The notes below the pieces were generated by a model that ran no database searches, was not told where the DNA came from, and saw only the letters and a list, made by a program, of their open reading frames with translations. Position numbers and translations under genes: made by a program. A stretch of 62,562 nt of DNA from a virus (taxonomy: Duplodnaviria > Caudoviricetes), in IMG/VR virus record IMGVR_UViG_3300032260_000001, positions 1 to 62,562 of that record; one strand, written 5' to 3'. This document shows, one piece after another, positions 1 through 62,562 of this stretch; within the stretch, counting starts at the first letter, position 1; each line of letters starts with the position of its first letter.

Positions 1-127
1 GTAATAGTGAACTGAGTTTCCGGCATAGTGTCGGTTTCAGTTAGCGTTGTGCCTTGCGTTTCAACGTCGGAATAAATATTCCATTGGAACGCATCACCAA
101 CGTGTAGACCTTTGTTTGTAAAATCAT
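1..127. repeat. 127-bp terminal direct repeat (circular assembly overlap), copy 1
   Basis: Identical to 62436-62562; lies inside the capsid ORF. Confidence 0.97.
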
Positions 128-251
128 CCGCATCACAATGCTGAATGAACCGTGTCATAGGCTGAAGTGCATTACGAAGAACCGTTGAAAGCTCTCCTGA
201 ATACATAAACCCACCTTGTGCATTGACTTCCCATACTTGACCTGTGGCCAT
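1..251 (-). CDS. Major capsid protein, 5' part (continues across the circular junction)
   Basis: ATG at 251 with AAGGAG RBS; MATGQVWEVNAQGGFMYSGELS... reads in frame into 62435-61736, 316 aa total; follows scaffold. Confidence 0.88.
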   Translation of the reverse strand, partial: MATGQVWEVNAQGGFMYSGELSTVLRNALQPMTRFIQHCDADDFTNKGLHVGDAFQWNIYSDVETQGTTLTETDTMPETQFTI

Positions 252-263
252 AGGAGTCTCCTT

Positions 264-1256
264 TTATATTCCTTGTCCTCGTGCTGCGCGTAACTTAGCG
301 ACATACTCAGACGGGGTATCTGCTTTTGGCGTTGGCTTTGGTTTTGACCTGGCCGTCGCCGCCTTTGGAGTATTCAAGGCTCGTTTCGATTCGCGTTTTT
401 CATCAAGGGTGGATGACTGCAATTTGCCGGACCATTCCATAACAGAATCACCGGCCTCTTTCATTACCTGCTCTAAGGGTTTATTTGGGTCTTCGTCACG
501 AATTTCTTTCGCTTTCATCCGTGCCAATTCATACAAATTTTTATCTTCAACAACCTCTTTATATTCAGTTTCAAATCGAGTATTGATATCAACGATCTGT
601 TGCTCATGTTGTTTGGCAAGTAACAATTCTTCTGCGCGGGCAGCCGCTTTGTTGATTAAGTCTTCTGGATTAATTTCAGGGATAGCTTTCGCGTCGGTTG
701 TAATCAAATCTAGAATGGTTTGGTCCGCCACTTCGTCATCGCCCTCAAACATCGCTTCACGATATTTTCGAGCTTTTTCTAACTGATCGCCTGTCGGTAG
801 ATCATTCTTCGGAACGTCCTTAACGGATAGTTCGTCAATCTTTTTCTGCATCGCCTCAAGCTGCTTCGCTTGTAGGTCGAGTGCAGTTCTGTCTTGCTGC
901 AATTGTTTACGGTCAGCAGTAAGCGCTTTAAATCCTTCTTCGGTGGCTATGCGTTTTTGGTACACATCAACGCCACCGGCATCATCTACTTTGTCTTTTG
1001 ATACACGACGGGTATCGCCGTTGATTTTGATTTCAACGGTATCCTCGATCGGAACCTGTTTTTTATTGCCGTCTACACGTATTTCTACGGTTTCGCCGCT
1101 AGGTTCTTCTTTAACGTCTTCCTTAGGCTCTTCTGTAGGCTTGTCGCCATACTCACGCTTAGCGTAGGCTTCGGCGATTTCTAATCTAGGATCTTTTGGT
1201 TTTTCCTGAGCTTCTTCTTTGAATTCAGGATCAACTTCATATTCTTCTTCTTTCAT
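264..1256 (-). CDS. Capsid scaffolding protein
   Basis: Acidic, coiled-coil 330 aa between portal and capsid genes; basic C-terminal helix. Confidence 0.7.
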   Translation of the reverse strand: MKEEEYEVDPEFKEEAQEKPKDPRLEIAEAYAKREYGDKPTEEPKEDVKEEPSGETVEIRVDGNKKQVPIEDTVEIKINGDTRRVSKDKVDDAGGVDVYQKRIATEEGFKALTADRKQLQQDRTALDLQAKQLEAMQKKIDELSVKDVPKNDLPTGDQLEKARKYREAMFEGDDEVADQTILDLITTDAKAIPEINPEDLINKAAARAEELLLAKQHEQQIVDINTRFETEYKEVVEDKNLYELARMKAKEIRDEDPNKPLEQVMKEAGDSVMEWSGKLQSSTLDEKRESKRALNTPKAATARSKPKPTPKADTPSEYVAKLRAARGQGI

Positions 1257-1270
1257 TATTTCCTCGTCGT

Positions 1271-1567
1271 CTATTCGATGGACTCTAAATAACTCTCTGC
1301 AACTTTCCCTGAATCAATCGCATCGTTGATCCATTTCCCCACTAGTTCCCTAACTTTTATTTCATTCCGTAATTCCCGGTTTTTCTTCACATCCTCTGGA
1401 TCTGCTTCAACCAGAAGATCAACAAATTCATTAATTTCATCTTGAGCCTTATCCACAAGATGACGACCTAATGCAGAGTGCAAAAAATGCTCTGCTTCTA
1501 TGCCAAGCTTGGCCTGTCTTAAGGTGTCGTCATCAGATTCCATAATTGCCCTCTGAGCCGAATTCAC
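1271..1567 (-). CDS. Small head-morphogenesis protein downstream of portal
   Basis: Helical acidic ~90-98 aa ORF between portal and scaffold. Confidence 0.6.
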   Translation of the reverse strand: MNSAQRAIMESDDDTLRQAKLGIEAEHFLHSALGRHLVDKAQDEINEFVDLLVEADPEDVKKNRELRNEIKVRELVGKWINDAIDSGKVAESYLESIE

Positions 1568-3650
1568 GTTTCAACGCCACTTCATTAGCCGCTTTTTCTT
1601 TGTCTGACCGAATCTTCATCGCCTGGCCACCCAGTTGGGCTTTGATCTGTTCGATGGACATCTTTTCCTCTTTAGCCATTTGCAGAATGGCAACCTGTAA
1701 CTCAGCATCGGCGGTAGCGGATTTAACCGCCCGATCTTCAGCGGCGTTTTGAGATTTGATGTCTTGTATCGCCATCGCGTTTTCTTGACGCATCTGTTCA
1801 AGCTGCATGTTCGATTCAGCTTTAAACTGTTCAAGTTCCATTCGCGGATCGACTTGAGGCTGTACCTCTTTGTCTTCAGGAAAAAATCGTTCAACACCCC
1901 TAAAACCTAGTGCGCCGAAAACCTCCGTAACAACCTCACTCTCTTCCAATCGCCCAGCTAAGGCCGGGGCAAACTGCAGAACAGTGTTAAGGCCCAAAGC
2001 CAATTTGTTGACCTTCTCAACAGGATTCGTAGAACCAAACCCGACATTAACTCTCACCAACATGTCGCCTTGAATCATCCGGTCATCAATTTGTGAAACA
2101 CCAAAACGCTTCCACATCTGGACCTTTTCACCCATCAACGATAAAAGCGCTTCGTCGGTTTCATACATCTGCTCTAACTTAACGAGTTGTTTTAGCGTCG
2201 GAACAACCCACGTTTCTGCGAACATACGTAACTGGTATTCGGTGATCTGATTAGCGCCTTCAGACATCATGTTCATGCCACCCACCGTCTCATTCAGTTG
2301 ACGGCTAGAACCCACGCTAGAGGTAGAGAACGAACCCGCAAGCTCGTCATAATCCATGTTGATTCGGTCTTGTTCTTGATACGAAGAGGCAGTAACGTCG
2401 GGTGGGGCTTCTGATCGCAAATCCATATTTACATCATCCATCTCAACAACTGAGCCGGGGATGTTATTGATCAAAGCTTTCGTGTTAATCCGCGCACCCT
2501 TACGTTTGTAATAGCGACGGTTTAAAACTAAGGCAACGTTATCTTTTCTCAGATTATTAAGATCATTCGCGTCTTTCTGTAGATCAGAGGTCAAACCCGC
2601 TAATGATGCTGGGTAGACTTTGTGGGGTTCCAGAATAGAATTCCCCATCGTATAGGGGCGTTCACCTGGTTTTAAATGAGGGTAAACCTGCTGCAAGGGA
2701 ACAGGCACTGACAGCATGTGATAAACACCTAACGTGTAAAACATCCAATCAATACCGTCTTTCTTAATAATGTTGCGATGAACCCAAACCGTATCAAAAT
2801 CTTGATTCAGGTAATCTAGATCCTCTGAATCTTCACGGCCATGCTCTCGCTGTGCCCGCACGGGATCATAATCGTCGGTTCGGGCCTGGTTTAAATTCTC
2901 TTCATCAACCAACAACCAAGGAACCTGTCCCTTACCCTTCTGTTCTGCGCGTTGGCGTACCTCACCAATTGTCATGGAGATTTTGTCGATGATATAAGGT
3001 GACGTGTTAATGGGATCGGTCCAGTCTGAAGACGCCGAAAACAGCACGTTTTCAATCGGACGTAAATCAATCCAAGGGCGGTCTCGAATAACCGTTACAT
3101 TGTCGCGGTATGACTGCTCACCCTCTTCCGTTAACGTCGGGGTGCCATCCTCTTCGAACATCGGTTCAGGCTCTACAAGCTCCTCATAGTCCCAGTAGTT
3201 ATGGGAAATACAAACACCACTGTTAAGTGTGTCTTGATAAGCGCCTAAACAAACCTGAAACCACGGGATGGTATTTTCTAAGCGATAATTGATAAGCTCG
3301 TTATTGATTTCCGCAGAGACTTTCTGTACCAAATCTTGAGGGCGTTCAGCCTCAACATTGACAACATCTTGTGTAGAAAAGAACGAAATCGCCGCCGCTG
3401 CTTCGTTTTTACGAATAACAGAACGTGTTTTAGGTCTAAAACCTTTTGCACGATGACGATAACTATCCGAGAAATACTTAGAGCCAGGGGCATGACGACC
3501 GTCAAAATGGGCTTGATTAGACTCCACCTTTGCCCTAATCGACGAATCGAAATAGTCAAAAGACGTGCGATAAGCATCACGCGACATGGCCAGCCAATCA
3601 TCTAAGCCGGTGCCATACTCCTCGGTGGGTGCTTCAGCCGTATTAAGCAT
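1533..3650 (-). CDS. Portal protein (podovirus/P22-like)
   Basis: 705 aa, downstream of terL, C-terminal coiled coil, NETVGGM motif typical of these portals. Confidence 0.85.
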   Translation of the reverse strand: MLNTAEAPTEEYGTGLDDWLAMSRDAYRTSFDYFDSSIRAKVESNQAHFDGRHAPGSKYFSDSYRHRAKGFRPKTRSVIRKNEAAAAISFFSTQDVVNVEAERPQDLVQKVSAEINNELINYRLENTIPWFQVCLGAYQDTLNSGVCISHNYWDYEELVEPEPMFEEDGTPTLTEEGEQSYRDNVTVIRDRPWIDLRPIENVLFSASSDWTDPINTSPYIIDKISMTIGEVRQRAEQKGKGQVPWLLVDEENLNQARTDDYDPVRAQREHGREDSEDLDYLNQDFDTVWVHRNIIKKDGIDWMFYTLGVYHMLSVPVPLQQVYPHLKPGERPYTMGNSILEPHKVYPASLAGLTSDLQKDANDLNNLRKDNVALVLNRRYYKRKGARINTKALINNIPGSVVEMDDVNMDLRSEAPPDVTASSYQEQDRINMDYDELAGSFSTSSVGSSRQLNETVGGMNMMSEGANQITEYQLRMFAETWVVPTLKQLVKLEQMYETDEALLSLMGEKVQMWKRFGVSQIDDRMIQGDMLVRVNVGFGSTNPVEKVNKLALGLNTVLQFAPALAGRLEESEVVTEVFGALGFRGVERFFPEDKEVQPQVDPRMELEQFKAESNMQLEQMRQENAMAIQDIKSQNAAEDRAVKSATADAELQVAILQMAKEEKMSIEQIKAQLGGQAMKIRSDKEKAANEVALKREFGSEGNYGI

Positions 3651-3975
3651 CGTGGAGTAATTCTCCCGACGCTTTTCTAACGGTATCCCTTAACGCTTCT
3701 TCTAAGGTGAGCGTGCGGCCTCGTGAGACACGGTGGCGCTCTAACAGCTCGCCTCCAGCCCTAACAACCGACTTCATCTCAGGGTCTATCTTTGAGGTAT
3801 GCAAAACAAACCCCATACGACCAGACAAGAGAAAATTCGAGACCTGAACGATCCCGCCAACCTCATCAACGTTGATAAGCCAGAACTGAGAGACCGCAGG
3901 ATAGTGCTTGTCCAGGGTGGACATGATATTTCGGGCGAGTGTCTGACTGGCTGCTTTCACGCCACACACCCGCAA
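3643..3975 (-). CDS. Hypothetical protein upstream of portal
   Basis: ORF overlapping portal start; start codon uncertain. Confidence 0.6.
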   Translation of the reverse strand: MRVCGVKAASQTLARNIMSTLDKHYPAVSQFWLINVDEVGGIVQVSNFLLSGRMGFVLHTSKIDPEMKSVVRAGGELLERHRVSRGRTLTLEEALRDTVRKASGELLHDA

Positions 3976-4144
3976 AAAGCCCCACTAAAGTATAGCGAGG
4001 ATAGACTAGTTCGTTCCATACCGTCTCCCGACGTGAGGTAAAACTAATTAAAGTATAGTTCTTATGTACTTACATAATCAAGTAAAAATCAAGTATTAAT
4101 CAAGTGACTTCCCATTCTGTGCAAATTTTCAGCATATTCCTCTG

Positions 4145-4318
4145 CTAGATTTCACCTAGATCATCAATCAAATCAGCTATCGCTCTAAGTGCTTCCGGCG
4201 TGTATGTTCCGTCAAGAGATATGTTCCCGCTACCAAGCCCGTCGTACCAAGAGTCCATTTTTTGATTCTCGTTGTCACGAATTTGTTTCATTTTTTCTTT
4301 TGCGTCATCTTTGGTCAT
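4145..4318 (-). CDS. Small hypothetical protein (57 aa)
   Basis: MTKDDAKEKMKQ...; GGAG RBS; below ORF-track cutoff. Confidence 0.55.
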   Translation of the reverse strand: MTKDDAKEKMKQIRDNENQKMDSWYDGLGSGNISLDGTYTPEALRAIADLIDDLGEI

Positions 4319-4321
4319 TTC

Positions 4322-4579
4322 TTACTCCGTGACCTTAAGGTCCGATATTTTACTTATGCAACAGGCAGGTATATGAATAATTCCACACGCCTGAATATTA
4401 CTCTTGCTTTTTACGTCCCCCATATTTTGGGCTAGTGCTTTTACTTTTTTGCCATCATGCACAAGAAATCCAACTGAAATACATTTTATTGAGCTTTTCT
4501 TTACGTACTCGCTAAGATGCACCCAATCAGGTGTCGGCCTTGCGCTGTCAACCCATTCGATCATTACTAATTTAGCCAT
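4322..4579 (-). CDS. Hypothetical protein (IEWxDS...C.SVG.L phage family)
   Basis: ORF with AGGTG RBS in a co-oriented small-gene run. Confidence 0.65.
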   Translation of the reverse strand: MAKLVMIEWVDSARPTPDWVHLSEYVKKSSIKCISVGFLVHDGKKVKALAQNMGDVKSKSNIQACGIIHIPACCISKISDLKVTE

Positions 4580-4611
4580 AATTTCACCTGCCCTTCTCCG
4601 TAGTTAGATCG

Positions 4612-4857
4612 CTATTGACTGTAGTCGCGAGACTTACCACAAATCAGGTTTGAGCTTACACTGCTTATGGCATTAGTATCATCCTCGTAAAAGCCAATAT
4701 CCGATACAGGGCAGTCATCACAATATGTTTTTCCACAGGGGATATCAGCAAGCCTAACTATTATTTTTCTTGCATCTTCAAGCGCTTCGTTTCTTTCCTG
4801 TAATAGCCTAACGGGAGTAAGGGCGTCATATTCTTCTTGGCTTAGTAAATATTCCAT
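4612..4857 (-). CDS. Hypothetical Cys-containing protein
   Basis: GGAG RBS; CxxC motif. Confidence 0.6.
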   Translation of the reverse strand: MEYLLSQEEYDALTPVRLLQERNEALEDARKIIVRLADIPCGKTYCDDCPVSDIGFYEDDTNAISSVSSNLICGKSRDYSQ

Positions 4858-4880
4858 TTTGTTGCTCCGTAGTTAGATTG

Positions 4881-5099
4881 CTATTCACCTCTATTATCAA
4901 GTGACTTCGCCGCCGCTGCAAATATTTCAGCATATCCCTCTAACTGATCCTTTAAATCAGCCGCAGAATTACCCTTTATTTCTGTTAAGTGGTGGAGCCC
5001 TACATGGAGGGTGGCCGCGTCTCCATGAATCTTTACTTCAGGCCTTTCTTCCTCAACCCAATCGAACATTGTGAAAGCGGTGAATTGATCAACAGCCAC
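4881..5099 (-). CDS. Hypothetical protein
   Basis: ORF track; co-oriented. Confidence 0.55.
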   Translation of the reverse strand: MAVDQFTAFTMFDWVEEERPEVKIHGDAATLHVGLHHLTEIKGNSAADLKDQLEGYAEIFAAAAKSLDNRGE

Positions 5100-5251
5100 T
5101 AGTTATAAATCCCCGCATCCTGGGTACGACGCTTAAAAATCCGACCGTTAGAAAAACGATATTCATTTGTAGCCCGATATCGTGTAGGATCGAGTTTATC
5201 GACTTCAGCTTTCCAACTGATTTTTCGTGTTCTTACTTTAGTATTAGCCAT
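5099..5251 (-). CDS. Small basic hypothetical protein (50 aa)
   Basis: MANTKVRTRKISWK...YRFSNGRIF; AGGTG RBS; abuts neighbours. Confidence 0.55.
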   Translation of the reverse strand: MANTKVRTRKISWKAEVDKLDPTRYRATNEYRFSNGRIFKRRTQDAGIYN

Positions 5252-5254
5252 TTA

Positions 5255-5458
5255 TCACCTGTACGCTTCAATTGCTTTAACTATGAATTCCAATATTGCC
5301 CGTTGCTTTTCAAGGTTTGGGTCACCTCTCGTAGCACCCGATGCAAACACTAGATCTACTTCCATGCCTCCCTCACCACAAGTCAGCACCACAGCACCAT
5401 CACGGAATTCGTCTATGGTATAGTTCAATTCTTGGACTTCTTTTTTTGTGTCCTCCAT
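5255..5458 (-). CDS. Hypothetical protein
   Basis: GAGG RBS; ORF track. Confidence 0.55.
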   Translation of the reverse strand: MEDTKKEVQELNYTIDEFRDGAVVLTCGEGGMEVDLVFASGATRGDPNLEKQRAILEFIVKAIEAYR

Positions 5459-5647
5459 GGTAATAAGACCTCATTTAACTATGATTGAAATTATTCTGTG
5501 CTGGATTGTGTTTTTCTTGGTCGTTTGGTTCTGGGCTTGAAAAATAAATCAATAGGTATAAACTAAACTCTCTCACACCGGGTATGTAATCTATGTATCC
5601 GACTAAAAGGCCGACTCAAGTAATTGGGTTGGCTTTTTTATTAACAC

Positions 5648-5722
5648 GTCTCAGTAGCTCAACTGGTAGAGCGACGGTCTCCAAAACCGTATATCGGGGT
5701 TCGATTCCCTGCTGGTCCGCCA
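5648..5722 (+). tRNA. tRNA-Trp(CCA), acceptor stem with two mismatches
   Basis: D arm GCTC/GAGC, anticodon ACGGT-CTCCAAA-ACCGT, TTCGATT loop, encoded CCA. Confidence 0.75.
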
Positions 5723-5727
5723 TCTAT

Positions 5728-5803
5728 AGCGACGTGGCCGAGTGATTTAGGCAACGGTCTTTGACGCCGTTCTACGCTGGTTTGAATCCAGCCGTCGCTA
5801 CCA
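5728..5803 (+). tRNA. tRNA-Gln(TTG), atypical T loop
   Basis: Acceptor AGCGACG/CGTCGCT, loop CTTTGAC, T loop TTTGAAT, encoded CCA. Confidence 0.75.
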
Positions 5804-6002
5804 TCTTGACTAGATTTCACCCCACTCAACCCCAGTAAATACAACGGATCTAGCCGATCAGCGACTAGGATGGTGACTAGCATTAAAGCAACCACTCACC
5901 CGAAATTGACCAATAAATCTCCAGGCAGACCATGGTCAAGATAAAGCCTAGAATGCAGCCTGTGATGAATGAGGGGAGACTGATATTTATCATGCGAATA
6001 AT

Positions 6003-6038
6003 AAAAAGCCCCCACCACTGTATCCAAGCGGTGAGGGC
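6003..6038 (-). terminator. Intrinsic terminator closing the ncRNA downstream of 6386-7138
   Basis: GCCCTCACCGCT/AGTGGTGGGGGC hairpin followed by TTTTT. Confidence 0.75.
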
Positions 6039-6042
6039 CGGT

Positions 6043-6124
6043 CTGTTTTAATTGGAACTGGGATCGAACCAGCTACCTATCGATTAAAATTCGATTGCTC
6101 TGCCAAATGAGCTATCCTAAACAG
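6043..6124 (-). ncRNA. tRNA-Lys(TTT)-like domain without CCA
   Basis: Intact D, anticodon (ATCGA-ATTTTAA-TCGAT) and T arms; broken acceptor stem extended by CTGTTT/AAACAG. Confidence 0.7.
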
Positions 6125-6149
6125 TTGACTAGTTTCTAATGTTTGGCCA

Positions 6150-6275
6150 TTTTTGCGTTAAAATCCGTTAAGCTGTTCTGAGCCACTGAACTACCACCCA
6201 CCAATGAATACTTATAAAATACTCATTGGATGGGCGGACGGGATTCGAACCCGTGTCGGCTTAAATTTGCAAAAA
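6150..6275 (-). ncRNA. Circularly permuted tRNA-like domain
   Basis: 3' half (TTAAGC-CGAC-T arm-CCGCCCA-T-CCA) precedes 5' half (TGGGTGG-TA-D arm-GCTTAA); all stems pair. Confidence 0.8.
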
Positions 6276-6385
6276 CCCCTGTTTCTAAACCATATGTCAA
6301 AGCTGTCGTAGCGAAACACTAAGTCTAATATCTATCCTGGTAGCAGCGCCGAGATAGATTAACAACAATACTAACGATAAACTTA

Positions 6386-7138
6386 CTACGAACCTTTATT
6401 AATATATTCCAAAATGCGGTGACAAGCAGGAGCGGTATCAACATCTATATTATTCGCTCTCATCCGCGCCTGTTTAACAGCTGCCAAAACGTCATCAAGA
6501 CGTTTAAGTCGATTAGCCTTTTCGATAGGAGCTACCATCCCAGACTTAGAAATAGTGGTATATTTACCCACATTAACCTCCGTCTGGAGTTGAGCAACTT
6601 GTGCCGGATGCTCTTTGGTGGCTTCGTGAGCAACCCTAAATTCAATATCCTTTTTTGTCTTGAAGCTGGTTACCGCATTATACGCCACATAAACGCCTTC
6701 TCGTTCATTTTCATCAGCAACCCATTTTATACCAGGAGCTAGCGTAGGAATGGCGTCGTAGATAGAACGCAATTCAATAAGTTTCTTTTCCAACCCGAGC
6801 AAGAATGTGGCTGGTGCAGCAGATAATATTTTTTTGCCCCCAACGATTAAATCAGCAACGGCATTTTGATTGCCTTTTTCTTTGGCGAAAACAACATCCA
6901 GCCATCCCGATATAGGGCCTTGAAGGTAATCCAAGTTTTCATTAACGGTTGTGGTAAGCTCCTGATTCTCTACCGTCTCAAGATGCTTGTCGTCCTCCTT
7001 GATCATTTCGAGTCGACGTGTCTGGCCTTTAAACAAGGTGTCTTTGTTTAGTGTAACCAACGACTCCTTAATCAACTTTTTAGCCGCTTTTTCTTTGGTC
7101 CCTTCTACAGCCAAAATTTCATGTAATTTTGTGGCCAT
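6386..7138 (-). CDS. Conserved uncharacterised helical protein (ATKEHPAQV motif) upstream of a tRNA-like ncRNA
   Basis: 250 aa; KLHEILAVE, PATFLLGLEKKL, AVKQARMRAN resemble a widespread unknown-function family; GAGAG RBS. Confidence 0.8.
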   Translation of the reverse strand: MATKLHEILAVEGTKEKAAKKLIKESLVTLNKDTLFKGQTRRLEMIKEDDKHLETVENQELTTTVNENLDYLQGPISGWLDVVFAKEKGNQNAVADLIVGGKKILSAAPATFLLGLEKKLIELRSIYDAIPTLAPGIKWVADENEREGVYVAYNAVTSFKTKKDIEFRVAHEATKEHPAQVAQLQTEVNVGKYTTISKSGMVAPIEKANRLKRLDDVLAAVKQARMRANNIDVDTAPACHRILEYINKGS

Positions 7139-7307
7139 TACTTTTATTCTCTCTATATTGTTTCGCCGCCTTATTTAGAGATTCTTCAAACAACTCGTAA
7201 TGATCTCTATGCCAATTAATAAGCGTCGCAACGGAACGCCCGTCCAAATCACTAAAATGGTTGAGGCCTTTTAGACCCGCAAACTTACAGTGTTCGTGCG
7301 GTTTCAT
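7119..7307 (-). CDS. Small hypothetical protein, possibly DNA-binding
   Basis: 62 aa, overlaps start of the 250-aa gene, follows a promoter. Confidence 0.5.
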   Translation of the reverse strand: MKPHEHCKFAGLKGLNHFSDLDGRSVATLINWHRDHYELFEESLNKAAKQYRENKSNGHKIT

Positions 7308-7333
7308 TCTTCGTCTCAGCTTATTATTAACTA

Positions 7334-7361
7334 GTTATATAACAATTTTGTACTTTTACAA
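7334..7361 (-). promoter_or_regulatory. Sigma70-like promoter for the 7307-6000 unit
   Basis: TTGTAA-16 bp-TATAAC with upstream A-tract. Confidence 0.55.
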
Positions 7362-7379
7362 GTTTTTTTTAGTTTTTTA

Positions 7380-7583
7380 TTACCTCAGTGGATTCCCCAT
7401 CAAATTATTGTCTCTCAAAAACTTCATCGCCTGCCGATCCACCTGGCGTTCTAAAAGCATCCTTCTCATTAAGATGGATAGGTTGTCTATAATGACCTCC
7501 TGCTTGGCAATTGTTCCTGCGGCGATTTTAAGTAACTGAGATGGGTCTTCGTCGTCATTAATTTCTATAACTTTAGTCATCAA
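7380..7583 (-). CDS. Hypothetical protein
   Basis: Overlaps terL stop; GGAGG RBS. Confidence 0.6.
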   Translation of the reverse strand: MMTKVIEINDDEDPSQLLKIAAGTIAKQEVIIDNLSILMRRMLLERQVDRQAMKFLRDNNLMGNPLR

Positions 7584-10251
7584 AAGCCTCCGGTATTAAA
7601 TCGTCTTCAGCATACTCAACGTACTCAACATAACCCACAGCACCTGTTCTTAAACCATCCGCGCCGTGACAAGACTGATCATGCCTAGGGGTTCTCTTGT
7701 AAGCACCTAAGCGGTCGTCCCACTCCTTCCTGTACTTGTCTAAATGAACAATTCCCTTCGCGCATTTTTCCTCATCGATCCAACACGTTCTTAAAAAGCT
7801 TCGCGTCTGTTCAATCTGGGCTAACAAAGCCTCTGTGTTTCTAGGTCTTTCCACAACATTGATAGGCCGAATCCCTACAAGTTCCGCAGACTGTTTCCGA
7901 GTCCGAGCATTGGCCCCCAACTCCCTAACAGATGCATCGTGAGGCATGTAGTGGGTCTCGTAGTTATACTTCTTTTCTTTAAGTTCGCGGGCATAATATT
8001 CAAACCCTTCACCATGGCACTCCAAATAATCAATTAAACGATGTTGAGCCCTGATCTTTTGATGAAACCAAATCGTCATCGAGTCATCCATCCCGAGGTC
8101 CCAAAACGTATTTACAGGATAAGCAGGATCATAAGGCACCTGGCAAATGCGACCTTCACGACGAATTGTCGTCATCTCCTTCTCGTAATAGGCACCCTCG
8201 ACACTCGCTTGGAACGCCTCTTGAGGATACGAGGGATACTCACGGGTCATGTCATCGCCCAACGACGCAAGTTTCTGGACGTACCAGGCCATTTGCTCTA
8301 ACGAGAGTTTGATCCCTCTGACATCTAGATTTTCAAAATAACGCTTAAGGTCAGTGGTGAAAATAACGTTACTCGGGTCAGCAACGTAATCAGGATCTTC
8401 ATGCCAAGCAAAGAAGTGAAACTTAAAATCCAACGGATTAATCTTCTTCCCAGCGTCTTTAAGCTTTCGAGAATCTTCACACATCTCAAAGAACATGCCT
8501 TCCGCACCTTCAGCGGTAGACTCAACGAAAATCATTTGGTCTTGGGCAACGGCTTCGAAGGCACCTGTTCTGATTTCTCGCGCTTTGTCAGGATACTTAG
8601 CGGCTATTTTCCCGAGTTCCGAAACATGCAGGCAGTTATGAACAATTCCAGTCGTTGTTACGTAACTATGGGGGGACTCTTCCAGGGCTATATCATAAAC
8701 GTATTCGTCCTCCCTTTCTGATGGTTTAACAGACGTGACTTGTGCCCAATAGTGCTTCTTCCCCCGTCTCCAGCGCTTTTTGCCTTCTGGTCTACGTCCG
8801 TGCTCTACCCTCCACCGCGACGCCCATGTGTCGGGAACGTCTGGCATAGGCATCCCAAACTTCTCCCGAAACTTCCAATTGCCAGCACCATTTAGGCATA
8901 ACACCCAAGACTCTTTACAGTCTCTGCCGTAATGGTTTCCAGCAGGTTTGTAATATATTGTCGGATAGCCATACCTTAAGCTAAGGAGAAGCATTTTAAG
9001 CTGGGTGATTAACTGTCTACGTGCAGATGTTACCTGTATCTGATTTACATTCTTCTCAGAGCCATCACCATCGACATATCCTTTAATAAGACCCTTGCAG
9101 TATTCTTCCCCAAGATTCCACACGCTATCGGGAATAAACTTGTCTTCTCCCATCCCGAATCTATCGGATAGATGATGAGCAAATTTCTTACTGTTAACAA
9201 CAACGGCTGTTGTTAGAGAGCCAGAATAATCATAAACATTTACCAACTCACCTTTAATCTTTTCGTCCATATGCGAAGCGATTGACTCTAAAGCTTCTAA
9301 AAGCTTTGGTGTCTCTTCTCTATGGATCGAAAACGTTACATCTGTTGGGGGCTTGCCATGTCTAGACCTTATTGAACCTTCTGCCAAGTAAAAGCCTGCC
9401 AACCACCCCATTGTGAATGAGGGGCGAACCCTATCACCTACGGCGTGTGATCGTCTCCCATTTGTATAAACCCATTTTGAGGGGCCAAACGCCATATTTC
9501 CATCACGGCACTTGTTGGATATTTCCCGCAATGGGTACGCAATATAATCACCGCGCTTTAAGTCCCCAGCCTCTTTCCAGGTCGGCTTACCTGTTTTCTT
9601 CTCCCTGGTTAAAACTCTATGGTTTTCTGTGATGTGTAGATCGTTATAATGACCAAAGGTAGAAACGTCGAGAAGCTCATGTTCCCTCTTGTTGCAGATT
9701 AAACTCCCAACTTTTTGATATCCCCCTTTATCATTTAGCACTAAGTCCCCGACACTGATCTCTTGAATAGGTTTGATTCTCCCATCCTTACAGACGATTT
9801 CAGTATCCCCAGTTACACACTGAAGAGTGCCCGATCTAAACGAAGTGCTCACCCTGATAGATGAACCATTGTTAAACTCTATTTGATCAGTTCTATCCGT
9901 CTTAACGGGGCCTAGCAACTGCTTAACGGCAGGGTTTAAGTTGTCGTAAGGAAACTTGATTTTGTCATCATAAATAGCCTTAGCATCGTCTATATGATGA
10001 GCTATAATACCTGCCTTAATGTCACGGTTCCAAAGACATTGATCTAAGATGAAAATATCGATAAAAGTTGAGAAGCCTAATTGACGGGCCTTCAAAATAA
10101 TATTTCTCCACGACATCTCCTCGTAAAGAATTTCCTGCGCCATGTTCATCTGAAACTTAACGCGATGGCCAGACTTATCTCTTATCAAATAAAGATTATT
10201 TAATCTCCACTTCCGATCAGAAAACTCGGGCGGAATGACGGGTTTCCCCAT
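7573..10251 (-). CDS. terL: Terminase large subunit containing an intein
   Basis: ILKARQLGFST Walker A, LHVSE Walker B, ESTAEG motif, WDLG nuclease, HGADGLR. Confidence 0.95.
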   Translation of the reverse strand: MGKPVIPPEFSDRKWRLNNLYLIRDKSGHRVKFQMNMAQEILYEEMSWRNIILKARQLGFSTFIDIFILDQCLWNRDIKAGIIAHHIDDAKAIYDDKIKFPYDNLNPAVKQLLGPVKTDRTDQIEFNNGSSIRVSTSFRSGTLQCVTGDTEIVCKDGRIKPIQEISVGDLVLNDKGGYQKVGSLICNKREHELLDVSTFGHYNDLHITENHRVLTREKKTGKPTWKEAGDLKRGDYIAYPLREISNKCRDGNMAFGPSKWVYTNGRRSHAVGDRVRPSFTMGWLAGFYLAEGSIRSRHGKPPTDVTFSIHREETPKLLEALESIASHMDEKIKGELVNVYDYSGSLTTAVVVNSKKFAHHLSDRFGMGEDKFIPDSVWNLGEEYCKGLIKGYVDGDGSEKNVNQIQVTSARRQLITQLKMLLLSLRYGYPTIYYKPAGNHYGRDCKESWVLCLNGAGNWKFREKFGMPMPDVPDTWASRWRVEHGRRPEGKKRWRRGKKHYWAQVTSVKPSEREDEYVYDIALEESPHSYVTTTGIVHNCLHVSELGKIAAKYPDKAREIRTGAFEAVAQDQMIFVESTAEGAEGMFFEMCEDSRKLKDAGKKINPLDFKFHFFAWHEDPDYVADPSNVIFTTDLKRYFENLDVRGIKLSLEQMAWYVQKLASLGDDMTREYPSYPQEAFQASVEGAYYEKEMTTIRREGRICQVPYDPAYPVNTFWDLGMDDSMTIWFHQKIRAQHRLIDYLECHGEGFEYYARELKEKKYNYETHYMPHDASVRELGANARTRKQSAELVGIRPINVVERPRNTEALLAQIEQTRSFLRTCWIDEEKCAKGIVHLDKYRKEWDDRLGAYKRTPRHDQSCHGADGLRTGAVGYVEYVEYAEDDLIPEAFDD
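8635..9819 (-). mobile_element. Intein (395 aa) with LAGLIDADG homing endonuclease
   Basis: Starts CVTGDT, block B ITENH, LAGFYLAEG and IKGYVDGDG motifs, ends IVHN followed by +1 Cys. Confidence 0.93.
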
Positions 10252-10280
10252 GCAACGGCGTTTACTCCTTAGTTAAGGGC

Positions 10281-10458
10281 GAAAAAAAACCCCTAAAGGA
10301 GGCGATCCTAGGGGTTAATACGTAAGTTATGATGAAAGCCCCCCTTCGGGATAGAGGCCGCAAAAGGGGGGAACAACTTTGCCCCTGGTGAGAGGGCAAT
10401 TTAATACTAGCACAGGCGTTAAAAAGCCCCAAGGAAAATGGATTAACCTTGAGGCTCC
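10281..10458 (-). terminator. Cluster of three terminator-like hairpins upstream of terL
   Basis: GC-rich stems, each followed by a T run on the minus strand. Confidence 0.55.
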
Positions 10459-10555
10459 AACTAAGGACGTGCATCATGACTAGTGACGACACATCTAAAT
10501 AGTATGCTAAAAACTGAAATTTGTCTATACTGACCTTCGACTAAGGAGAAAACAA

Positions 10556-11020
10556 ATGACCGAAAAATTCTGCATTGGCATAGAAGCTGCCCAAGAAAAT
10601 ATTTCAAAGTTCGTCGAACAAGGCCAGTGGGGCGTTATCGGCGTTATGAATGAACTTCCTTTTGCCTACACCGTCGGCCTCCACTCTCTCGGTCTATCAG
10701 AGTTAATCATCTACGGACTACCTTCTCACGAATTGGCTTCGGGGGTGCTGAGTTGTCATGCTCAAATGACAGTGGACCAATCGGCACCTTTCAAGCATGG
10801 TGAGGCTGTTGCTATGCTAGAGAAATACCCGTTAATTATAATTGACTGCAATGAAGAGTCAAAACAGAAACACGCTCTCCAGGCATATAACTTCTATCGC
10901 CACTGGGATTTCGGTTTACAGCAAATCGTTTGGCCCGATGTAAATAATATTCTCCCGTGGGCAGATGGTTGTAATGCAGAGGTTATTGCCAATCAATCTA
11001 TCCTTGGTGAAAGGCCATGA
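10556..11020 (+). CDS. DUF4262-like protein
   Basis: FAYTVGL...ELIIYGL...QIVWPD pattern; AAGGAG RBS. Confidence 0.75.
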   Translation: MTEKFCIGIEAAQENISKFVEQGQWGVIGVMNELPFAYTVGLHSLGLSELIIYGLPSHELASGVLSCHAQMTVDQSAPFKHGEAVAMLEKYPLIIIDCNEESKQKHALQAYNFYRHWDFGLQQIVWPDVNNILPWADGCNAEVIANQSILGERP

Positions 11021-11224
11021 CTTTTTGTATTATGCCCATTGTCATCGTAGTCTTAGTTTTAACGGCGTTGATAAATATCCCCTTCGCTATGGAAGGAGAT
11101 ATCGTAAGTATTGCTGCAGTGATATTAAACCTTGTCGCGGCTTCTTTTTTTTTAGGAAGAGAAAGAGGCTGGTTTAAAAGATCAAAACGTCTCTAAAAAT
11201 ACAACTTAATAATGGTGGCTTAAC

Positions 11225-11611
11225 ATGTTAATAGACTACATTACCGAACATTCAGATAGAGGCGAATGCACCTGTTGCACAGAGGCAAAACAACCCTCTG
11301 GCCATACAGCCGATGTCATTTTTTTCAAAGTCAAAGCGCACCCAGAAGCAGACGCCGAAACCCTTAAAAAACTCATCCTCGAACATTCAGGCGATTTCAA
11401 TGAGGTCGATCTATTCGACGGCAAAGAACATGGTTTTCAGGAAATCGGCGGATGGATCGGTGACCAGGGCCTCGCTTTACTCTTAATGGGCCTAGGGTCT
11501 CTACTCGGTCTGTGGGAACTGTTAACACCACGAACCGTGCTGGGAGAAGCTATGGAGGAAAGCCACGCAATAGGTATGGCTCGTGCAGGCCTTGTAATAA
11601 TTAAGTCATGA
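11225..11611 (+). CDS. Hypothetical protein
   Basis: 128 aa; RGECTC and EIGGWIGDQGLAL motifs. Confidence 0.65.
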   Translation: MLIDYITEHSDRGECTCCTEAKQPSGHTADVIFFKVKAHPEADAETLKKLILEHSGDFNEVDLFDGKEHGFQEIGGWIGDQGLALLLMGLGSLLGLWELLTPRTVLGEAMEESHAIGMARAGLVIIKS

Positions 11612-11842
11612 CCCGCTGGGCAATAATTATAACTCTATTCCTTCTTGCGGCAGTTCAAATACCCGGAATACTAGAAGGTAGTACTGAAGCATCTTTCGCG
11701 GCGGGGTGGCTCTGCGCTATAGCTACCTATATGTTAGGTGACCTTCTAGGCTTATGATTTCACCAGAACTACAAATGCTGCTAAGCGTCTTGGTCCTTAT
11801 TGTGTTTCTAGGGATTATCGGTTTTTTTGGTACTCGGAAAAA

Positions 11843-12091
11843 ATGAGCTTCCTATACCGAGATTATCACGGCAGCTTTGACAGGTCAATGAAAACTGTTC
11901 AAGAGTTTGAGAACAGGGAGGCGCTTGTTAAATATCTGCAGGATGATATTGATCAATTTAATACAGGTCGAGACTGTAATAATATTACAATAGAGCCCTA
12001 TGGTTTTGATCCGCGCATTGGTTGGGATTGCCACATAGTCCATCTAAAAGGCTACGGTGTATTTGGGTTTACCAATGGGCCGGTAGAATAA
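11843..12091 (+). CDS. Hypothetical protein
   Basis: YGFDPRIGW motif; ORF track. Confidence 0.65.
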   Translation: MSFLYRDYHGSFDRSMKTVQEFENREALVKYLQDDIDQFNTGRDCNNITIEPYGFDPRIGWDCHIVHLKGYGVFGFTNGPVE

Positions 12092-12444
12092 GGGCCTAAC
12101 TTTGGCGTTATCCTCAGTTAGTTAAAAAATTGAAATGGCCCCGCGCTACTGGGGCTCCCCAATACCCAGCTTTCCACGCCGCATTTCAATACCACTTAAT
12201 CTATCATTACCAACCTGCGAGCCTAGCTCTACCATTATTAGGTAGGCCAGCCACGAATCTGTTACACACCCTAGGCCGCATTATTTATGGTGGGTAGGCA
12301 TGATAATACACCCTGAGATACTTCTCCGTCAGGGGCGGTATACAATAGGGCCGAACTTTCCCGGCAGTCACGCGCCTTACCTAGTTTAGAGGGGAAGTAC
12401 TAAAACCCCTAGCTAGGTTGTCATTGCCGCGCGAAGCATAGTTC

Positions 12445-12651
12445 TTAGCATCCATCCAATACAAGCTTCAGTCCCTTAACAAATTCGTGAAACTCAGTCT
12501 TGTCCTCTGTAGAGAAAATAACTTCATCGAGTGATACAACCTCGTAAACACCGGAGGTCTCCTGCAGAGTGTAGCAGCTTGTTTTTTCAGGCTCAATGAT
12601 GAGTAAGGCCGCTAGAGCTGCCACTAAAACCAAGATTGCTGTAAGGAACAT
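12445..12651 (-). CDS. Hypothetical protein with N-terminal TM helix
   Basis: Hydrophobic N-terminus. Confidence 0.5.
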   Translation of the reverse strand: MFLTAILVLVAALAALLIIEPEKTSCYTLQETSGVYEVVSLDEVIFSTEDKTEFHEFVKGLKLVLDGC

Positions 12652-12659
12652 AGTTGTAT

Positions 12660-12890
12660 TTATTGGTCGTTTTTAGGAAACCGTTTGTCAAAATCCTTAA
12701 GCAAATGCTCCGCAGCCGTTGTGGCCCTAAGTGCTGCGAATTGAAAGGTTTCAAGCTCTTTTCGATAAGATTCGATGTCAACTGCCTCCAACAACTCTTC
12801 AGCCTCTTTGCATATATCTAAAATGGCCTGAGTGTCCTCACAATCACCAACAGCGTTAATCAGTCGTCTTAGTAAGTCGTGTTCTTTCAT
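12660..12890 (-). CDS. Hypothetical protein (start re-called at MKEHDLL)
   Basis: AGGA RBS before ATG at 12890; upstream extension overlaps a tRNA-like RNA. Confidence 0.6.
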   Translation of the reverse strand: MKEHDLLRRLINAVGDCEDTQAILDICKEAEELLEAVDIESYRKELETFQFAALRATTAAEHLLKDFDKRFPKNDQ

Positions 12891-12902
12891 TTTTATTCCT
12901 AA

Positions 12903-13134
12903 AGGAGAGGATGGAAGGATTCGAACCTTCAACGTGGTGGCAACCTCCGGTATAGAATCAATTTGGCTCACGCTTATCGCTACGCTGCCTCTTATTCTCC
13001 GGTGACTCTGTGCCATCCACCGCTTAAGCCTAACTCCAGGATTGGCGATAATCCTTTATAGAGATACAGATTTAAGCAGATTTTCCACCTAGGCGTGGCC
13101 TATCCTAGTGCGTTACCAATTCCGCCACATCCCC
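12903..13134 (-). ncRNA. tRNA-like RNA with ~158-nt variable region
   Basis: Acceptor GGGGATG/CATCCTC, D arm GCG-GAATTGGTAA-CGC, CTAGG/CCTAG stem, T arm GAAGG-TTCGAAT-CCTTC. Confidence 0.75.
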
Positions 13135-13139
13135 ATATT

Positions 13140-13394
13140 CTACTCAGGCAGTTGGTCATCAGGCAACCAAGGTACATACTGTAGCCGTGAAAATTTTCTA
13201 TCCTGCAGCCAACGCCTACTAATGTGTCTTAGATCGTCGTCAATATCAATACATTCATATCGAGTTTTGTGCATCGCAATCAACCTAGCCTCATCAGAAC
13301 GAACGTTAGGCATCTTGCGCCTGGCGTAATTCATGTCCAACGTCGTCAGGGCCTTGATTTTATTGCGTAGGGCTTGGTCTATTGTTGTTGTCAT
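13140..13394 (-). CDS. Hypothetical protein
   Basis: GAGG RBS. Confidence 0.6.
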   Translation of the reverse strand: MTTTIDQALRNKIKALTTLDMNYARRKMPNVRSDEARLIAMHKTRYECIDIDDDLRHISRRWLQDRKFSRLQYVPWLPDDQLPE

Positions 13395-13547
13395 GTGCCT
13401 CTCGATTCAGTAACAACCTCTAGCAACGTTTCAGGCTTTTGAGCCTCGATCTCTTTAAGAGCAGCCTTCAGCAACTGAGCCGTCTTCCTCTCGCTAACAT
13501 GAGGGGCCATCTGATCTAGGTGATGTTTGATTTCGGTGACTAATGAA

Positions 13548-13922
13548 CTATCCAAAGAGTCTCACCCGCTCACAGGCCATTTCATGCATTTCTTCAGCTT
13601 CTTCCCAGGTGGAACATCTGTACTGCTCCTCATCCAGCTCACCATTAAATATCATGGTTTCAAATAATAATGGTTTGCCACCATAGCCATGGTCAAGACC
13701 TAAGAAAACAGTGGAGACCGCGACAAAATGAATCTTCTTTGCCTTCTTCCCTCTGTTCTTAGGGACTCCAATCTGTTTTAGCTTTACTCTCCTACTTGAG
13801 TTCTCGAACCACCTTCCCCAGCGAAGTAAATTAGGTTCCTCTACGGGCGTGCGGCCATCCAGAATATAATTGGCAAACATTGTCATTTTCTTAGTTTCGT
13901 TTATCCCATGCATTCGTGGCAC
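13548..13922 (-). CDS. Conserved phage hypothetical protein (VSTVFLGLDH...LFETMIF)
   Basis: Recognisable phage motif; start probably near 13886. Confidence 0.7.
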   Translation of the reverse strand: MPRMHGINETKKMTMFANYILDGRTPVEEPNLLRWGRWFENSSRRVKLKQIGVPKNRGKKAKKIHFVAVSTVFLGLDHGYGGKPLLFETMIFNGELDEEQYRCSTWEEAEEMHEMACERVRLFG

Positions 13923-14045
13923 ACTTTTGAAATTTGTACCACCTTGTCGATGGGTTTATCAAACATTTCTTAACCACGCATTCAACGCTGTGCCAGACAC
14001 CTTCTTGGTGGTGGATAGGTTTGACTCCGCAGAAGGGGCAGGGGG

Positions 14046-14492
14046 TCATTCCATCCATTGAACACAGGCTTCAGTTTCGCAATGACCATGTATATGACCG
14101 TTACTTGCTGCTTGCGATAAGTGAAGGCGACCGCTACAAGCTGGGCATTCAATTACTTCTGACTTGCCTATGGGTAGCTTTTTTCTCCATTCAGCAACAA
14201 CAGGGCCAATTACAGACATTCGCTTAATGGCAGCTTCAGTGCGGTCAGCCCTGGCTTCGCCTTGTTCTCTTGTTCTGCGTACCCAGTGAGGACATGCTGC
14301 GGTTGCATCTTCCAGTAGATGTCCTGACAAACACGGTTGTCCAGTCTTGTCGGTCTCTGGATTTCGCGGCAATCTAACGTCGTTGATATCAACCCCTTTG
14401 AGGCATTCGATATTGCATCCACGCTTATGATCTACATGATAGTGTTGGCAATACATCATTTCAAAAGCAATTCTTTCTTCTCTATTTTTCAC
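14046..14492 (-). CDS. Cys-rich, putative Zn-binding protein
   Basis: CQHY, CPHW, CPAC...HGHC...C motifs. Confidence 0.65.
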   Translation of the reverse strand: MKNREERIAFEMMYCQHYHVDHKRGCNIECLKGVDINDVRLPRNPETDKTGQPCLSGHLLEDATAACPHWVRRTREQGEARADRTEAAIKRMSVIGPVVAEWRKKLPIGKSEVIECPACSGRLHLSQAASNGHIHGHCETEACVQWME

Positions 14493-14782
14493 TTTTTAGC
14501 AATTTCATCAGTTAACCACTTCCAACATAGTGAGGTCTTCCCTTCCCACTTCTTCAGTTTGTTCCTCACAATCTCATCCTTCCCCTTGTATCTTTTTGTC
14601 GCCAGGACAGTTAAAGCAACCTCCATGTCTGTAGCCCTATTCCTAGCCTCGGACAATGCAGCACTCAAACCAGCCTGAACATGGTCAGCAACATACGCAG
14701 CGGCTTCAGGGTCTTGTTCAATGTAAGATTTGACCCCTTGGAGAAATTGGGCTCTGTCGTTAATGCTCAGTCCTCCCCTCAT
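14489..14782 (-). CDS. Hypothetical protein
   Basis: Overlapping co-oriented ORF. Confidence 0.6.
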   Translation of the reverse strand: MRGGLSINDRAQFLQGVKSYIEQDPEAAAYVADHVQAGLSAALSEARNRATDMEVALTVLATKRYKGKDEIVRNKLKKWEGKTSLCWKWLTDEIAKK

Positions 14783-14984
14783 CGATTGTTCTAGCCTCGA
14801 TCATTGAATGGATGTCCTCACTGTTCTTTCCAATCATGATTTGGATGTTGTGACTCGCACCCGCTTCTGTTAGCTTGACATGAACCGTATATCCATCGAT
14901 AAGCTTGCGGACATCATTAGAATCCAGACCGACAACAAACTCATCGTCGTTCGAGTCCTTCATTACTACTCCTGCTAGTACCAT
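14760..14984 (-). CDS. Hypothetical protein, paralog A
   Basis: Similar to 14998-15231; AAGGA RBS. Confidence 0.65.
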   Translation of the reverse strand: MVLAGVVMKDSNDDEFVVGLDSNDVRKLIDGYTVHVKLTEAGASHNIQIMIGKNSEDIHSMIEARTIDEGRTEH

Positions 14985-14997
14985 TTTTTGTCCTTAG

Positions 14998-15231
14998 TTA
15001 ATGCTCAGTTCGTTTCCCAGGTTTTGTCGGTTCGGGGAGTTTAACGCCTAGGCCAGTCTCAATTTCTGTCTTAACATCATCCAGTGTTTTTCCAGCCATG
15101 ATTACAACATTAAAATTTCCACCCATCTCCGATAGCTTAACCTCAATTACCTCTCCTTTTTGAAGCCTACTGATGTTTTCAGCGTCCAGTCCTACGATAA
15201 AATCACCGTTACTTACTCCAGCCACTAACAT
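14998..15231 (-). CDS. Hypothetical protein, paralog B
   Basis: Similar to 14760-14984; GAGGGA RBS. Confidence 0.65.
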   Translation of the reverse strand: MLVAGVSNGDFIVGLDAENISRLQKGEVIEVKLSEMGGNFNVVIMAGKTLDDVKTEIETGLGVKLPEPTKPGKRTEH

Positions 15232-15430
15232 TTAACGTCCCTCAGTTGTAAAGCAAATACCCAACATACCCCCATATGGTCATGTGGATCAAGGCGGTAA
15301 GGAAATTTGTGCTCTCGGAATATTCCTTGCGCGCTCCATATCTATACTCAATGACCTCGCAAATTGACAGGGATATGGGGTAGGAAACCATCCAGATGAC
15401 GAAGACTAGGTTTTCCATAATTCATGACCC

Positions 15431-15647
15431 CTATAACCTAGCTTCAGTCTCAATAGCATCCGCTATATCTCTAAGTGTTTCTACCGCAGCTTCAGCATCT
15501 AAAAATATAGAGATACCGTTAGCCCACTGCTGATATCAGTGAGGTTAGCGCAAGTGATTGGTCAAGAGGACCCTCTGCCCCCACGTCCTTTAAGAAATTC
15601 TTCGCGTGCTGCATTGCCTTTTTTTTCGTTTCGTCTGGATCAATCAT
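15431..15647 (-). pseudogene. Possible frameshifted small gene
   Basis: MIDPDETKKK... stops early; plausible helical continuation ...AEAAVETLRDIADAIE in a shifted frame. Confidence 0.35.
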
Positions 15648-15656
15648 TTTAAGCCC

Positions 15657-15926
15657 TTAGTTTGCTTCCACCAAATCAAGCGGTGAGTTAATCTTCTTTC
15701 CAAATGACCATCTAGCAAGGTTAGAGTCTGCAATTATCGCGGAGCAATTTGCTTTTTCTATCTCGTTGAACTTCTCTCCAGCACGATAATCAAGCTCCGT
15801 TACATATTCGAGCACCCTGGTTGTATTATGGATTCCGACTAAACACTTCCCTTTCGTTTTGCTATCATCGACGGGCGATTGCATAAATAGTTTAATGTAC
15901 TCTCGTGTTGATTCGTGATCTATCAT
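15657..15926 (-). CDS. Hypothetical protein
   Basis: ATGA coupling to the upstream HTH gene. Confidence 0.55.
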   Translation of the reverse strand: MIDHESTREYIKLFMQSPVDDSKTKGKCLVGIHNTTRVLEYVTELDYRAGEKFNEIEKANCSAIIADSNLARWSFGKKINSPLDLVEAN

Positions 15927-16078
15927 ACCCCCAATAACCTAGCAACCATCACCAGATATCTTATTGCCCCAGCATCAGGTTCACCCTTGCACCAACGTGA
16001 AATAGTGTCCTCACTCACCCCCCAATGCCGGGCAAAAAAGGCCTGACTCCAGCCTACTCTCAACAATAAATCCTTCAT
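15923..16078 (-). CDS. Small HTH protein (51 aa), Aca-like position
   Basis: SQAFFARHWGVSEDTISRW helix-turn-helix; GAGGTG RBS; absent from ORF track. Confidence 0.7.
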   Translation of the reverse strand: MKDLLLRVGWSQAFFARHWGVSEDTISRWCKGEPDAGAIRYLVMVARLLGV

Positions 16079-16177
16079 ATCACCTCTTAATTCGGGTATA
16101 ACACAAGCATAAAGCGGATATTATACCTGCAGAATGCGTATATAGTGTGATTTTTTTTGAAATTTTTTGGGGTTCGA

Positions 16178-16402
16178 TTAGAAAAATGTAGGCCTAGCAA
16201 CCGATCTAGTGAGAGCCATAAGCCCTGTTTGGAAATCTGTAGCGCCAATATTCACCCAACGCTGGTCAAATTCTTCATTATTGCGCAAATTATTCACCAA
16301 TTCGCCAAGCTCAACTCCTTTGGCCTTGATTTCGTTCATCGCATCAATTTCTGCCTGGTTTAGCTCGCGATATCCCTTGATTTGTCTGTGTTGATTTTCC
16401 AT
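16178..16402 (-). CDS. acb2: Acb2-family anti-CBASS cyclic-nucleotide sponge
   Basis: MENQHRQIKGYRELNQAEIDAMNEIK and RWVNIGATDFQTGLMALTRSVARP match Acb2 N- and C-terminal motifs; AGGAG RBS. Confidence 0.85.
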   Translation of the reverse strand: MENQHRQIKGYRELNQAEIDAMNEIKAKGVELGELVNNLRNNEEFDQRWVNIGATDFQTGLMALTRSVARPTFF

Positions 16403-16531
16403 TGGTTCTCCTGGTTTATGGATGATTTTGCTACTTTAAAGGGCGTAAACCCTGCAGAAAGCGGATACTGTCACGGCAAAAGCCGAACTTAGCGCTATTT
16501 TTGCTAGAATTTTTTGGGATTGATTGGCCTT

Positions 16532-16593
16532 TTTTTATAAAATATTTGGGGGGGAATCAGCTTTTTACTAGAATTTTTATAAAATATTTGGGG
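16532..16593. repeat. 20-bp direct repeat TTTTTATAAAATATTTGGGG x2
   Basis: Copies at 16532-16551 and 16574-16593. Confidence 0.85.
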
Positions 16594-16869
16594 AGGGAGT
16601 GATATATACAGCGGGTTAAACCCCATTCCTCAAAAGCCGGGTCGTCCATATGTGTGAGGTCTGTAACATCCCTATCGCGTCCCTGTCAGAAAAACAAGGC
16701 CCCACGCCCTGCCTACGCCACGATCTACGGTAGCCCATACGTTGATATGCCTTGCGTCTGATAGCCTGGTATACGCCGTGTGTGGATGAATGGCGTTAGG
16801 AAAGGAATAGGGGCATTGCTCGCGGGGGGGGGCAGATGTTCGGCAAGTGGTGCTTTATTAGCCAGCACG

Positions 16870-17231
16870 TAACCTATTGATTTCATTGGGGTTGGGAAAT
16901 GGGCAATTTAAAACTACTGTATAAACTGCGTGTTTCAGCCTGTGGATAACTTTGAGCGACGCTAAGCTATTGATTAATATAGTATATTAGCAAGTGCTGT
17001 ATTTAACATAATGAATGTTATGCGAACCACTTTTTTAGTGTGTTAATAGCTGTACGTCAGGTATGCAACGCCAAAAAACATCAGCACAAGCGACAAAAAA
17101 CCAAGCTTTATCCACACTCTCCACCGTTGCGGCTCGTCTGCGTGCCTGTAGGCCATAACTCCACAAGTGAGGGCGAAAAGGTCTAACCCACAGAGAGTGG
17201 CGATGAGTGGAGTATTCATAACCTATTGATT
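16870..17231. promoter_or_regulatory. Three IHF consensus sites and two DnaA boxes
   Basis: AATCAATAG(G/C)TTA on the minus strand at 16870, 16963, 17219; TTATCCACA at 16941 (-) and 17108 (+). Confidence 0.7.
17001..17028 (-). other. dif-like XerCD recombination site
   Basis: GGTTCGCATAA-CATTCA-TTATGTTAAAT; XerD arm identical to and XerC arm one mismatch from E. coli dif. Confidence 0.88.
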
Positions 17232-17237
17232 CCTATG

Positions 17238-17639
17238 CTATTTCTCGGTTGGCCCTGTGGAACTGGCAACTAGATCAAGCAAACTATCCGATACGCTGAT
17301 GTTTGTGTCAACCTCTGTTTTGTCCTTCCATCTGAAATTATTCTTTAGATTGAAAATGGTGCCAGCGCACGCCGTACCGCCTAATCTCCGCTCTAATGCC
17401 ATTTCTATCTTTTGTTTAGCTCTTTTTACCGTCGCAGAATATTCGTCGTCAGTGCCGTATGACCTTAGAGTTTCTGTGGTTATATCCAAATGGTACGCAA
17501 GCCCCGACACGGTTGGGCTGTAGATCTTTTTGTCTCCATCTTCAACCCACGCATCCCCGGTATCTTTGTCGAAATATGCGTCTATTCGTTCCTGTAATTC
17601 TTCTTTAGACTTGAATGCTGGTGGTTTTCCTGCAGGCAT
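17238..17639 (-). CDS. terS: Terminase small subunit (P22 gp3-like DNA-packaging family)
   Basis: GKPPAF...IDAYF...PTVSGLAYHL...IFNLKNNFRWKD; GAGG RBS before ATG at 17639. Confidence 0.85.
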   Translation of the reverse strand: MPAGKPPAFKSKEELQERIDAYFDKDTGDAWVEDGDKKIYSPTVSGLAYHLDITTETLRSYGTDDEYSATVKRAKQKIEMALERRLGGTACAGTIFNLKNNFRWKDKTEVDTNISVSDSLLDLVASSTGPTEK

Positions 17640-17737
17640 AGTTTGTACCTCTCTATGATTATTTGTTAACTTTTGTGGTTGACACATGTATACGCCTGGT
17701 CCATACTCTCTTCACACATTCAACTAAGGATATAAAA

Positions 17738-18154
17738 ATGATTAACTCTGAAAGAGTGATAAATAAAGGCGATACGTTTGTGAATGAGGGTAATGGCGGT
17801 CAAGAAGTCACAGTAACAACGACAAGTTTCAACGGAATGGCTGGCGTTATTGGTTATGAGCTTCACGACTCTTTCCGTTTTTCATCTCTTAAACATAGTA
17901 ATTGTGAAGATGGGGCGTTTAGAGAGACATTTTCAGATATCACAATAGAAAAACTAACTGTGAATCAAGCTGTTCGCAAAGCGTGCAAAGAAGTTCACGA
18001 AAATGATCCGGGCAAAAAAGTAGAAAAAGCGCTTAACTTGCTAGGGTACGGTGGCGAGCGGGTTTATAACTATTCTCTTTCTCAATTCGATACGAAGAGC
18101 GTCACCAGGTCTGTTCTACTCTTTATGGAAACATACGGTTGCATCATAAATTAA
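17738..18154 (+). CDS. Hypothetical early protein
   Basis: TTGACA-17-CATACT promoter and TAAGGA RBS. Confidence 0.65.
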   Translation: MINSERVINKGDTFVNEGNGGQEVTVTTTSFNGMAGVIGYELHDSFRFSSLKHSNCEDGAFRETFSDITIEKLTVNQAVRKACKEVHENDPGKKVEKALNLLGYGGERVYNYSLSQFDTKSVTRSVLLFMETYGCIIN

Positions 18155-18351
18155 TGGACCTACAGAAGTACATTGATCGTTATTACAACGGGAATAATTC
18201 TGCCTTTGGAAGGGCTCAGGTGTCTGAGTCTCTTCCTTGTGGGGTTAAGCGGTCCCAGGTTGCTAAGTGGCTTGCCATGGGGTTTGTTGTCAAAGATCAT
18301 GTTCTTTATGATCCACGACCTAAGCGTCAACTAGCTGTCCCCACTAATTAG
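18154..18351 (+). CDS. Small Cro-like/HTH-like protein
   Basis: MDLQKYIDRYYNGNNSAFGRA...VKRSQVAKW; TAATG coupling. Confidence 0.55.
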   Translation: MDLQKYIDRYYNGNNSAFGRAQVSESLPCGVKRSQVAKWLAMGFVVKDHVLYDPRPKRQLAVPTN

Positions 18352-18614
18352 TAATATAATTGTTCCAACACGGCCCCGTTCACGTTTTTTGTGCTTCGGG
18401 GTTTTTTTTGTGGTGTTAGGGTGTGGCGTGTTGAATAGCGAGGATGATGATGATTACTGTTAGGCCTGCGCCTGCAAGGGCTGAAGCGATGATTAGTCCG
18501 AATTCGTGTGTAGTCATGGTTTTGTTGGTCCTGTGAGGCTGTGTGAGGCGTTATCTCTTTGTGGGCTAGGCCTTGGTATGGGTTGATTTGGCTGTTTTCG
18601 TGTAAGCCTGTTTA

Positions 18615-18884
18615 ATGGAGGACTGTATGAATAATGATGATGCTTTCTTTATGCTGGTTATGTTTAACGTGTTTATCTGGTTTCTTTTTGCTAGGGCTAA
18701 GTTGTTTGTCTATCATCAACGCAAGTACTTAGCTGAGATAAAAGAGAGGACTGAGGCCGCAACCGCCATGAAGTCTCTTGATCGCATTGAAGCTGAGTTA
18801 GATAATCACCCTAAGTTCTATCGGTCCGTGTTTGACTTAAGGAAGTGGACGTATAAACAGTTTTTTAGTACCAATTTGTTGTGA
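18615..18884 (+). CDS. Hypothetical membrane-anchored protein
   Basis: GGAGG RBS; TM segment. Confidence 0.55.
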   Translation: MEDCMNNDDAFFMLVMFNVFIWFLFARAKLFVYHQRKYLAEIKERTEAATAMKSLDRIEAELDNHPKFYRSVFDLRKWTYKQFFSTNLL

Positions 18885-19173
18885 GTTGGTAGGTTATTGG
18901 TATTAATAATCGCCTTCTTTAACGCCTCTTCTAGGGTGTCCCCTGTGTATTGGATGTTAGCCTCTTCCCCGTCGATTAGATTGAATCTTTCATTATCCTG
19001 TTCAATCATTGCGGTGTTTGCTCCTAAAAGCGTCTAGGACGGGGATCTTAGGGCATTTCTAACAAGTCTGCTTATAATAGCGGATCTTAGATAACTTCGG
19101 GTTATTGGGTTACCCTCCCACAGTAGTCTCCAAAATAAATCCTCTGTTGAGGTGGGGTATTCATATTTAGCCA

Positions 19174-19437
19174 TTAGTACAGAATCCGCCCCACCCTTTC
19201 AAATCTTAGTCTAGGCTTAATAAGGTCTTTGTCGCCCCACTTGTTTCTAGGTTCACCCATCCAATCAAAATAAACACTATAGTCCCCGCGTCCCATGTCT
19301 TCGATTGCACTGGCTAAAGTTCCGCCGTTTTTAATCATGAAACGCACGTTGTATTTTTCTTGATCTGTTAAACGTTGAAAGAGCCGCTTACCTCTCTTTG
19401 TTGCCCCTCTCAAAAGTTTGCTATTGGTGCCTCTCAT
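19174..19437 (-). CDS. Hypothetical protein
   Basis: ORF track. Confidence 0.55.
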   Translation of the reverse strand: MRGTNSKLLRGATKRGKRLFQRLTDQEKYNVRFMIKNGGTLASAIEDMGRGDYSVYFDWMGEPRNKWGDKDLIKPRLRFERVGRILY

Positions 19438-19446
19438 AAATTACCC

Positions 19447-19779
19447 CTAGTCTTTGAGTAGTTCTTTGCCAATGGCGTTTAGCATTGTTGTTACATCGCC
19501 GGGTAGCATCAGGTTAAGCTTTTGCCCCACGTATGATGGGTCCAGCTCGTTGTCTAGGTTAAAATAGTACATTCCGCGATACAAGAGGCTTACGAGATAA
19601 GAGCCTGCTGGATTCCCGCCAAAGGGCATTACGCCTGTTTTTGTAAATTGAGGGATTATAGACATAACGTAAGCATTAACGCCGTCGAGCCCGAAGCTAA
19701 AAAGGATATTCTCTTTATTCTTGAGCTTCGCCGCTAGCATTGGAGCATCATCTAAACGACACATTCCGTATTCGTCCAA
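19447..19779 (-). CDS. Hypothetical protein
   Basis: ORF track; GGGG RBS. Confidence 0.6.
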   Translation of the reverse strand: MDEYGMCRLDDAPMLAAKLKNKENILFSFGLDGVNAYVMSIIPQFTKTGVMPFGGNPAGSYLVSLLYRGMYYFNLDNELDPSYVGQKLNLMLPGDVTTMLNAIGKELLKD

Positions 19780-19798
19780 TATTAACCCCTTTTATAGT

Positions 19799-20065
19799 CT
19801 AATAATCTTCCTGTATTTTACCACATTTGCGGCACACGCACCCGTCGGGGGTTAAATAGAACAAGTTGTTATCACAACCACAATGCACAGTGTATTCGGG
19901 CAATACTGAATGTTTCAACACCCCCGTCCGTCTTTCGCATTCTGGACAGTCTAGATGAACAGTTCCCAGGGGCGCGATTGCGTGCCACTCACTACCGCAT
20001 TCTAGGCACATAGCAGGGCCGGATAGGTGCGGGATATAGTCACTAAGCTGGATAATATTACTCAT
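19799..20065 (-). CDS. Zn-finger protein
   Basis: CxxC, CPEC, CxC, CRKC motifs. Confidence 0.65.
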   Translation of the reverse strand: MSNIIQLSDYIPHLSGPAMCLECGSEWHAIAPLGTVHLDCPECERRTGVLKHSVLPEYTVHCGCDNNLFYLTPDGCVCRKCGKIQEDY

Positions 20066-20090
20066 TCAATAAGATAATCCGTCAACAATG

Positions 20091-20119
20091 TTGATTTTAT
20101 TTATTCGTGAGTCTACAAT
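20091..20119 (+). promoter_or_regulatory. Sigma70 promoter, near-duplicate of 20488-20515
   Basis: TTGATT-17-TACAAT; both share AATGTTGA and TCTACAATGATGAT. Confidence 0.65.
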
Positions 20120-20153
20120 GATGATAAGTCAACTAACAAAGAAAGGGAAAATA

Positions 20154-20474
20154 ATGGCCATCCTACATACTCAGCTACTCGCACCAACAAAAACAGGTTA
20201 CTCAATTTTATTTGAAGCGCTGGAAGAAGACACACCCATTGAAGACGCTCTTTCCTTTGAGGCAACGGGCGTGGACCATTCCGATTTTATAGATAAAGTT
20301 CATACGGGTGACGCTGTATGGTTTATGGCAAAAATAACAGTGTTTAAGAGCGCGTCGAAGGCCGGTGACGCTTATTTAGGTTGCTGTGGTTATAGCTCGT
20401 TTGAAGAGTTTTTAACTAGTAGCGATTATTTGCCCCAAATGATTTCAGACGCATTAGAAGAGGCTGAGGGATAA
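20154..20474 (+). CDS. Hypothetical early protein
   Basis: AAGGG RBS before MAILHT. Confidence 0.6.
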   Translation: MAILHTQLLAPTKTGYSILFEALEEDTPIEDALSFEATGVDHSDFIDKVHTGDAVWFMAKITVFKSASKAGDAYLGCCGYSSFEEFLTSSDYLPQMISDALEEAEG

Positions 20475-20487
20475 ATAATCATCAATG

Positions 20488-20515
20488 TTGACATTCTCTC
20501 AAATACATCTACAAT
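20488..20515 (+). promoter_or_regulatory. Sigma70 promoter
   Basis: TTGACA-16-TACAAT. Confidence 0.65.
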
Positions 20516-20560
20516 GATGATTGCTAGCAGTTAACAACCAACACAACTAAGGACTAGAAA

Positions 20561-21265
20561 ATGACTACTACAAACCTAACCAATGTCCGCGCTGATTTTA
20601 AAGGTGCTTATATAGAACAAGACGACAACATCAAGTTGTTTCTATCACGCCAGGGTGTGTCCAAAACATTAAACTGCGCACATCCTCTGTTTTTTGTTGA
20701 GATAGGGGATAATGGCGTTAATAACCTGTATTCAGCTCATGTGAGTTATTCAAACGATACTGGGCGGCACGGACCGAAGAATACAGGACAGATTTACAAA
20801 TCCTCCCATAAACTCAATAACGAGAACGAGGCATTACGCTTTGTTGAGGAACACGCTGGCGAATTGGCAAAAATCCCCGTAACCGTCGATGAGCAAACGC
20901 TTAGCTACTGCCATGGATGGACTTCGTATGACTACCAAAAAGAGGATAAATTTATTTCTCCTGTTTTCTACTGCGAGTATAGCGACACCATTAGGTTGTC
21001 AGTCTCTAATATTTGTTTGGCTGCATTTACTGATGGTTCTCTCGATAATTTGGATTTGGATGTGGACACAGCAGCAAAACAATATATCCCTTTAATTGAA
21101 AGAGTTATGTCCAACGGTTTTCACGCTTGTGATCGGAAAAATGGTGATGATTACTGCAAACGCCGCTTGGCTTGGTTGTTAGGGTGTCGCGTTTTATCAG
21201 AAATGCCCGATGTTGGCTCTAAATGGTGCAATCAGAATATGGCACTAGTGAAAAATCATTTGTAA
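20561..21265 (+). CDS. Hypothetical early protein
   Basis: 234 aa; TAAGGA RBS. Confidence 0.7.
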   Translation: MTTTNLTNVRADFKGAYIEQDDNIKLFLSRQGVSKTLNCAHPLFFVEIGDNGVNNLYSAHVSYSNDTGRHGPKNTGQIYKSSHKLNNENEALRFVEEHAGELAKIPVTVDEQTLSYCHGWTSYDYQKEDKFISPVFYCEYSDTIRLSVSNICLAAFTDGSLDNLDLDVDTAAKQYIPLIERVMSNGFHACDRKNGDDYCKRRLAWLLGCRVLSEMPDVGSKWCNQNMALVKNHL

Positions 21266-21669
21266 CGTTTAAAACGCCCCTAAGGTTGCTAGAGACAACC
21301 AAAGGGGCTAACGGTAACCGACATGTGCATCAGTTAAGGACATTATATCATGACAAAATCAACGCTTAAAGCCATCCTAGAAAATCACCACATCGAATAT
21401 GTAGTGCAAGACGGCCAAATCTTTGCTTTAGAAATCTACACTCGTGACGCCAAAACATATGCTGAATGGGTGCTTATCACTTATTCAAACATTATGGCCT
21501 GGTTGGGGTACTAAAATGAGTTTAAAAGCGCGTCAAATCATGCTTATCGCCCGTATCGAATCGTTTGAATCCATGAGTATTAGGGAACTTCAGGCGCACG
21601 CTAGGGAAATGGCCGAGAGCAAGCAAGCTCTTCTTGAAGTAACCAACCAAATCAACAAAGGACAATAAA

Positions 21670-22122
21670 ATGGCTGATAAAACTATTGATAATAATGTTC
21701 CTAGTCGATACATCCTTGACGGTTCGGAATCGTTTGCTGGTTACTGCCAAACAAGCACGTACACAACCACCGATGGAGTGGAGCGCGTGGCCTATCATAA
21801 AGGCAAAACCCTAGCCGAATATCTAGCCGAATTCCCTCAAATGCGTGTAGTGGATGGGAAAGAGCTTGATTCTTTACTCAATGGGCACTATGAAGACTGT
21901 AAAAAAGGCACCGTTAAAGAAATATCAGAGGAAACATATAACGACATGTTAAATGTGCTTCCCCCTTGCCGCTGGGATGGTGGAAGCTTTCATATAAGCG
22001 AAAGATTCACCGCCAATCTTGTTTCCTGGTATTTCCGCATAGGGAAGAAGCACTACACCCTGATAGACGAGGCAGATGCTAACAAAGTTGATTTGTGCCA
22101 GCGTATTATCGATGAAAAATAA
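21670..22122 (+). CDS. DUF1419-like protein
   Basis: EISEETYNDMLNVLPP...FHISE motif; AAGGA RBS. Confidence 0.6.
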   Translation: MADKTIDNNVPSRYILDGSESFAGYCQTSTYTTTDGVERVAYHKGKTLAEYLAEFPQMRVVDGKELDSLLNGHYEDCKKGTVKEISEETYNDMLNVLPPCRWDGGSFHISERFTANLVSWYFRIGKKHYTLIDEADANKVDLCQRIIDEK

Positions 22123-22134
22123 GGAGCTAACGCC

Positions 22135-22386
22135 GTGGCTAAATACACCTATGAAGTATCTTTTCTCGGTCGTAAAATTAAAACCTTAGGTCCTCGCTAC
22201 CTCATTGCTGACAAGTTCCACAGTAATACTGAGATTGATGGGAGTCGAAATATCCGAGATTTTGATGGCTTCTCGTCCCTCTTCGATAAATATGAATTCA
22301 TCACCGCTGTGCAACTTGTCGATATTGAGTTTAATGAAAACGCCCCAGAGGAAGAGCTAAAAACCAAAGGGGCAAAACGGAGTTAA
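22135..22386 (+). CDS. Hypothetical protein
   Basis: TAAGGAG RBS. Confidence 0.6.
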   Translation: MAKYTYEVSFLGRKIKTLGPRYLIADKFHSNTEIDGSRNIRDFDGFSSLFDKYEFITAVQLVDIEFNENAPEEELKTKGAKRS

Positions 22387-22387
22387 A

Positions 22388-22633
22388 ATGGCTAAAAGTG
22401 AAGGTAGAAACAGTAAAGAATTTAAAAAGCTTACCAAAAAATTAGGCCCTCAACAGGTTGCCGACATTTTTAACAAACGGGTTGAGGTCGGTATAACCTT
22501 TAAAATAGTTCAAGGCTGGCGGGCTCATCACACAGCGACCTACCACCGGAACATCCCGACTATAACCCTCGAATACTACAAGCTTCAATTGGAATACGAC
22601 AAGCTTCAACAAGAGAAGCAATCACCCAAATAA
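22388..22633 (+). CDS. Hypothetical HTH-like protein
   Basis: GPQQVADIF...VQGW; GGAG RBS. Confidence 0.5.
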   Translation: MAKSEGRNSKEFKKLTKKLGPQQVADIFNKRVEVGITFKIVQGWRAHHTATYHRNIPTITLEYYKLQLEYDKLQQEKQSPK

Positions 22634-22656
22634 TCAACTCCCTCTAGGGTTCTGCT

Positions 22657-22947
22657 CTAGAGGGGTTTTATCTCCACCACAAATTCCCCAACCACATTAC
22701 TTATATACTTCTGCCCTGGTCTCTTGTTCCCACCCTTAACCACCCTCACCTTCTGGGTAAAATCGTCAACAGTTCTTGTCTCGGTAAACGTACAAGCATC
22801 TATTTTTGCCATTGCACATACCAAACGCTGTGCCACTTGTTCGTCGGTTTCTAACTTACCCTTAACTTTCCTCGGGCAATCAGATATCCCCCCGGACTTC
22901 GTATTCTTCACACGATCCGCACGACGGATGGAAATTTTATTCATCAA
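22657..22947 (-). CDS. Hypothetical protein
   Basis: GAGG RBS; coupled to upstream gene. Confidence 0.55.
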   Translation of the reverse strand: MMNKISIRRADRVKNTKSGGISDCPRKVKGKLETDEQVAQRLVCAMAKIDACTFTETRTVDDFTQKVRVVKGGNKRPGQKYISNVVGEFVVEIKPL

Positions 22948-23129
22948 ATTAACCTCTTGCTGACCAAAATGGTGATTATTTCCTCAATCTCTCTGTCTTC
23001 TCTCAAGATTTGCTCAGTGTAACCGCCCTTGCCCTGCCCACCACCGGGGGGGAATGCATCGTAGGGGGCGACGTTGGTTTTAATCAGCTGGTGCCCGAAG
23101 AAACCAACCTGCCCTTGTCTAAGGATCAT
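22944..23129 (-). CDS. Small hypothetical late protein
   Basis: ATGA coupling; EDREIEEII tail. Confidence 0.5.
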   Translation of the reverse strand: MILRQGQVGFFGHQLIKTNVAPYDAFPPGGGQGKGGYTEQILREDREIEEIITILVSKRLI

Positions 23130-23737
23130 GTCGAACTAATTAAAAAAGGCTGATAGGCAGTGTAGGAACTGGCGAACACCTTAACAATAATCCACTCATC
23201 CCCCGTGATATCCGAAACATCGAGAGAAACGCTTGTGTAACCGTGAGCGTCCGTGTCGGTTGCTGAGCCGTTTATGGGTGCATACCCACCGTTGTCATTG
23301 TTAACCTCTACAAACACAGGCATAGACGCCACCGGCTGGCCTTTGTTATCAAGTATCTGTATAGGAACGTCTTTTGCTATCCCTTTCATAATCACACCGC
23401 TTGCCAGAGATTCAGGGGTAGCGGTTGGGATGTCTATTTTAACGACCTGGGTTCTCCACGCCGCTGGATCTGTTTGATCCTTAAACCGTATCCTGGCTTT
23501 TGTTCCTGCAAGTTCCGCAGCAATCAAAGCAAACGAAACCGATTCCGTACCGGCGGGCTCCACAACAGGCAAAGTAGCTATATTGGTGTAAGCGCTATAG
23601 CTTCCCCCTGCTGTTTTTAGACTTACTTGAACATCCCCCACCTCAAATGTCGGACTAATGACAAATTCGCGGGGGTCGTTGTAATCCAGTAACTCAGTGG
23701 AAAAGTCCCAGGCCTGATTATAGACAAGTTCCGGCAT
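23126..23737 (-). CDS. Putative virion structural protein (beta-rich, Ig-like)
   Basis: Acidic Thr/Val-rich; in late module. Confidence 0.6.
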   Translation of the reverse strand: MPELVYNQAWDFSTELLDYNDPREFVISPTFEVGDVQVSLKTAGGSYSAYTNIATLPVVEPAGTESVSFALIAAELAGTKARIRFKDQTDPAAWRTQVVKIDIPTATPESLASGVIMKGIAKDVPIQILDNKGQPVASMPVFVEVNNDNGGYAPINGSATDTDAHGYTSVSLDVSDITGDEWIIVKVFASSYTAYQPFLISST

Positions 23738-23800
23738 TTTATTTCATCAGTTTGTGCGAAAGGCCCCATTCAGGGATAAACTAACGGGGCGCGTAAGCTG

Positions 23801-23944
23801 CTATTCGGGCGTGTCTTCTGGTTCTGCAGGTATTAACTTTGCAAGCACCTGTTTTGCCTGCTGAACCGCTACATGTTCATCGCGGTTTAAAGGTGCCCTT
23901 GATGCTGCAGTGTCTAATATTTTAAGTGCTTGTTCTGGGTTCAT
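23801..23944 (-). CDS. Small hypothetical protein (47 aa)
   Basis: MNPEQALKILD...; GGAG RBS. Confidence 0.55.
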   Translation of the reverse strand: MNPEQALKILDTAASRAPLNRDEHVAVQQAKQVLAKLIPAEPEDTPE

Positions 23945-23946
23945 TC

Positions 23947-24255
23947 TTATCTCCACGCTGAATTAATATAGGTTTCTACCGTGTTTGTGGTGCTGATTGC
24001 TATTTGTGTGCCTTCTGCAATAGAGTCAACAAGCGCGTTTTTTTGAGTACTCGTGATAACGGGTAATATTTCATTATCACCGACAAGATTTTCGCGGACT
24101 ATTTTTGTTGTACCGTTGCCTCCCGTAATACTCAATTTAACCTTGCCATCACCATCTTTTACTACACAAGTGTCCCTATTACCTACCGTCGATTCAGTAA
24201 AAGTGTATGTTGGAAATCTGTTTTCTAAGTCTAGTTTATATATTTCGCTGCTCAT
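23947..24255 (-). CDS. Putative tail-associated protein
   Basis: C-terminus resembles tail-fibre repeat segments. Confidence 0.55.
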   Translation of the reverse strand: MSSEIYKLDLENRFPTYTFTESTVGNRDTCVVKDGDGKVKLSITGGNGTTKIVRENLVGDNEILPVITSTQKNALVDSIAEGTQIAISTTNTVETYINSAWR

Positions 24256-24267
24256 TATTTTACACCC

Positions 24268-27240
24268 TTAAATCTTCGATATGGTGACGCTAATATCACT
24301 AGTTTCCCAATCTGTCGTGCTACTCGCGTTTTCAACAAACAATTGAAAAAACTCATCTTCCGCCATACCCACTTGAGTATTAATTCCAGTATTCTTATCA
24401 GTACCAGAAAATGTATTAGACCCTTTCGCATATTCCAGTATCTTACGGGGGTTAAATCCAGTTTCAGAACCATTATAAGCATGTGTAATATTGAATGTTG
24501 TAGCCGTGCTGCTGATAACAGTATAAGTACCGTTGTAGCTTGTCGTTCCTTGGATGTTAACCCGGTCATTCGTGACAAGTCCGTGTGCGGCTTCGGTCGT
24601 CACCGTTACATCGCCACCGCCTGCATCAGTAACTCCTGTGATTCCAGTTCCAATTGCCCCCTTACCTATATAGAAGTTAATTTTTATCCCAGTACCGACA
24701 TCATTCTGACCTGTGATATCGACTGTTACCTGCGCTGTAATAGGTTGTATTCCGTCATGGTTAAATACTCCAACCGATGACACACTAAAGCGTTCTGCTA
24801 ACACTTCGGTGAAGGTGGCCTCGATTCTTAATGGCTCGTTAGCCGCAGTAAAAGAGGTTGCTACACCAGCCTGGTCGTGAGCAATACCTACAATTCTTGC
24901 TGTACTGTCTGGAGCACCCTTATTCCCTCTTGAGATAACTCTATCATCTTCTTGGTTTAGGGAAGTAGACTTGAAAAGACCTTGACCAGCTACATCGTAA
25001 CCCTGAATATTATTACCGCTAAGATTTACAGTATTCCCTACCGGATATGAACTCGCTATATCAACTAGAGTAGTCGAGCCGTCGCTGAATAATATGTTGT
25101 CATTAATCTGTATATCACCGGAGCTTGCGCCGCTAATGTTCAGTACAGCATTATCACCAGTCAACCCCTCGACCAACCACTCTGAGAATGTAGACCCAGA
25201 GCAATTAATCATATCAAGGCCGACTCCACCAGCATCAATATTAAAGTAAATACCGGGGCCATAGAAGTCAACTAGGTTCTCAACTTGCCCTAAATCACTG
25301 TAGCCAACAAAATCAGGGGCTTTAAAGCTTAACACGCCACCATTCACATCTAATAAGGTGCCAGTTGTGCCGCATTCGAACAACGTATTCCACACGGCAA
25401 CATTAGAATCTGTAAATTGAAACTGTGGATCAGTTGTATTGGTATACGTTATTTTATTTGAACTTTTGTTTGTTGACCTGTATTCAATGCTCAGATTGCT
25501 ACCCACGAAGGGCAACGTCTGAGAAACAGGTGTCATTATGTAATAAACTTTCCCATCTTCAGGGGCTATGCTCACGCCCGGAGTTACCACGCCTAAATTG
25601 CTTTCCTGCCACACCTCAACTACATTGTCACCTAGAGTAGCCGCCTGTGACGGAGTGGGCACTGATTTGTCGTTTTGGTGATATAACTGACCCTTATCAA
25701 GTGTAAAATCACCACTTAGCAGCCCCATCGTAACTAAGTTGCTGCCAGTCGTCAGGTCATCATTAGACTGGAATATCCGTAGTGAGCCATTATCCGAAAT
25801 TAGATTGAATTGCTTGTAATTGGTTGGCGCACTTTCATCCATTACGTTCAAACGTGCAGAGTTAGCACCTTTAATTTTTACAGTCGATCTCGTTGAACCG
25901 TTTGTAAATTGAGCGTCTGTATCTGAATCTACAGTGCCGATCCCTCCTACATTAAGCGCTCTACCAGTTGGGATTAAAACATTCTCATTATCATCAATTA
26001 TAATAGACGGGCTAAGTGAGATTTCAGCATCGTTCATGTGTCCAATATAAAGAGCACCATCTTCACTGACTATATCAAACTGCTTATCATCAAGGGCTGC
26101 AGCAGAATCACGCAAAGATAACCTGCTGTTACCAAAGCCTTCTGCCTTAATCTGAATTGCACCAGCGGCATCTACACCATAAAGCAGTCCTGTTTCAGCA
26201 GTGAACCCCGTACCACCTTGAATCAACTGTCCTGTTGTCAAATCAAAGGTGACAAGCTCGTTGTCGATTGCAGAAACCGGCCCGACAACTGTTCCACCAC
26301 CAGCCCCGAAATTTACCCACATCGAACCATTCCACCCTTCAAACTGGCTTGTGGTTGGGTTGTAGATAACACCCCGTGATGGTGGTGATAGTGTGTCTCT
26401 AACAGCGGTAGAAACAGAATTTAAAGCAAATACTTTATCTGTTGCTTTTAGATCTAATGAAGTATCAGTAGCCGGTGCAGAGAGAGCACCAATCGATACC
26501 TCGTGTTCTACTTCTAATCCCGTGTTGAGCGTAAAATCATCTGTCGCAGAAGCCCAAACAAAACGCTTTTCAGTTGTCGCTTTTAGTAATAATCCGCCAC
26601 CGTCTGCCGTTACATCGGTTTCATTGTTCTCGTTTAATTCAACGGCGTTAAATTCAGTGGCCAAAAACGCTGTTGTTAACAGACCGTTAAAATCAACATT
26701 GTCAGTCGTTCTTAACGCTTGCCCAAACTCCAAACCATCGTCGGCTGAATTTGTTTGTACTACCTTCCCAGCGCCACCATACGCACCAGGGGTATCATTA
26801 AGATCTAGAAAAGTTCGAAACCCTGTGCTGCCTTGGGCAAACCAAACAACGAATCGCCCCGTGTCATCACTGACATACGATAACCCGACTTCGTACGTGT
26901 CGCCCGTTGGTACAGCCGTGACAACAAATTCACCGTTGTATGACGACTCCGTGTAACCAGAATGTGTTATTGGATAGCCGACAAGAAGATTATGGCTAGT
27001 GGAAGTAAATAATGCATTGCCTCCCGAGTTAGAGACAGTGGCACTCCCGTTGTTCACGAGAGTATAAAAACTTAACGGACTAACAACTTTTATAACTTTC
27101 TGTGCGTTGTCTAGGGTTGGCCAGACCGTATCAGCATCACGTTCCGCAATTGTGACGTAGATTTCATCAACTTGACCGTGAATGTCGCCCGGTGGGATAT
27201 TTTTATGAAAGAGATTAGGCACGGTCTTGCACCCCCACAA
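24268..27240 (-). CDS. Large tail fibre/tailspike-like protein (start possibly GTG at 27222)
   Basis: ~990 aa, G/T/S/N-rich, beta-helix-like middle, two H-(G/N)-L...SYNG.(Y/F).V repeats. Confidence 0.7.
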   Translation of the reverse strand: MWGCKTVPNLFHKNIPPGDIHGQVDEIYVTIAERDADTVWPTLDNAQKVIKVVSPLSFYTLVNNGSATVSNSGGNALFTSTSHNLLVGYPITHSGYTESSYNGEFVVTAVPTGDTYEVGLSYVSDDTGRFVVWFAQGSTGFRTFLDLNDTPGAYGGAGKVVQTNSADDGLEFGQALRTTDNVDFNGLLTTAFLATEFNAVELNENNETDVTADGGGLLLKATTEKRFVWASATDDFTLNTGLEVEHEVSIGALSAPATDTSLDLKATDKVFALNSVSTAVRDTLSPPSRGVIYNPTTSQFEGWNGSMWVNFGAGGGTVVGPVSAIDNELVTFDLTTGQLIQGGTGFTAETGLLYGVDAAGAIQIKAEGFGNSRLSLRDSAAALDDKQFDIVSEDGALYIGHMNDAEISLSPSIIIDDNENVLIPTGRALNVGGIGTVDSDTDAQFTNGSTRSTVKIKGANSARLNVMDESAPTNYKQFNLISDNGSLRIFQSNDDLTTGSNLVTMGLLSGDFTLDKGQLYHQNDKSVPTPSQAATLGDNVVEVWQESNLGVVTPGVSIAPEDGKVYYIMTPVSQTLPFVGSNLSIEYRSTNKSSNKITYTNTTDPQFQFTDSNVAVWNTLFECGTTGTLLDVNGGVLSFKAPDFVGYSDLGQVENLVDFYGPGIYFNIDAGGVGLDMINCSGSTFSEWLVEGLTGDNAVLNISGASSGDIQINDNILFSDGSTTLVDIASSYPVGNTVNLSGNNIQGYDVAGQGLFKSTSLNQEDDRVISRGNKGAPDSTARIVGIAHDQAGVATSFTAANEPLRIEATFTEVLAERFSVSSVGVFNHDGIQPITAQVTVDITGQNDVGTGIKINFYIGKGAIGTGITGVTDAGGGDVTVTTEAAHGLVTNDRVNIQGTTSYNGTYTVISSTATTFNITHAYNGSETGFNPRKILEYAKGSNTFSGTDKNTGINTQVGMAEDEFFQLFVENASSTTDWETSDISVTISKI

Positions 27241-28048
27241 CCCAATCTAGATCATTCGTAAAAATGAAATCTAAATCAGTTGTTAGTGCAAGATTGTCCG
27301 AAACAAGCTCTTCTTCTCTAACTCCAAAACCGTCTAGTGCAAACCACCAAAAATTAAAGAAAGAAGTATCAACCTTGAGGCTGATCGTTGCTGTGCTTTC
27401 AAATGTGACATGCCAGACATCACCGGGGATTGCCGCGATACCACCCGTTAAATTTATACGGATGAGATCAAATTCAGGAACACCGAAATCAACTACAGAT
27501 ATATTCTGCTGAAAAAAGATAGGTCCGCCGAAACCATCCCTAAACGTCACCGTGACAGGTTCTGTTGCGGTAATACTTCCTGCTTTAACAGTAAACTTTG
27601 TTACAACAAGATCGCTGCCAGCCGGGATAAGAATTTGTAGGCTTGTGCCTGAAACCTCCCCATCATCGCCTTTTACAATTGCTTGCTCAAAAACCTTGTC
27701 GGTATAGACCGGCCACGCTGGAAACTGAGTTCCGTCGTCTGTGTACTCTACGTGTGGATGGAGGGCAGTAACATTATCTTGTCTGAATGAGGTTTTTATC
27801 CAGCTTGCCGAGCTGCCTATTGATAGATCCCGGCCAATAAACAGTGTTGCGCCGGATATTTGAATATCGGTGGTATTCCAAACCCCAGCTGTTCTGAGTT
27901 GGAATTCAAACTTGGTTTGATCCAGGGTGTCGGGAAGCAGACGGAGAGATGCATCCGTATCCACATCACCCTTGAGATATAAAAACTCATCCGTGTTGCG
28001 CCGGGTAACATCAGGGCTACCCGTTGGTGTCGTGATTATTACAGACAT
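27215..28048 (-). CDS. Putative virion structural protein, first gene of the late unit
   Basis: GGAGG RBS; beta-rich. Confidence 0.65.
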   Translation of the reverse strand: MSVIITTPTGSPDVTRRNTDEFLYLKGDVDTDASLRLLPDTLDQTKFEFQLRTAGVWNTTDIQISGATLFIGRDLSIGSSASWIKTSFRQDNVTALHPHVEYTDDGTQFPAWPVYTDKVFEQAIVKGDDGEVSGTSLQILIPAGSDLVVTKFTVKAGSITATEPVTVTFRDGFGGPIFFQQNISVVDFGVPEFDLIRINLTGGIAAIPGDVWHVTFESTATISLKVDTSFFNFWWFALDGFGVREEELVSDNLALTTDLDFIFTNDLDWVVGVQDRA

Positions 28049-28186
28049 AACTCCTCCGCGAAAACATTTGCGAAGGAATTAAAGAACCCTCTTGAACCGA
28101 GGGCTAATGCGAAGGATTTGCGAAGGACAACTTGATATAAAAATAAGGCTCTAGAGCCACCAGCGCCTTCGCACGCTAGCCTCTTA

Positions 28187-28215
28187 AGTATAGCCTTATG
28201 CTATTGATATTTCTA
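28187..28215 (-). promoter_or_regulatory. Putative late promoter (PR'-like)
   Basis: TAGAAA-17-TATACT downstream of Q-like gene, followed by terminator-like hairpin at ~28080-28105. Confidence 0.5.
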
Positions 28216-28349
28216 TTAAAAAACAGTTAAAAGTCTATTTTCTTTTGCACAAAAAAACCCCTGCTGATTTCTCAACAGAGGCCGTTTATTCAAAGTTAGC
28301 TATTGCTAGTATGTAAAAATTATAGTGAAAAACCGGAACCGATTAAACG

Positions 28350-28859
28350 TTAGATTCTATTTTTCCGGTTTTTTTCCGGTTTTTTTCGGAAATATCTTCT
28401 ATCTAGCTTTTCATTAATATATAAATATATTTTCCTAACTCTTTTCTCAACTGTATCAACACTTGTGCATTCAACTTCAGCAATCTCTTTGTTTTTTAAT
28501 TCATCAATAAATTTGTATTTAGCTGTTTCCCTATGAACCTTTTCCATTCTCTTGATCAATGTATCAACATGATTCATTCTGGTATTGCTGATGTAATTTG
28601 GGATTCTAGCGCCCATACTCGGCTTTGTTGATTGCTGGCGCATTTGTCTATAATTTTTTTCATCTTTCTGCGGAATACGCTTGCGCCTCCAGCTAGGGGG
28701 CGAAGCATACTGATATTCGTAATTTTCGGGATCGAATGCAGGCGTACTTTTAGGCAACCCTAGCACTGAAAAGGACTGGCGTTTATAGGTTCCCCAAGAC
28801 TCTAGTACCGATTTTACAAATTTATGATCTTCCCGCACCACTAATACCTCTATTTTCAA
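28350..28859 (-). CDS. Late-gene regulator (antiterminator Q-like, C-terminal sigma4-like HTH)
   Basis: LESWG N-terminal motif; KEIAEVECTSVDTVEKRV HTH; position after nin region. Confidence 0.6.
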   Translation of the reverse strand: MKIEVLVVREDHKFVKSVLESWGTYKRQSFSVLGLPKSTPAFDPENYEYQYASPPSWRRKRIPQKDEKNYRQMRQQSTKPSMGARIPNYISNTRMNHVDTLIKRMEKVHRETAKYKFIDELKNKEIAEVECTSVDTVEKRVRKIYLYINEKLDRRYFRKKPEKNRKNRI

Positions 28860-28924
28860 CTATTCGGAAATTCCTAATAGTTCACTTCGTTATCCGCAAA
28901 CTAGTTATTGCTAACGTTAGGCAT

Positions 28925-29122
28925 CTAATATGGCTCCATCCCAGATTTAAAAATTCTCCATTTAACATCAGGTGTTTTTCTGGTGACATATGCGCCAGAA
29001 TCTACTAATCCACGAATCATCATGGCTCCTACAGGTTCGTAATCATCGCGGATGATTGCTGTTTCGATCCCAGTCATACCGCTATTATCAATCCTAGATT
29101 TTAATTGGTCTATTTCAGCCAT
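28925..29122 (-). CDS. Hypothetical protein in cassette-like array
   Basis: GAGG RBS. Confidence 0.6.
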   Translation of the reverse strand: MAEIDQLKSRIDNSGMTGIETAIIRDDYEPVGAMMIRGLVDSGAYVTRKTPDVKWRIFKSGMEPY

Positions 29123-29148
29123 TCTATTATCCTCGGTTATTTGTGGCG

Positions 29149-29391
29149 TTATAAGGCATACGCCTTACCTTCCTCTGTCACTTTGTAGCGATGCCAGGGA
29201 TATGGTTCATCTTTTGAAATTATAAATTTTCGTTTTTCGAGAGACTCTATAATGTCGCATAGCCATCTATTTTCGCTCATGTCCCATGTGCTAACTCTTG
29301 GGCTATCAGTCAGCACTGAAATAACATTTTTATCAGTGCGTTCTTTTTTAGGCAAATCAACAACTGCACCACTAAAGCTATCAATAAACAT
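29149..29391 (-). CDS. Hypothetical wHTH-like protein in an intact cassette
   Basis: Stop overlaps GTTA core site; YKVTEEG wing-like end. Confidence 0.6.
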   Translation of the reverse strand: MFIDSFSGAVVDLPKKERTDKNVISVLTDSPRVSTWDMSENRWLCDIIESLEKRKFIISKDEPYPWHRYKVTEEGKAYAL

Positions 29392-29417
29392 TTTTCATTT
29401 CTCCGTAGGTAAATGCC

Positions 29418-29542
29418 TTATAACAAAACAAATCAACAGGACAATGTGCCGCGTCGGTTGTTCTGTTTTTAGTTAATCCAACTATTCGGAATTTCCTAAT
29501 AGTTCCTTGTTGGCACCTTGCCTGTTATTTGTGACGTTAGCT
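29418..29542 (+). mobile_element. attC-like integron recombination site (125 bp)
   Basis: TTATAAC...AAAT(C)AACAGG / CCTGTTATTT...GTTAGCT imperfect palindrome with extrahelical base. Confidence 0.7.
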
Positions 29543-29543
29543 G

Positions 29544-29864
29544 TCAGTTCCATCCAAATTCATCTTTAGTGATAGATGAGAACGCACTATAAACAGCCTC
29601 GTTATAATCATCCCATTCTTCATCGCTACAATTTTCAGCTGGTTTGTCTGGTATGTTTCTCTCAAATATTTCAATGACAATCCGCATCACGCATTTACCG
29701 TCATTAGATTCAAGATCGCGACTTCCGCCACTATCAATATCAGAACCCCTGTAGGGCTCCATAAGCGCTCGCAGCAAAGGCAGGTCCAGCGTACCGAGGT
29801 TGTATGCCACTACTACTGTAGATTCAAATATTTTATACCCATTATTCCATCCCATAGTTTTCAC
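29544..29864 (-). CDS. Hypothetical protein in cassette-like array
   Basis: GGAG RBS. Confidence 0.6.
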   Translation of the reverse strand: MKTMGWNNGYKIFESTVVVAYNLGTLDLPLLRALMEPYRGSDIDSGGSRDLESNDGKCVMRIVIEIFERNIPDKPAENCSDEEWDDYNEAVYSAFSSITKDEFGWN

Positions 29865-29902
29865 TCCGTTTCACAGCGGCTATATGCCAGTTATTGCTAA
29901 CG

Positions 29903-30160
29903 TTAGGCCGCATTAAATGGCGTTGCTTGTTCCTTGGTTACAAGCCCAAGCAAAACTGCATTCTGTAATGCCTCTAAAAATGATTCATGGATCTCTTTAT
30001 CGTCTTTGTGATAAAAAGATACCTCACCGTTTCCAAACGGCCTCCCGTTTTTCCTCTTTGTGAAAATTTCTTTCTCTATCCCCGTTGGTTGATGAATGTA
30101 TTTCCTGTGGTAGCTACTGTCAGTTTGCATGCCGCTCTGATATTCATATTCTATTTTCAT
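29903..30160 (-). CDS. Hypothetical protein in cassette-like array
   Basis: Stop overlaps GTTAGGC. Confidence 0.6.
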   Translation of the reverse strand: MKIEYEYQSGMQTDSSYHRKYIHQPTGIEKEIFTKRKNGRPFGNGEVSFYHKDDKEIHESFLEALQNAVLLGLVTKEQATPFNAA

Positions 30161-30193
30161 CTTAGCTACTCCGTAGTTGGTTATTTGTGGTCG

Positions 30194-30403
30194 TTATGAC
30201 GCAAAGTAAGCATCAACCTTATCTCTCACTATCTCTAGCTCTCCATGTCCGTACTCTTCACACCAGTCGTCCAGTATCCTACGAGATTCGATTAACAATA
30301 ATTCCATTTTTCTAGCCTCGTCAACATGAATGCACTGGAAGTCATCGCCAGTGCCAGAAACTGCCCACATTGCTTCTTTATCTGTTTTAGGTGTAGCGGT
30401 CAT
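30194..30403 (-). CDS. Hypothetical protein in cassette-like array
   Basis: Stop overlaps GTTATGA. Confidence 0.55.
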   Translation of the reverse strand: MTATPKTDKEAMWAVSGTGDDFQCIHVDEARKMELLLIESRRILDDWCEEYGHGELEIVRDKVDAYFAS

Positions 30404-31023
30404 AACAACGTCTTCTCAATCTCATTTGCTCGCCTATTGAAGTCCTTTTTCAGATCTTTAAGATCATCAATAGTCCACTTCTGGATGAGGTGAGGTGAGT
30501 TAAGATACTCAATTATCGCCTGCCCCTCCTCCTCCCCAAATCGCACTTTTAACCCCTCTGTATATCCCCTGGTTGTCTTCGTTCCGGTAATATTTCCCGA
30601 CAACGACTCATTGCAGTATTTATTACATTGAAGATATGCATTTTTTTCATCAAACCTTAACTCAGGAAAAGCCCCTTTTGTCTTAAAGTGCCCGGCAGCA
30701 TATTGAATGCCTGGTTTCGTCGTTCCGCACGAAATACACTCCGGCAATCTCCCCTGTTTTAAATAAAACAATCTATCTCGGGCGCGAATATATCGCCTAA
30801 ACGCCACCTCTGCTTCCTTCTTGTGCGTCGAGAGTGTTTTAACACCTTCCTTAGCGTCTCTATACTCTTTCTTTTGCTTTACAACCTGTTGCTTCTGATG
30901 ACGACTCCGACCATGTTTTGCGGCACACTCTGCAGAACAAAAAAAACCCAACGGAACTTTAATACCTACTTCAACTAATTCATATTCTTTGCATTCACGA
31001 CACTTGCGCTTTTTGTTTGCCAT
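30400..31023 (-). CDS. ninG: NinG/Rap recombination endonuclease
   Basis: RKC..C, FCS.EC, YIRARD, CISCG, AGHF, LRFDE.N..LQC...CN. Confidence 0.9.
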   Translation of the reverse strand: MANKKRKCRECKEYELVEVGIKVPLGFFCSAECAAKHGRSRHQKQQVVKQKKEYRDAKEGVKTLSTHKKEAEVAFRRYIRARDRLFYLKQGRLPECISCGTTKPGIQYAAGHFKTKGAFPELRFDEKNAYLQCNKYCNESLSGNITGTKTTRGYTEGLKVRFGEEEGQAIIEYLNSPHLIQKWTIDDLKDLKKDFNRRANEIEKTLL

Positions 31024-31032
31024 GCAGCGGCA

Positions 31033-31512
31033 TCAATTCTCCTGCTTCCTATAATATTTCTCAAACTTATCCAATATTGGCAGCGGCATTCCTTCATCAA
31101 TAAAGTGGTTTTCAACGGCATTCATATACTCCGTCATCTGTTTTATTGTCGCCCATTTTAAAGAGATGCGGGCAGCGTGCGTTAAAAGCTTCTCCTGCTG
31201 CTGCGATTCCTGATAAACGTATAACAGTTCCACCCACTGTTCTTGTTCATCCCCTATGGGCTCCATGCAGTATATTCGCGCCAAAAACTCCGCTTTCAAT
31301 TTTCTGTGCCAATAATTCTCACTCCTGTGGCGCTCCGCAGACAGATATTTTATCCAACAGCCAAAGAGCCCGCCAAGCTGTGCTAGGGTCTTGCTAATTT
31401 TTGCATCTCGAATAACAACCTCAAGACTGCCATCAATCTCGCAATCTGATATAAACGCAATGCAGCCCATAAGCGCTTCATTATGCGAAAGTCTGAATGT
31501 TTTTGACTTCAT
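31033..31512 (-). CDS. ninB: NinB-like protein
   Basis: EVVIR...KTLAQ, WHRKLK, QMTEYM motifs; adjacent to ninG. Confidence 0.6.
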   Translation of the reverse strand: MKSKTFRLSHNEALMGCIAFISDCEIDGSLEVVIRDAKISKTLAQLGGLFGCWIKYLSAERHRSENYWHRKLKAEFLARIYCMEPIGDEQEQWVELLYVYQESQQQEKLLTHAARISLKWATIKQMTEYMNAVENHFIDEGMPLPILDKFEKYYRKQEN

Positions 31513-31520
31513 TAGACCTA

Positions 31521-32066
31521 TCAGCGGGTTCTTGCGCCAGCCACTGTCGCGCTGTAAGTATCCAAACCAGATCTAGTATCGGCAGAAGAATAATTTATCG
31601 CGTTCTTTCTCAGTATTCCAAAATTTTTGGCTGTGGCCCACGCGTCTTGATCGGCAGCTAGAAAGATAACGTCCCAACCGTAATTTTCTTGGTGATCCTT
31701 AATTAGAGCGGCAACAGCTTCTTGACTAAATTCACGGCTAGCGTTTTCAAATCCATCGGTTAGAACAGCCATTATTACTTTTTCTGGTTTTTCATTAGAG
31801 AAACGATGGCTAACGTGATTAAATGTTTTCCCAATCGCGTCTCTTAGTGCTGTCATTCCACCAAGAGGCCACGCATCAATTGACTTCGCTTCTGAGAGTT
31901 TCCCCTCGTATCCGATCTTGAATCCATCATCAAACCAGACGATAGTGAGATTTGCTTCGCCAATTTTTTTTTGATCCTCGATGAAAGCATTAAGCCCACC
32001 AAGTGCATCGTCTTTAACTGATTGCATTGATCCTGATTTATCCAATACACATATAATTTCTTGCAT
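31521..32066 (-). CDS. Stand-alone vWA domain protein
   Basis: VLDKSGSM MIDAS, GMTALRDAIG, LTDGFENAS; GGAG RBS before ATG at 32066. Confidence 0.85.
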   Translation of the reverse strand: MQEIICVLDKSGSMQSVKDDALGGLNAFIEDQKKIGEANLTIVWFDDGFKIGYEGKLSEAKSIDAWPLGGMTALRDAIGKTFNHVSHRFSNEKPEKVIMAVLTDGFENASREFSQEAVAALIKDHQENYGWDVIFLAADQDAWATAKNFGILRKNAINYSSADTRSGLDTYSATVAGARTR

Positions 32067-32443
32067 GATATTCTCCAATATTAAAAATAAATACACATAA
32101 CAAAGCCGCTCAATCCCAAACCTCACCCAGTTTTTTCCGCAGCTTTTGCCGCTCAACTTTCATTTCAGCGTATTGGTATGCCTTTTTGACACCAGCAAGT
32201 TCTGGGTTTGCTTTTCTGTAGTTCTGTTTGTTACCAAGTGAAATTTGTGAAGCCTGCGTTGGTTTTGTCATGGTTCAATCCTCCGTCAGATAAAAACAAT
32301 AAGCCTAAACTAGGCGTTTTTATTCCCTACCTCGTGCCCGTTTTCTTTTGCATACATCACCTTTGCTTCCCCAAAAACACTCAAAACTAAATCGTAAAAC
32401 CCCGCAATCTGTGGCATATTCCGCCGGTTTTCTTCTCGCTTAC

Positions 32444-33373
32444 TCACGCCGTCATTCTGAATGGCATGGCTATTTGAGTTTCCTTGGGTAGGTATTGCAG
32501 GCTGTCTTGATGAAACCATAACGATATTTTCCCTTCCCATTCACCGTGTCGTTGTTTAACAACGTTCATTAACTGATCGGGCGCACCCTCGTGTTTAGCT
32601 TTCTTACCCTCATCGTTACCAGCCATTATTTCTTCTTTCTGCTTGTTGCGATGACATATTATGGCATTGTCTACGAGATCCACAATTTCCCCAGCCCCTC
32701 TAAAATCGTGTTTACCAGGACATTCAAATTCGCCCTTATTCCCTTCCCCTTTACGCATGTGGTGCACAAGGTGGATGTGGATGTTATTTGATTTAGCAAT
32801 CCAACAGAGACGATCTACGAAAGCGACCTGATTGGTTGAAATCTGATCTTTGCTCCCTTTAAATCCGCATTTCATCAGACTGTCGATGATGATGTGATTC
32901 ACACCAAGTTTCTTGGCTGCATATAAAATCACCCCCAAAATTCTTTCGCTAGCAACTGTGTCTGTCTGATCGTAAATCCATAATCGATTATCGGTCCAGC
33001 TCATGAAGCGCCTGATGTAGTCAGTCGCCACATCCCTACATCCTGCGGTCTGGCGATTCATACGCTCCATCGACGCTTCCGGTTTCATCTCCATCGATGC
33101 AAGAAACCATTTTTTGTGTAAATTCCATGCGCAGACTTGGCCAACTAATTGAGATTTACCATGGCCGTTGTACCCACCCCATATCGTCACTTCTCCAGGC
33201 CTAAACCTGATTAGGTTGTGAGTCTTTGACCAAGGCAAGCAGTCCCCCGTCGTTGCTACATCACCATTAATCCGCTGAATTACCTTGTCGGTCCACTCAC
33301 TGGCTTGGGACACATACTGGCTTTGTTGTTCACCAATCAACCCCAAAACGTCTTCGTCAGTGATGACTTTCAC
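32444..33373 (-). CDS. SF4 (DnaB/T7 gp4-like) replicative helicase
   Basis: GGYNGHGKS Walker A, SMEM, IIIDSL, LVHH.RK, RGAG, KQRHG. Confidence 0.88.
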   Translation of the reverse strand: MKVITDEDVLGLIGEQQSQYVSQASEWTDKVIQRINGDVATTGDCLPWSKTHNLIRFRPGEVTIWGGYNGHGKSQLVGQVCAWNLHKKWFLASMEMKPEASMERMNRQTAGCRDVATDYIRRFMSWTDNRLWIYDQTDTVASERILGVILYAAKKLGVNHIIIDSLMKCGFKGSKDQISTNQVAFVDRLCWIAKSNNIHIHLVHHMRKGEGNKGEFECPGKHDFRGAGEIVDLVDNAIICHRNKQKEEIMAGNDEGKKAKHEGAPDQLMNVVKQRHGEWEGKISLWFHQDSLQYLPKETQIAMPFRMTA

Positions 33374-33801
33374 GAGGCTTTACCCTTGGCCCGCATATAT
33401 GCCTGAAGTTCTAGATCCATGTCTCGCTCTGTCAGCTTTTCACCGTTAGCACGTTTGCGATTACCCTCATCGAGGATCAATTTATCCTTTGTCCCTTGCT
33501 CCAGGGGTGGTGTAGTCTGCTTATGGTTAATCCTGCGCCTCTGTTGCTCGTAGTGGATGAGCTTGTTGTGACGTTTAACAAAATCATCTGAAAACAACGC
33601 CCCCATATCCAACTCAACCGAAGCCATTATTTCTGCCGGGGTACATCCAGCAAAGCAGTTAATCAACACATTGCCGTTATCAGCCTGCGTGACTACCATT
33701 GATGGATCTGTATCCTCATGAGCCGGGCAACATGCCATCCAGCTACCGTTACCCCTTGCCCTAACCTTGTCCAAACGTGAAAGTAATGTACTTACACTCA
33801 C
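33370..33801 (-). CDS. Primase-type Zn-finger domain protein
   Basis: CCPAHED..PS...CFAGC. Confidence 0.85.
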   Translation of the reverse strand: MSVSTLLSRLDKVRARGNGSWMACCPAHEDTDPSMVVTQADNGNVLINCFAGCTPAEIMASVELDMGALFSDDFVKRHNKLIHYEQQRRRINHKQTTPPLEQGTKDKLILDEGNRKRANGEKLTERDMDLELQAYMRAKGKAS

Positions 33802-34547
33802 ACAGCACCTACCGCATAGCTGTTCTGTTCGACGTTAGGAAGCTCATCTTTCCACCCCAAAGCCCTAATCCAGGTTGAGGGGTATGGGATGAATTGCCCA
33901 CCGTCTTTTGTCCACTCCACCGAAGTCTTGGCCTGCTGTACTGCCTTTATCATCACGTTAACCAGCTGCTCGTTCGGGTTTAGTTGTTTGAATGCCTTCT
34001 CAGCCTGCCCTTTTGATTTCTTTCTCGGGTACACGGCATAGAACTTTTCAAATAAATCATTTGCGGATGGCGTTGTTATTTTTGTAACGTCATTCCCGTG
34101 GGAGGGGATATTGTTATTATTGTTGTTATTACTATTGTTATTAGGGGTAAGCTGCTTACCCCCCTTTGTCGAACAGTTTGCCCCCCTTTGATCAACAGTT
34201 TGCCCCCCTTTGTCCAAGGTAGGTAAATTACTTACCCCCCTTAAAATGCTTTCTGGAATACCAATTTCATACTCATTTTGCAGCTGCTCCCCCCCCTTCG
34301 TCATCACAGACCTGGTATTGATTCTCTTCGTTAACCAGCCCTCGTCATGAAGGTAATTAAGCCATTTTGTGACCGTAGGTTTAGTCAGCCCCGTTTCTTT
34401 GATAATGCGAGGCACAGACGGCCACGCGACATTGTGTTCATAGTTCATAAACGTAGACAAATACAGCGCTAGATATTTTGCATTTGCAGGCAAAGAGCTT
34501 TTTTTAACTAGCTGAGCCCAATTAAAACAGGTTAAATCCATCATCAA
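33798..34547 (-). CDS. Replication initiator (lambda O-like)
   Basis: N-terminal HTH (AWPS..RIIKETGL), internal iterons, C-terminal FEKFYAVYPRK...PYPSTW domain. Confidence 0.85.
   Translation of the reverse strand: MMMDLTCFNWAQLVKKSSLPANAKYLALYLSTFMNYEHNVAWPSVPRIIKETGLTKPTVTKWLNYLHDEGWLTKRINTRSVMTKGGEQLQNEYEIGIPESILRGVSNLPTLDKGGQTVDQRGANCSTKGGKQLTPNNNSNNNNNNNIPSHGNDVTKITTPSANDLFEKFYAVYPRKKSKGQAEKAFKQLNPNEQLVNVMIKAVQQAKTSVEWTKDGGQFIPYPSTWIRALGWKDELPNVEQNSYAVGAV
34155..34242. repeat. Iterons/replication origin inside initiator gene
   Basis: CCCCCCTTTG at 34159, 34181, 34203 (22-bp period) plus a partial copy at 34235, next to an AT-rich tract. Confidence 0.8.
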
Positions 34548-34753
34548 TCAGCCTTAGGACAGCCGCCGAGAGCCGCCATCGTATGCCTAGCCTTAGGCAA
34601 TGGTAGGCGTCCCGAGGTAGTGGAAATCACCTCCCACGACTCCTCATTATCATCGTTATCAACGCGTTCACGCCTGGCCAGCGCGAAAATTAGCCGTGCA
34701 TTAAGCGCCATTAACAATTCGTTGAAATCATCTTCAACATCAGATTTTCCCAT
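34544..34753 (-). CDS. Hypothetical protein (cII position)
   Basis: AGGAGG RBS. Confidence 0.55.
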   Translation of the reverse strand: MGKSDVEDDFNELLMALNARLIFALARRERVDNDDNEESWEVISTTSGRLPLPKARHTMAALGGCPKAD

Positions 34754-34767
34754 TTGCCCTCCTGCGT

Positions 34768-34995
34768 TTATGGTGAGTTAAGCAGCCCTTGAAGCCTTTC
34801 CGAGTCCGACGGCCAGCTTTCCCCAGGGAATAAAACCGTGCGAGCTTTTAACTCTTGCTTCTCAGGGATAGGATCGTCCAACCCCCATTGAGACACGGCT
34901 GCCCGGCTAACATCGAAATCTTCGGCTATAGCCGCCTTATCTTCGTAAAAATCAAGTAAATCGTTGACAGTAATCATGAACGATAAGTAAAGCAC
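34768..34995 (-). CDS. Cro-like HTH protein
   Basis: KAAIAEDFDVSRAAVSQW...IPE; divergent from repressor. Confidence 0.8.
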   Translation of the reverse strand: MLYLSFMITVNDLLDFYEDKAAIAEDFDVSRAAVSQWGLDDPIPEKQELKARTVLFPGESWPSDSERLQGLLNSP

Positions 34996-35078
34996 TACTT
35001 GCTTATATAATCAAGTACCGATTGATTTACGATCAATTAACGCTTGATTCATTGATAATTGTTAAGCTGTGCTTTATC
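34986..35078. promoter_or_regulatory. OR-like operator cluster (AATCAAG-N5-CTTGATT family)
   Basis: 19-bp imperfect palindromes at 34986, 35009, 35031, 35060. Confidence 0.7.
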
Positions 35079-35086
35079 CTTAAAGC

Positions 35087-35482
35087 ATGAACAGACGAGA
35101 TGATGTACATATACTTATAAGAAACACACGAAGAGCTGCGGGCCTAAAGCAGAGTGATATCGCGGCTGCCTGCACCCCAGCCATTACAAATTCTGCTGTG
35201 TCACATTGGGAACACACAGACCCAGACATAAGGACAAAACCAAACGATAACCAATTGAAATTAGTAGCAAAACTGACCAACAAACCGCTGTCTTATTTTT
35301 TTGTAGAGGAAACCGGCGAAACGTCAGACCAATACCGAGTGAAAGAATCAAGCTCTTCTTTTCAACCCGCTGATAATCAAGTTTTTGAATTACTTGATAT
35401 TTTTAAAGGGCACGACTTTTACGACCGTCAGAAAATTTTAAACTTTGCAAAACAACTACCAAAAACTAAGGAAATCAAGTGA
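35087..35482 (+). CDS. CI-like XRE repressor without an S24 peptidase domain
   Basis: RRAAGLKQSDIA...SAVSHWE...KP HTH; 131 aa. Confidence 0.8.
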   Translation: MNRRDDVHILIRNTRRAAGLKQSDIAAACTPAITNSAVSHWEHTDPDIRTKPNDNQLKLVAKLTNKPLSYFFVEETGETSDQYRVKESSSSFQPADNQVFELLDIFKGHDFYDRQKILNFAKQLPKTKEIK

Positions 35483-36120
35483 CTAGATCAATGATTATAC
35501 AGCCGCAAGATATATCTGATATTGAACAAGAAGCCCTGACTGATGGCCGACTTAACGTCCTGCCTCACGCCTTTTGGTCTCAATTCACGCCAGATCAAAT
35601 TAGGTTTTTTTGCTGGAAAAACGGCTGTTACTCTATCCCCACGGTTGAACTGGTTAACTGGTTAAACGAAAGGATAGCCGGGAAGAAAACAATTGAAATC
35701 GGCGCTGGGAATGGGGTTCTGGCCAAGGCACTAGATATAGGGGCTGTCGATAACTATCAGCAACAGATGGCTAAATATAAGCTTTTTTATCTAAACACAA
35801 ACCAGCCTATCATTCGTTACGGGAAAAACGTGGCTAAAATTGGTGCTAACGAGGCCGTTGAATACGAGAAGCCAGAAGTCGTCATAGGCTCGTGGATAAC
35901 AGAGCGCTATGACCCGGCCTACCACAGATACGGCGGGAATGAGATTGGCCCCAGACAGCTTGAAATAATAGATCAAGTAGATACGTACTATCTCATCGGC
36001 AATACGGACATACACCACAACCCAAAGCTAATGAATTTAAAACCAAAAATACATCGCATACCGCTGATATCCAGGGCGTTCGACCCTCACAAGAACGTGA
36101 TATTCGAATTCTCCAAATAA
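35479..36120 (+). CDS. SAM-dependent methyltransferase-like protein, co-transcribed with repressor
   Basis: IEIGAGNGVLA motif I; GTGA coupling. Confidence 0.6.
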   Translation: MTRSMIIQPQDISDIEQEALTDGRLNVLPHAFWSQFTPDQIRFFCWKNGCYSIPTVELVNWLNERIAGKKTIEIGAGNGVLAKALDIGAVDNYQQQMAKYKLFYLNTNQPIIRYGKNVAKIGANEAVEYEKPEVVIGSWITERYDPAYHRYGGNEIGPRQLEIIDQVDTYYLIGNTDIHHNPKLMNLKPKIHRIPLISRAFDPHKNVIFEFSK

Positions 36121-36143
36121 CCTAAACCGCCTCATCAAAACCC

Positions 36144-36170
36144 AGGCCCGCTATTCAGTGGGCTTTTTTT
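36144..36170 (+). terminator. Intrinsic terminator of the repressor operon
   Basis: GCCCGC/GTGGGC hairpin plus T7. Confidence 0.75.
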
Positions 36171-36179
36171 GCCTTGTAA

Positions 36180-36221
36180 AATCAAGCGTCACTTGATTAT
36201 TCAATAAAGCCGTGCTTTACT
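36180..36221. promoter_or_regulatory. OL-like operators
   Basis: AATCAAGcgtcaCTTGATT (perfect arms) and AATAAAGccgtgCTTTACT, 23 bp apart. Confidence 0.75.
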
Positions 36222-36253
36222 TCTTTAAGTTTATTCGAATATTTGAATATAGA

Positions 36254-36327
36254 CGCGGGGTGATGTAACGGAAACATTCTGGGCTCATGCCCCGGCTCTG
36301 AGGGTTCGAATCCCTTCCCCGCTACCA
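36254..36327 (+). tRNA. tRNA-Met(CAT), initiator-like
   Basis: C1:T72 mismatch, three G-C pairs in anticodon stem, TTCGAAT, CCA. Confidence 0.85.
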
Positions 36328-36332
36328 ATTAA

Positions 36333-36635
36333 ATGATTAAAGAAGAGCGCCTTATCCACCTAGAAAACGACCATAGATGTGCCACCAAATGGCTAAATAT
36401 GGGGCCGTCAGGGCTTCACGAACCCATTGTCGAAGGGCCTTACTTGGATGATATCGCCAACTTAACAATTGACGGTTTAAATAACGGAAAAAACAACAGC
36501 AAAGAAGTATGGATCAAGCTCACTCAAGGGGCTAGAGAGTACTTTAACGAAGAATTCAAGAGTTTAGATCATGAAGACCCAAGCCATAAACAGTGGCTTA
36601 AAGAACAAATCGCAGACGCAACACGACCGCTTTGA
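36333..36635 (+). CDS. Hypothetical protein
   Basis: ORF track. Confidence 0.5.
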   Translation: MIKEERLIHLENDHRCATKWLNMGPSGLHEPIVEGPYLDDIANLTIDGLNNGKNNSKEVWIKLTQGAREYFNEEFKSLDHEDPSHKQWLKEQIADATRPL

Positions 36636-36796
36636 AAATCATAGCGGAAGCCCTTCTATGGGCAGTACTCCTTGTATTGATATCTGTGATTCTAACGCTA
36701 CTGACGGTTGTCTCGACTACCTCTGTAACGGATGTGCAATAGCAAAGCTTTTTTTGACCAAACAAAATGCTGCCATTTAAAGAGGAAAAGTAAGGC

Positions 36797-37513
36797 ATGT
36801 CTGACAACGTAGATATCTGGTCAAAAGTAGATCAAACAGATCCCAGTGGCACAAAAACCGCTGAACTGGGAGGCAGAATTATCACCTCCATCAACGGCAC
36901 CTATATTGCTAAGAAGGCAACTGAACTTTTTGGCCCTATCGGTATTGGATGGGGTTATGACATTGAAGAAGACCGCCTAGATACCGCCGGGCCAATCTTT
37001 GATAAGAAAAGCGGCGAAAAAATATGTGACGCCCTGAACCACACCATAAGACTGCGCTTTTGGTATAAGCGAGGCGAAGAGAAAGGGGTTATTTTCCATT
37101 TTGGTCACACCAAATACATCTACGCAACCAAATACGGCTTTACTGCAGATGAAGAAGCCCCAAAAAAATCAGTAACAGATGCAATAAAAAAATGTTTATC
37201 CCTTCTAGGTTTTAGCGCCGATATTTTCCTAGGCCAATTTGAAGATTACGAATATGTCGCCGCTCAACACGATAGAGAAGCGCTTGAAAAAGCCGACGAT
37301 AAAGCTGAAGAACAAACAAAACAAGAGTTAGAACAAAAGCAGAATCTTATAGATACGCTGCGATTGATGTCTGAATCTGTCAGCAAATCAATGCTAGAAG
37401 GCCTCTATAAAACAGCCGTCAGGAAAGCAAACATTCGACAAGATAAAACAGCGCTAAGAAAAATAAAAGCCGCAAAAGATAAAAAATTGGCTGAGTTTGA
37501 GGCTGAAAAATGA
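36797..37513 (+). CDS. Rad52/Sak-like single-strand annealing protein
   Basis: ATELFGPIGIGW, DEEAPKKSVTDAIKK..SLLGFSADIF. Confidence 0.75.
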   Translation: MSDNVDIWSKVDQTDPSGTKTAELGGRIITSINGTYIAKKATELFGPIGIGWGYDIEEDRLDTAGPIFDKKSGEKICDALNHTIRLRFWYKRGEEKGVIFHFGHTKYIYATKYGFTADEEAPKKSVTDAIKKCLSLLGFSADIFLGQFEDYEYVAAQHDREALEKADDKAEEQTKQELEQKQNLIDTLRLMSESVSKSMLEGLYKTAVRKANIRQDKTALRKIKAAKDKKLAEFEAEK

Positions 37514-37989
37514 GCACACTATATGAACTAACAGAAGCGATAACCGAACTCGGCAACATGGAAGAGGATGAGGCCGTCATCAATACCCTAGAAGGTATGG
37601 AGATGGAGTTTAAGGACAAAGCCAACAACATCATCCTGCTAGAACGAAACATGACCGCAAACATAGACGCCATCGACGCCGAAATCAATCGCCTCCAACA
37701 GCGTAAAAAAATCAGAAAAAATCGTATTGACGGGCTAAAAGAGTACCTACGAGACAACATGGAGCGCACAGGCATCACCAAGATTGAATGCCCCCTCTTC
37801 ACCATCACCTGCGCCAAAGGCCGAGATATCGTCCTCATAGAAGATTCAAACAGCCTTCCTGATGAATACATCGAAGTTGAAACGGTTGAAAAACCAAAAA
37901 AGAACATGATATTGGCAGCACTGAAAGACAAAAAAGACGTGCCAGGTGCCACCCTCGTTAAATCTAAATCATCCATCCGAATAAAATAG
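37510..37989 (+). CDS. Siphovirus Gp157-family protein
   Basis: TLYEL...EINRL..RKK...LKEYL...VPGA.L...SIRIK. Confidence 0.85.
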   Translation: MSTLYELTEAITELGNMEEDEAVINTLEGMEMEFKDKANNIILLERNMTANIDAIDAEINRLQQRKKIRKNRIDGLKEYLRDNMERTGITKIECPLFTITCAKGRDIVLIEDSNSLPDEYIEVETVEKPKKNMILAALKDKKDVPGATLVKSKSSIRIK

Positions 37990-38001
37990 AAAGGAATAGC
38001 C

Positions 38002-38478
38002 ATGGCCAACGGAATCAACAAAGTCATACTGGTAGGAAATTTGGGTAAAGATCCAGAAATTCGTCACCTGCCCAGTGGTGGAGCCGTGGCTAATTTGGTG
38101 ATAGCTACATCTGAAAGTTGGAAGGATAAGCAGACAGGTGAACAAAAGGAAAAAACAGAATGGCACCGCGTAACGATGTTCAACCGCCTGGGCGAAATCG
38201 CCGAAAAGTACCTGAAAAAAGGCTCAAAAGTCTATCTAGAGGGTAAGCTGCAAACCCGCAAATATCCAGGTCCAGACGGCCTAGACCGCTATGCAACTGA
38301 AGTTATTGCTAACGAAATGCAAATGCTCGATAGTCGTGGAGGTTCCGCGCCACAACAAGCGGGCCGTCAACAGCCACAACAAAACAATGGTTATCAACAG
38401 CAACAAAAACCACAACAGCAAGCCGCACCTCCACAGAACAGTGATTTCGCCGATTTTGACGACGACGTGCCCTTCTAA
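38002..38478 (+). CDS. ssb: Single-stranded DNA-binding protein
   Basis: [28 protein letters not shown] tail. Confidence 0.96.
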
Positions 38479-38625
38479 AAAGCACCTATTTTATTGTGGG
38501 TATACTATAAGAAATTAACTATATTCAACAAAACTAACTGTGTAACTTGACAAAAGTTAAGCTCTACTTTATTTATATAAGTGTAGTTTAAAAACTCAAC
38601 TTTATTAATAACATAGGGGCGTGAA

Positions 38626-38910
38626 ATGACAGGTTTGGCGAAAAACTTAAAGCAACAGAAAGAAGATCTAAATGAAGCTTTTGACGACGTTCTTTCTGAA
38701 TTAAGAAAATGGAATATTGAAAGCGTTGCTGAAGAGGCGGGATTATCGCCCTCCACTCTTTACTTCTGGCTTAGTGGCCAGACGAAAAACCCAGGAAAAA
38801 ATAACCTTATTAATGTTGCGTACGTAATTGGGTATAAATTCGCTCTTGTTGGGTTAGATGGAAAGCCAAAAGCGAAGAGTAAAAAGCCAGCTTTACGCGT
38901 CGTAAAATAA
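38626..38910 (+). CDS. XRE HTH protein
   Basis: VAEEAGLSPSTLYFWLSGQTKNP. Confidence 0.8.
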   Translation: MTGLAKNLKQQKEDLNEAFDDVLSELRKWNIESVAEEAGLSPSTLYFWLSGQTKNPGKNNLINVAYVIGYKFALVGLDGKPKAKSKKPALRVVK

Positions 38911-38992
38911 TTTAGAAAATATCCACAGACCCTAAGCCGACGTTGTTGGCTTGGGGTTTTTTGAATGCTTTTATAGACAAAGGATAGGTTTA

Positions 38993-39223
38993 ATGGTTAG
39001 TAGTAAACACTGCCAAGACCCAATATTGTACAGAGAATACGACATAAGCAAGCAGTGTGGGCACCAGCTCGTTAAAGTCCAAGTTTTCGCGTCACGGGAT
39101 GAGGAGCACCAGGAATGCCATCACTGTCTATTAACGGAAGTACTTGAACTCCAAAATAAAGATAAGTCAGACGGTAAGTGGGACAACCTTATAGAGCGAA
39201 TAAAGCAGGCGGTTGGGGCTTAG
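38993..39223 (+). CDS. Hypothetical protein
   Basis: MVSSKHC...; AAGGATAGG RBS. Confidence 0.5.
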   Translation: MVSSKHCQDPILYREYDISKQCGHQLVKVQVFASRDEEHQECHHCLLTEVLELQNKDKSDGKWDNLIERIKQAVGA

Positions 39224-39225
39224 TT

Positions 39226-39582
39226 ATGACATTTAAAGTCCCAGAAAAATTCAGGAGAATAACGGGATCAATGGGAAGTGATAGCTCTTATGGTAATAAT
39301 GGCGCATTTTTGATAACAAGCCTTAAATTAAAGCGCCCACTGAATACTATTGCTTCCGATCAAATGGGCTGGGAACACGTCTCCGTCTCCCTGCCTGACC
39401 GCTGCCCTACGTGGGACGAGATGTGTTTTATAAAGAACCTTTTTTGGGATGAGGATGATGCCGTTATTCAATATCATCCGCCAAAGAGAGACTATATCAA
39501 CTGCCATCCTTTTTGTTTGCATTTGTGGCGTTCAACGGATCAAGATATACCACTACCGCCAAAGATCTTTGTAGGAGTGTAG
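39226..39582 (+). CDS. Conserved phage protein (WEHVSVS...PTWDEM...CLHLW)
   Basis: Recognisable widespread phage motif. Confidence 0.75.
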   Translation: MTFKVPEKFRRITGSMGSDSSYGNNGAFLITSLKLKRPLNTIASDQMGWEHVSVSLPDRCPTWDEMCFIKNLFWDEDDAVIQYHPPKRDYINCHPFCLHLWRSTDQDIPLPPKIFVGV

Positions 39583-39615
39583 AAATGGAAATAGTAGGAA
39601 CTGTGGGGACCACTG

Positions 39616-39951
39616 ATGAATAATAGCGACAAGCTAATGTATGCAGAGTCTCTGCTTGCCATTCTAATGATGGATCTAGGCTACGAAAAAAAACCGGGCA
39701 AAAACGTCCCTCTTCGACATCAGATAGCCTGGGATATTGCCGACGACATTCTGGGTGGAGATGAAGTAGCCAATCTATTAAGGGCGGCAATCGACATAAA
39801 AGAATCAGGATCAGAAAAAACATTACGCCCTCACGACGTATCCGAAGGGCATAGGCGTATCGTCCAGATGACGGCGCGGATTAAAGAGCTGGAAGCCATA
39901 ACGGTGGAACTTGAAAGTTTATTAAACTCTTCGGGAGATAAAGTCAGATGA
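39616..39951 (+). CDS. Hypothetical protein
   Basis: ORF track. Confidence 0.55.
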   Translation: MNNSDKLMYAESLLAILMMDLGYEKKPGKNVPLRHQIAWDIADDILGGDEVANLLRAAIDIKESGSEKTLRPHDVSEGHRRIVQMTARIKELEAITVELESLLNSSGDKVR

Positions 39952-40253
39952 AAGATATGAACACCATCCAAGGATATTGGGATGAGCTAATGGCATGCCC
40001 TTCTTATGAAGATATTCCAAAGGATGTAAAATCGACCTTACAGGATATGTTCTACGCAGGGGCTATAGCCATGATGACTCTCCTCCGCAAGATAGATGCC
40101 CAACCAGGCAAAGCGGCCAGGAAAATAATGAAAAGGGAAGTCGAAAAAGAAGTGATGGATTTTAATCTAAACAAATTAAAAGACCGAAGTCCTGAAGAAG
40201 CAGCGGAACTATTAATAAAACTTCTCGACAGAATGATCAGAAAAAATAGCTAA
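39948..40253 (+). CDS. Hypothetical protein
   Basis: FYAGA motif; ATGA coupling. Confidence 0.6.
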   Translation: MKDMNTIQGYWDELMACPSYEDIPKDVKSTLQDMFYAGAIAMMTLLRKIDAQPGKAARKIMKREVEKEVMDFNLNKLKDRSPEEAAELLIKLLDRMIRKNS

Positions 40254-40337
40254 TACCCTTCTCCCCGTGCATCTGTGCGGGGAGCTATCAACGCAATAAA
40301 CCCTCAAAGTAAACAGCTCCCAAGTCAGCAATATGCT

Positions 40338-40409
40338 TACCTAATTAATCACTTAGGTAAATACCTAAGTAAACACCTAATCGTCTACCTAATTAACTAG
40401 GTAATTACT
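40338..40409. repeat. Six 12-bp tandem units (YACCTAAnTAAn), centromere-like
   Basis: TACCTAATTAAT CACTTAGGTAAA TACCTAAGTAAA CACCTAATCGTC TACCTAATTAAC TAGGTAATTACT upstream of parA. Confidence 0.75.
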
Positions 40410-40548
40410 TTTCTTGTTACATTTCTTCCTGCTTAAGTCTCACAACAGCAACCTTTTGAGAAAAAACTATAAATTAACTAACAAACGTATAGACTTTTAA
40501 TACTACGATTGTTAAGCTCAGCTTTACTAAGGACAGCAAAAAAGGAAA

Positions 40549-41238
40549 ATGACTATGACGGCAATTGTATGCGCATCAAGTAAAGGTGGTTGTGGAAAAA
40601 CAACAATAGTTACTCTACTAGCAGGAGAATTTGCGAGAAGAGGTAAGGATGAGAATATGGATGTCACTATTGTTGATGCCGATCCTAATAGGCATAGCAG
40701 TAGCTGGGCATCAAAAGATGGTTGCCCCTCAAACATTAGTGTTGTTTGCGATACAAGCGAAATAAAGCTTGGCAGAACAATAGATAATGCCTCCAAAGAA
40801 TCGGATTTCGTTCTAGTCGATCTAGAAGGTGCTAAATCCATGGCCTTCTCTAATGCTATTGGGCGTGCAAGCCTTGTTATCATCCCGTGCCAAGGTTCAT
40901 ATGATGATGCTGTTGAAGCGACACGTACAATTGAACTCATTCATTCTCTGGAAGAATTGTTACAGCGAAAAATACCTTTCTCCTTACTCTTCACAAGAAC
41001 AAACGCAATCACCAACTCACTGGGCCTGAGGGAAATCATCGCAGACTTTAAGGAGGAAGGGTACGACATGTTCAAGGCGTCCCTGATAGACCGCGAGGCA
41101 TTCAAATCCGTGCGCATGTATGGCGGAATCGTTAACGACCTAAAGCCCAAACAAGTATCCGGTGCCAAAAAAGCCGCCGAAAATGTCAGGGTATTAGTCA
41201 ACGAAGTCGTTGAAAAACTCACAAGCCAGGAGGCATAA
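40549..41238 (+). CDS. parA: ParA-family partition ATPase (type Ib/VirC1-like)
   Basis: SSKGGCGKTT, VDADPN, FVLVDLEG, LVIIP. Confidence 0.92.
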   Translation: MTMTAIVCASSKGGCGKTTIVTLLAGEFARRGKDENMDVTIVDADPNRHSSSWASKDGCPSNISVVCDTSEIKLGRTIDNASKESDFVLVDLEGAKSMAFSNAIGRASLVIIPCQGSYDDAVEATRTIELIHSLEELLQRKIPFSLLFTRTNAITNSLGLREIIADFKEEGYDMFKASLIDREAFKSVRMYGGIVNDLKPKQVSGAKKAAENVRVLVNEVVEKLTSQEA

Positions 41239-41240
41239 CC

Positions 41241-41570
41241 ATGGGTGAAGAAAGAGTAAAAGTAACTGGAGACAAAAGTCTCGCCAAATTCAAAAAAGGA
41301 AAAACAACTGAAGAGGCAATGACCGAGGTATCTGCCCAGCATGGATTTGTTCCACGCACAGCTCAGCCGTTGATGTTAAAAAGGCGCACGGCCTATGTCA
41401 TCCCATACGGGTGCAACACCAGGGTAGGCATGATCGAACTCGCCGAGCATGTAAGTCTAAAACTGAACCTATACAAGCAAGAAGCCTTTGAACAGGGAGT
41501 CCTAGCCCTCATCCAAAAACACGGCTTCGAGGATCTAGAAGCTGAGTTTGAAGAGCTGACGAAAAAATAA
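41241..41570 (+). CDS. Putative partition adaptor (small centromere-binding protein)
   Basis: Directly follows parA with GGAGG RBS; 109 aa, flexible N-terminus. Confidence 0.55.
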   Translation: MGEERVKVTGDKSLAKFKKGKTTEEAMTEVSAQHGFVPRTAQPLMLKRRTAYVIPYGCNTRVGMIELAEHVSLKLNLYKQEAFEQGVLALIQKHGFEDLEAEFEELTKK

Positions 41571-41582
41571 TTGGGGATAGAC

Positions 41583-41804
41583 ATGAATAGAGAAGAAATT
41601 AAGAAAAAAATGGAGCCGTCATTTAAAGCTCTTTTGGCAAAAGGGATTGATCCAAACGAGATTGTCAAAAACCAGTTGTTTATAGCGTACGCAAAACAAT
41701 TTGTAGACGACAATATCGATCTTTCTGAGCTGGTAAGCGTGGCTGAAAAGATAAACCTGGATGCAGGTGGCAAGTACAGCGTGAACCAAACACTGGAAGC
41801 GTAG
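41583..41804 (+). CDS. Hypothetical protein
   Basis: MNREEIKK; GGGGA RBS. Confidence 0.5.
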   Translation: MNREEIKKKMEPSFKALLAKGIDPNEIVKNQLFIAYAKQFVDDNIDLSELVSVAEKINLDAGGKYSVNQTLEA

Positions 41805-42002
41805 ATGGATTTTAGTACCGAACAAATAGCAATGCTTGCCCAGGTGGAAAGAGACATGGATTCAGGAAAGACACCATTTGTCGTGGAAAATGGGCAGCGA
41901 TATGCTTTTCTTCAAGAGGTGTTGGATGAGTTTAAAATTCAATCAGGGCAAACAGTTACTGCGGTGATACTTCTTGCGTTGATGGAAAAGACTTTGGCAT
42001 GA
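41805..42002 (+). CDS. Hypothetical protein
   Basis: Coupled ORF. Confidence 0.5.
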   Translation: MDFSTEQIAMLAQVERDMDSGKTPFVVENGQRYAFLQEVLDEFKIQSGQTVTAVILLALMEKTLA

Positions 42003-42292
42003 GTATAAAGGATGATTGCATCCCTAAAGGCGTGCAAACCCATAACGAACACGGAAATTTAAAAGTGGGGATTTACACAAAAAAACAAATCGAAGAAATG
42101 GACCTAGAGACTGCGCAGGTCGAGATAGAGCAGGCTGTCTACAATGCTGCTCTATTGTTCGAACGGCTCGAAGGGGTGAAAAAAGTTCATGGGAATGGGC
42201 ATCACATGGCTCAAAGAATAGCGGCTCAAGCTAAGGAGTTGTTGGTTGAACGGTGGATAGTGGAGAGCAAAAGTGACCTGGCTGATGGATAA
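41999..42292 (+). CDS. Hypothetical protein
   Basis: ATGA coupling. Confidence 0.55.
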   Translation: MSIKDDCIPKGVQTHNEHGNLKVGIYTKKQIEEMDLETAQVEIEQAVYNAALLFERLEGVKKVHGNGHHMAQRIAAQAKELLVERWIVESKSDLADG

Positions 42293-42641
42293 AAACACGC
42301 ATGTGAACAAGGAAGGCGACGAGAAAAGTGAGCCCGGACTGATGGATGTCAAAGATGTTGCACCATTATTTAACGCCTGGGTTGATCTATCGAAATCAAT
42401 AATTTTGCAAGGGAAAAATGAGATAACCGCCGCGCTCGATAACATGGAGGAAGCTATACATCTGACGCGGAAGAATCTTGGGTTAGAAACCAACGCTGTC
42501 GTTAGTAAAGAGCCTAAAAGGGATTCTGTCGTCGTCGAATTAATTGACGGTAAGTTTGTCGTGCATATTGAGTGCCAAAACAAAGATATTCTTTGGATGC
42601 TTGAAGATGTGGCAAAAGAAATCAAGATAGGGATTATATAA
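42273..42641 (+). CDS. Hypothetical protein
   Basis: ORF track. Confidence 0.55.
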   Translation: MTWLMDKNTHVNKEGDEKSEPGLMDVKDVAPLFNAWVDLSKSIILQGKNEITAALDNMEEAIHLTRKNLGLETNAVVSKEPKRDSVVVELIDGKFVVHIECQNKDILWMLEDVAKEIKIGII

Positions 42642-42659
42642 TTCACTAAATTTAAGACA

Positions 42660-43107
42660 TAGCTATCCCCCTTATATCCCTTGGTCTAAACCAAACTGCA
42701 TAGCAAAGCAGTATAGGATCATCGGCTTCCTTGCGGTTATTCCGCTCCAATCATTCCCTTAGATTGGTTCCCTCTCAGCACTTCGGCCTGCTGAGCCTAG
42801 AATAGATAACGGCTATCGTGGGTATTCATCTATCTAGTAGTCTGGCCACACTCGTTAGAGCGCCAGTGGTCGCGGGTGTTACGGTAGCACTTGCCCGCAC
42901 TAGTTAGTTTTGAGTCCTTCGACATTCACCACTTGGATAACCCGCCAACGTATTGACCTCCGCACGGAGCAGCCAGTAAACATAGGGAGATGAGGAGAGA
43001 AATAGCATTGAAATACTTACATTGTTAAGCTATACTTTACTCTCATCATCTCGATGTATGCCGGACGAGAGGGCTGCAACCCTTGTTTGACTCCGGCGAT
43101 CCCTATA
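42660..43107 (-). ncRNA. Candidate long structured non-coding RNA
   Basis: No convincing ORF, many hairpins, TTGTAT-16-TAATAT promoter at ~43106-43133. Confidence 0.4.
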
Positions 43108-43173
43108 TTACACAATTCTAAATTAGATACAACCCCTCATTTTATCAGCCTTTTCAGCACCCTATCCCAGTTA

Positions 43174-43395
43174 TTACTCATATGCACGTTTAAACCCAGG
43201 CGCTTTAAAATAAGCTCGCTCGCTCACGTCATACACCATATTGTCAGGATAAAGATCTTTATATGTTCTCAGATCATTTGTAGCGCACGCATCTGCAATT
43301 CCATACTGTTCTGTCAATACCTTGCGATTCACTTTGCCGTAAACAACTAGCATCACGTCAATAAATCTGATTCTTTGTTCTGCTGCGTAATTCAT
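43174..43395 (-). CDS. Stand-alone wHTH resembling the N-terminal domain of CapW/BrxR-type WYL regulators
   Basis: EQRIRFID...GKVNR..L...YGI....AT.DL..Y....P.N..YD. Confidence 0.7.
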   Translation of the reverse strand: MNYAAEQRIRFIDVMLVVYGKVNRKVLTEQYGIADACATNDLRTYKDLYPDNMVYDVSERAYFKAPGFKRAYE

Positions 43396-43489
43396 TAATA
43401 ATATCCTCTTGGTTAATTAGTCAACATATGTATACTATACCAGATACAAATGATTACCATGTTTAATTTTGACTTAAAGGGGAGCGAAA

Positions 43490-43774
43490 ATGAGTTTTGT
43501 TATTACCGTCGCGGTATCAAAGAAACAGCATGAAGCACTGGAGAAAGCGTTAAAAAGCGAAGAAGTCGGCAACATGGGGCCAGTGGAATTAAAGGATTAT
43601 TTAGAGATACTTGCCACGGTAAGCCTAAATTTTATGGCTTCGGAATTAGGGCCAGAATATGCGAGAGAGTTTTTTGAAAAAGTGATGGATAGCGAAAACA
43701 CGCCTGATCATGACGCAACAAAGAACGGGTCTAGTATAGTAATGTCTGAATCTGAATCTGAGACTCAACACTAA
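43490..43774 (+). CDS. Hypothetical protein
   Basis: GGGGAG RBS. Confidence 0.6.
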   Translation: MSFVITVAVSKKQHEALEKALKSEEVGNMGPVELKDYLEILATVSLNFMASELGPEYAREFFEKVMDSENTPDHDATKNGSSIVMSESESETQH

Positions 43775-43956
43775 CCATGTTCAAGTGGCTTTATAGACTG
43801 GCACTCAGATTCCTACACCTGTGCCCGCACAAGAAATGGGGAGTTGAAAACATTCAAACAACCGGGCATGGCAGTCGAATACGGTACTTTTTTCAGTGCG
43901 AGAAGTGCGGCGCTAAAAAAGAAAGAGAGTGGCCCAAGCAAAAGCTGAGGTGAGCA

Positions 43957-44499
43957 ATGAAATATAACGACAAATACCTAGCGAGGATAGTACAAGGGTC
44001 GCATAAAGGCTGGTATTTACGCGTGCCTAAAGACTCTAAAAAAAGTTTCCTTGATTATGATTCTACGTTTTTCCCAGACAGGGATCATAAAGGAGATAGA
44101 GGGGCGAAAAAGGCGGCAAAAGAGTTTCGTGATGATTTCTTACAGAAAACAAACCAAATGCATTTGCTCGAATGTATTAGGCAAACTCACGAAAAAATAC
44201 ATCCCACCGACGCGAAAAATACAAGCGGTATTGGAGGGGTAAGGCTCGCTTTTGAGGTTAAAGAACCGTCACCGGGAAATATTTGTGTGTATGAGTCATG
44301 GATTGGTTATGGCATGAAAGACAGAAAGTCATGGTCACGATCTTTTTCAACAAACAGATATGAAGAAGCCGACGCCTTTCATAATGCCTGTATTGAAAGG
44401 TTTAACCGCCATGGTCCGCTTTATGTTACAAAAGATCTAAGCGAATTCCCTTGTAAAATCCCCGTCGAATATATAAAAATTGATAAGGAGGGCGCATGA
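43957..44499 (+). CDS. AP2-like DNA-binding protein
   Basis: NTSGIGGV...W...RSFS...YEE.AF..A; tandem AP2-like halves, no HNH motif seen. Confidence 0.6.
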   Translation: MKYNDKYLARIVQGSHKGWYLRVPKDSKKSFLDYDSTFFPDRDHKGDRGAKKAAKEFRDDFLQKTNQMHLLECIRQTHEKIHPTDAKNTSGIGGVRLAFEVKEPSPGNICVYESWIGYGMKDRKSWSRSFSTNRYEEADAFHNACIERFNRHGPLYVTKDLSEFPCKIPVEYIKIDKEGA

Positions 44500-44804
44500 G
44501 CCTACCAACAGTTAAATTCAAACACTGGCATTGCTACTTGGCCTTCTGCGAGTACGAAAACGGCAGAGTAGCGCTAGCGCTGAAAGAATTAGAAACCCAT
44601 GATCTTATAGCAAAAGCGACTGTAAACATCCCAGAATATCCACTTAATAATGGTGAAGTAATTATTAAGGATCACGGAGAAAATGAAGGTATGTTGTCAG
44701 CGTTGGTAGATGCCGGTGTCGTTAAACCAACAGGGTGGCATATAAAATTCGGTCACGTCGAAGGCCCCGTGTGTGAGCTGCTTGTCAAACAAGAGGTATG
44801 GTAA
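44496..44804 (+). CDS. Conserved phage hypothetical protein
   Basis: YENGR.AL...ATVNIP...IKD.GENEG.L..L. Confidence 0.65.
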   Translation: MSLPTVKFKHWHCYLAFCEYENGRVALALKELETHDLIAKATVNIPEYPLNNGEVIIKDHGENEGMLSALVDAGVVKPTGWHIKFGHVEGPVCELLVKQEVW

Positions 44805-45160
44805 CGATGTTGAACATCCTCAAAACACAAAAAAAGATCGCTAAATTCCTTGAATCTATAGGTAGAGATAGAAATCAATCACCCTCTATAAATCAAATGA
44901 CGATGGTGATGCTTGTTTATCGAAAGGAAGCTGACTCAATAGCTGATTTGGCGGACAAAATGGATAAGCCCTATGATTCAGCAAGGAAATTATCTCATTC
45001 ATTAAGAGAGGGGTGTGCCAAGAAACGCACAGGCTTTAAATTTTTTAGAGCTGAGCCAATTTATAATAGGCATTCGAGCGGAATCCCCAGGAATAAAATG
45101 GTATTAACGCCTGAAGGTAAAAAATTTGCCAGGATAATTGCAAAAGCCTTTGGGGATTGA
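44798..45160 (+). CDS. wHTH (MarR-like) protein
   Basis: SIADLADKMD...LTPEGK. Confidence 0.55.
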   Translation: MVTMLNILKTQKKIAKFLESIGRDRNQSPSINQMTMVMLVYRKEADSIADLADKMDKPYDSARKLSHSLREGCAKKRTGFKFFRAEPIYNRHSSGIPRNKMVLTPEGKKFARIIAKAFGD

Positions 45161-45161
45161 T

Positions 45162-45428
45162 ATGACCGAAAGAGTTGTTGTATACAACGTATTTCCAAAA
45201 AGGTGCCAACACAACAAATTCGAGGTTAATGAATCATTGGCGCTTATTAAATGTGGGACGTGTGGCGAGCCATTAAACCCTATCTGGTGCGTAGCTCAGT
45301 TTGCGCGCGCTGAATCTAGATATCAGCTTAAGATTGCCGAGCTTGAAAAAACAGCAGCTAAAGCCGAGAAAAAGAACAAGTGCAAATGTGAGCATTGCAA
45401 TAAGATGACGAGAATCCACAGAGAATGA
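45162..45428 (+). CDS. Zn-binding coiled-coil protein
   Basis: CQH, CGTC, CKCEHC.KMT. Confidence 0.6.
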   Translation: MTERVVVYNVFPKRCQHNKFEVNESLALIKCGTCGEPLNPIWCVAQFARAESRYQLKIAELEKTAAKAEKKNKCKCEHCNKMTRIHRE

Positions 45429-45730
45429 AACATCGTGATGATTTAGAAGAAGCAATAAAAGACAGTGACCATTTTTTTATTCTGGCCACTGAATCATTCT
45501 TTTTAAGTGCCATGACCTACGTTCAAGTGGAAATTGCAAAGATTCATAAAAAGCCGTTCAGGATAGCATTAAGGAAAGGTGTAGAAATCCCTGAAGGTTT
45601 TTTGGATGACGTTGAAGACTATGAAATAGTGACCTGGGAAACAGCAGATGAATTGAAGAGTGCCTTTATTGAATTGATTGGTGAGGATCAAGATGCCTTT
45701 GATTTTGTTAATCCATACGTTAAAAATTAA
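45425..45730 (+). CDS. Hypothetical protein (TIR/NDT-like Rossmann fragment possible)
   Basis: EEAIKDSD.FFI...EIAK..KKP. Confidence 0.5.
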   Translation: MKHRDDLEEAIKDSDHFFILATESFFLSAMTYVQVEIAKIHKKPFRIALRKGVEIPEGFLDDVEDYEIVTWETADELKSAFIELIGEDQDAFDFVNPYVKN

Positions 45731-45920
45731 AGTGTTGATTAATTTTTTCACCTTGATTAAGATAGATCTCGGAATAGGCAGTACTAGACAGTTTTGTTTA
45801 AAGATACGTAGGGGTCTAGAATATTCCAATATAAACCGTCGGGTTAGGAAGAGCGACCATGCTTATGCCTACTCGACCCCCATTGAGTTGGTTGAACTTC
45901 TCATCCCGGCGGTTTGTATC

Positions 45921-46646
45921 TTAAATCTCTTTCAAGTGTTTCAAATACACCACAGTATCATGTTCCTTGATACCCGCTAATACAAAACCTTCTTCATTTT
46001 TCCAAGCCTGCCACATCTGGATAGCTTGTTGCCACCAGAACAGCTTATGCCCAATCTGCAATGAATCCCCTCTATGTGTATAACCATGTTTTTTAAAGGG
46101 TAGATCTTTAACAACATCATTAGCCATGTATACCCGCAGGTAATTAACGTGCTGGGCATCCTTCATTGAAACCATGCCTCGATAGTAATCTTTGGTAAAG
46201 ACCATCGGTTGGGCAAAGGTTATACCGTCGATATCCGCAGCGATTAAAACATCGCCGTAAAGCTCCATAAACAGGTCTGCAAGCGCCCCACCTCGACTAA
46301 CCCCAGTAATTAGTATCTTGTCCGGGTTCAGCGCCTTAAGGCGGCTCATAATCTGTTTGGCCATCAAATCAAGACCGATCTTCATGCCCTTGTGCATACC
46401 ATCCTCAACCTCATGCGTTTTGTAGAAGTTCAGCACCCAATCAACCCAATCATTAGATCCAGGGAAAGCAACCACCACCCTATCGTCTTCCTTGATGATG
46501 TAGCAGGCATCCCCTTTACCTTTTAACAGCGGATCTATGATCGTAAGTGAATCCCCCCAAAGCTTAGTCAACTCTTCAGCGTCTTTTTGATGCACAACTT
46601 CGGCATAGTGGAAAGCATCCAGAATCTCTGGCTTGGTAAATGTCAT
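45921..46646 (-). CDS. Class 3 lipase-like alpha/beta hydrolase in lysis cassette
   Basis: AFPGS lid, ITGVSRGGALA nucleophile elbow, ITFAQP, NDVV Asp, C-terminal His. Confidence 0.85.
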   Translation of the reverse strand: MTFTKPEILDAFHYAEVVHQKDAEELTKLWGDSLTIIDPLLKGKGDACYIIKEDDRVVVAFPGSNDWVDWVLNFYKTHEVEDGMHKGMKIGLDLMAKQIMSRLKALNPDKILITGVSRGGALADLFMELYGDVLIAADIDGITFAQPMVFTKDYYRGMVSMKDAQHVNYLRVYMANDVVKDLPFKKHGYTHRGDSLQIGHKLFWWQQAIQMWQAWKNEEGFVLAGIKEHDTVVYLKHLKEI

Positions 46647-46648
46647 CG

Positions 46649-46957
46649 TTAAATTCCCTTGGGTTGAAACTCGAGGTGGATATGGGTAGGTTCACAAATG
46701 ATGTCGTATTCATCGGATAAGGAGGCCCTTAACCGTCCAGCTGCTTCCTGGCCATAGTCGTCAAAATAACGAGTACGTAGGTCTCCTGCATTACCAATGT
46801 AGTGAAGAGAAGTCGGTGAATGTTTGCCATCGGCTAGAGAGGTGACAACAAGTTCTTGACCAAGGTCTGACCAAATCTTATCAGCGATAAAGAGAGCCAG
46901 CAGTAGTTCAGGGGATAGGCCACGGGCCTTGATCCCAGCGTCATATTTTAATTTCAG
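46649..46957 (-). CDS. Peptidase M15-like endolysin, non-canonical start (CTG)
   Basis: VTS..DGKH...SLHYIGNAGDLR...HIHLE Zn motifs; AAGGAGG 11 nt upstream of CTG; no in-frame ATG/GTG/TTG. Confidence 0.8.
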   Translation of the reverse strand: MKLKYDAGIKARGLSPELLLALFIADKIWSDLGQELVVTSLADGKHSPTSLHYIGNAGDLRTRYFDDYGQEAAGRLRASLSDEYDIICEPTHIHLEFQPKGI

Positions 46958-46978
46958 GCGTTGAGTGCCCTCCTTCGG

Positions 46979-47281
46979 TTAACTAAGCAAATCTTCAAGT
47001 AGCTTCTTCTCTTGAGGACTCGCCCTGCGTTTTATTTTTCGAATGACCCGAGCTTCAATGTTCAGGTCGTTTATTTGCTGGCCCTTAATCGTCGCCCGAT
47101 AGTTCAGAAACAAAAACAAAGCCGTAATAATTAAACTAATAACCATAACAATCGCGCCGATTGCGGATGCGTTATGAGACAGCCACAACATACCCCCGCC
47201 GCCCGTCGTTATCCCTGATGCTAACATCCCAGTGTCAAGTTTAGTCATCACCGGATGCGTTGCTATGACTGCTTCGCTCAT
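46979..47281 (-). CDS. Putative holin
   Basis: 100 aa, TM segment(s), basic C-terminus, upstream of endolysin. Confidence 0.65.
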   Translation of the reverse strand: MSEAVIATHPVMTKLDTGMLASGITTGGGGMLWLSHNASAIGAIVMVISLIITALFLFLNYRATIKGQQINDLNIEARVIRKIKRRASPQEKKLLEDLLS

Positions 47282-50200
47282 CGTTGATTTTGCTCTTTAG
47301 CTAATTGAAAAATATACCTTCTTCTATTTCGCAACTCTGCTTTGATTTCCTGGATTTGCTCCTGACTTGTCGAAGAGGCTATTGCTCTATCTCGCGCAGA
47401 CTTCGTAAATTGAGAACTCATAGACCATTTAGGTATTTCACCTCTCATTAAGTTACTAATATCTTTCTTTGAAACTTTACCGCCAGACATGGATTTGCGT
47501 ATATCCGCATCGGGCATTCCAAGCTTTCTGGCACCATTGATATACTTAATCATTTCATTGTAATTTTTCTCTCTAGACTTCATCATTGATTCATAAGCCG
47601 CCGTCAGATCGCTATCACTGATCTTCTTGCGACTGCCAGCAACCTTTCCGAGAATGCTAGACGCGGAGCGCTTCTTATTATTGAACCCATATGCTTTATA
47701 TATCAGCGATTGGCCTAGATTCAGCGTAGACGTTCTATGCCCAAGCCATGCCCATGCTTCATCTTTAAGCGTGTATTCTTTACCTGAAGTGCTAAGCTCT
47801 CCACCCGCAGCCAGTACCGTACGTTCCAGGTTAGACATGACTCCAGGTTGAAGCCCCTTTCTTAGATGATTGAGTTTATCGGCTATTTGACGTCCTACGG
47901 TATCCTCTTCATTGTAAACTTTTCCCCCGCTATCTTTTTTATTAGTCCAAATTTCTTTAATTGTACCCGCTGCTATGTCCGTACCAATAAATGGCTCTAG
48001 GATTTCTGTCGCTGCGTCTATTAACTTTTTATCAACACCAACATTATTACCACTCAGCATCGCGGTAATCGGCTTTTTAAGATAGGTATAGGGATCGATA
48101 TAGGAAGCATCGTAATAGATTGGCAGTCCATCTTTATCGTATCCAAGATAGACGATTTGAGAATTCCTAGACCACTCGGGCAACTGTGCCCTAACTGCCT
48201 CATCATCATCGTCGTCCATGCCAAGCAACACCATAGATATTTTGGAGGCCGAGTAAGCCGCTGAAGCCGCAATAGACATACCCAAAATACGCTTCGCCGC
48301 CCCAACCTTATTGTCTTTCAGATCTTCCTTTATGAATTTAGCCTGATTGTATGTTGTTCTCACAATCTCATAAGGGAATGAAACAAACGTGCCTATTAAG
48401 GGCCACCTACGGATCTTCTTAATGCCTCGTGGAACCATGCTGTAGGTAGGGTATCCATTGCGAATTCTAAAAGCCGCCTTCTTCTCTGCCTCTTCTTTAG
48501 ATAGACCCGCCTTAAGTTGAGATTGATATTCATTTTCAAACCCAATTATCTTCCAAAAATCATCGCCTACTTGGTAGGTTTTCTGCAAAAATCCCAAAAT
48601 ACTTTTCATTTTTTGCTTTGGCGTTTTGGTGTATTTGCTAACATCGGATGTATCTACAAAATCCTCTACAGCTGCTTTCAGCTCTTGTGCATACGGATTA
48701 TCGTGTAAGACGCCAAGCTTGATTAGCTTGTTTAAGTATTCTCTCCAAACCTTATCTTTTGTGAACAGATCAGCCTTTGCCGCGCCAAATGCTTTCTTCC
48801 CATATTTCCAGTTAAAATGTCCATTCGAAATAGCGAAAAATGCAGCCGATTGAAAGTTCCTCATCTGAGTTGTGGGAGATAGGATGGTCTTTCCGTACTT
48901 AACCATTGAGTTGATACGAACGATTTGACGCATCAATTCTGAACCTTCAAACTTATCTAAAGCATCTTTCATGCCTAGTTTAAAATCAGCAGACGTATAC
49001 AGTCCATCCAAAGGATTCATTGTTTTTGAACCCTCTGCGACTATTTGAGCATCATATGCAACACCATCTTTTACGACTGGCTTTTCAAATAGAAACTCAT
49101 CTAACCCACGTTCTCTTAGATTCATGAGAAAATGGTGATTAGCCATATACCATTGCATCTTCGACGCGGAACGATCAAAGTTGATTCTAGGGTCTTTGTA
49201 TTCCCCTAATAGTTCTCGTATGACAGGAGGAATGTCTTTTCGTCGTTTGGTGATGGAAATATCCTTTCCACCTATCATAGCTCCTTTAGATATCAGCGTA
49301 GAGAAATCACCTGCTTCTCTGGCTTTTTCCAGAATTCCACTAACAGCGCCTTCAATCTCTCCTTCAGTCAAAAGTTTGGGCTTCAACTTATCAAGCCTGT
49401 CTATTTGAATATCGGTTAAATCGCTTCGATTGTCAGAAGCAAAATAATCAGCTCCTTTTTGGATTAACTCTTCTCTATTTTTTGCTCCAGTACCAAACGC
49501 CTTAGCAGCCACTTTTTCACTATCAGCTTCCCGAATATACGTTTCAGCACGCTTAATTAACGACGTGTTTTCAAGTGTTTTCTCTTTCCACTTAGGGTCA
49601 TCGAACGCCTGATAGCTACGATTCAAATACGAACCTATATTCCCTGATATAGTTTCAAGCGTTTGCAAACTGGCGAGAACGGACGCAGGAATCTTCCCCT
49701 CTGCCCCTCCTGTATCCAGGGCTAGCTTATATTCTTCTTTTTGTTTATCTGTCATTTCACTTACACGGATGTCGATAATATCCTTATAAGTTTCCATCAT
49801 GCCTAGAGAAAGGTTGTCAAGGTAAGCGCGTAATGCATCGGCAGTGGGCTTTAGCTCTTCAGAAATAGAGACATCTTTACCCCCGATGTAATCATTGATT
49901 TTCTGTAGTTCAGCGCTGTCGACCTTTCCATATGGCTTCCTAAAAGTCTTTTTGATAGCTTTCTCAAGATCGTGGACAAGTGCACCAACCTCTTCTTCAC
50001 CTACATTTTTGATTGCATCGGATTGAAGATTGGTTTCAAAGGCGACTTCATTCATCAAGCCTTCTTTTGTGAAATTTCGTTTTATCCAACGCTTAACATT
50101 TTCACTAGCCTTTTCCATCCGGCCTTTTCGCTTGACCGGGGTTAAGTCATGACTTTCAACAGCCTCTTTTACTCTCTTAGAATCCGTTAGAGTGTCGGTC

Positions 50201-50610
50201 AAATCTTTGACGGCTGCCTTCTTCTCTACAGGAGACTTTTTCTTTGCTGCAGGCTTCTTCTCCACAGGCGCTTTCTTCTCAGCCGCCGCATACACAACCT
50301 TGGGCTTTTCCGTCGGCATCTCAGCCGCCATGGTCTTCTCAGGGGCAGCCGGTTTAGCCTTCGATTCTTTAGGCTTCTTAGCCTCAATCCGCCACTCGTC
50401 AGGAATCACACCACCGGCTTTCTCTATCTGATCCACAACACCTTGATGTTCAGCTGTGTATTCTCCATAGGCCATCTCCACAGCCTGCCTATTGGCTTCC
50501 GCGTGATCTAACCCATCGGTCGTTCTAAGCTTCTCAGCTATCTTTAAGACGTGATCCTGGTCTTCTTTTATTAAGGAGGAAACACTCAGACATTTTGTAA
50601 GGGTGCCCAT
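47278..50610 (-). CDS. Large internal virion (ejection) protein
   Basis: ~1110 aa helical; last gene of tail module; GTFVSFP.E..R motif; AAGG RBS before ATG at 50610. Confidence 0.7.
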   Translation of the reverse strand: MGTLTKCLSVSSLIKEDQDHVLKIAEKLRTTDGLDHAEANRQAVEMAYGEYTAEHQGVVDQIEKAGGVIPDEWRIEAKKPKESKAKPAAPEKTMAAEMPTEKPKVVYAAAEKKAPVEKKPAAKKKSPVEKKAAVKDLTDTLTDSKRVKEAVESHDLTPVKRKGRMEKASENVKRWIKRNFTKEGLMNEVAFETNLQSDAIKNVGEEEVGALVHDLEKAIKKTFRKPYGKVDSAELQKINDYIGGKDVSISEELKPTADALRAYLDNLSLGMMETYKDIIDIRVSEMTDKQKEEYKLALDTGGAEGKIPASVLASLQTLETISGNIGSYLNRSYQAFDDPKWKEKTLENTSLIKRAETYIREADSEKVAAKAFGTGAKNREELIQKGADYFASDNRSDLTDIQIDRLDKLKPKLLTEGEIEGAVSGILEKAREAGDFSTLISKGAMIGGKDISITKRRKDIPPVIRELLGEYKDPRINFDRSASKMQWYMANHHFLMNLRERGLDEFLFEKPVVKDGVAYDAQIVAEGSKTMNPLDGLYTSADFKLGMKDALDKFEGSELMRQIVRINSMVKYGKTILSPTTQMRNFQSAAFFAISNGHFNWKYGKKAFGAAKADLFTKDKVWREYLNKLIKLGVLHDNPYAQELKAAVEDFVDTSDVSKYTKTPKQKMKSILGFLQKTYQVGDDFWKIIGFENEYQSQLKAGLSKEEAEKKAAFRIRNGYPTYSMVPRGIKKIRRWPLIGTFVSFPYEIVRTTYNQAKFIKEDLKDNKVGAAKRILGMSIAASAAYSASKISMVLLGMDDDDDEAVRAQLPEWSRNSQIVYLGYDKDGLPIYYDASYIDPYTYLKKPITAMLSGNNVGVDKKLIDAATEILEPFIGTDIAAGTIKEIWTNKKDSGGKVYNEEDTVGRQIADKLNHLRKGLQPGVMSNLERTVLAAGGELSTSGKEYTLKDEAWAWLGHRTSTLNLGQSLIYKAYGFNNKKRSASSILGKVAGSRKKISDSDLTAAYESMMKSREKNYNEMIKYINGARKLGMPDADIRKSMSGGKVSKKDISNLMRGEIPKWSMSSQFTKSARDRAIASSTSQEQIQEIKAELRNRRRYIFQLAKEQNQR

Positions 50611-50933
50611 CAGTGAACCTTCCTCAATGGCAGAACATCCCACGATTCAGCAATACCTCTGCTGTCTCGCTTAGGCACAATTCGAACAGGCGTAAACGTA
50701 TTGTCTACGACCTTCGTCATATCTGTAATCGCTTTCGTCAGTTTTACCAAGGCCTGGCGCATCTCGACTAGATCATTACTCTCTATCGCACGTTTGGCCA
50801 ACTCAGCGGACGCTCTAGCGCTCTCAGCCGCTTGTTTGGCCGAATCAGTCGCTAAGGCAACCAGCTTATCGTCAACGTTCCTAACAGGCCTAGGTTGCGG
50901 TTTGGCAATCTTCTTCTTTACGGGTGCGCGCAT
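50610..50933 (-). CDS. Hypothetical virion-associated protein
   Basis: Coupled between two large genes. Confidence 0.6.
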   Translation of the reverse strand: MRAPVKKKIAKPQPRPVRNVDDKLVALATDSAKQAAESARASAELAKRAIESNDLVEMRQALVKLTKAITDMTKVVDNTFTPVRIVPKRDSRGIAESWDVLPLRKVH

Positions 50934-53008
50934 TATTTACCCTTCAAGCACGTAAGCACTTGGTTTAACTTATCAACACGGCCCTTAAGTTCTGTCACAT
51001 GAGCCTTAACTTCTGGGCTATTGGCCTTCGCTTGTTTAGGTCCATCGTAATCATATTTTACCGTGATTGAGGCCAAAGGTTTAGCAGGTTTTTTAATACT
51101 AGCTTGATTATAATTCTGCGCTTTCCAGGCATTAGGAACCGTAATTAAATCATCTTGAATTAAACTCTGGTTATCAGTTGAACGCGGCTTTAACGTAACG
51201 GACGAAGCCAAACGCTTACCATCAAGGTTATACGTTTCATACCTAAAAACATCGTCGCCAAGCTCGCGCTTAACACCATAGACAGGGGTTTTACCTTGCT
51301 CAATCGTAGAATTAATCTGCTGTTCAATCTGCGCAACATCCGCCTGTTGTGGTGTCTCCATTAAAAAGTTAGAGACATTTTCAGAAACCGGCGCTTGGGG
51401 TAATGCTTTCTCAACAGGTCGCGCTTTAGCAGGCGCTACCACGGTTTCAATGGGGGGCGTTTCTACAGCCTTAGGAGGCTCATATTTAGCCGCAGCCTTG
51501 CGCATAGCTAACTGCATAGCCGTCGGCGCGTCTTCTTTTGCAGCTACATCCTTGAGCGCCTGATCATATTCTTGCTGCTTCTGTTTCTCTTGCTCAACCT
51601 TCTGAGCTTTAGCCTCACGAATATTCATCGACTCTTTCGCCCGGCCCGCAATCTCCTTCTCGGCCACAGCAGCAATATCTTCTCGTTTTAACTCACGCTG
51701 TTTGATCGATTCTAATACCTGCTCTCGTTTAGCCGTAGCTTCCGCTTCAGGTAAAACTTTTCGTGGCTCTTCCTTTGCTATTTCTTCATAGGTCAGTGGA
51801 GCAGTACGTTCAGCAAATTCCTCTTGTTCTTTTATCTGTTTTAACGTTTCATCGGTTTTAGCTTTTAATGTTTCTGCTTCTAAAATAGCTTCTTTAGTCG
51901 GCCCGGCGAAGACTTCTTCAGCTCTTGCCATAGATTCAGCCGTAGGGGCATCGATGATTTCTTGGGCTTTGGCCAGTGCGTCGTCAACAGTTACGGCTGA
52001 TTGGATTTCATCGGCTATTTCTTTAGGTTCTTTACTGCGAACCGCTTCAGCGACCTTATGCCCAACGGTAGCTATACCAACTTGGGCACCACCACCAATA
52101 AGCGTCGAGGCAGTCGTAAGTTTAACGATGTCTATCAGTTCTTCAGCTGTTGGCTCACCCTCTATACCATGCACCCATTCAGAGACTCTTTGCCCAACTT
52201 CTGCAATATTCTCACCAGGAACTTCGGCCATCATAAAATTGACCAATCGTTTAAACGGTGCGGTTCCCTCTTTGAAAAGCTGTTTAGCAGGTAAATACTC
52301 TGTACCAGCCTCTAACATCCCACTTATAGCCGCATGTCGATGGGCAACATCTGGATCAACACCCGCTTCTCTGGCTTTATCATAAGCCCGTCCATACTCA
52401 GCCGCGCCAAATGAAGCCGGAACTATATTCCAGTTTCTGAGCAATACAGCACCCGCAGCGGCTGGGGCCATTTGACCAAGGGACGTGGCCGCACTTGATA
52501 CAGCTTGTTGCCAAAATGTTTGATCTGTTGGTGTTACGTCTGCCATCTCTTTTTTCGCAGCCGTCGCAATCTCTTTTCCCTTTGCCGTGACAGCGATATC
52601 GCCTTCGCGCAATTCAGGCGAAAATTGACGAGCAATAAGTGCTGGTAATTCAGGTGCAAACTTAATAGCAGCACCTAACGCACCAAGAAAACCGCCTTCG
52701 CCAGCTTTAGCAGCCTCACCAAGCGCGACGCGTTCAGCTTCACCTGAAGCTTGCATTGCACCACCGGCAGCAAGCTTAATGCCTTCCACTACTTGTGTAG
52801 GAACAGCTTTTAATGTCGCGCCCCATTCAGCGGCAGGCTTTGGAGCTTCCGTAGGTTCATCAGCAAAAGGATCAAAATCAACCTCTGTCAGCTTTGCCTG
52901 TTGTACGGGTTCGCCCTCAAAAGGATCAAAGTCAACTTCGGTGAACTTCGCTTGCTCTTCAGGTTCATCTGCAAACGGGTCAAAATCAATGGGGGTTAGC
53001 GTAGGCAT
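50933..53008 (-). CDS. Internal virion/DNA-transfer protein
   Basis: 691 aa Ala-rich helical; three N-terminal DFDPF repeats. Confidence 0.7.
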   Translation of the reverse strand: MPTLTPIDFDPFADEPEEQAKFTEVDFDPFEGEPVQQAKLTEVDFDPFADEPTEAPKPAAEWGATLKAVPTQVVEGIKLAAGGAMQASGEAERVALGEAAKAGEGGFLGALGAAIKFAPELPALIARQFSPELREGDIAVTAKGKEIATAAKKEMADVTPTDQTFWQQAVSSAATSLGQMAPAAAGAVLLRNWNIVPASFGAAEYGRAYDKAREAGVDPDVAHRHAAISGMLEAGTEYLPAKQLFKEGTAPFKRLVNFMMAEVPGENIAEVGQRVSEWVHGIEGEPTAEELIDIVKLTTASTLIGGGAQVGIATVGHKVAEAVRSKEPKEIADEIQSAVTVDDALAKAQEIIDAPTAESMARAEEVFAGPTKEAILEAETLKAKTDETLKQIKEQEEFAERTAPLTYEEIAKEEPRKVLPEAEATAKREQVLESIKQRELKREDIAAVAEKEIAGRAKESMNIREAKAQKVEQEKQKQQEYDQALKDVAAKEDAPTAMQLAMRKAAAKYEPPKAVETPPIETVVAPAKARPVEKALPQAPVSENVSNFLMETPQQADVAQIEQQINSTIEQGKTPVYGVKRELGDDVFRYETYNLDGKRLASSVTLKPRSTDNQSLIQDDLITVPNAWKAQNYNQASIKKPAKPLASITVKYDYDGPKQAKANSPEVKAHVTELKGRVDKLNQVLTCLKGK

Positions 53009-53757
53009 TACTCAACCTTGTTCCATTTACCATCTTTTTGAACAAACCAGGCTTGATATTGGTCTGACCATCTGGCACCTTGAGCCGGTGGGGATTTCTT
53101 ATCTGCTGGCGGACCTTGTTTAACCGGAGCTTGTGGCGTTTTTGCAGCAGGCGGAGTACTCACTTGTGCTTGTTTGGTTCCACCAAGACTTTCCTGAACC
53201 CTATATTTATAAGCTTCTGTTTCAACCTCTTCGTTACCAGGGTCAAACCAATAGAATTCACCACTCGCTTTTCGTCGTTGCATAATCCTATCTTTAGCGA
53301 GAGATTTCTCACTCTTAGATAGTGATTTTTCGGCCAAATCTTCGTCTAACCCTTCAACTTTAATACTGTTCCATGCGCCTGTATTAGGGTCTCTTTCTGC
53401 TGCTACTTTTATTTCTCCATTTGGGTCACGAGGATCAGGAATCATCATCGTTTGGGTTTTGGTAGAACCCACTTTCTTAGCTGCCTTAATCTTCGCCTTT
53501 TTTTCTGCCGCCGTTAACCGACGTTGATACTTCTTCTCTTCAGCTGCTTCACGACGTTTATAGGTCTCTTCTTCAGCTGCCGTTTTCTCTTTACGAACGC
53601 CTTTCTGATATTCGCGCTCTTCCGCCTTATCAGTCTTACGAATACCCGCAAGCCTCTGCTCTCTACGCGCTTGAAGGTTGTCACTGATAACGCCTTTCGT
53701 GTATTCCATGCCAGCGCCTGCAGCGCCTTCAATTGCCCCAGCAAGTAATCCGCCCAT
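53008..53757 (-). CDS. Internal virion/DNA-transfer protein
   Basis: Gly/Ala N-terminus, charged coiled coil. Confidence 0.65.
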   Translation of the reverse strand: MGGLLAGAIEGAAGAGMEYTKGVISDNLQARREQRLAGIRKTDKAEEREYQKGVRKEKTAAEEETYKRREAAEEKKYQRRLTAAEKKAKIKAAKKVGSTKTQTMMIPDPRDPNGEIKVAAERDPNTGAWNSIKVEGLDEDLAEKSLSKSEKSLAKDRIMQRRKASGEFYWFDPGNEEVETEAYKYRVQESLGGTKQAQVSTPPAAKTPQAPVKQGPPADKKSPPAQGARWSDQYQAWFVQKDGKWNKVE

Positions 53758-54275
53758 TACGCACCCCCTTGAGGTAGCACGCCTTGTTGAGGCGCTTGTG
53801 GAGTTTCTTGTGGAGTTTCAGGTGTAATCCCTTGGCTAGCTTGTTGGGCCGCTTGTGCCATCTCTTGTTCGTCAAATCTATCGGGGTTTTCCTGACCCCA
53901 ATCCGCGAGCGTTTTCTGAACAGCACCCATCATCATTTCCTTAGTGACGTTTTTAACCACCTCATTTTGTATAAGATCTTGAAGTAACATTTCGATAAGT
54001 TTAGTACCTACCTCGGCTAAAATTTCTACAGGCAATTCACCTTGATCTTTTTCCAGCCGTTCAAGTGTGCCGTTGATCGCCAGCGACATAGCATCAGGAA
54101 ATCCCTGTTCTCCATGCTGTTGAAACATCTGCACAAAATTTTCGAAATTTTCATCGTACAAAAGCTCTATCGCACTATCTAAAACAGGCTTAGCTTGTGC
54201 AGAAACCTCACCTTCTGGTATTGTTTCAGCGGACTGTTCAGGCGTTTGATTAGGTGTTTCTAGTAAACCAGGCAT
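53757..54275 (-). CDS. Hypothetical virion-associated protein
   Basis: Acidic helical; in ejection-protein cluster. Confidence 0.65.
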   Translation of the reverse strand: MPGLLETPNQTPEQSAETIPEGEVSAQAKPVLDSAIELLYDENFENFVQMFQQHGEQGFPDAMSLAINGTLERLEKDQGELPVEILAEVGTKLIEMLLQDLIQNEVVKNVTKEMMMGAVQKTLADWGQENPDRFDEQEMAQAAQQASQGITPETPQETPQAPQQGVLPQGGA

Positions 54276-54276
54276 G

Positions 54277-54834
54277 TTAAGTATTCCTATAATTTTCTAG
54301 TAGACGTTTGTAGTTTGGAAGCTCTGGCGGTGCGATTCCTTCTCTAGCCCGAACACTGAGTGGTCGATAGCCCCCAGCAAAGAGACCGCGATTAACGTCT
54401 TCTAGCGAGCGTACCCTAGTAGGGTCTACAGCCTGGTGCTCTCTTATGTAGCGTTCCTTATCGGCTCTGCGTTGTTCTTCTAGCAGATCTTTTTGCATTG
54501 ACTGAGAAGCCATGCCCTGGGCAGCACCTAGCAACATTTGAGACTTAACCGGATTGGCTTCTACCCAACCGGCTGATTTAGACATCAAGCCAGGCTCTTG
54601 ATAAGCTGGTGGTGGTCCGATATCTCCTGTTGGCATACCTCCAGCAACCACTTCGCCAGTAGGGGCGGTTGTTGATGACGCCATACCCTCACCAACCGCG
54701 CCACCAGCCCATGCGCCAGCCGCAAATCCAGCGAACATACTTAGCTTTTCATTGCCGGTTAGCTGTCCAACAAACTTACTGACTACCTTGCCAACAACCA
54801 ACGAGCTTATAAAAGGCATTGCTGCTGCGCCCAT
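54277..54834 (-). CDS. Putative DNA-transfer (pilot) protein
   Basis: Gly/Ala-rich hydrophobic N-terminus after GNAT gene. Confidence 0.6.
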   Translation of the reverse strand: MGAAAMPFISSLVVGKVVSKFVGQLTGNEKLSMFAGFAAGAWAGGAVGEGMASSTTAPTGEVVAGGMPTGDIGPPPAYQEPGLMSKSAGWVEANPVKSQMLLGAAQGMASQSMQKDLLEEQRRADKERYIREHQAVDPTRVRSLEDVNRGLFAGGYRPLSVRAREGIAPPELPNYKRLLENYRNT

Positions 54835-54835
54835 G

Positions 54836-55288
54836 TCAAATCTCCATTGCGAAGCACTGCCCCGCTTTTTTAAAACCCATCTTCATTAAAAATGAGTCAT
54901 ATCTATCGTTTTCTACCAAGGATGTAATGTGAACAGCCCAAGCGTTATTGTCTTTTGCCCACTGCTTAAATCTACGTAACAACGCGTGTGATTCTTTCCC
55001 AGAAATAAAAAACAGATCCATAGCAATTATCGTTCCCCACGCGTTCTTATCAACACCACCACCGAGAACACCAACCACCTTGCCTTCATGTTCAACAACT
55101 TCGCAGAACAGGTTCGGCATTGCGGTTACAACAGCGAATACTCTTTTCATGTGAGGAATATCTATCGGCGAATTTTTAAACGAAGTCTGTTTGTGAGTTT
55201 CAATAAACAACGGCTCTAGTTGTTCGAAATCACTGATTTTAGATTTTCTGATCATCCTAAAGCTATCCCTCCTGTTCCCACTTTTCAC
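54836..55288 (-). CDS. GNAT-family acetyltransferase-like protein
   Basis: IRK...D.EQL, GKVVG, LLRRFKQWAK, KMGF; typical podovirus tail-region gene. Confidence 0.75.
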   Translation of the reverse strand: MKSGNRRDSFRMIRKSKISDFEQLEPLFIETHKQTSFKNSPIDIPHMKRVFAVVTAMPNLFCEVVEHEGKVVGVLGGGVDKNAWGTIIAMDLFFISGKESHALLRRFKQWAKDNNAWAVHITSLVENDRYDSFLMKMGFKKAGQCFAMEI

Positions 55289-56285
55289 CGTTCCATCTCA
55301 TTAATTTGCGTCCAGCAGATCCCCATGGATCGCTAGGATCAACAGGCATATTTTTACGCTCTCCTACGTAGCTTCCTGGTTCTAATGGTTGTTCTTCGCG
55401 CCGTGCTTCGAATGTTTCAGTCGCGCCTACTGTCATAGGCCCGGCAGGTGTCGCCCCTTCAGAAGCTGTTCCTGTCGTGAATTCTCCAGCGGCGGCTGGT
55501 TCACCAGATATTCCAGCAAGGAAATTAAGACCGGATTGGAGGTTTCCTATAATGACGTTCAAACCAACTTCTTGTTGCTCTGCACTCATATCAGGATTGT
55601 CGAGAAGATTTGAGATAGATTTTAATCCGTCTGAATACAAACCGCCCATTGTTGTATCTAGGTTCTGTTGAATTTCATATGTCTTTCTAAGGCCTTCAAG
55701 CTCTAATGCGTACTGTTGCTGAACACCGTAAAGACGCTCGTTAACATCAGCCTCTAACTCTAGCGTTTTGGCATTGAGGGCTTGCTGCTTTTCCATCTGC
55801 GTGAGCTGCTGATTCGCAGCCAGTTCTTGGCGCTCAAGTTCATATTGCTGAGCCACACCCATCTGGCCTGTTTCCAGCTCTGCAGCACGCCCCATTTTCT
55901 GAAGACCATATGCCTGTTCTTGTTCCCGGCCTGTAAACTCACTACCGAGCTGCTGCGCGGCTAAGCGTTGTTGTGAATATGTTTGTGCATCTTGTTGAGC
56001 AATAGGCGTGGCTCTATCAATCATCGCCGCCATACCCGCCTCACCGGCTAGCGTAGATTCCAACAACCCTCGTTTAGCGGCATAGGCTTCACCACCATAT
56101 TTTGCACGCTTCATCAAAGCTGATTCAGGATCAAGGATTCCCGGTAATCTACCCGCCACTGTCTCTTGAGCCGGATCTATCGGCTTAATATTTGGTTGAT
56201 AAGGCGCAGGCTGATAAGGATCGTTCGCAGGCTGATTTGTTGTTTGTTGAAGTGGGTCAAGTAATGGCATTATATTTCTCCGCAA
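55263..56285 (-). CDS. Putative internal virion protein
   Basis: Gln-rich coiled coil, AKRGLLES...ATPIAQQDA. Confidence 0.65.
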   Translation of the reverse strand: MRRNIMPLLDPLQQTTNQPANDPYQPAPYQPNIKPIDPAQETVAGRLPGILDPESALMKRAKYGGEAYAAKRGLLESTLAGEAGMAAMIDRATPIAQQDAQTYSQQRLAAQQLGSEFTGREQEQAYGLQKMGRAAELETGQMGVAQQYELERQELAANQQLTQMEKQQALNAKTLELEADVNERLYGVQQQYALELEGLRKTYEIQQNLDTTMGGLYSDGLKSISNLLDNPDMSAEQQEVGLNVIIGNLQSGLNFLAGISGEPAAAGEFTTGTASEGATPAGPMTVGATETFEARREEQPLEPGSYVGERKNMPVDPSDPWGSAGRKLMRWNGEKWEQEG

Positions 56286-56414
56286 TCAGCTATTGCATCG
56301 GCGAGCGAGTTATAGCTTTTGCGCTTCGGTTTTCTGGCTACTCCTGACATTCTATTTACCTCCTATCTTTAGCTTATATTGAATTGCGATTATCTCAAGC
56401 GTGTTAATTGCGCT

Positions 56415-57662
56415 CTATGGTAGAACCGTTACCGTCATCCATGACCCTTTAGAAATAATAGTGGAAGAAGCATCACTAGTGCCTTGCGCCCAATCAAGAT
56501 CGAGGGTTGTTACCGATGAAGCATTTGATAGTAAAAAGCCAGTAAAATACGCCCCTAACGCAATAGATGCAGCTAGTGGAAAAGTTTTTGCAGTTCCTAT
56601 AGGGGCACTATCAACTGTTTCAGTTGCCGACAAATCAATTGCATGGAAATTTATCTGACTCGCCTGTGGTGATGCGCTCGCGGTTAACTGAACCTTTATA
56701 TCTGGCGTGCTTGATGAGCTATCAACCTTTAAATACCCCTCAATCTTAACTCTCGTATCAACAGCTATGGTCCACCCGGCTAGCTGCGGGTCAGCTGCAG
56801 GCGTTGTTGTCGATGATCGCGATGTTGATACTGTTTTTGCTTTTGATTCAATACCAAGGCTCGATAAAGCATCCTGACCGCTTTCAGCTGTCCAATTAAC
56901 CCCGTCTCCAACGATGAAATTCCCATCTGTGACCGCTAGGGCTGCTATATCATCTAATTGGGTATCCCAGGCCTGTACTGATACGCCTATGTCGGTGGCG
57001 TCTAGCGCCACGGCTCCATTAATAGTAACGTCGCCACCACTCGTCGTAATATCTACATCGCCTGACGAAATCTGATTTCCAAGCCTTAACGTGCTGTCTA
57101 TCGACGTAAAACCTAGAAAACCCAAGCTTGTATCAATAGAATCAACAAATCTCAAAAATGCAACCGCATTACTTCCAGTTGAGTCGCTGTCTTTAATAAA
57201 GATCTCAGATTGACTTCTTGCAAGCGTTATCTGTCCTGTAAATTCCTTATTTCCGCCTATTACCTCATTTCCTGTTACTCCAACCGCACCAATAGTGATT
57301 CTTACAGCGCCGCCACTGGTATCATCGAGTATTGTTCTTGCGAAAGGAGCTAAGTCGGCTACTGCATAGGTATCTAATGCAGTGGCATAGATCATTTTGT
57401 CTGCGGCCGTTGTTAATCCGGCTATAGAAAGCAGTCCGGCATCATAAGCCTGAACATTAACGCCAATGTCAGCATCAACAAGCAGATTTGCAGTAGCAAC
57501 ACCAGCATCAACTAAATCACCACTAGCATCTTGCTCAATAACATTCCCGCTAGTGGGTGATACTATTTTGTTCGATTTAGTCGCACTAGCAGTCTCAATA
57601 GCCTCAAGATCAGAGGCTTCCATCAAATCGCCATCGACTTTATTGTTTACATAATCCGACAT
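56415..57662 (-). CDS. Tail fibre protein
   Basis: DIGVNVQAYD/DIGVSVQAWD repeats, FARTILDD, GNFIVGDG. Confidence 0.8.
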   Translation of the reverse strand: MSDYVNNKVDGDLMEASDLEAIETASATKSNKIVSPTSGNVIEQDASGDLVDAGVATANLLVDADIGVNVQAYDAGLLSIAGLTTAADKMIYATALDTYAVADLAPFARTILDDTSGGAVRITIGAVGVTGNEVIGGNKEFTGQITLARSQSEIFIKDSDSTGSNAVAFLRFVDSIDTSLGFLGFTSIDSTLRLGNQISSGDVDITTSGGDVTINGAVALDATDIGVSVQAWDTQLDDIAALAVTDGNFIVGDGVNWTAESGQDALSSLGIESKAKTVSTSRSSTTTPAADPQLAGWTIAVDTRVKIEGYLKVDSSSSTPDIKVQLTASASPQASQINFHAIDLSATETVDSAPIGTAKTFPLAASIALGAYFTGFLLSNASSVTTLDLDWAQGTSDASSTIISKGSWMTVTVLP

Positions 57663-59131
57663 TAGTTCCGCTTCCTTCTGCCCATGGAAAACTGGAAGTT
57701 AATTCCATCCATCTCCCATTGGCTTTGCACTGCATCGCTTGAGACATATATTCCGATATATTCACCAACGCCCGGCGTATCGAGTACACCCGTGACGATA
57801 TCCGAACCGCCAAGAACATCAGCGCCTAATACCATCGTCCCCAAAACGCCACCGCTAATCCCATCTATATGGATGTTGTCGTAGTTGATTAAAGGGCCAT
57901 CTCGGTTGTAAAAAACAGGCTTTCCTTGAATACTGACAACGCCTTCAGCCTGCATATCAAATTGTGCCCGTCGAAAACGTTTTGAATGGAAAGGGCTTCC
58001 TAAATGAACAGGCGCGATTAATAGAAATGAATCTATCGCCGCTCCATCAAAACTTGACCCAGACTCCATTTCGTAGATGTAACCATCAGTAGAACCAAAA
58101 TAGATTCTTTCCGCTCCGTTGGTATCTTCTGTATTGCAAATAGTTGTTACTTGAAGGGGGAGTTGAAATTTTGTCCAACCCGACAATCGATGCCCTCTAA
58201 ACGTGGCAATAATCCCTGTTTTGTCTGAAAAGAAAACCCGATATTGTGTTTTATTCTTAATCGTTACCGAGGTAACAACGGTGTCTTTTTTAGATTCAAT
58301 CGTGGGCTGGATATCGGTGCTAATCGTTGCATCAATATAATCACCAAACTCTTGAGCCGTACGAAAATCAGTAACCCCCCGGTCGTCCATAAAATAAACA
58401 CGAGACCCTAACTGTTGTAGCGTCCCTGCAATAGCCCCCATGGAATTACCGTATTGGCTCATATTCGTTACCACAAAATCAGCGGCAACAGACCCATCTA
58501 AAATCCCCATACTGTTACGAGACCATATGCCCAAACGTCCACCTGTAAGCCGTTGCAGACCTGTAATAGGTGTTTCCATTTGGATCTGCGTTGCCCCAGT
58601 AATCGCCGCCCAAGTCGTCGCGTCACCTAAAGACGAATTGTGAAGATCTGTGTCGGATGCTGCGAAAAGATGTTTTTTAAAACCGAGAACATAATCCGGC
58701 GTATCAACTGTCATGCCCGTTGTAAGATCAGTCCAAGTCGTGCCATCCCACTGGAATAATTTGTGAACACCCGACGCTCCATACATCATCTCGGAGCCGT
58801 TAATGTTTTCGTTAGAAAAGTTATAAGCCCCATCGGGCACTAATCCAGTCTTTTTAGCAGTCCAGCCAGACCCCGTAGATTCATACATTGCCGCTGTCGC
58901 ACCACCTACCGCATTACGAAAAGCGTAGTTTTTGCCGTTGAATCCCCAGACACCCAGGATGTCGCCCTCACCCGGAACGATATTAGGATCATATTTCGTA
59001 TAACCTAAAAGGCTTCGATAACCGGGCTTCTGTTTGCACTCAACATTACGCGAGCGGATAAGGCGTCCGGGCTCCAAATCGACACCACGATTCACCTCAT
59101 CTAATCCGCCTCTTAAGGTCGTGTACGTCAT
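57662..59131 (-). CDS. Tail nozzle/stabilisation protein (P22 gp10/T7 gp12-like)
   Basis: 489 aa beta-propeller-like, GGL start, follows adaptor. Confidence 0.75.
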   Translation of the reverse strand: MTYTTLRGGLDEVNRGVDLEPGRLIRSRNVECKQKPGYRSLLGYTKYDPNIVPGEGDILGVWGFNGKNYAFRNAVGGATAAMYESTGSGWTAKKTGLVPDGAYNFSNENINGSEMMYGASGVHKLFQWDGTTWTDLTTGMTVDTPDYVLGFKKHLFAASDTDLHNSSLGDATTWAAITGATQIQMETPITGLQRLTGGRLGIWSRNSMGILDGSVAADFVVTNMSQYGNSMGAIAGTLQQLGSRVYFMDDRGVTDFRTAQEFGDYIDATISTDIQPTIESKKDTVVTSVTIKNKTQYRVFFSDKTGIIATFRGHRLSGWTKFQLPLQVTTICNTEDTNGAERIYFGSTDGYIYEMESGSSFDGAAIDSFLLIAPVHLGSPFHSKRFRRAQFDMQAEGVVSIQGKPVFYNRDGPLINYDNIHIDGISGGVLGTMVLGADVLGGSDIVTGVLDTPGVGEYIGIYVSSDAVQSQWEMDGINFQFSMGRRKRN

Positions 59132-59787
59132 ACCGGCTGCACAACCATTTCATCAGGAACGTCCTCTTGCTCCCATAGCAGTCTGTTCCACGCATCCAGG
59201 TACAGAGGGGCAATAATCATCGGCGCTTCTTCATAACGCTCGTAGTCGAGTAATGCGCGATAAATAATGGCGTATTGATACTCTTCAGGAAGATAAGGAA
59301 CATCACTGTCTGCCGCTAATATCTGAACCGACTTACTAGCATCGAATCGAATGGTGTAATCGTCATTCGGTTTAGGCTCAAAGAACAGATTGTTGTCAGG
59401 CAAAACCGTCACAATCGCCGGTTGCTCAGCATCTGAATGGATATAGTTGTAGATCTTTTTAAACTGGTTATATTCCATGAATTCAAGCGGCATCTCTTGA
59501 GATTCAGTATCCGCTGTTAGAAAAATGGTAAACGTGTCCGTATCGATCTGTTTAACACTCTCACTGCTCATATCGTAAGTGCGAGCATCTGCCGTTGTGT
59601 TAATCTCTTTTTGTATCCAGGTGAATTTCCAACGACGACTTTTTTCAGTCTGTATCTTAATCCACGACTGTTTTATCCATTCAACAACGCGAGCATATTC
59701 GCCGGTTTGACCCACAACCGTAGTTGGCCCGGTTCCAACAGCGCCCGCCTCTCGAACAAAGAGTTGGCAAAGCTCAAGATACGTCAT
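59128..59787 (-). CDS. Head-tail adaptor (T7 gp11/P22 gp4-like)
   Basis: MTYLELCQ..., P.PNDDYTI, D.P.LPEEY..AIIY.AL. Confidence 0.8.
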   Translation of the reverse strand: MTYLELCQLFVREAGAVGTGPTTVVGQTGEYARVVEWIKQSWIKIQTEKSRRWKFTWIQKEINTTADARTYDMSSESVKQIDTDTFTIFLTADTESQEMPLEFMEYNQFKKIYNYIHSDAEQPAIVTVLPDNNLFFEPKPNDDYTIRFDASKSVQILAADSDVPYLPEEYQYAIIYRALLDYERYEEAPMIIAPLYLDAWNRLLWEQEDVPDEMVVQPV

Positions 59788-60118
59788 GAGCCTTTAACCA
59801 GTTCACCGCTGAATCTTTATCTTTATAAGTTCCACCTCGTGATTCCACCAACCGCTTAAGGCTTAGGTGATGCATGTTGTCGTAATCATCAGCGGGGAAC
59901 TTAGTCGGAGTAATCTTCTCCGGTTTTTTCTGAAAGTTTTTAGGTACAGGTTTAGCGATTGGCTTACCTTTAGCATCAAAATGGGTGCCGTTCTGGATAT
60001 ACCGCGCACCCGCTACGTCACAATCACCAAAAATCTCACCAAATGGTTTCTTCTTATCCAGCATTATATTTTCTGCCTCATGCTTAAGCCTTCTTCTGCT
60101 ACTTTCTGATTGCCCCAA
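59774..60118 (-). CDS. Hypothetical protein
   Basis: MLDKKKPFGEI...; in structural operon. Confidence 0.55.
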   Translation of the reverse strand: MGQSESSRRRLKHEAENIMLDKKKPFGEIFGDCDVAGARYIQNGTHFDAKGKPIAKPVPKNFQKKPEKITPTKFPADDYDNMHHLSLKRLVESRGGTYKDKDSAVNWLKAHDVS

Positions 60119-60285
60119 GCACTCTCTTCACGTCGTTCACTCTGTACGCGGTTTTGGCGATAGGTACTGTTAGACATGCTGATGTTGTAATCAGGATCAG
60201 TTGAATAACGCTGCTTATCATCAGCACCAAAACTCTGTCCTTGATTAACGCAACATGGAGTATCTTTACCTCGGTGTTTATTCAT
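60064..60285 (-). CDS. Hypothetical protein
   Basis: GAGG RBS; ATGA coupling. Confidence 0.5.
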   Translation of the reverse strand: MNKHRGKDTPCCVNQGQSFGADDKQRYSTDPDYNISMSNSTYRQNRVQSERREESAWGNQKVAEEGLSMRQKI

Positions 60286-60641
60286 ATTGAACCTCTCGAA
60301 TTTCTCGCATGAGAAACAACCGCATTTGATGCCGTTGCCCCTTTTTGCAATACTCTGACTCGTTTGTACCGACCAGGGATTTCCATTGCCCCCCCAGAAG
60401 CAACCTCTCTAACATAGGTAGCGAGTGCTGTTCCTCGAACATCTCTTCCAGATATAGCAAGAACCCAATTAGTGCCATCCACCGTTGCGTCTATCTCTAC
60501 CGTTCCAGCAATACACTGGACAATGTGATAGTCATAGCGAGATATATTTTCTTCCGAAAGGTAAACAACATCATTGTCATTTGTTCCTATCGTGCCTTCC
60601 AGGGTAATAAGGTCTGTTGGGTTGGGTGCTTGTACTGCCAT
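60282..60641 (-). CDS. Putative virion protein (beta-rich)
   Basis: AGGAGG RBS; DGTNW motif. Confidence 0.65.
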   Translation of the reverse strand: MAVQAPNPTDLITLEGTIGTNDNDVVYLSEENISRYDYHIVQCIAGTVEIDATVDGTNWVLAISGRDVRGTALATYVREVASGGAMEIPGRYKRVRVLQKGATASNAVVSHARNSRGSI

Positions 60642-60680
60642 AGATCCTCCTAAAAAGGGGAGTCGCCCCCCCCCTCATTG

Positions 60681-60920
60681 TTAGCACTTGCTAGGAAAAG
60701 TCCCACGATCAGACGAAACCGATTTGTTATCAGCGACTGGTCGTTGCTGCATTTCGTTATTCTCATAACGAGGCGGCATGTAATGGTCGAAAGACTTCTG
60801 ATCAATCAAACCATTTTCAAGACTCATGCCTTGCGTTTTATGTTTTGGACCTACCCCAGGCTGACCCTTTGGCTGTGGTCCACCCTGCTTATGGGTGTAG
60901 CTTTTACCTGTGTTATTCAT
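60681..60920 (-). CDS. Hypothetical protein
   Basis: AGGAG RBS before MNNTGK. Confidence 0.55.
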   Translation of the reverse strand: MNNTGKSYTHKQGGPQPKGQPGVGPKHKTQGMSLENGLIDQKSFDHYMPPRYENNEMQQRPVADNKSVSSDRGTFPSKC

Positions 60921-60931
60921 AATAATTTCTC

Positions 60932-61351
60932 CTAGTACCAATCAATCATAATGTGAACATCACCAATGCCCGCCGGTGTACCGCCCGTAGGGGCAATGCA
61001 CGCAACTTCGATTTGTGTATTGGTAACGTTCTCATCAATGATCGCGTTGGTATCATCTTGAGTGTTGTAAAAATCAGTTGCCGCAGCAGCCCCCATTTGG
61101 AGTTCTGCATAAGCATCTGCATCAGCGCCGGTTCCAAGTCGGACAAACCCTTGAGTGGTGACTTGATTGAAGGTCTCACTTACCGCGACACCCACATCAA
61201 TAAGCCGCCCAAAGGAAAACCCTAATGGAGCTTTAACAGCATGAGCGGAATCACCCGCACCGAAATCTACAGCCGAAAGGACATAGGTAACGGTACGAGG
61301 ATTAATCCTGCTAAGGCGCAGACGTTCTTGAGCACTAAAACGGACAGTCAT
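60932..61351 (-). CDS. Putative capsid decoration protein, paralog 2
   Basis: Shares NP.T.TY, GT.AD.DAY and terminal DW(Y/F) with 61356-61724. Confidence 0.6.
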   Translation of the reverse strand: MTVRFSAQERLRLSRINPRTVTYVLSAVDFGAGDSAHAVKAPLGFSFGRLIDVGVAVSETFNQVTTQGFVRLGTGADADAYAELQMGAAAATDFYNTQDDTNAIIDENVTNTQIEVACIAPTGGTPAGIGDVHIMIDWY

Positions 61352-61355
61352 AGCA

Positions 61356-61724
61356 CTAGAACCAATCTACGGTGACGAGAATATCTCCCGCGCCTGCCGT
61401 ACACTCGCCACCTGTATTGATGACATGTACTGTGTCTGCCGCAATAATATTCGCGCCAGAAGTCGTTACTAGGGTTGCACCGTTTTGCCCAGCGTTAGCC
61501 GCACTGACAATAACCGTCAGCGTGCCGTAAGCATCAGGATCAGCCGCAGTGCCAACCGTGACAGTATTAGACGCATCCGTGACACCTGTCGTGACCACAG
61601 AACAGATATCAACTAACCGACCTGTCAAACCAGACGGGCCAATGAAACGACCAATCGTAGCCGCCGTGCTCAATGTTGCAGCAGGCAGGCGATAGGTGAT
61701 TGTTGTTGGATTTGAATAGCTCAT
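61356..61724 (-). CDS. Putative capsid decoration protein, paralog 1
   Basis: Directly after capsid gene; AAGGAGGT RBS. Confidence 0.65.
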   Translation of the reverse strand: MSYSNPTTITYRLPAATLSTAATIGRFIGPSGLTGRLVDICSVVTTGVTDASNTVTVGTAADPDAYGTLTVIVSAANAGQNGATLVTTSGANIIAADTVHVINTGGECTAGAGDILVTVDWF

Positions 61725-61735
61725 TGTTTACCTCC

Positions 61736-62562
61736 TTAAGCTGCTGAAGCCCATTCGATGATGCGAGCCTGTGCTGCTGCTGTATGAACAATGGCAAAAC
61801 CTTCTTGCGCATACCAAGCAACACCTTTATCGCGACCGTAATCGCCAGGGATCTTCCCGCGAATTTCAGGTGGAACAATGATGGCTTCCATTACTGTGTC
61901 ATCGCCAAAGAAAAACGCCTGGTCAGACTTACTATTGGTCCATGCCTGACTGGCAATCGCTGTCTGTTCAAAAAAGCGAATACCTTCATACGAACGACCC
62001 ACCTCACCGTTAAGGATGTATTGAAAGCCCTGATCAACATAAGAGTTGAGAGTTTCAAGATCATCTTTAAAACCACGGAAAGTTGAAGGCCGACCAATAC
62101 AGCGATAGTTACCATCACCAAACGCAGGAATGTTTCGTTCCTTCATCTGGTCACTGATCAGCTTCACATGCACGTTGTTCATCGCGATGTTATTGGTAGC
62201 CGTTGCAGTACCTGATGTTTCCAACGTAATGGCAGTCGCGCTGGTTCCACTTTCTGGCGTCACTGTTAAGGGTGTTGCGGAAAACTGCGTATGTGCAGCC
62301 GCTTCAAACGCCTTAGCAGCATCGTTTTTAAGGGCCTTGTGAATGATTTGACGCACAGGATGCGCGCTTCGATCATCTAAAACGCCGGTATACGGAACAC
62401 TATTCCCGTACTCATTAATCGTTCCCGATCCCTGAGTAATAGTGAACTGAGTTTCCGGCATAGTGTCGGTTTCAGTTAGCGTTGTGCCTTGCGTTTCAAC
62501 GTCGGAATAAATATTCCATTGGAACGCATCACCAACGTGTAGACCTTTGTTTGTAAAATCAT
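61736..62562 (-). CDS. Major capsid protein, 3' part
   Basis: EYGN.V.YT, GEVG..EGIRF, D.GR...VAWY typical of HK97-fold capsids; joins 1-251. Confidence 0.88.
   Translation of the reverse strand, partial: DFTNKGLHVGDAFQWNIYSDVETQGTTLTETDTMPETQFTITQGSGTINEYGNSVPYTGVLDDRSAHPVRQIIHKALKNDAAKAFEAAAHTQFSATPLTVTPESGTSATAITLETSGTATATNNIAMNNVHVKLISDQMKERNIPAFGDGNYRCIGRPSTFRGFKDDLETLNSYVDQGFQYILNGEVGRSYEGIRFFEQTAIASQAWTNSKSDQAFFFGDDTVMEAIIVPPEIRGKIPGDYGRDKGVAWYAQEGFAIVHTAAAQARIIEWASAA
62436..62562. repeat. 127-bp terminal direct repeat, copy 2
   Basis: Identical to 1-127. Confidence 0.97.

Follow-up and report, generated by a model that had tools for sequence, protein, structure and literature searches.

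Do the five small genes between NinG and a late-regulator gene in this phage genome form an array of integron cassettes, and if so, in what state is that array? An earlier sequence-only reading had described a cassette-like array in the phage nin region, with genes antisense to attC and no integrase, and had proposed that the phage might serve as a reservoir of cassettes. We followed up this observation in the window, by which we mean the whole stretch of DNA analysed: a virus record of 62,562 bases with direct terminal repeats, rated 100% complete. Every detail of the array as described was recovered. The integron interpretation withstood the attC-model test that might have refuted it and was supported in part: the likeness to attC, the antisense genes, the lack of an integrase and the existence of cassette relatives spoke for it, while the idea of a working reservoir was not borne out. 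We consider the region, with a probability of about 0.75, to be a decayed cluster of integron gene cassettes extending from NinG to the late regulator of a lambdoid-type phage. Clusters of attC sites in phages are of a kind already known (Qi, Rajabal, Ghaly, Tetu, Gillings 2023, Front Microbiol, PMC9892861).

Organization of the nin-region array

The array comprises five small genes and their junctions. It is bordered on the left by a sigma-factor-like putative late regulator (28350-28859, minus strand), which showed a weak match to phrog_1740 RNA polymerase sigma factor (E 8.9e-4). The open reading frame as listed encodes 169 aa, and translation probably begins at a GTG some 20 nt inside it. 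On the right lies the NinG/Rap junction-specific endonuclease gene (30400-31023, minus strand; Pfam NinG, E 7.4e-31; phrog_171, E 1.9e-47). A search for tyrosine recombinases gave no PF00589 match at E ≤ 1 across the complete 62.5-kb record, in agreement with the claim that the phage has no integrase, and no intI is found beside the array as in a complete integron. A CALIN is a group of at least two attC sites close together without intI. The region resembles one in having no integron integrase nearby, but contains a single attC model match where a CALIN has at least two whole sites.

Junction repeats resemble the right arm of attC

The motif GTTATT-N5-8-GTTA occurred seven times in the window against 0.65 expected, and none of 100 shuffled windows reached seven copies. 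Five copies, all on the plus strand, are clustered in the array at 28904, 29136, 29524, 29890 and 30180. A motif scan placed the second GTT of these junctions at 28916, 29148, 29536, 29902 and 30193, exactly as had been reported. Numbered from the NinG side, J3 is the right arm of a complete attC-like site, and the other four junctions, of the form GTTATT-N6/7-GTTA and with no hairpin, resemble the L'-spacer-R' right arm of attC almost base for base. These four are 16-17-nt arms in intergenic gaps of 26-47 nt and are therefore too short to form a hairpin site. J5 and J2 are identical at 20 of 20 positions; J4, J3 and J1 are nearly identical over 16-19 nt.

An ungapped right-arm matrix built from 47 chromosomal attC matches was used to score about 125,000 window positions. 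J2, J3, J5 and J4 accounted for four of the seven top positions, all on the plus strand. J2 (29887-29908, plus strand; core GTT at 29902, R' GTTAGGC) scored 17.6, the best in the window, and J5 (28901-28922, plus strand; core GTT at 28916, also with R' GTTAGGC) and J4 (29133-29154, plus strand; core GTT at 29148) scored 13.9 and 13.6, ranking 5 and 7. J1 (30177-30199, plus strand; core GTT at 30193) fell outside the 12 best matches, because it has a 7-nt spacer and an ungapped matrix cannot accommodate the extra base. Single half-site scores (13.6-17.6) lay within the range of shuffled windows (mean maximum 15.2, highest 20.7), so that only their clustering is unusual.

On the gene strand, the motif invariably occupied the gap separating a stop codon from the following ribosome-binding site. 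The open reading frame list bore out the observation that three genes, at 30194, 29903 and 29149, stop in a TAA that is the complement of the TTA in GTTA: J1 supplies the stop of the 69-aa gene, J2 that of the 85-aa gene and J4 that of the 80-aa gene. The motif was missing from the other 20-odd gene junctions examined in the same genome and from all plus-strand early-region gene junctions, and genome-wide k-mer and relaxed motif searches gave no further convincing copies. Matches of 14 nt at 38301 and 13302 were at chance level (E 0.5 each). The exact junction 18-mer had no match in IMG/VR, and the motif did not travel with homologs of the genes: 24 other loci gave two matches in 182 kb against about 1.4 expected, neither of them adjacent to a homolog. 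In Rfam, 27500-32000 gave five irrelevant matches at E ≤ 10, each at chance level and short of its gathering score. Likeness to dif sites, DnaA boxes, boxA and IHF sites was judged by eye alone and discounted.

A complete attC-like site

The one complete site is 125 bp long (29418-29542, plus strand), as proposed from the sequence, and consists of R'' (29418-29424), L'' (29428-29440), L' (29521-29532) and R' (29536-29542). The L''/L' stem is formed by 29428-29433 and 29435-29440, which pair with 29527-29532 and 29521-29526, leaving C29434 extrahelical within L''; A29441 is a second extrahelical base, and both are on the 5' arm. A 3-nt unpaired spacer flanks the stem on each side, at the same places as in real sites. 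The outer boxes are R'' TTATAAC and R' GTTAGCT, with the AAC and GTT triplets on invariant columns of the model; R'' departs from RYYYAAC at two positions and R' departs from GTTRRRY at one. The long central part includes a 25-nt palindrome that forms a side hairpin. As single-stranded DNA, positions 29413-29545 folded into one long imperfect hairpin on either strand (z -3.15 and -3.47), and none of 200 shuffles folded as well.

The R'' end (29413-29424) proved to be the exact reverse complement of the cassette start at 29148-29159, with 12 of 12 positions matching as claimed, and at 86% identity the inverted repeat can be followed over 21 nt. R'' is thus complementary to the remainder of R' at the start of its own cassette, such that the site would be restored on circularisation. 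The site departs from the strict form of attC, in which R'' is complementary to the R' of the linear array and one simple hairpin results. Within the linear array R'' and R' paired at only 4 of 7 positions by hand count, a failed test, although this is expected if R' derives from the neighbouring cassette. A rule-based attC scan omitted 29418-29542 at its strict and loosest settings alike. The site keeps both arms, two extrahelical bases and an R'' that pairs perfectly with its own cassette start, and it might still fold and serve as a substrate for cleavage by an integron integrase.

Two home-made covariance models, whose E-values are rough owing to short calibration, were applied. R1 was built from 18 textbook attC sites adjoining IntI genes, all chromosomal, and R2 from 60 attC sites, of which 47 were gammaproteobacterial chromosomal sites adjacent to integron-integrase genes and 13 were taken from contigs in IMG/VR; none came from the window. 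R2 located the site at 29418-29542, on the plus strand only, with 29.1 bits and an E-value of 5.4e-5 (runner-up 13.4 bits), although this higher score is partly circular, since the training set includes an attC of a homologous cassette, in contig L213. With R1 the same site was the top match but weak (12.5 bits, E 0.67). It is the only site in the window that passed any attC model. As a control, R1 was run on ten chromosomal arrays fetched beside TIGR02249 integrase matches and gave 72 matches at E ≤ 1, of which 64 were array-sense, 46 of these from outside the training set. Across 100 unrelated loci (694 kb in total), R2 gave one match at E ≤ 0.01.

The cassette genes and their relatives

The five open reading frames between the junctions are all on the minus strand and encode 65, 80, 106, 85 and 69 aa, so the genes do run antisense to the attC top strand as first noted. 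Tandem duplication was rejected as an origin of the array: the five proteins are not paralogs (best cross E-value 0.45), so that gene duplication does not account for the repeated junctions. The 65-aa product (28925-29122, minus strand) has no assigned function, with no Pfam, PHROG or PADLOC family and no close IMG/VR relative. The 80-aa product (29149-29391, minus strand) is homologous to 46 other proteins at 46-71% identity, of which one is annotated as an HxlR-family regulator. Its structure model (pLDDT 88) matched MarR/PadR/AspA winged helices with a probability of about 0.99 but E-values of at least 0.018, and the protein is predicted to be a small DNA-binding protein of the winged-helix type. 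Its homologs match it only as far as residues 75-80 of 80, the position of the cassette boundary.

The next gene encodes 103 aa from an ATG at 29855 (29544-29855, minus strand), or 106 aa from an upstream GTG. Its product is homologous to 35 other proteins at 46-76% identity, and the stretch DIDSGG is invariant in the alignment. It was modelled as a four-helix protein (pLDDT 88.7) for which a fold search gave no match. The 85-aa product (29903-30160, minus strand) is an orphan, with only itself found among 5.8 billion proteins at E ≤ 0.001. The 80-, 85- and 106-aa proteins had no tblastn match in cultured phages. The 69-aa gene (30194-30403, minus strand) stands at the array edge, its start overlapping the NinG stop (ATGA); it has four partial relatives in IMG/VR and could be either the final cassette of the array or a gene native to the phage.

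When the genes were searched for in cassettes elsewhere, relatives of three of the five (80, 106 and 69 aa) were found in or beside strong attC arrays in other viral contigs. In 45 phage loci R1 gave 25 matches, 23 of them on the strand opposite the homolog, and seven loci had matches at E < 0.01. The antisense layout was repeated for relatives of the 80- and 106-aa genes. In L213, the 80-aa homolog lies antisense in a cassette flanked by two attC matches and, as in the window, its start codon is followed by the shared ribosome-site stretch and then by R''. The 106-aa homolog in L197 starts beside an attC match, again antisense. A relative of the 69-aa gene, in L246, lies 0.4 kb from five opposite-strand attC matches, of which three have E < 1e-5.

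The nearest relative of the phage, L016, is still distant (66% identity for protein p309, 49% for the sigma-like protein), and carries an antisense attC match of 39.1 bits at the same place upstream of its sigma-like gene. Several complete phage records in IMG/VR also contain strong attC arrays without an integrase. The position of the L016 site and these integrase-less arrays point to a recurrent hot spot and to a route for small genes between integrons and phages; the genes travelling this route may include anti-defence genes.

Beyond the genes themselves, relatives elsewhere shared no other neighbour with the window. Megablast of 28300-31100 against 50,697 phage records gave no match, and NinG relatives reached at most 50% identity in IMG/VR (8 loci); in metagenome contigs (17 loci) the best long match was 52%, with 62% over one 37-residue piece. 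With no close relatives in these collections, a close-range comparison of breakpoints at G^TT was impossible.

A 25-nt palindrome shared with RhuM-family genes

The palindrome in the central part of the attC-like site (29480-29504) lies 19 nt left of the L' GTTATT. It had been noted to recur at 28858, and indeed the same 25 nt are present at 28858-28882, with 96% identity over 27 nt. This other copy is 21 nt left of half-site J5 and just upstream of the late-regulator gene. The 25-nt sequence is the commonest form of a covarying palindrome found inside RhuM-family genes of bacteria and archaea, where it is maintained by covariation while the encoded peptide varies. RhuM is the PADLOC defence candidate PDC-S05.

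In RhuM genes the palindrome is internal to a PF13310 gene, where the Pfam domain begins. Both copies in the window are intergenic, share only 25-27 nt with RhuM genes, and occur in a phage with no PF13310 match and no RhuM N-terminal domain. Stand-alone palindromes elsewhere had no shared neighbour protein that includes the window. attC near the palindrome elsewhere amounted to one match in 100 loci, indicating no general link between the two. We regard as unlikely the proposal that the palindrome is a phage copy of an undescribed DNA or RNA element marking RhuM genes in bacteria and archaea, by which the phage would sense or silence the host gene, the copy serving as decoy, operator or antisense partner. 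A second, equally bold proposal is that phage-borne cassette arrays form a separate class in which the attC bottom strand carries the genes. If phage arrays were such a class, the recombinogenic strand would be on the lagging-strand template of forks leaving the nearby origin. Should the RhuM palindrome be confirmed, a widespread defence-island gene would contain a conserved nucleic-acid element that is new.

Alternative explanations

Could the junctions have an origin unrelated to integrons? The motif might be an inter-cistron regulatory or processing signal of the phage, such as a terminator remnant, RNase site or protein-binding site, with a convergent or accidental likeness to attC. Its constant position ahead of ribosome-binding sites and the shuffle-range scores of individual half-sites fit such a signal, as does a similar TAAC-N8-AATAAC that two distant relatives, L151 and L152, have after the stop of NinG; attC-like hairpins are also said to be weak terminators (Qi et al. 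2023). A general signal of this kind is nevertheless hard to reconcile with the other junctions of the genome that do not have the motif, and neither promoter-like (8 against 8.3 expected) nor terminator-like sites (4 against 2.0 expected) were enriched in the region. The whole site, moreover, passes an attC model on one strand only with its extrahelical bases correctly placed, and homologous genes elsewhere lie within strong attC arrays; we find this explanation very unlikely. The half-sites might instead have ceased to be integron sites and serve as short shared sequences for single-gene swaps between related phages by homologous or illegitimate recombination. The identity among junctions exceeds what a loose functional consensus needs, each gene has relatives in otherwise unrelated phages, and off-target homologous or illegitimate recombination at GTTRRRY repeats is raised by Qi et al. 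2023. Against this, no relative with the same junctions was found, and the exact 18-mer had no match in IMG/VR. The single sequencing run holding the sequence, possibly its source, contained no alternative joints in the array when analysed as contigs, a comparison that is silent on rare variants. Gene swapping is compatible with decayed cassettes, and as an account of the array in its own right we give it very little probability.

The direction of transfer also has to be considered. Phage genes with adjacent hairpins could have been the donor source of the reverse-oriented cassettes found in integrons. The attC bottom strand carries the genes in the window, L016, L197 and L213, and attC lies beside the gene in L246, L199 and L219; in the chromosomal control arrays this orientation is the minority, the longest frame being attC-sense in 40 of 45 intervals and antisense in 5. 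The G+C content of the array (0.40) likewise fits its phage neighbours (0.37-0.43) and not attC sites elsewhere (0.55-0.7). Yet four of five sites are truncated here and whole in their counterparts elsewhere, which points to decay after arrival, and a mechanism by which phages would make attC is not in evidence. The longest frames in phage contigs were sense in 7 intervals and antisense in 8, an ambiguous count because the intervals are tiny and G+C-rich. An origin in phages seems distinctly improbable to us.

Proposed history and present state of the array

The phage thus appears to have captured integron-type genes and then fixed them in place. Each small gene would have arrived as a cassette with its own attC site, either by IntI catalysis in an integron-bearing host or by recombination with such an array. 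As all genes are on the attC bottom strand, they are read with the phage early-right operon. The hairpin cores of four sites would have been lost later, likely by slippage across the palindrome. What remained would be the 16-17-nt L'-spacer-R' arm, whose GTTA, read as TAAC on the gene strand, provides three genes with their stop just ahead of the next ribosome-binding site.

The phage has no integrase and no second whole site, so that what the array now amounts to is mostly accessory genes fixed in place. The proposed role as a working phage reservoir of cassettes was not borne out: only one site retains both arms, so that the array looks largely fossil and excision of the 388-bp circle by attC x attC recombination is unlikely. 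The region offers a picture of decay after capture, in which cores are lost, the right arm is reused as stop and spacer, and genes become fixed in an early operon.

Comparison with known systems

CALINs in phage genomes were reported from 21 phages by Qi et al. 2023 (PMC9892861), and five of six phage attC sites tested there were recombined by IntI1. These authors also noted inverted or multiple GTTRRRY motifs at the boundaries and suggested illegitimate recombination. The phage CALINs they describe and the window are alike in carrying attC sites and cassettes in a phage without an integron integrase. Each CALIN is predicted to contain two or more whole attC sites, whereas the window has one, with four cut to the L'-R' arm and three of these reused as stops; the window is further set apart by its place in the nin region of a lambdoid-type phage and by having all genes on the attC bottom strand. 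A word search of Qi et al. 2023 turned up no treatment of half-sites or of how genes are oriented relative to attC. Standard integron finders need a whole attC, usually two, and consequently would leave decayed phage cassettes unreported. Cassette capture by phages may therefore exceed the 21 phages of Qi et al. 2023.

Sedentary chromosomal integrons, represented by the ten control arrays, share with the window the R''-L''...L'-R' plan, extrahelical bases on the 5' arm, near-identical right arms and small genes of no assigned function, one per cassette. They differ in their mostly attC-sense intervals, in sites that are whole and G+C-rich, and in an adjacent integrase.

Short boundary sequences are known to mediate the exchange of phage modules, as in the 'boundary sequences' of lambdoid phages and the promoter-stem-loop cassettes of T4. 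Here too, short repeats border small accessory genes in the early region. Unlike those boundary sequences, the repeats in the window can be traced to the arms of attC, and one complete attC is left among them.

Genomic context of the array

The window takes in an entire IMG/VR virus record of 62,562 bases, which is rated 100% complete and carries direct terminal repeats (127 bases by our own check). The array is located in a minus-strand early operon whose transcription order begins with a replication initiator (33798-34547), continues through primase and helicase pieces, a VWA-like protein, NinB (31033-31512) and NinG (30400-31023; Pfam E 7e-31), and ends with a sigma-factor-like gene recognized by a weak match (28350-28859). 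Five small minus-strand ORFs lie between NinG and this last gene. Given these assignments of NinB, NinG and replication genes, the label "phage nin region" applied in the sequence-only reading is a fair one. That reading had noted no integrase, and a search of all 62,562 bases likewise revealed no encoded tyrosine recombinase.

Junctions between the small genes

Junctions of the form GTTATT-N6/7-GTTA had been described between the five genes, with core GTT at 30193 (J1), 29902 (J2), 29536 (J3), 29148 (J4) and 28916 (J5), and all were present. Across the window, GTTATT-N5-8-GTTA was observed seven times against 0.65 expected, and five of the seven copies were consecutive on the plus strand (28904, 29136, 29524, 29890 and 30180). 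Read on the gene strand, the junctions are TAAC-N6/7-AATAAC; each falls at or just past the stop codon of a small gene and ahead of the next ribosome-binding site. The TAA of the motif is the stop codon of three genes, confirming the claim that three genes stop in the TTA of GTTA. Two junction types were seen: J5 and J2 were identical (20/20), and J4, J3 and J1 were near-identical over 16-19 nt. The k-mer, motif and gene-junction checks found the motif unused at other gene junctions of the genome.

Two metagenome contigs with the closest partial NinG relative (52% identity) carry TAAC-N8-AATAAC exactly at the NinG stop codon (L151, 1056-1072; L152, 381-397). At the other small genes there, stop and start codons overlap and the motif is absent.

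Placed alongside real attC sites, the junctions read as the right arm, L'-spacer-R'. A 22-nt matrix made from the right arms of 47 chromosomal attC hits ranked J2 first, J3 third, J5 fifth and J4 seventh among about 125,000 positions, all on the plus strand; J1, which carries one extra base, was missed. Taken singly, the junctions scored 13.6-17.6, which does not exceed what the best positions in shuffled windows attain (mean 15.2, highest 20.7). The right-arm evidence is the clustering, not the single scores: the occurrence of four of the seven best positions in one 1.3-kb stretch on one strand has a probability of order 1e-5 to 1e-4 by a rough estimate. At J1, J2 and J4 only 26-47 nt separate the genes, too little for a whole attC site. 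When J2 was aligned to the site in L197, a virus locus encoding a relative of the 106-aa protein, a possible R'' stub directly abutted the right arm, the remnant expected from loss of a hairpin core.

Covariance models of attC

Rfam returned no match for an attC family. A search for integron integrases with TIGR02249 covered 401 genomes from the same class as one fetched genome, and 147 of the 401 scored above the curated cut-off, a high share in a tally that includes four unpublished-flagged genomes; these four enter into no other result. Training material came from the cassette side of ten integrases, in ten stretches of 12 kb. A rule-based scan for R boxes, complementarity and a single hairpin yielded 18 textbook sites, whose 5' arms show unpaired bases as expected. 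These were aligned into a first covariance model, R1, in which only the R and L boxes are paired. In a control on the ten arrays, R1 produced 72 hits at E<=1, with 64 on the array-sense strand (46 of the 64 new). The longest frame ran in the attC sense in 40/45 inter-site intervals of these chromosomal arrays. A second model, R2, was trained on 47 chromosomal sites and 13 from IMG/VR contigs (60 in total). The window supplied none of them, and the set includes the attC of the homologous cassette in locus L213. Across 694 kb of sequence from 100 unrelated loci, R2 made a single hit at E<=0.01.

A whole attC-like site at 29418-29542

With both strands searched and filters off, the best R1 match in the window was 29418-29542 on the plus strand, at a weak 12.5 bits (E 0.67). 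R2 scored the same interval and strand at 29.1 bits (E 5.4e-5), with the next match in the window at 13.4 bits and none on the minus strand; position and orientation are those of the attC-like site proposed from sequence alone. On the plus strand the site comprises R'' (29418-29424), a 3-nt spacer, an L'' arm with extrahelical C29434, a second extrahelical base at A29441, a long centre, then L' (29521-29532) and R' (29536-29542). One extrahelical base had been reported; two were seen, and the unpaired bases are placed as in real attC sites. Folding of 29413-29545 gave a single long, imperfect hairpin for each strand, with z between about -3.2 and -3.5. Neither the strict nor the relaxed rule scans listed the site, a second caveat besides the L213 attC in the R2 training set. 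R boxes within the array pair at only 4/7 positions by hand count, as the cassette model predicts, since the R' in an array would come from the neighbour cassette. The exact complementarity proposed between 29413-29424 and the cassette start at 29148-29159 was borne out at 12/12 positions.

By eye, the R'' region on the minus strand of 29413-29450 forms a possible extended -10 directed at the 80-aa gene, with a hexamer resembling a -35 box located 16 nt upstream, and a stem and then a T-rich run lie just ahead of it. A consensus promoter and terminator scan listed neither.

In X1, the single sequencing run holding the window, lower-depth variant-strain contigs extend across the sigma-like gene (28247-28322 and 28647-28796), differing at 17 positions in 150 nt. 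From the same run, a depth-2 contig of 151 nt matches only the attC left arm (29421-29453; 33 nt, 3 differences, 1 gap) between unrelated flanks; it may stem from a further attC site of this family in the community.

Relatives of the five genes

The five small proteins (65, 80, 106 [103 from ATG], 85 and 69 aa) are mutually unrelated, and none had a match in Pfam, PHROGs or PADLOC. At 46-76% identity, the 106-aa family has 35 other members and the 80-aa family 46. Protein homology search found no relative of the 85-aa protein, and no close relative of the 65-aa protein was present in IMG/VR. The 80-aa protein is confidently predicted to be a small winged helix (pLDDT 88); its best fold matches were DNA binders of MarR, PadR and AspA type (probability ~0.99, E of at least 0.018), and one homolog is annotated as an HxlR-family regulator. 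The 106-aa protein was modelled as a four-helix bundle, with no fold match.

The comparison took in 13 IMG/VR loci encoding relatives of the 106-aa protein and 11 encoding relatives of the 80-aa protein. These loci have no other gene in common with the window neighbourhood, and in all of them the short motif is absent from the end of the relative's gene. R1 gave 25 hits over 45 phage loci, 23 of them on the strand opposite to the homolog, with hits at E<0.01 in seven loci (L211, L213, L210, L197, L199, L219 and L016). The 16 NinG-relative loci and six stand-alone-palindrome loci of the same search gave no hits. In L213, the 80-aa homolog lies antisense between two attC hits, in the order seen in the window: start codon, shared ribosome-site stretch, then R''. 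The start of the 106-aa homolog in L197 adjoins an attC hit in the same layout. L246 encodes a partial relative of the 69-aa protein at a distance of 0.4 kb from a group of five attC hits, of which three reach E<1e-5. Relatives of three families (80, 106 and 69 aa) thus occur in or beside attC hits elsewhere, in agreement with the cassette origin proposed for these ORFs.

Strong attC hits were found in several virus records, those behind L211, L213, L210, L219, L199, L197 and L246. Whole-record searches of five relatives' virus records gave 11, 4, 2, 0 and 1 attC hits; two of the five are rated 100% complete, two have terminal repeats, and none held an integron integrase above the cut-off. The 11 hits in the L211 record form two clusters of opposite orientation. 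In the fetched loci, the attC hits and the gene for which the locus was retrieved were on opposite strands. L016 belongs to the nearest relative of the window phage (helicase-like protein 66%, sigma-like 49%). It has one hit of 39.1 bits (R2) with perfect R boxes and a weak second (the two at 3949-4032 and 4313-4364), both antisense to genes and upstream of the sigma-like gene, the same place as in the window. The genes around them differ from those of the window.

A palindrome shared with RhuM genes

Both reported copies of a 25-nt palindrome (28858-28882 and 29480-29504) were confirmed; the comparison of the palindrome also covers loci L017-L143 and L167-L195. The exact 25-mer was located in seven other IMG/VR contigs with unrelated flanks and at least 120 genome contigs, spread over many phyla of bacteria and archaea. 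Among 130 occurrences in the matches listed, 81 fell within long frames encoding a RhuM-like motif; another 37 had the motif in a frame that was short or cut, and the remaining 12 were elsewhere. All three that were tested were Pfam Virulence_RhuM, with the palindrome at the domain's first residues. RhuM also matches the PADLOC candidate PDC-S05.

An unbiased RhuM sample (matches in 52/201 genomes; 29 loci taken, giving 30 rows) was then compared. The homologous 25 nt were palindromic at 10/12 pairs or better in 27/30 rows, with varying sequence and peptide, and were the unique best palindrome of the gene region in 27/30 rows. No other 25-nt window in the sampled genes exceeded 9/12 (28,936 windows). 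In this sample the palindrome in RhuM-family genes (PF13310, PDC-S05) is kept by covariation, and the 25-mer is its commonest form among the matches listed, across many bacterial and archaeal phyla. Many ~330-aa ORFs in these genomes match only the first ~70 RhuM-profile positions, and the N-terminal part including the palindrome seems common to proteins with different C-terminal parts. Our literature search found no paper that contains these 12-mers, ties RhuM to a palindrome or describes the palindrome in RhuM genes; a listing in Milman et al. 2023 has RhuM enriched beside inversion-prone restriction loci.

The window phage has no RhuM gene and no RhuM N-terminal domain. It carries stand-alone copies of the palindrome, as do five other IMG/VR contigs (L017, L019, L020, L022 and L023). 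Each phage copy lies 19-21 nt left of an attC right arm; the link between palindrome and attC is not general, with one R2 hit at E<=0.01 in 100 loci. At its listed TTG start, the sigma-like gene touches the palindrome (28838-28859), and a GTG ~20 nt downstream, preceded by GAGG, looks the more likely start.

A probable decayed cassette cluster compared with known systems

The region is best read as a decayed cluster of integron cassettes. This reading combines the attC identity shown for one site and the attC-arm likeness of four junctions with the cassette contexts of three gene families, unrelated genes and no integrase. The cassettes would have arrived either through IntI activity in a host with an integron or through recombination with an array, and hairpin cores were probably lost by slippage. 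The array is presumably inactive at present, since it has no second whole attC site. Its G+C of 0.40 is like that of phage neighbours and differs from the 0.55-0.7 of attC sites in other places, which suggests that it has long resided in the phage.

Genes antisense to attC, a feature pointed out in the sequence-only reading, were seen in both the window phage and L016: the genes are on the attC bottom strand in both, and wherever the coding strand is certain. In chromosomal arrays this is the minority state. Because the replication-initiator gene is upstream in the same operon, one idea, suggested by lambda biology, is that for a fork starting there the attC bottom strand would serve as the lagging-strand template.

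Clusters of attC in phages are a known kind, since Qi et al. 2023 (PMC9892861) report integron parts in 21 phages, with 17 integrase-less attC clusters among them, and recombination of 5/6 phage attC sites by IntI1. Two 2024 preprints concern integron cassettes encoding phage defence. A word search of PMC9892861 returned no discussion of orientation or half-sites. Compared with the phage clusters as reported there, the window array is decayed, with one whole site and four arms reused as stops, and it differs in its place and its consistent antisense layout.
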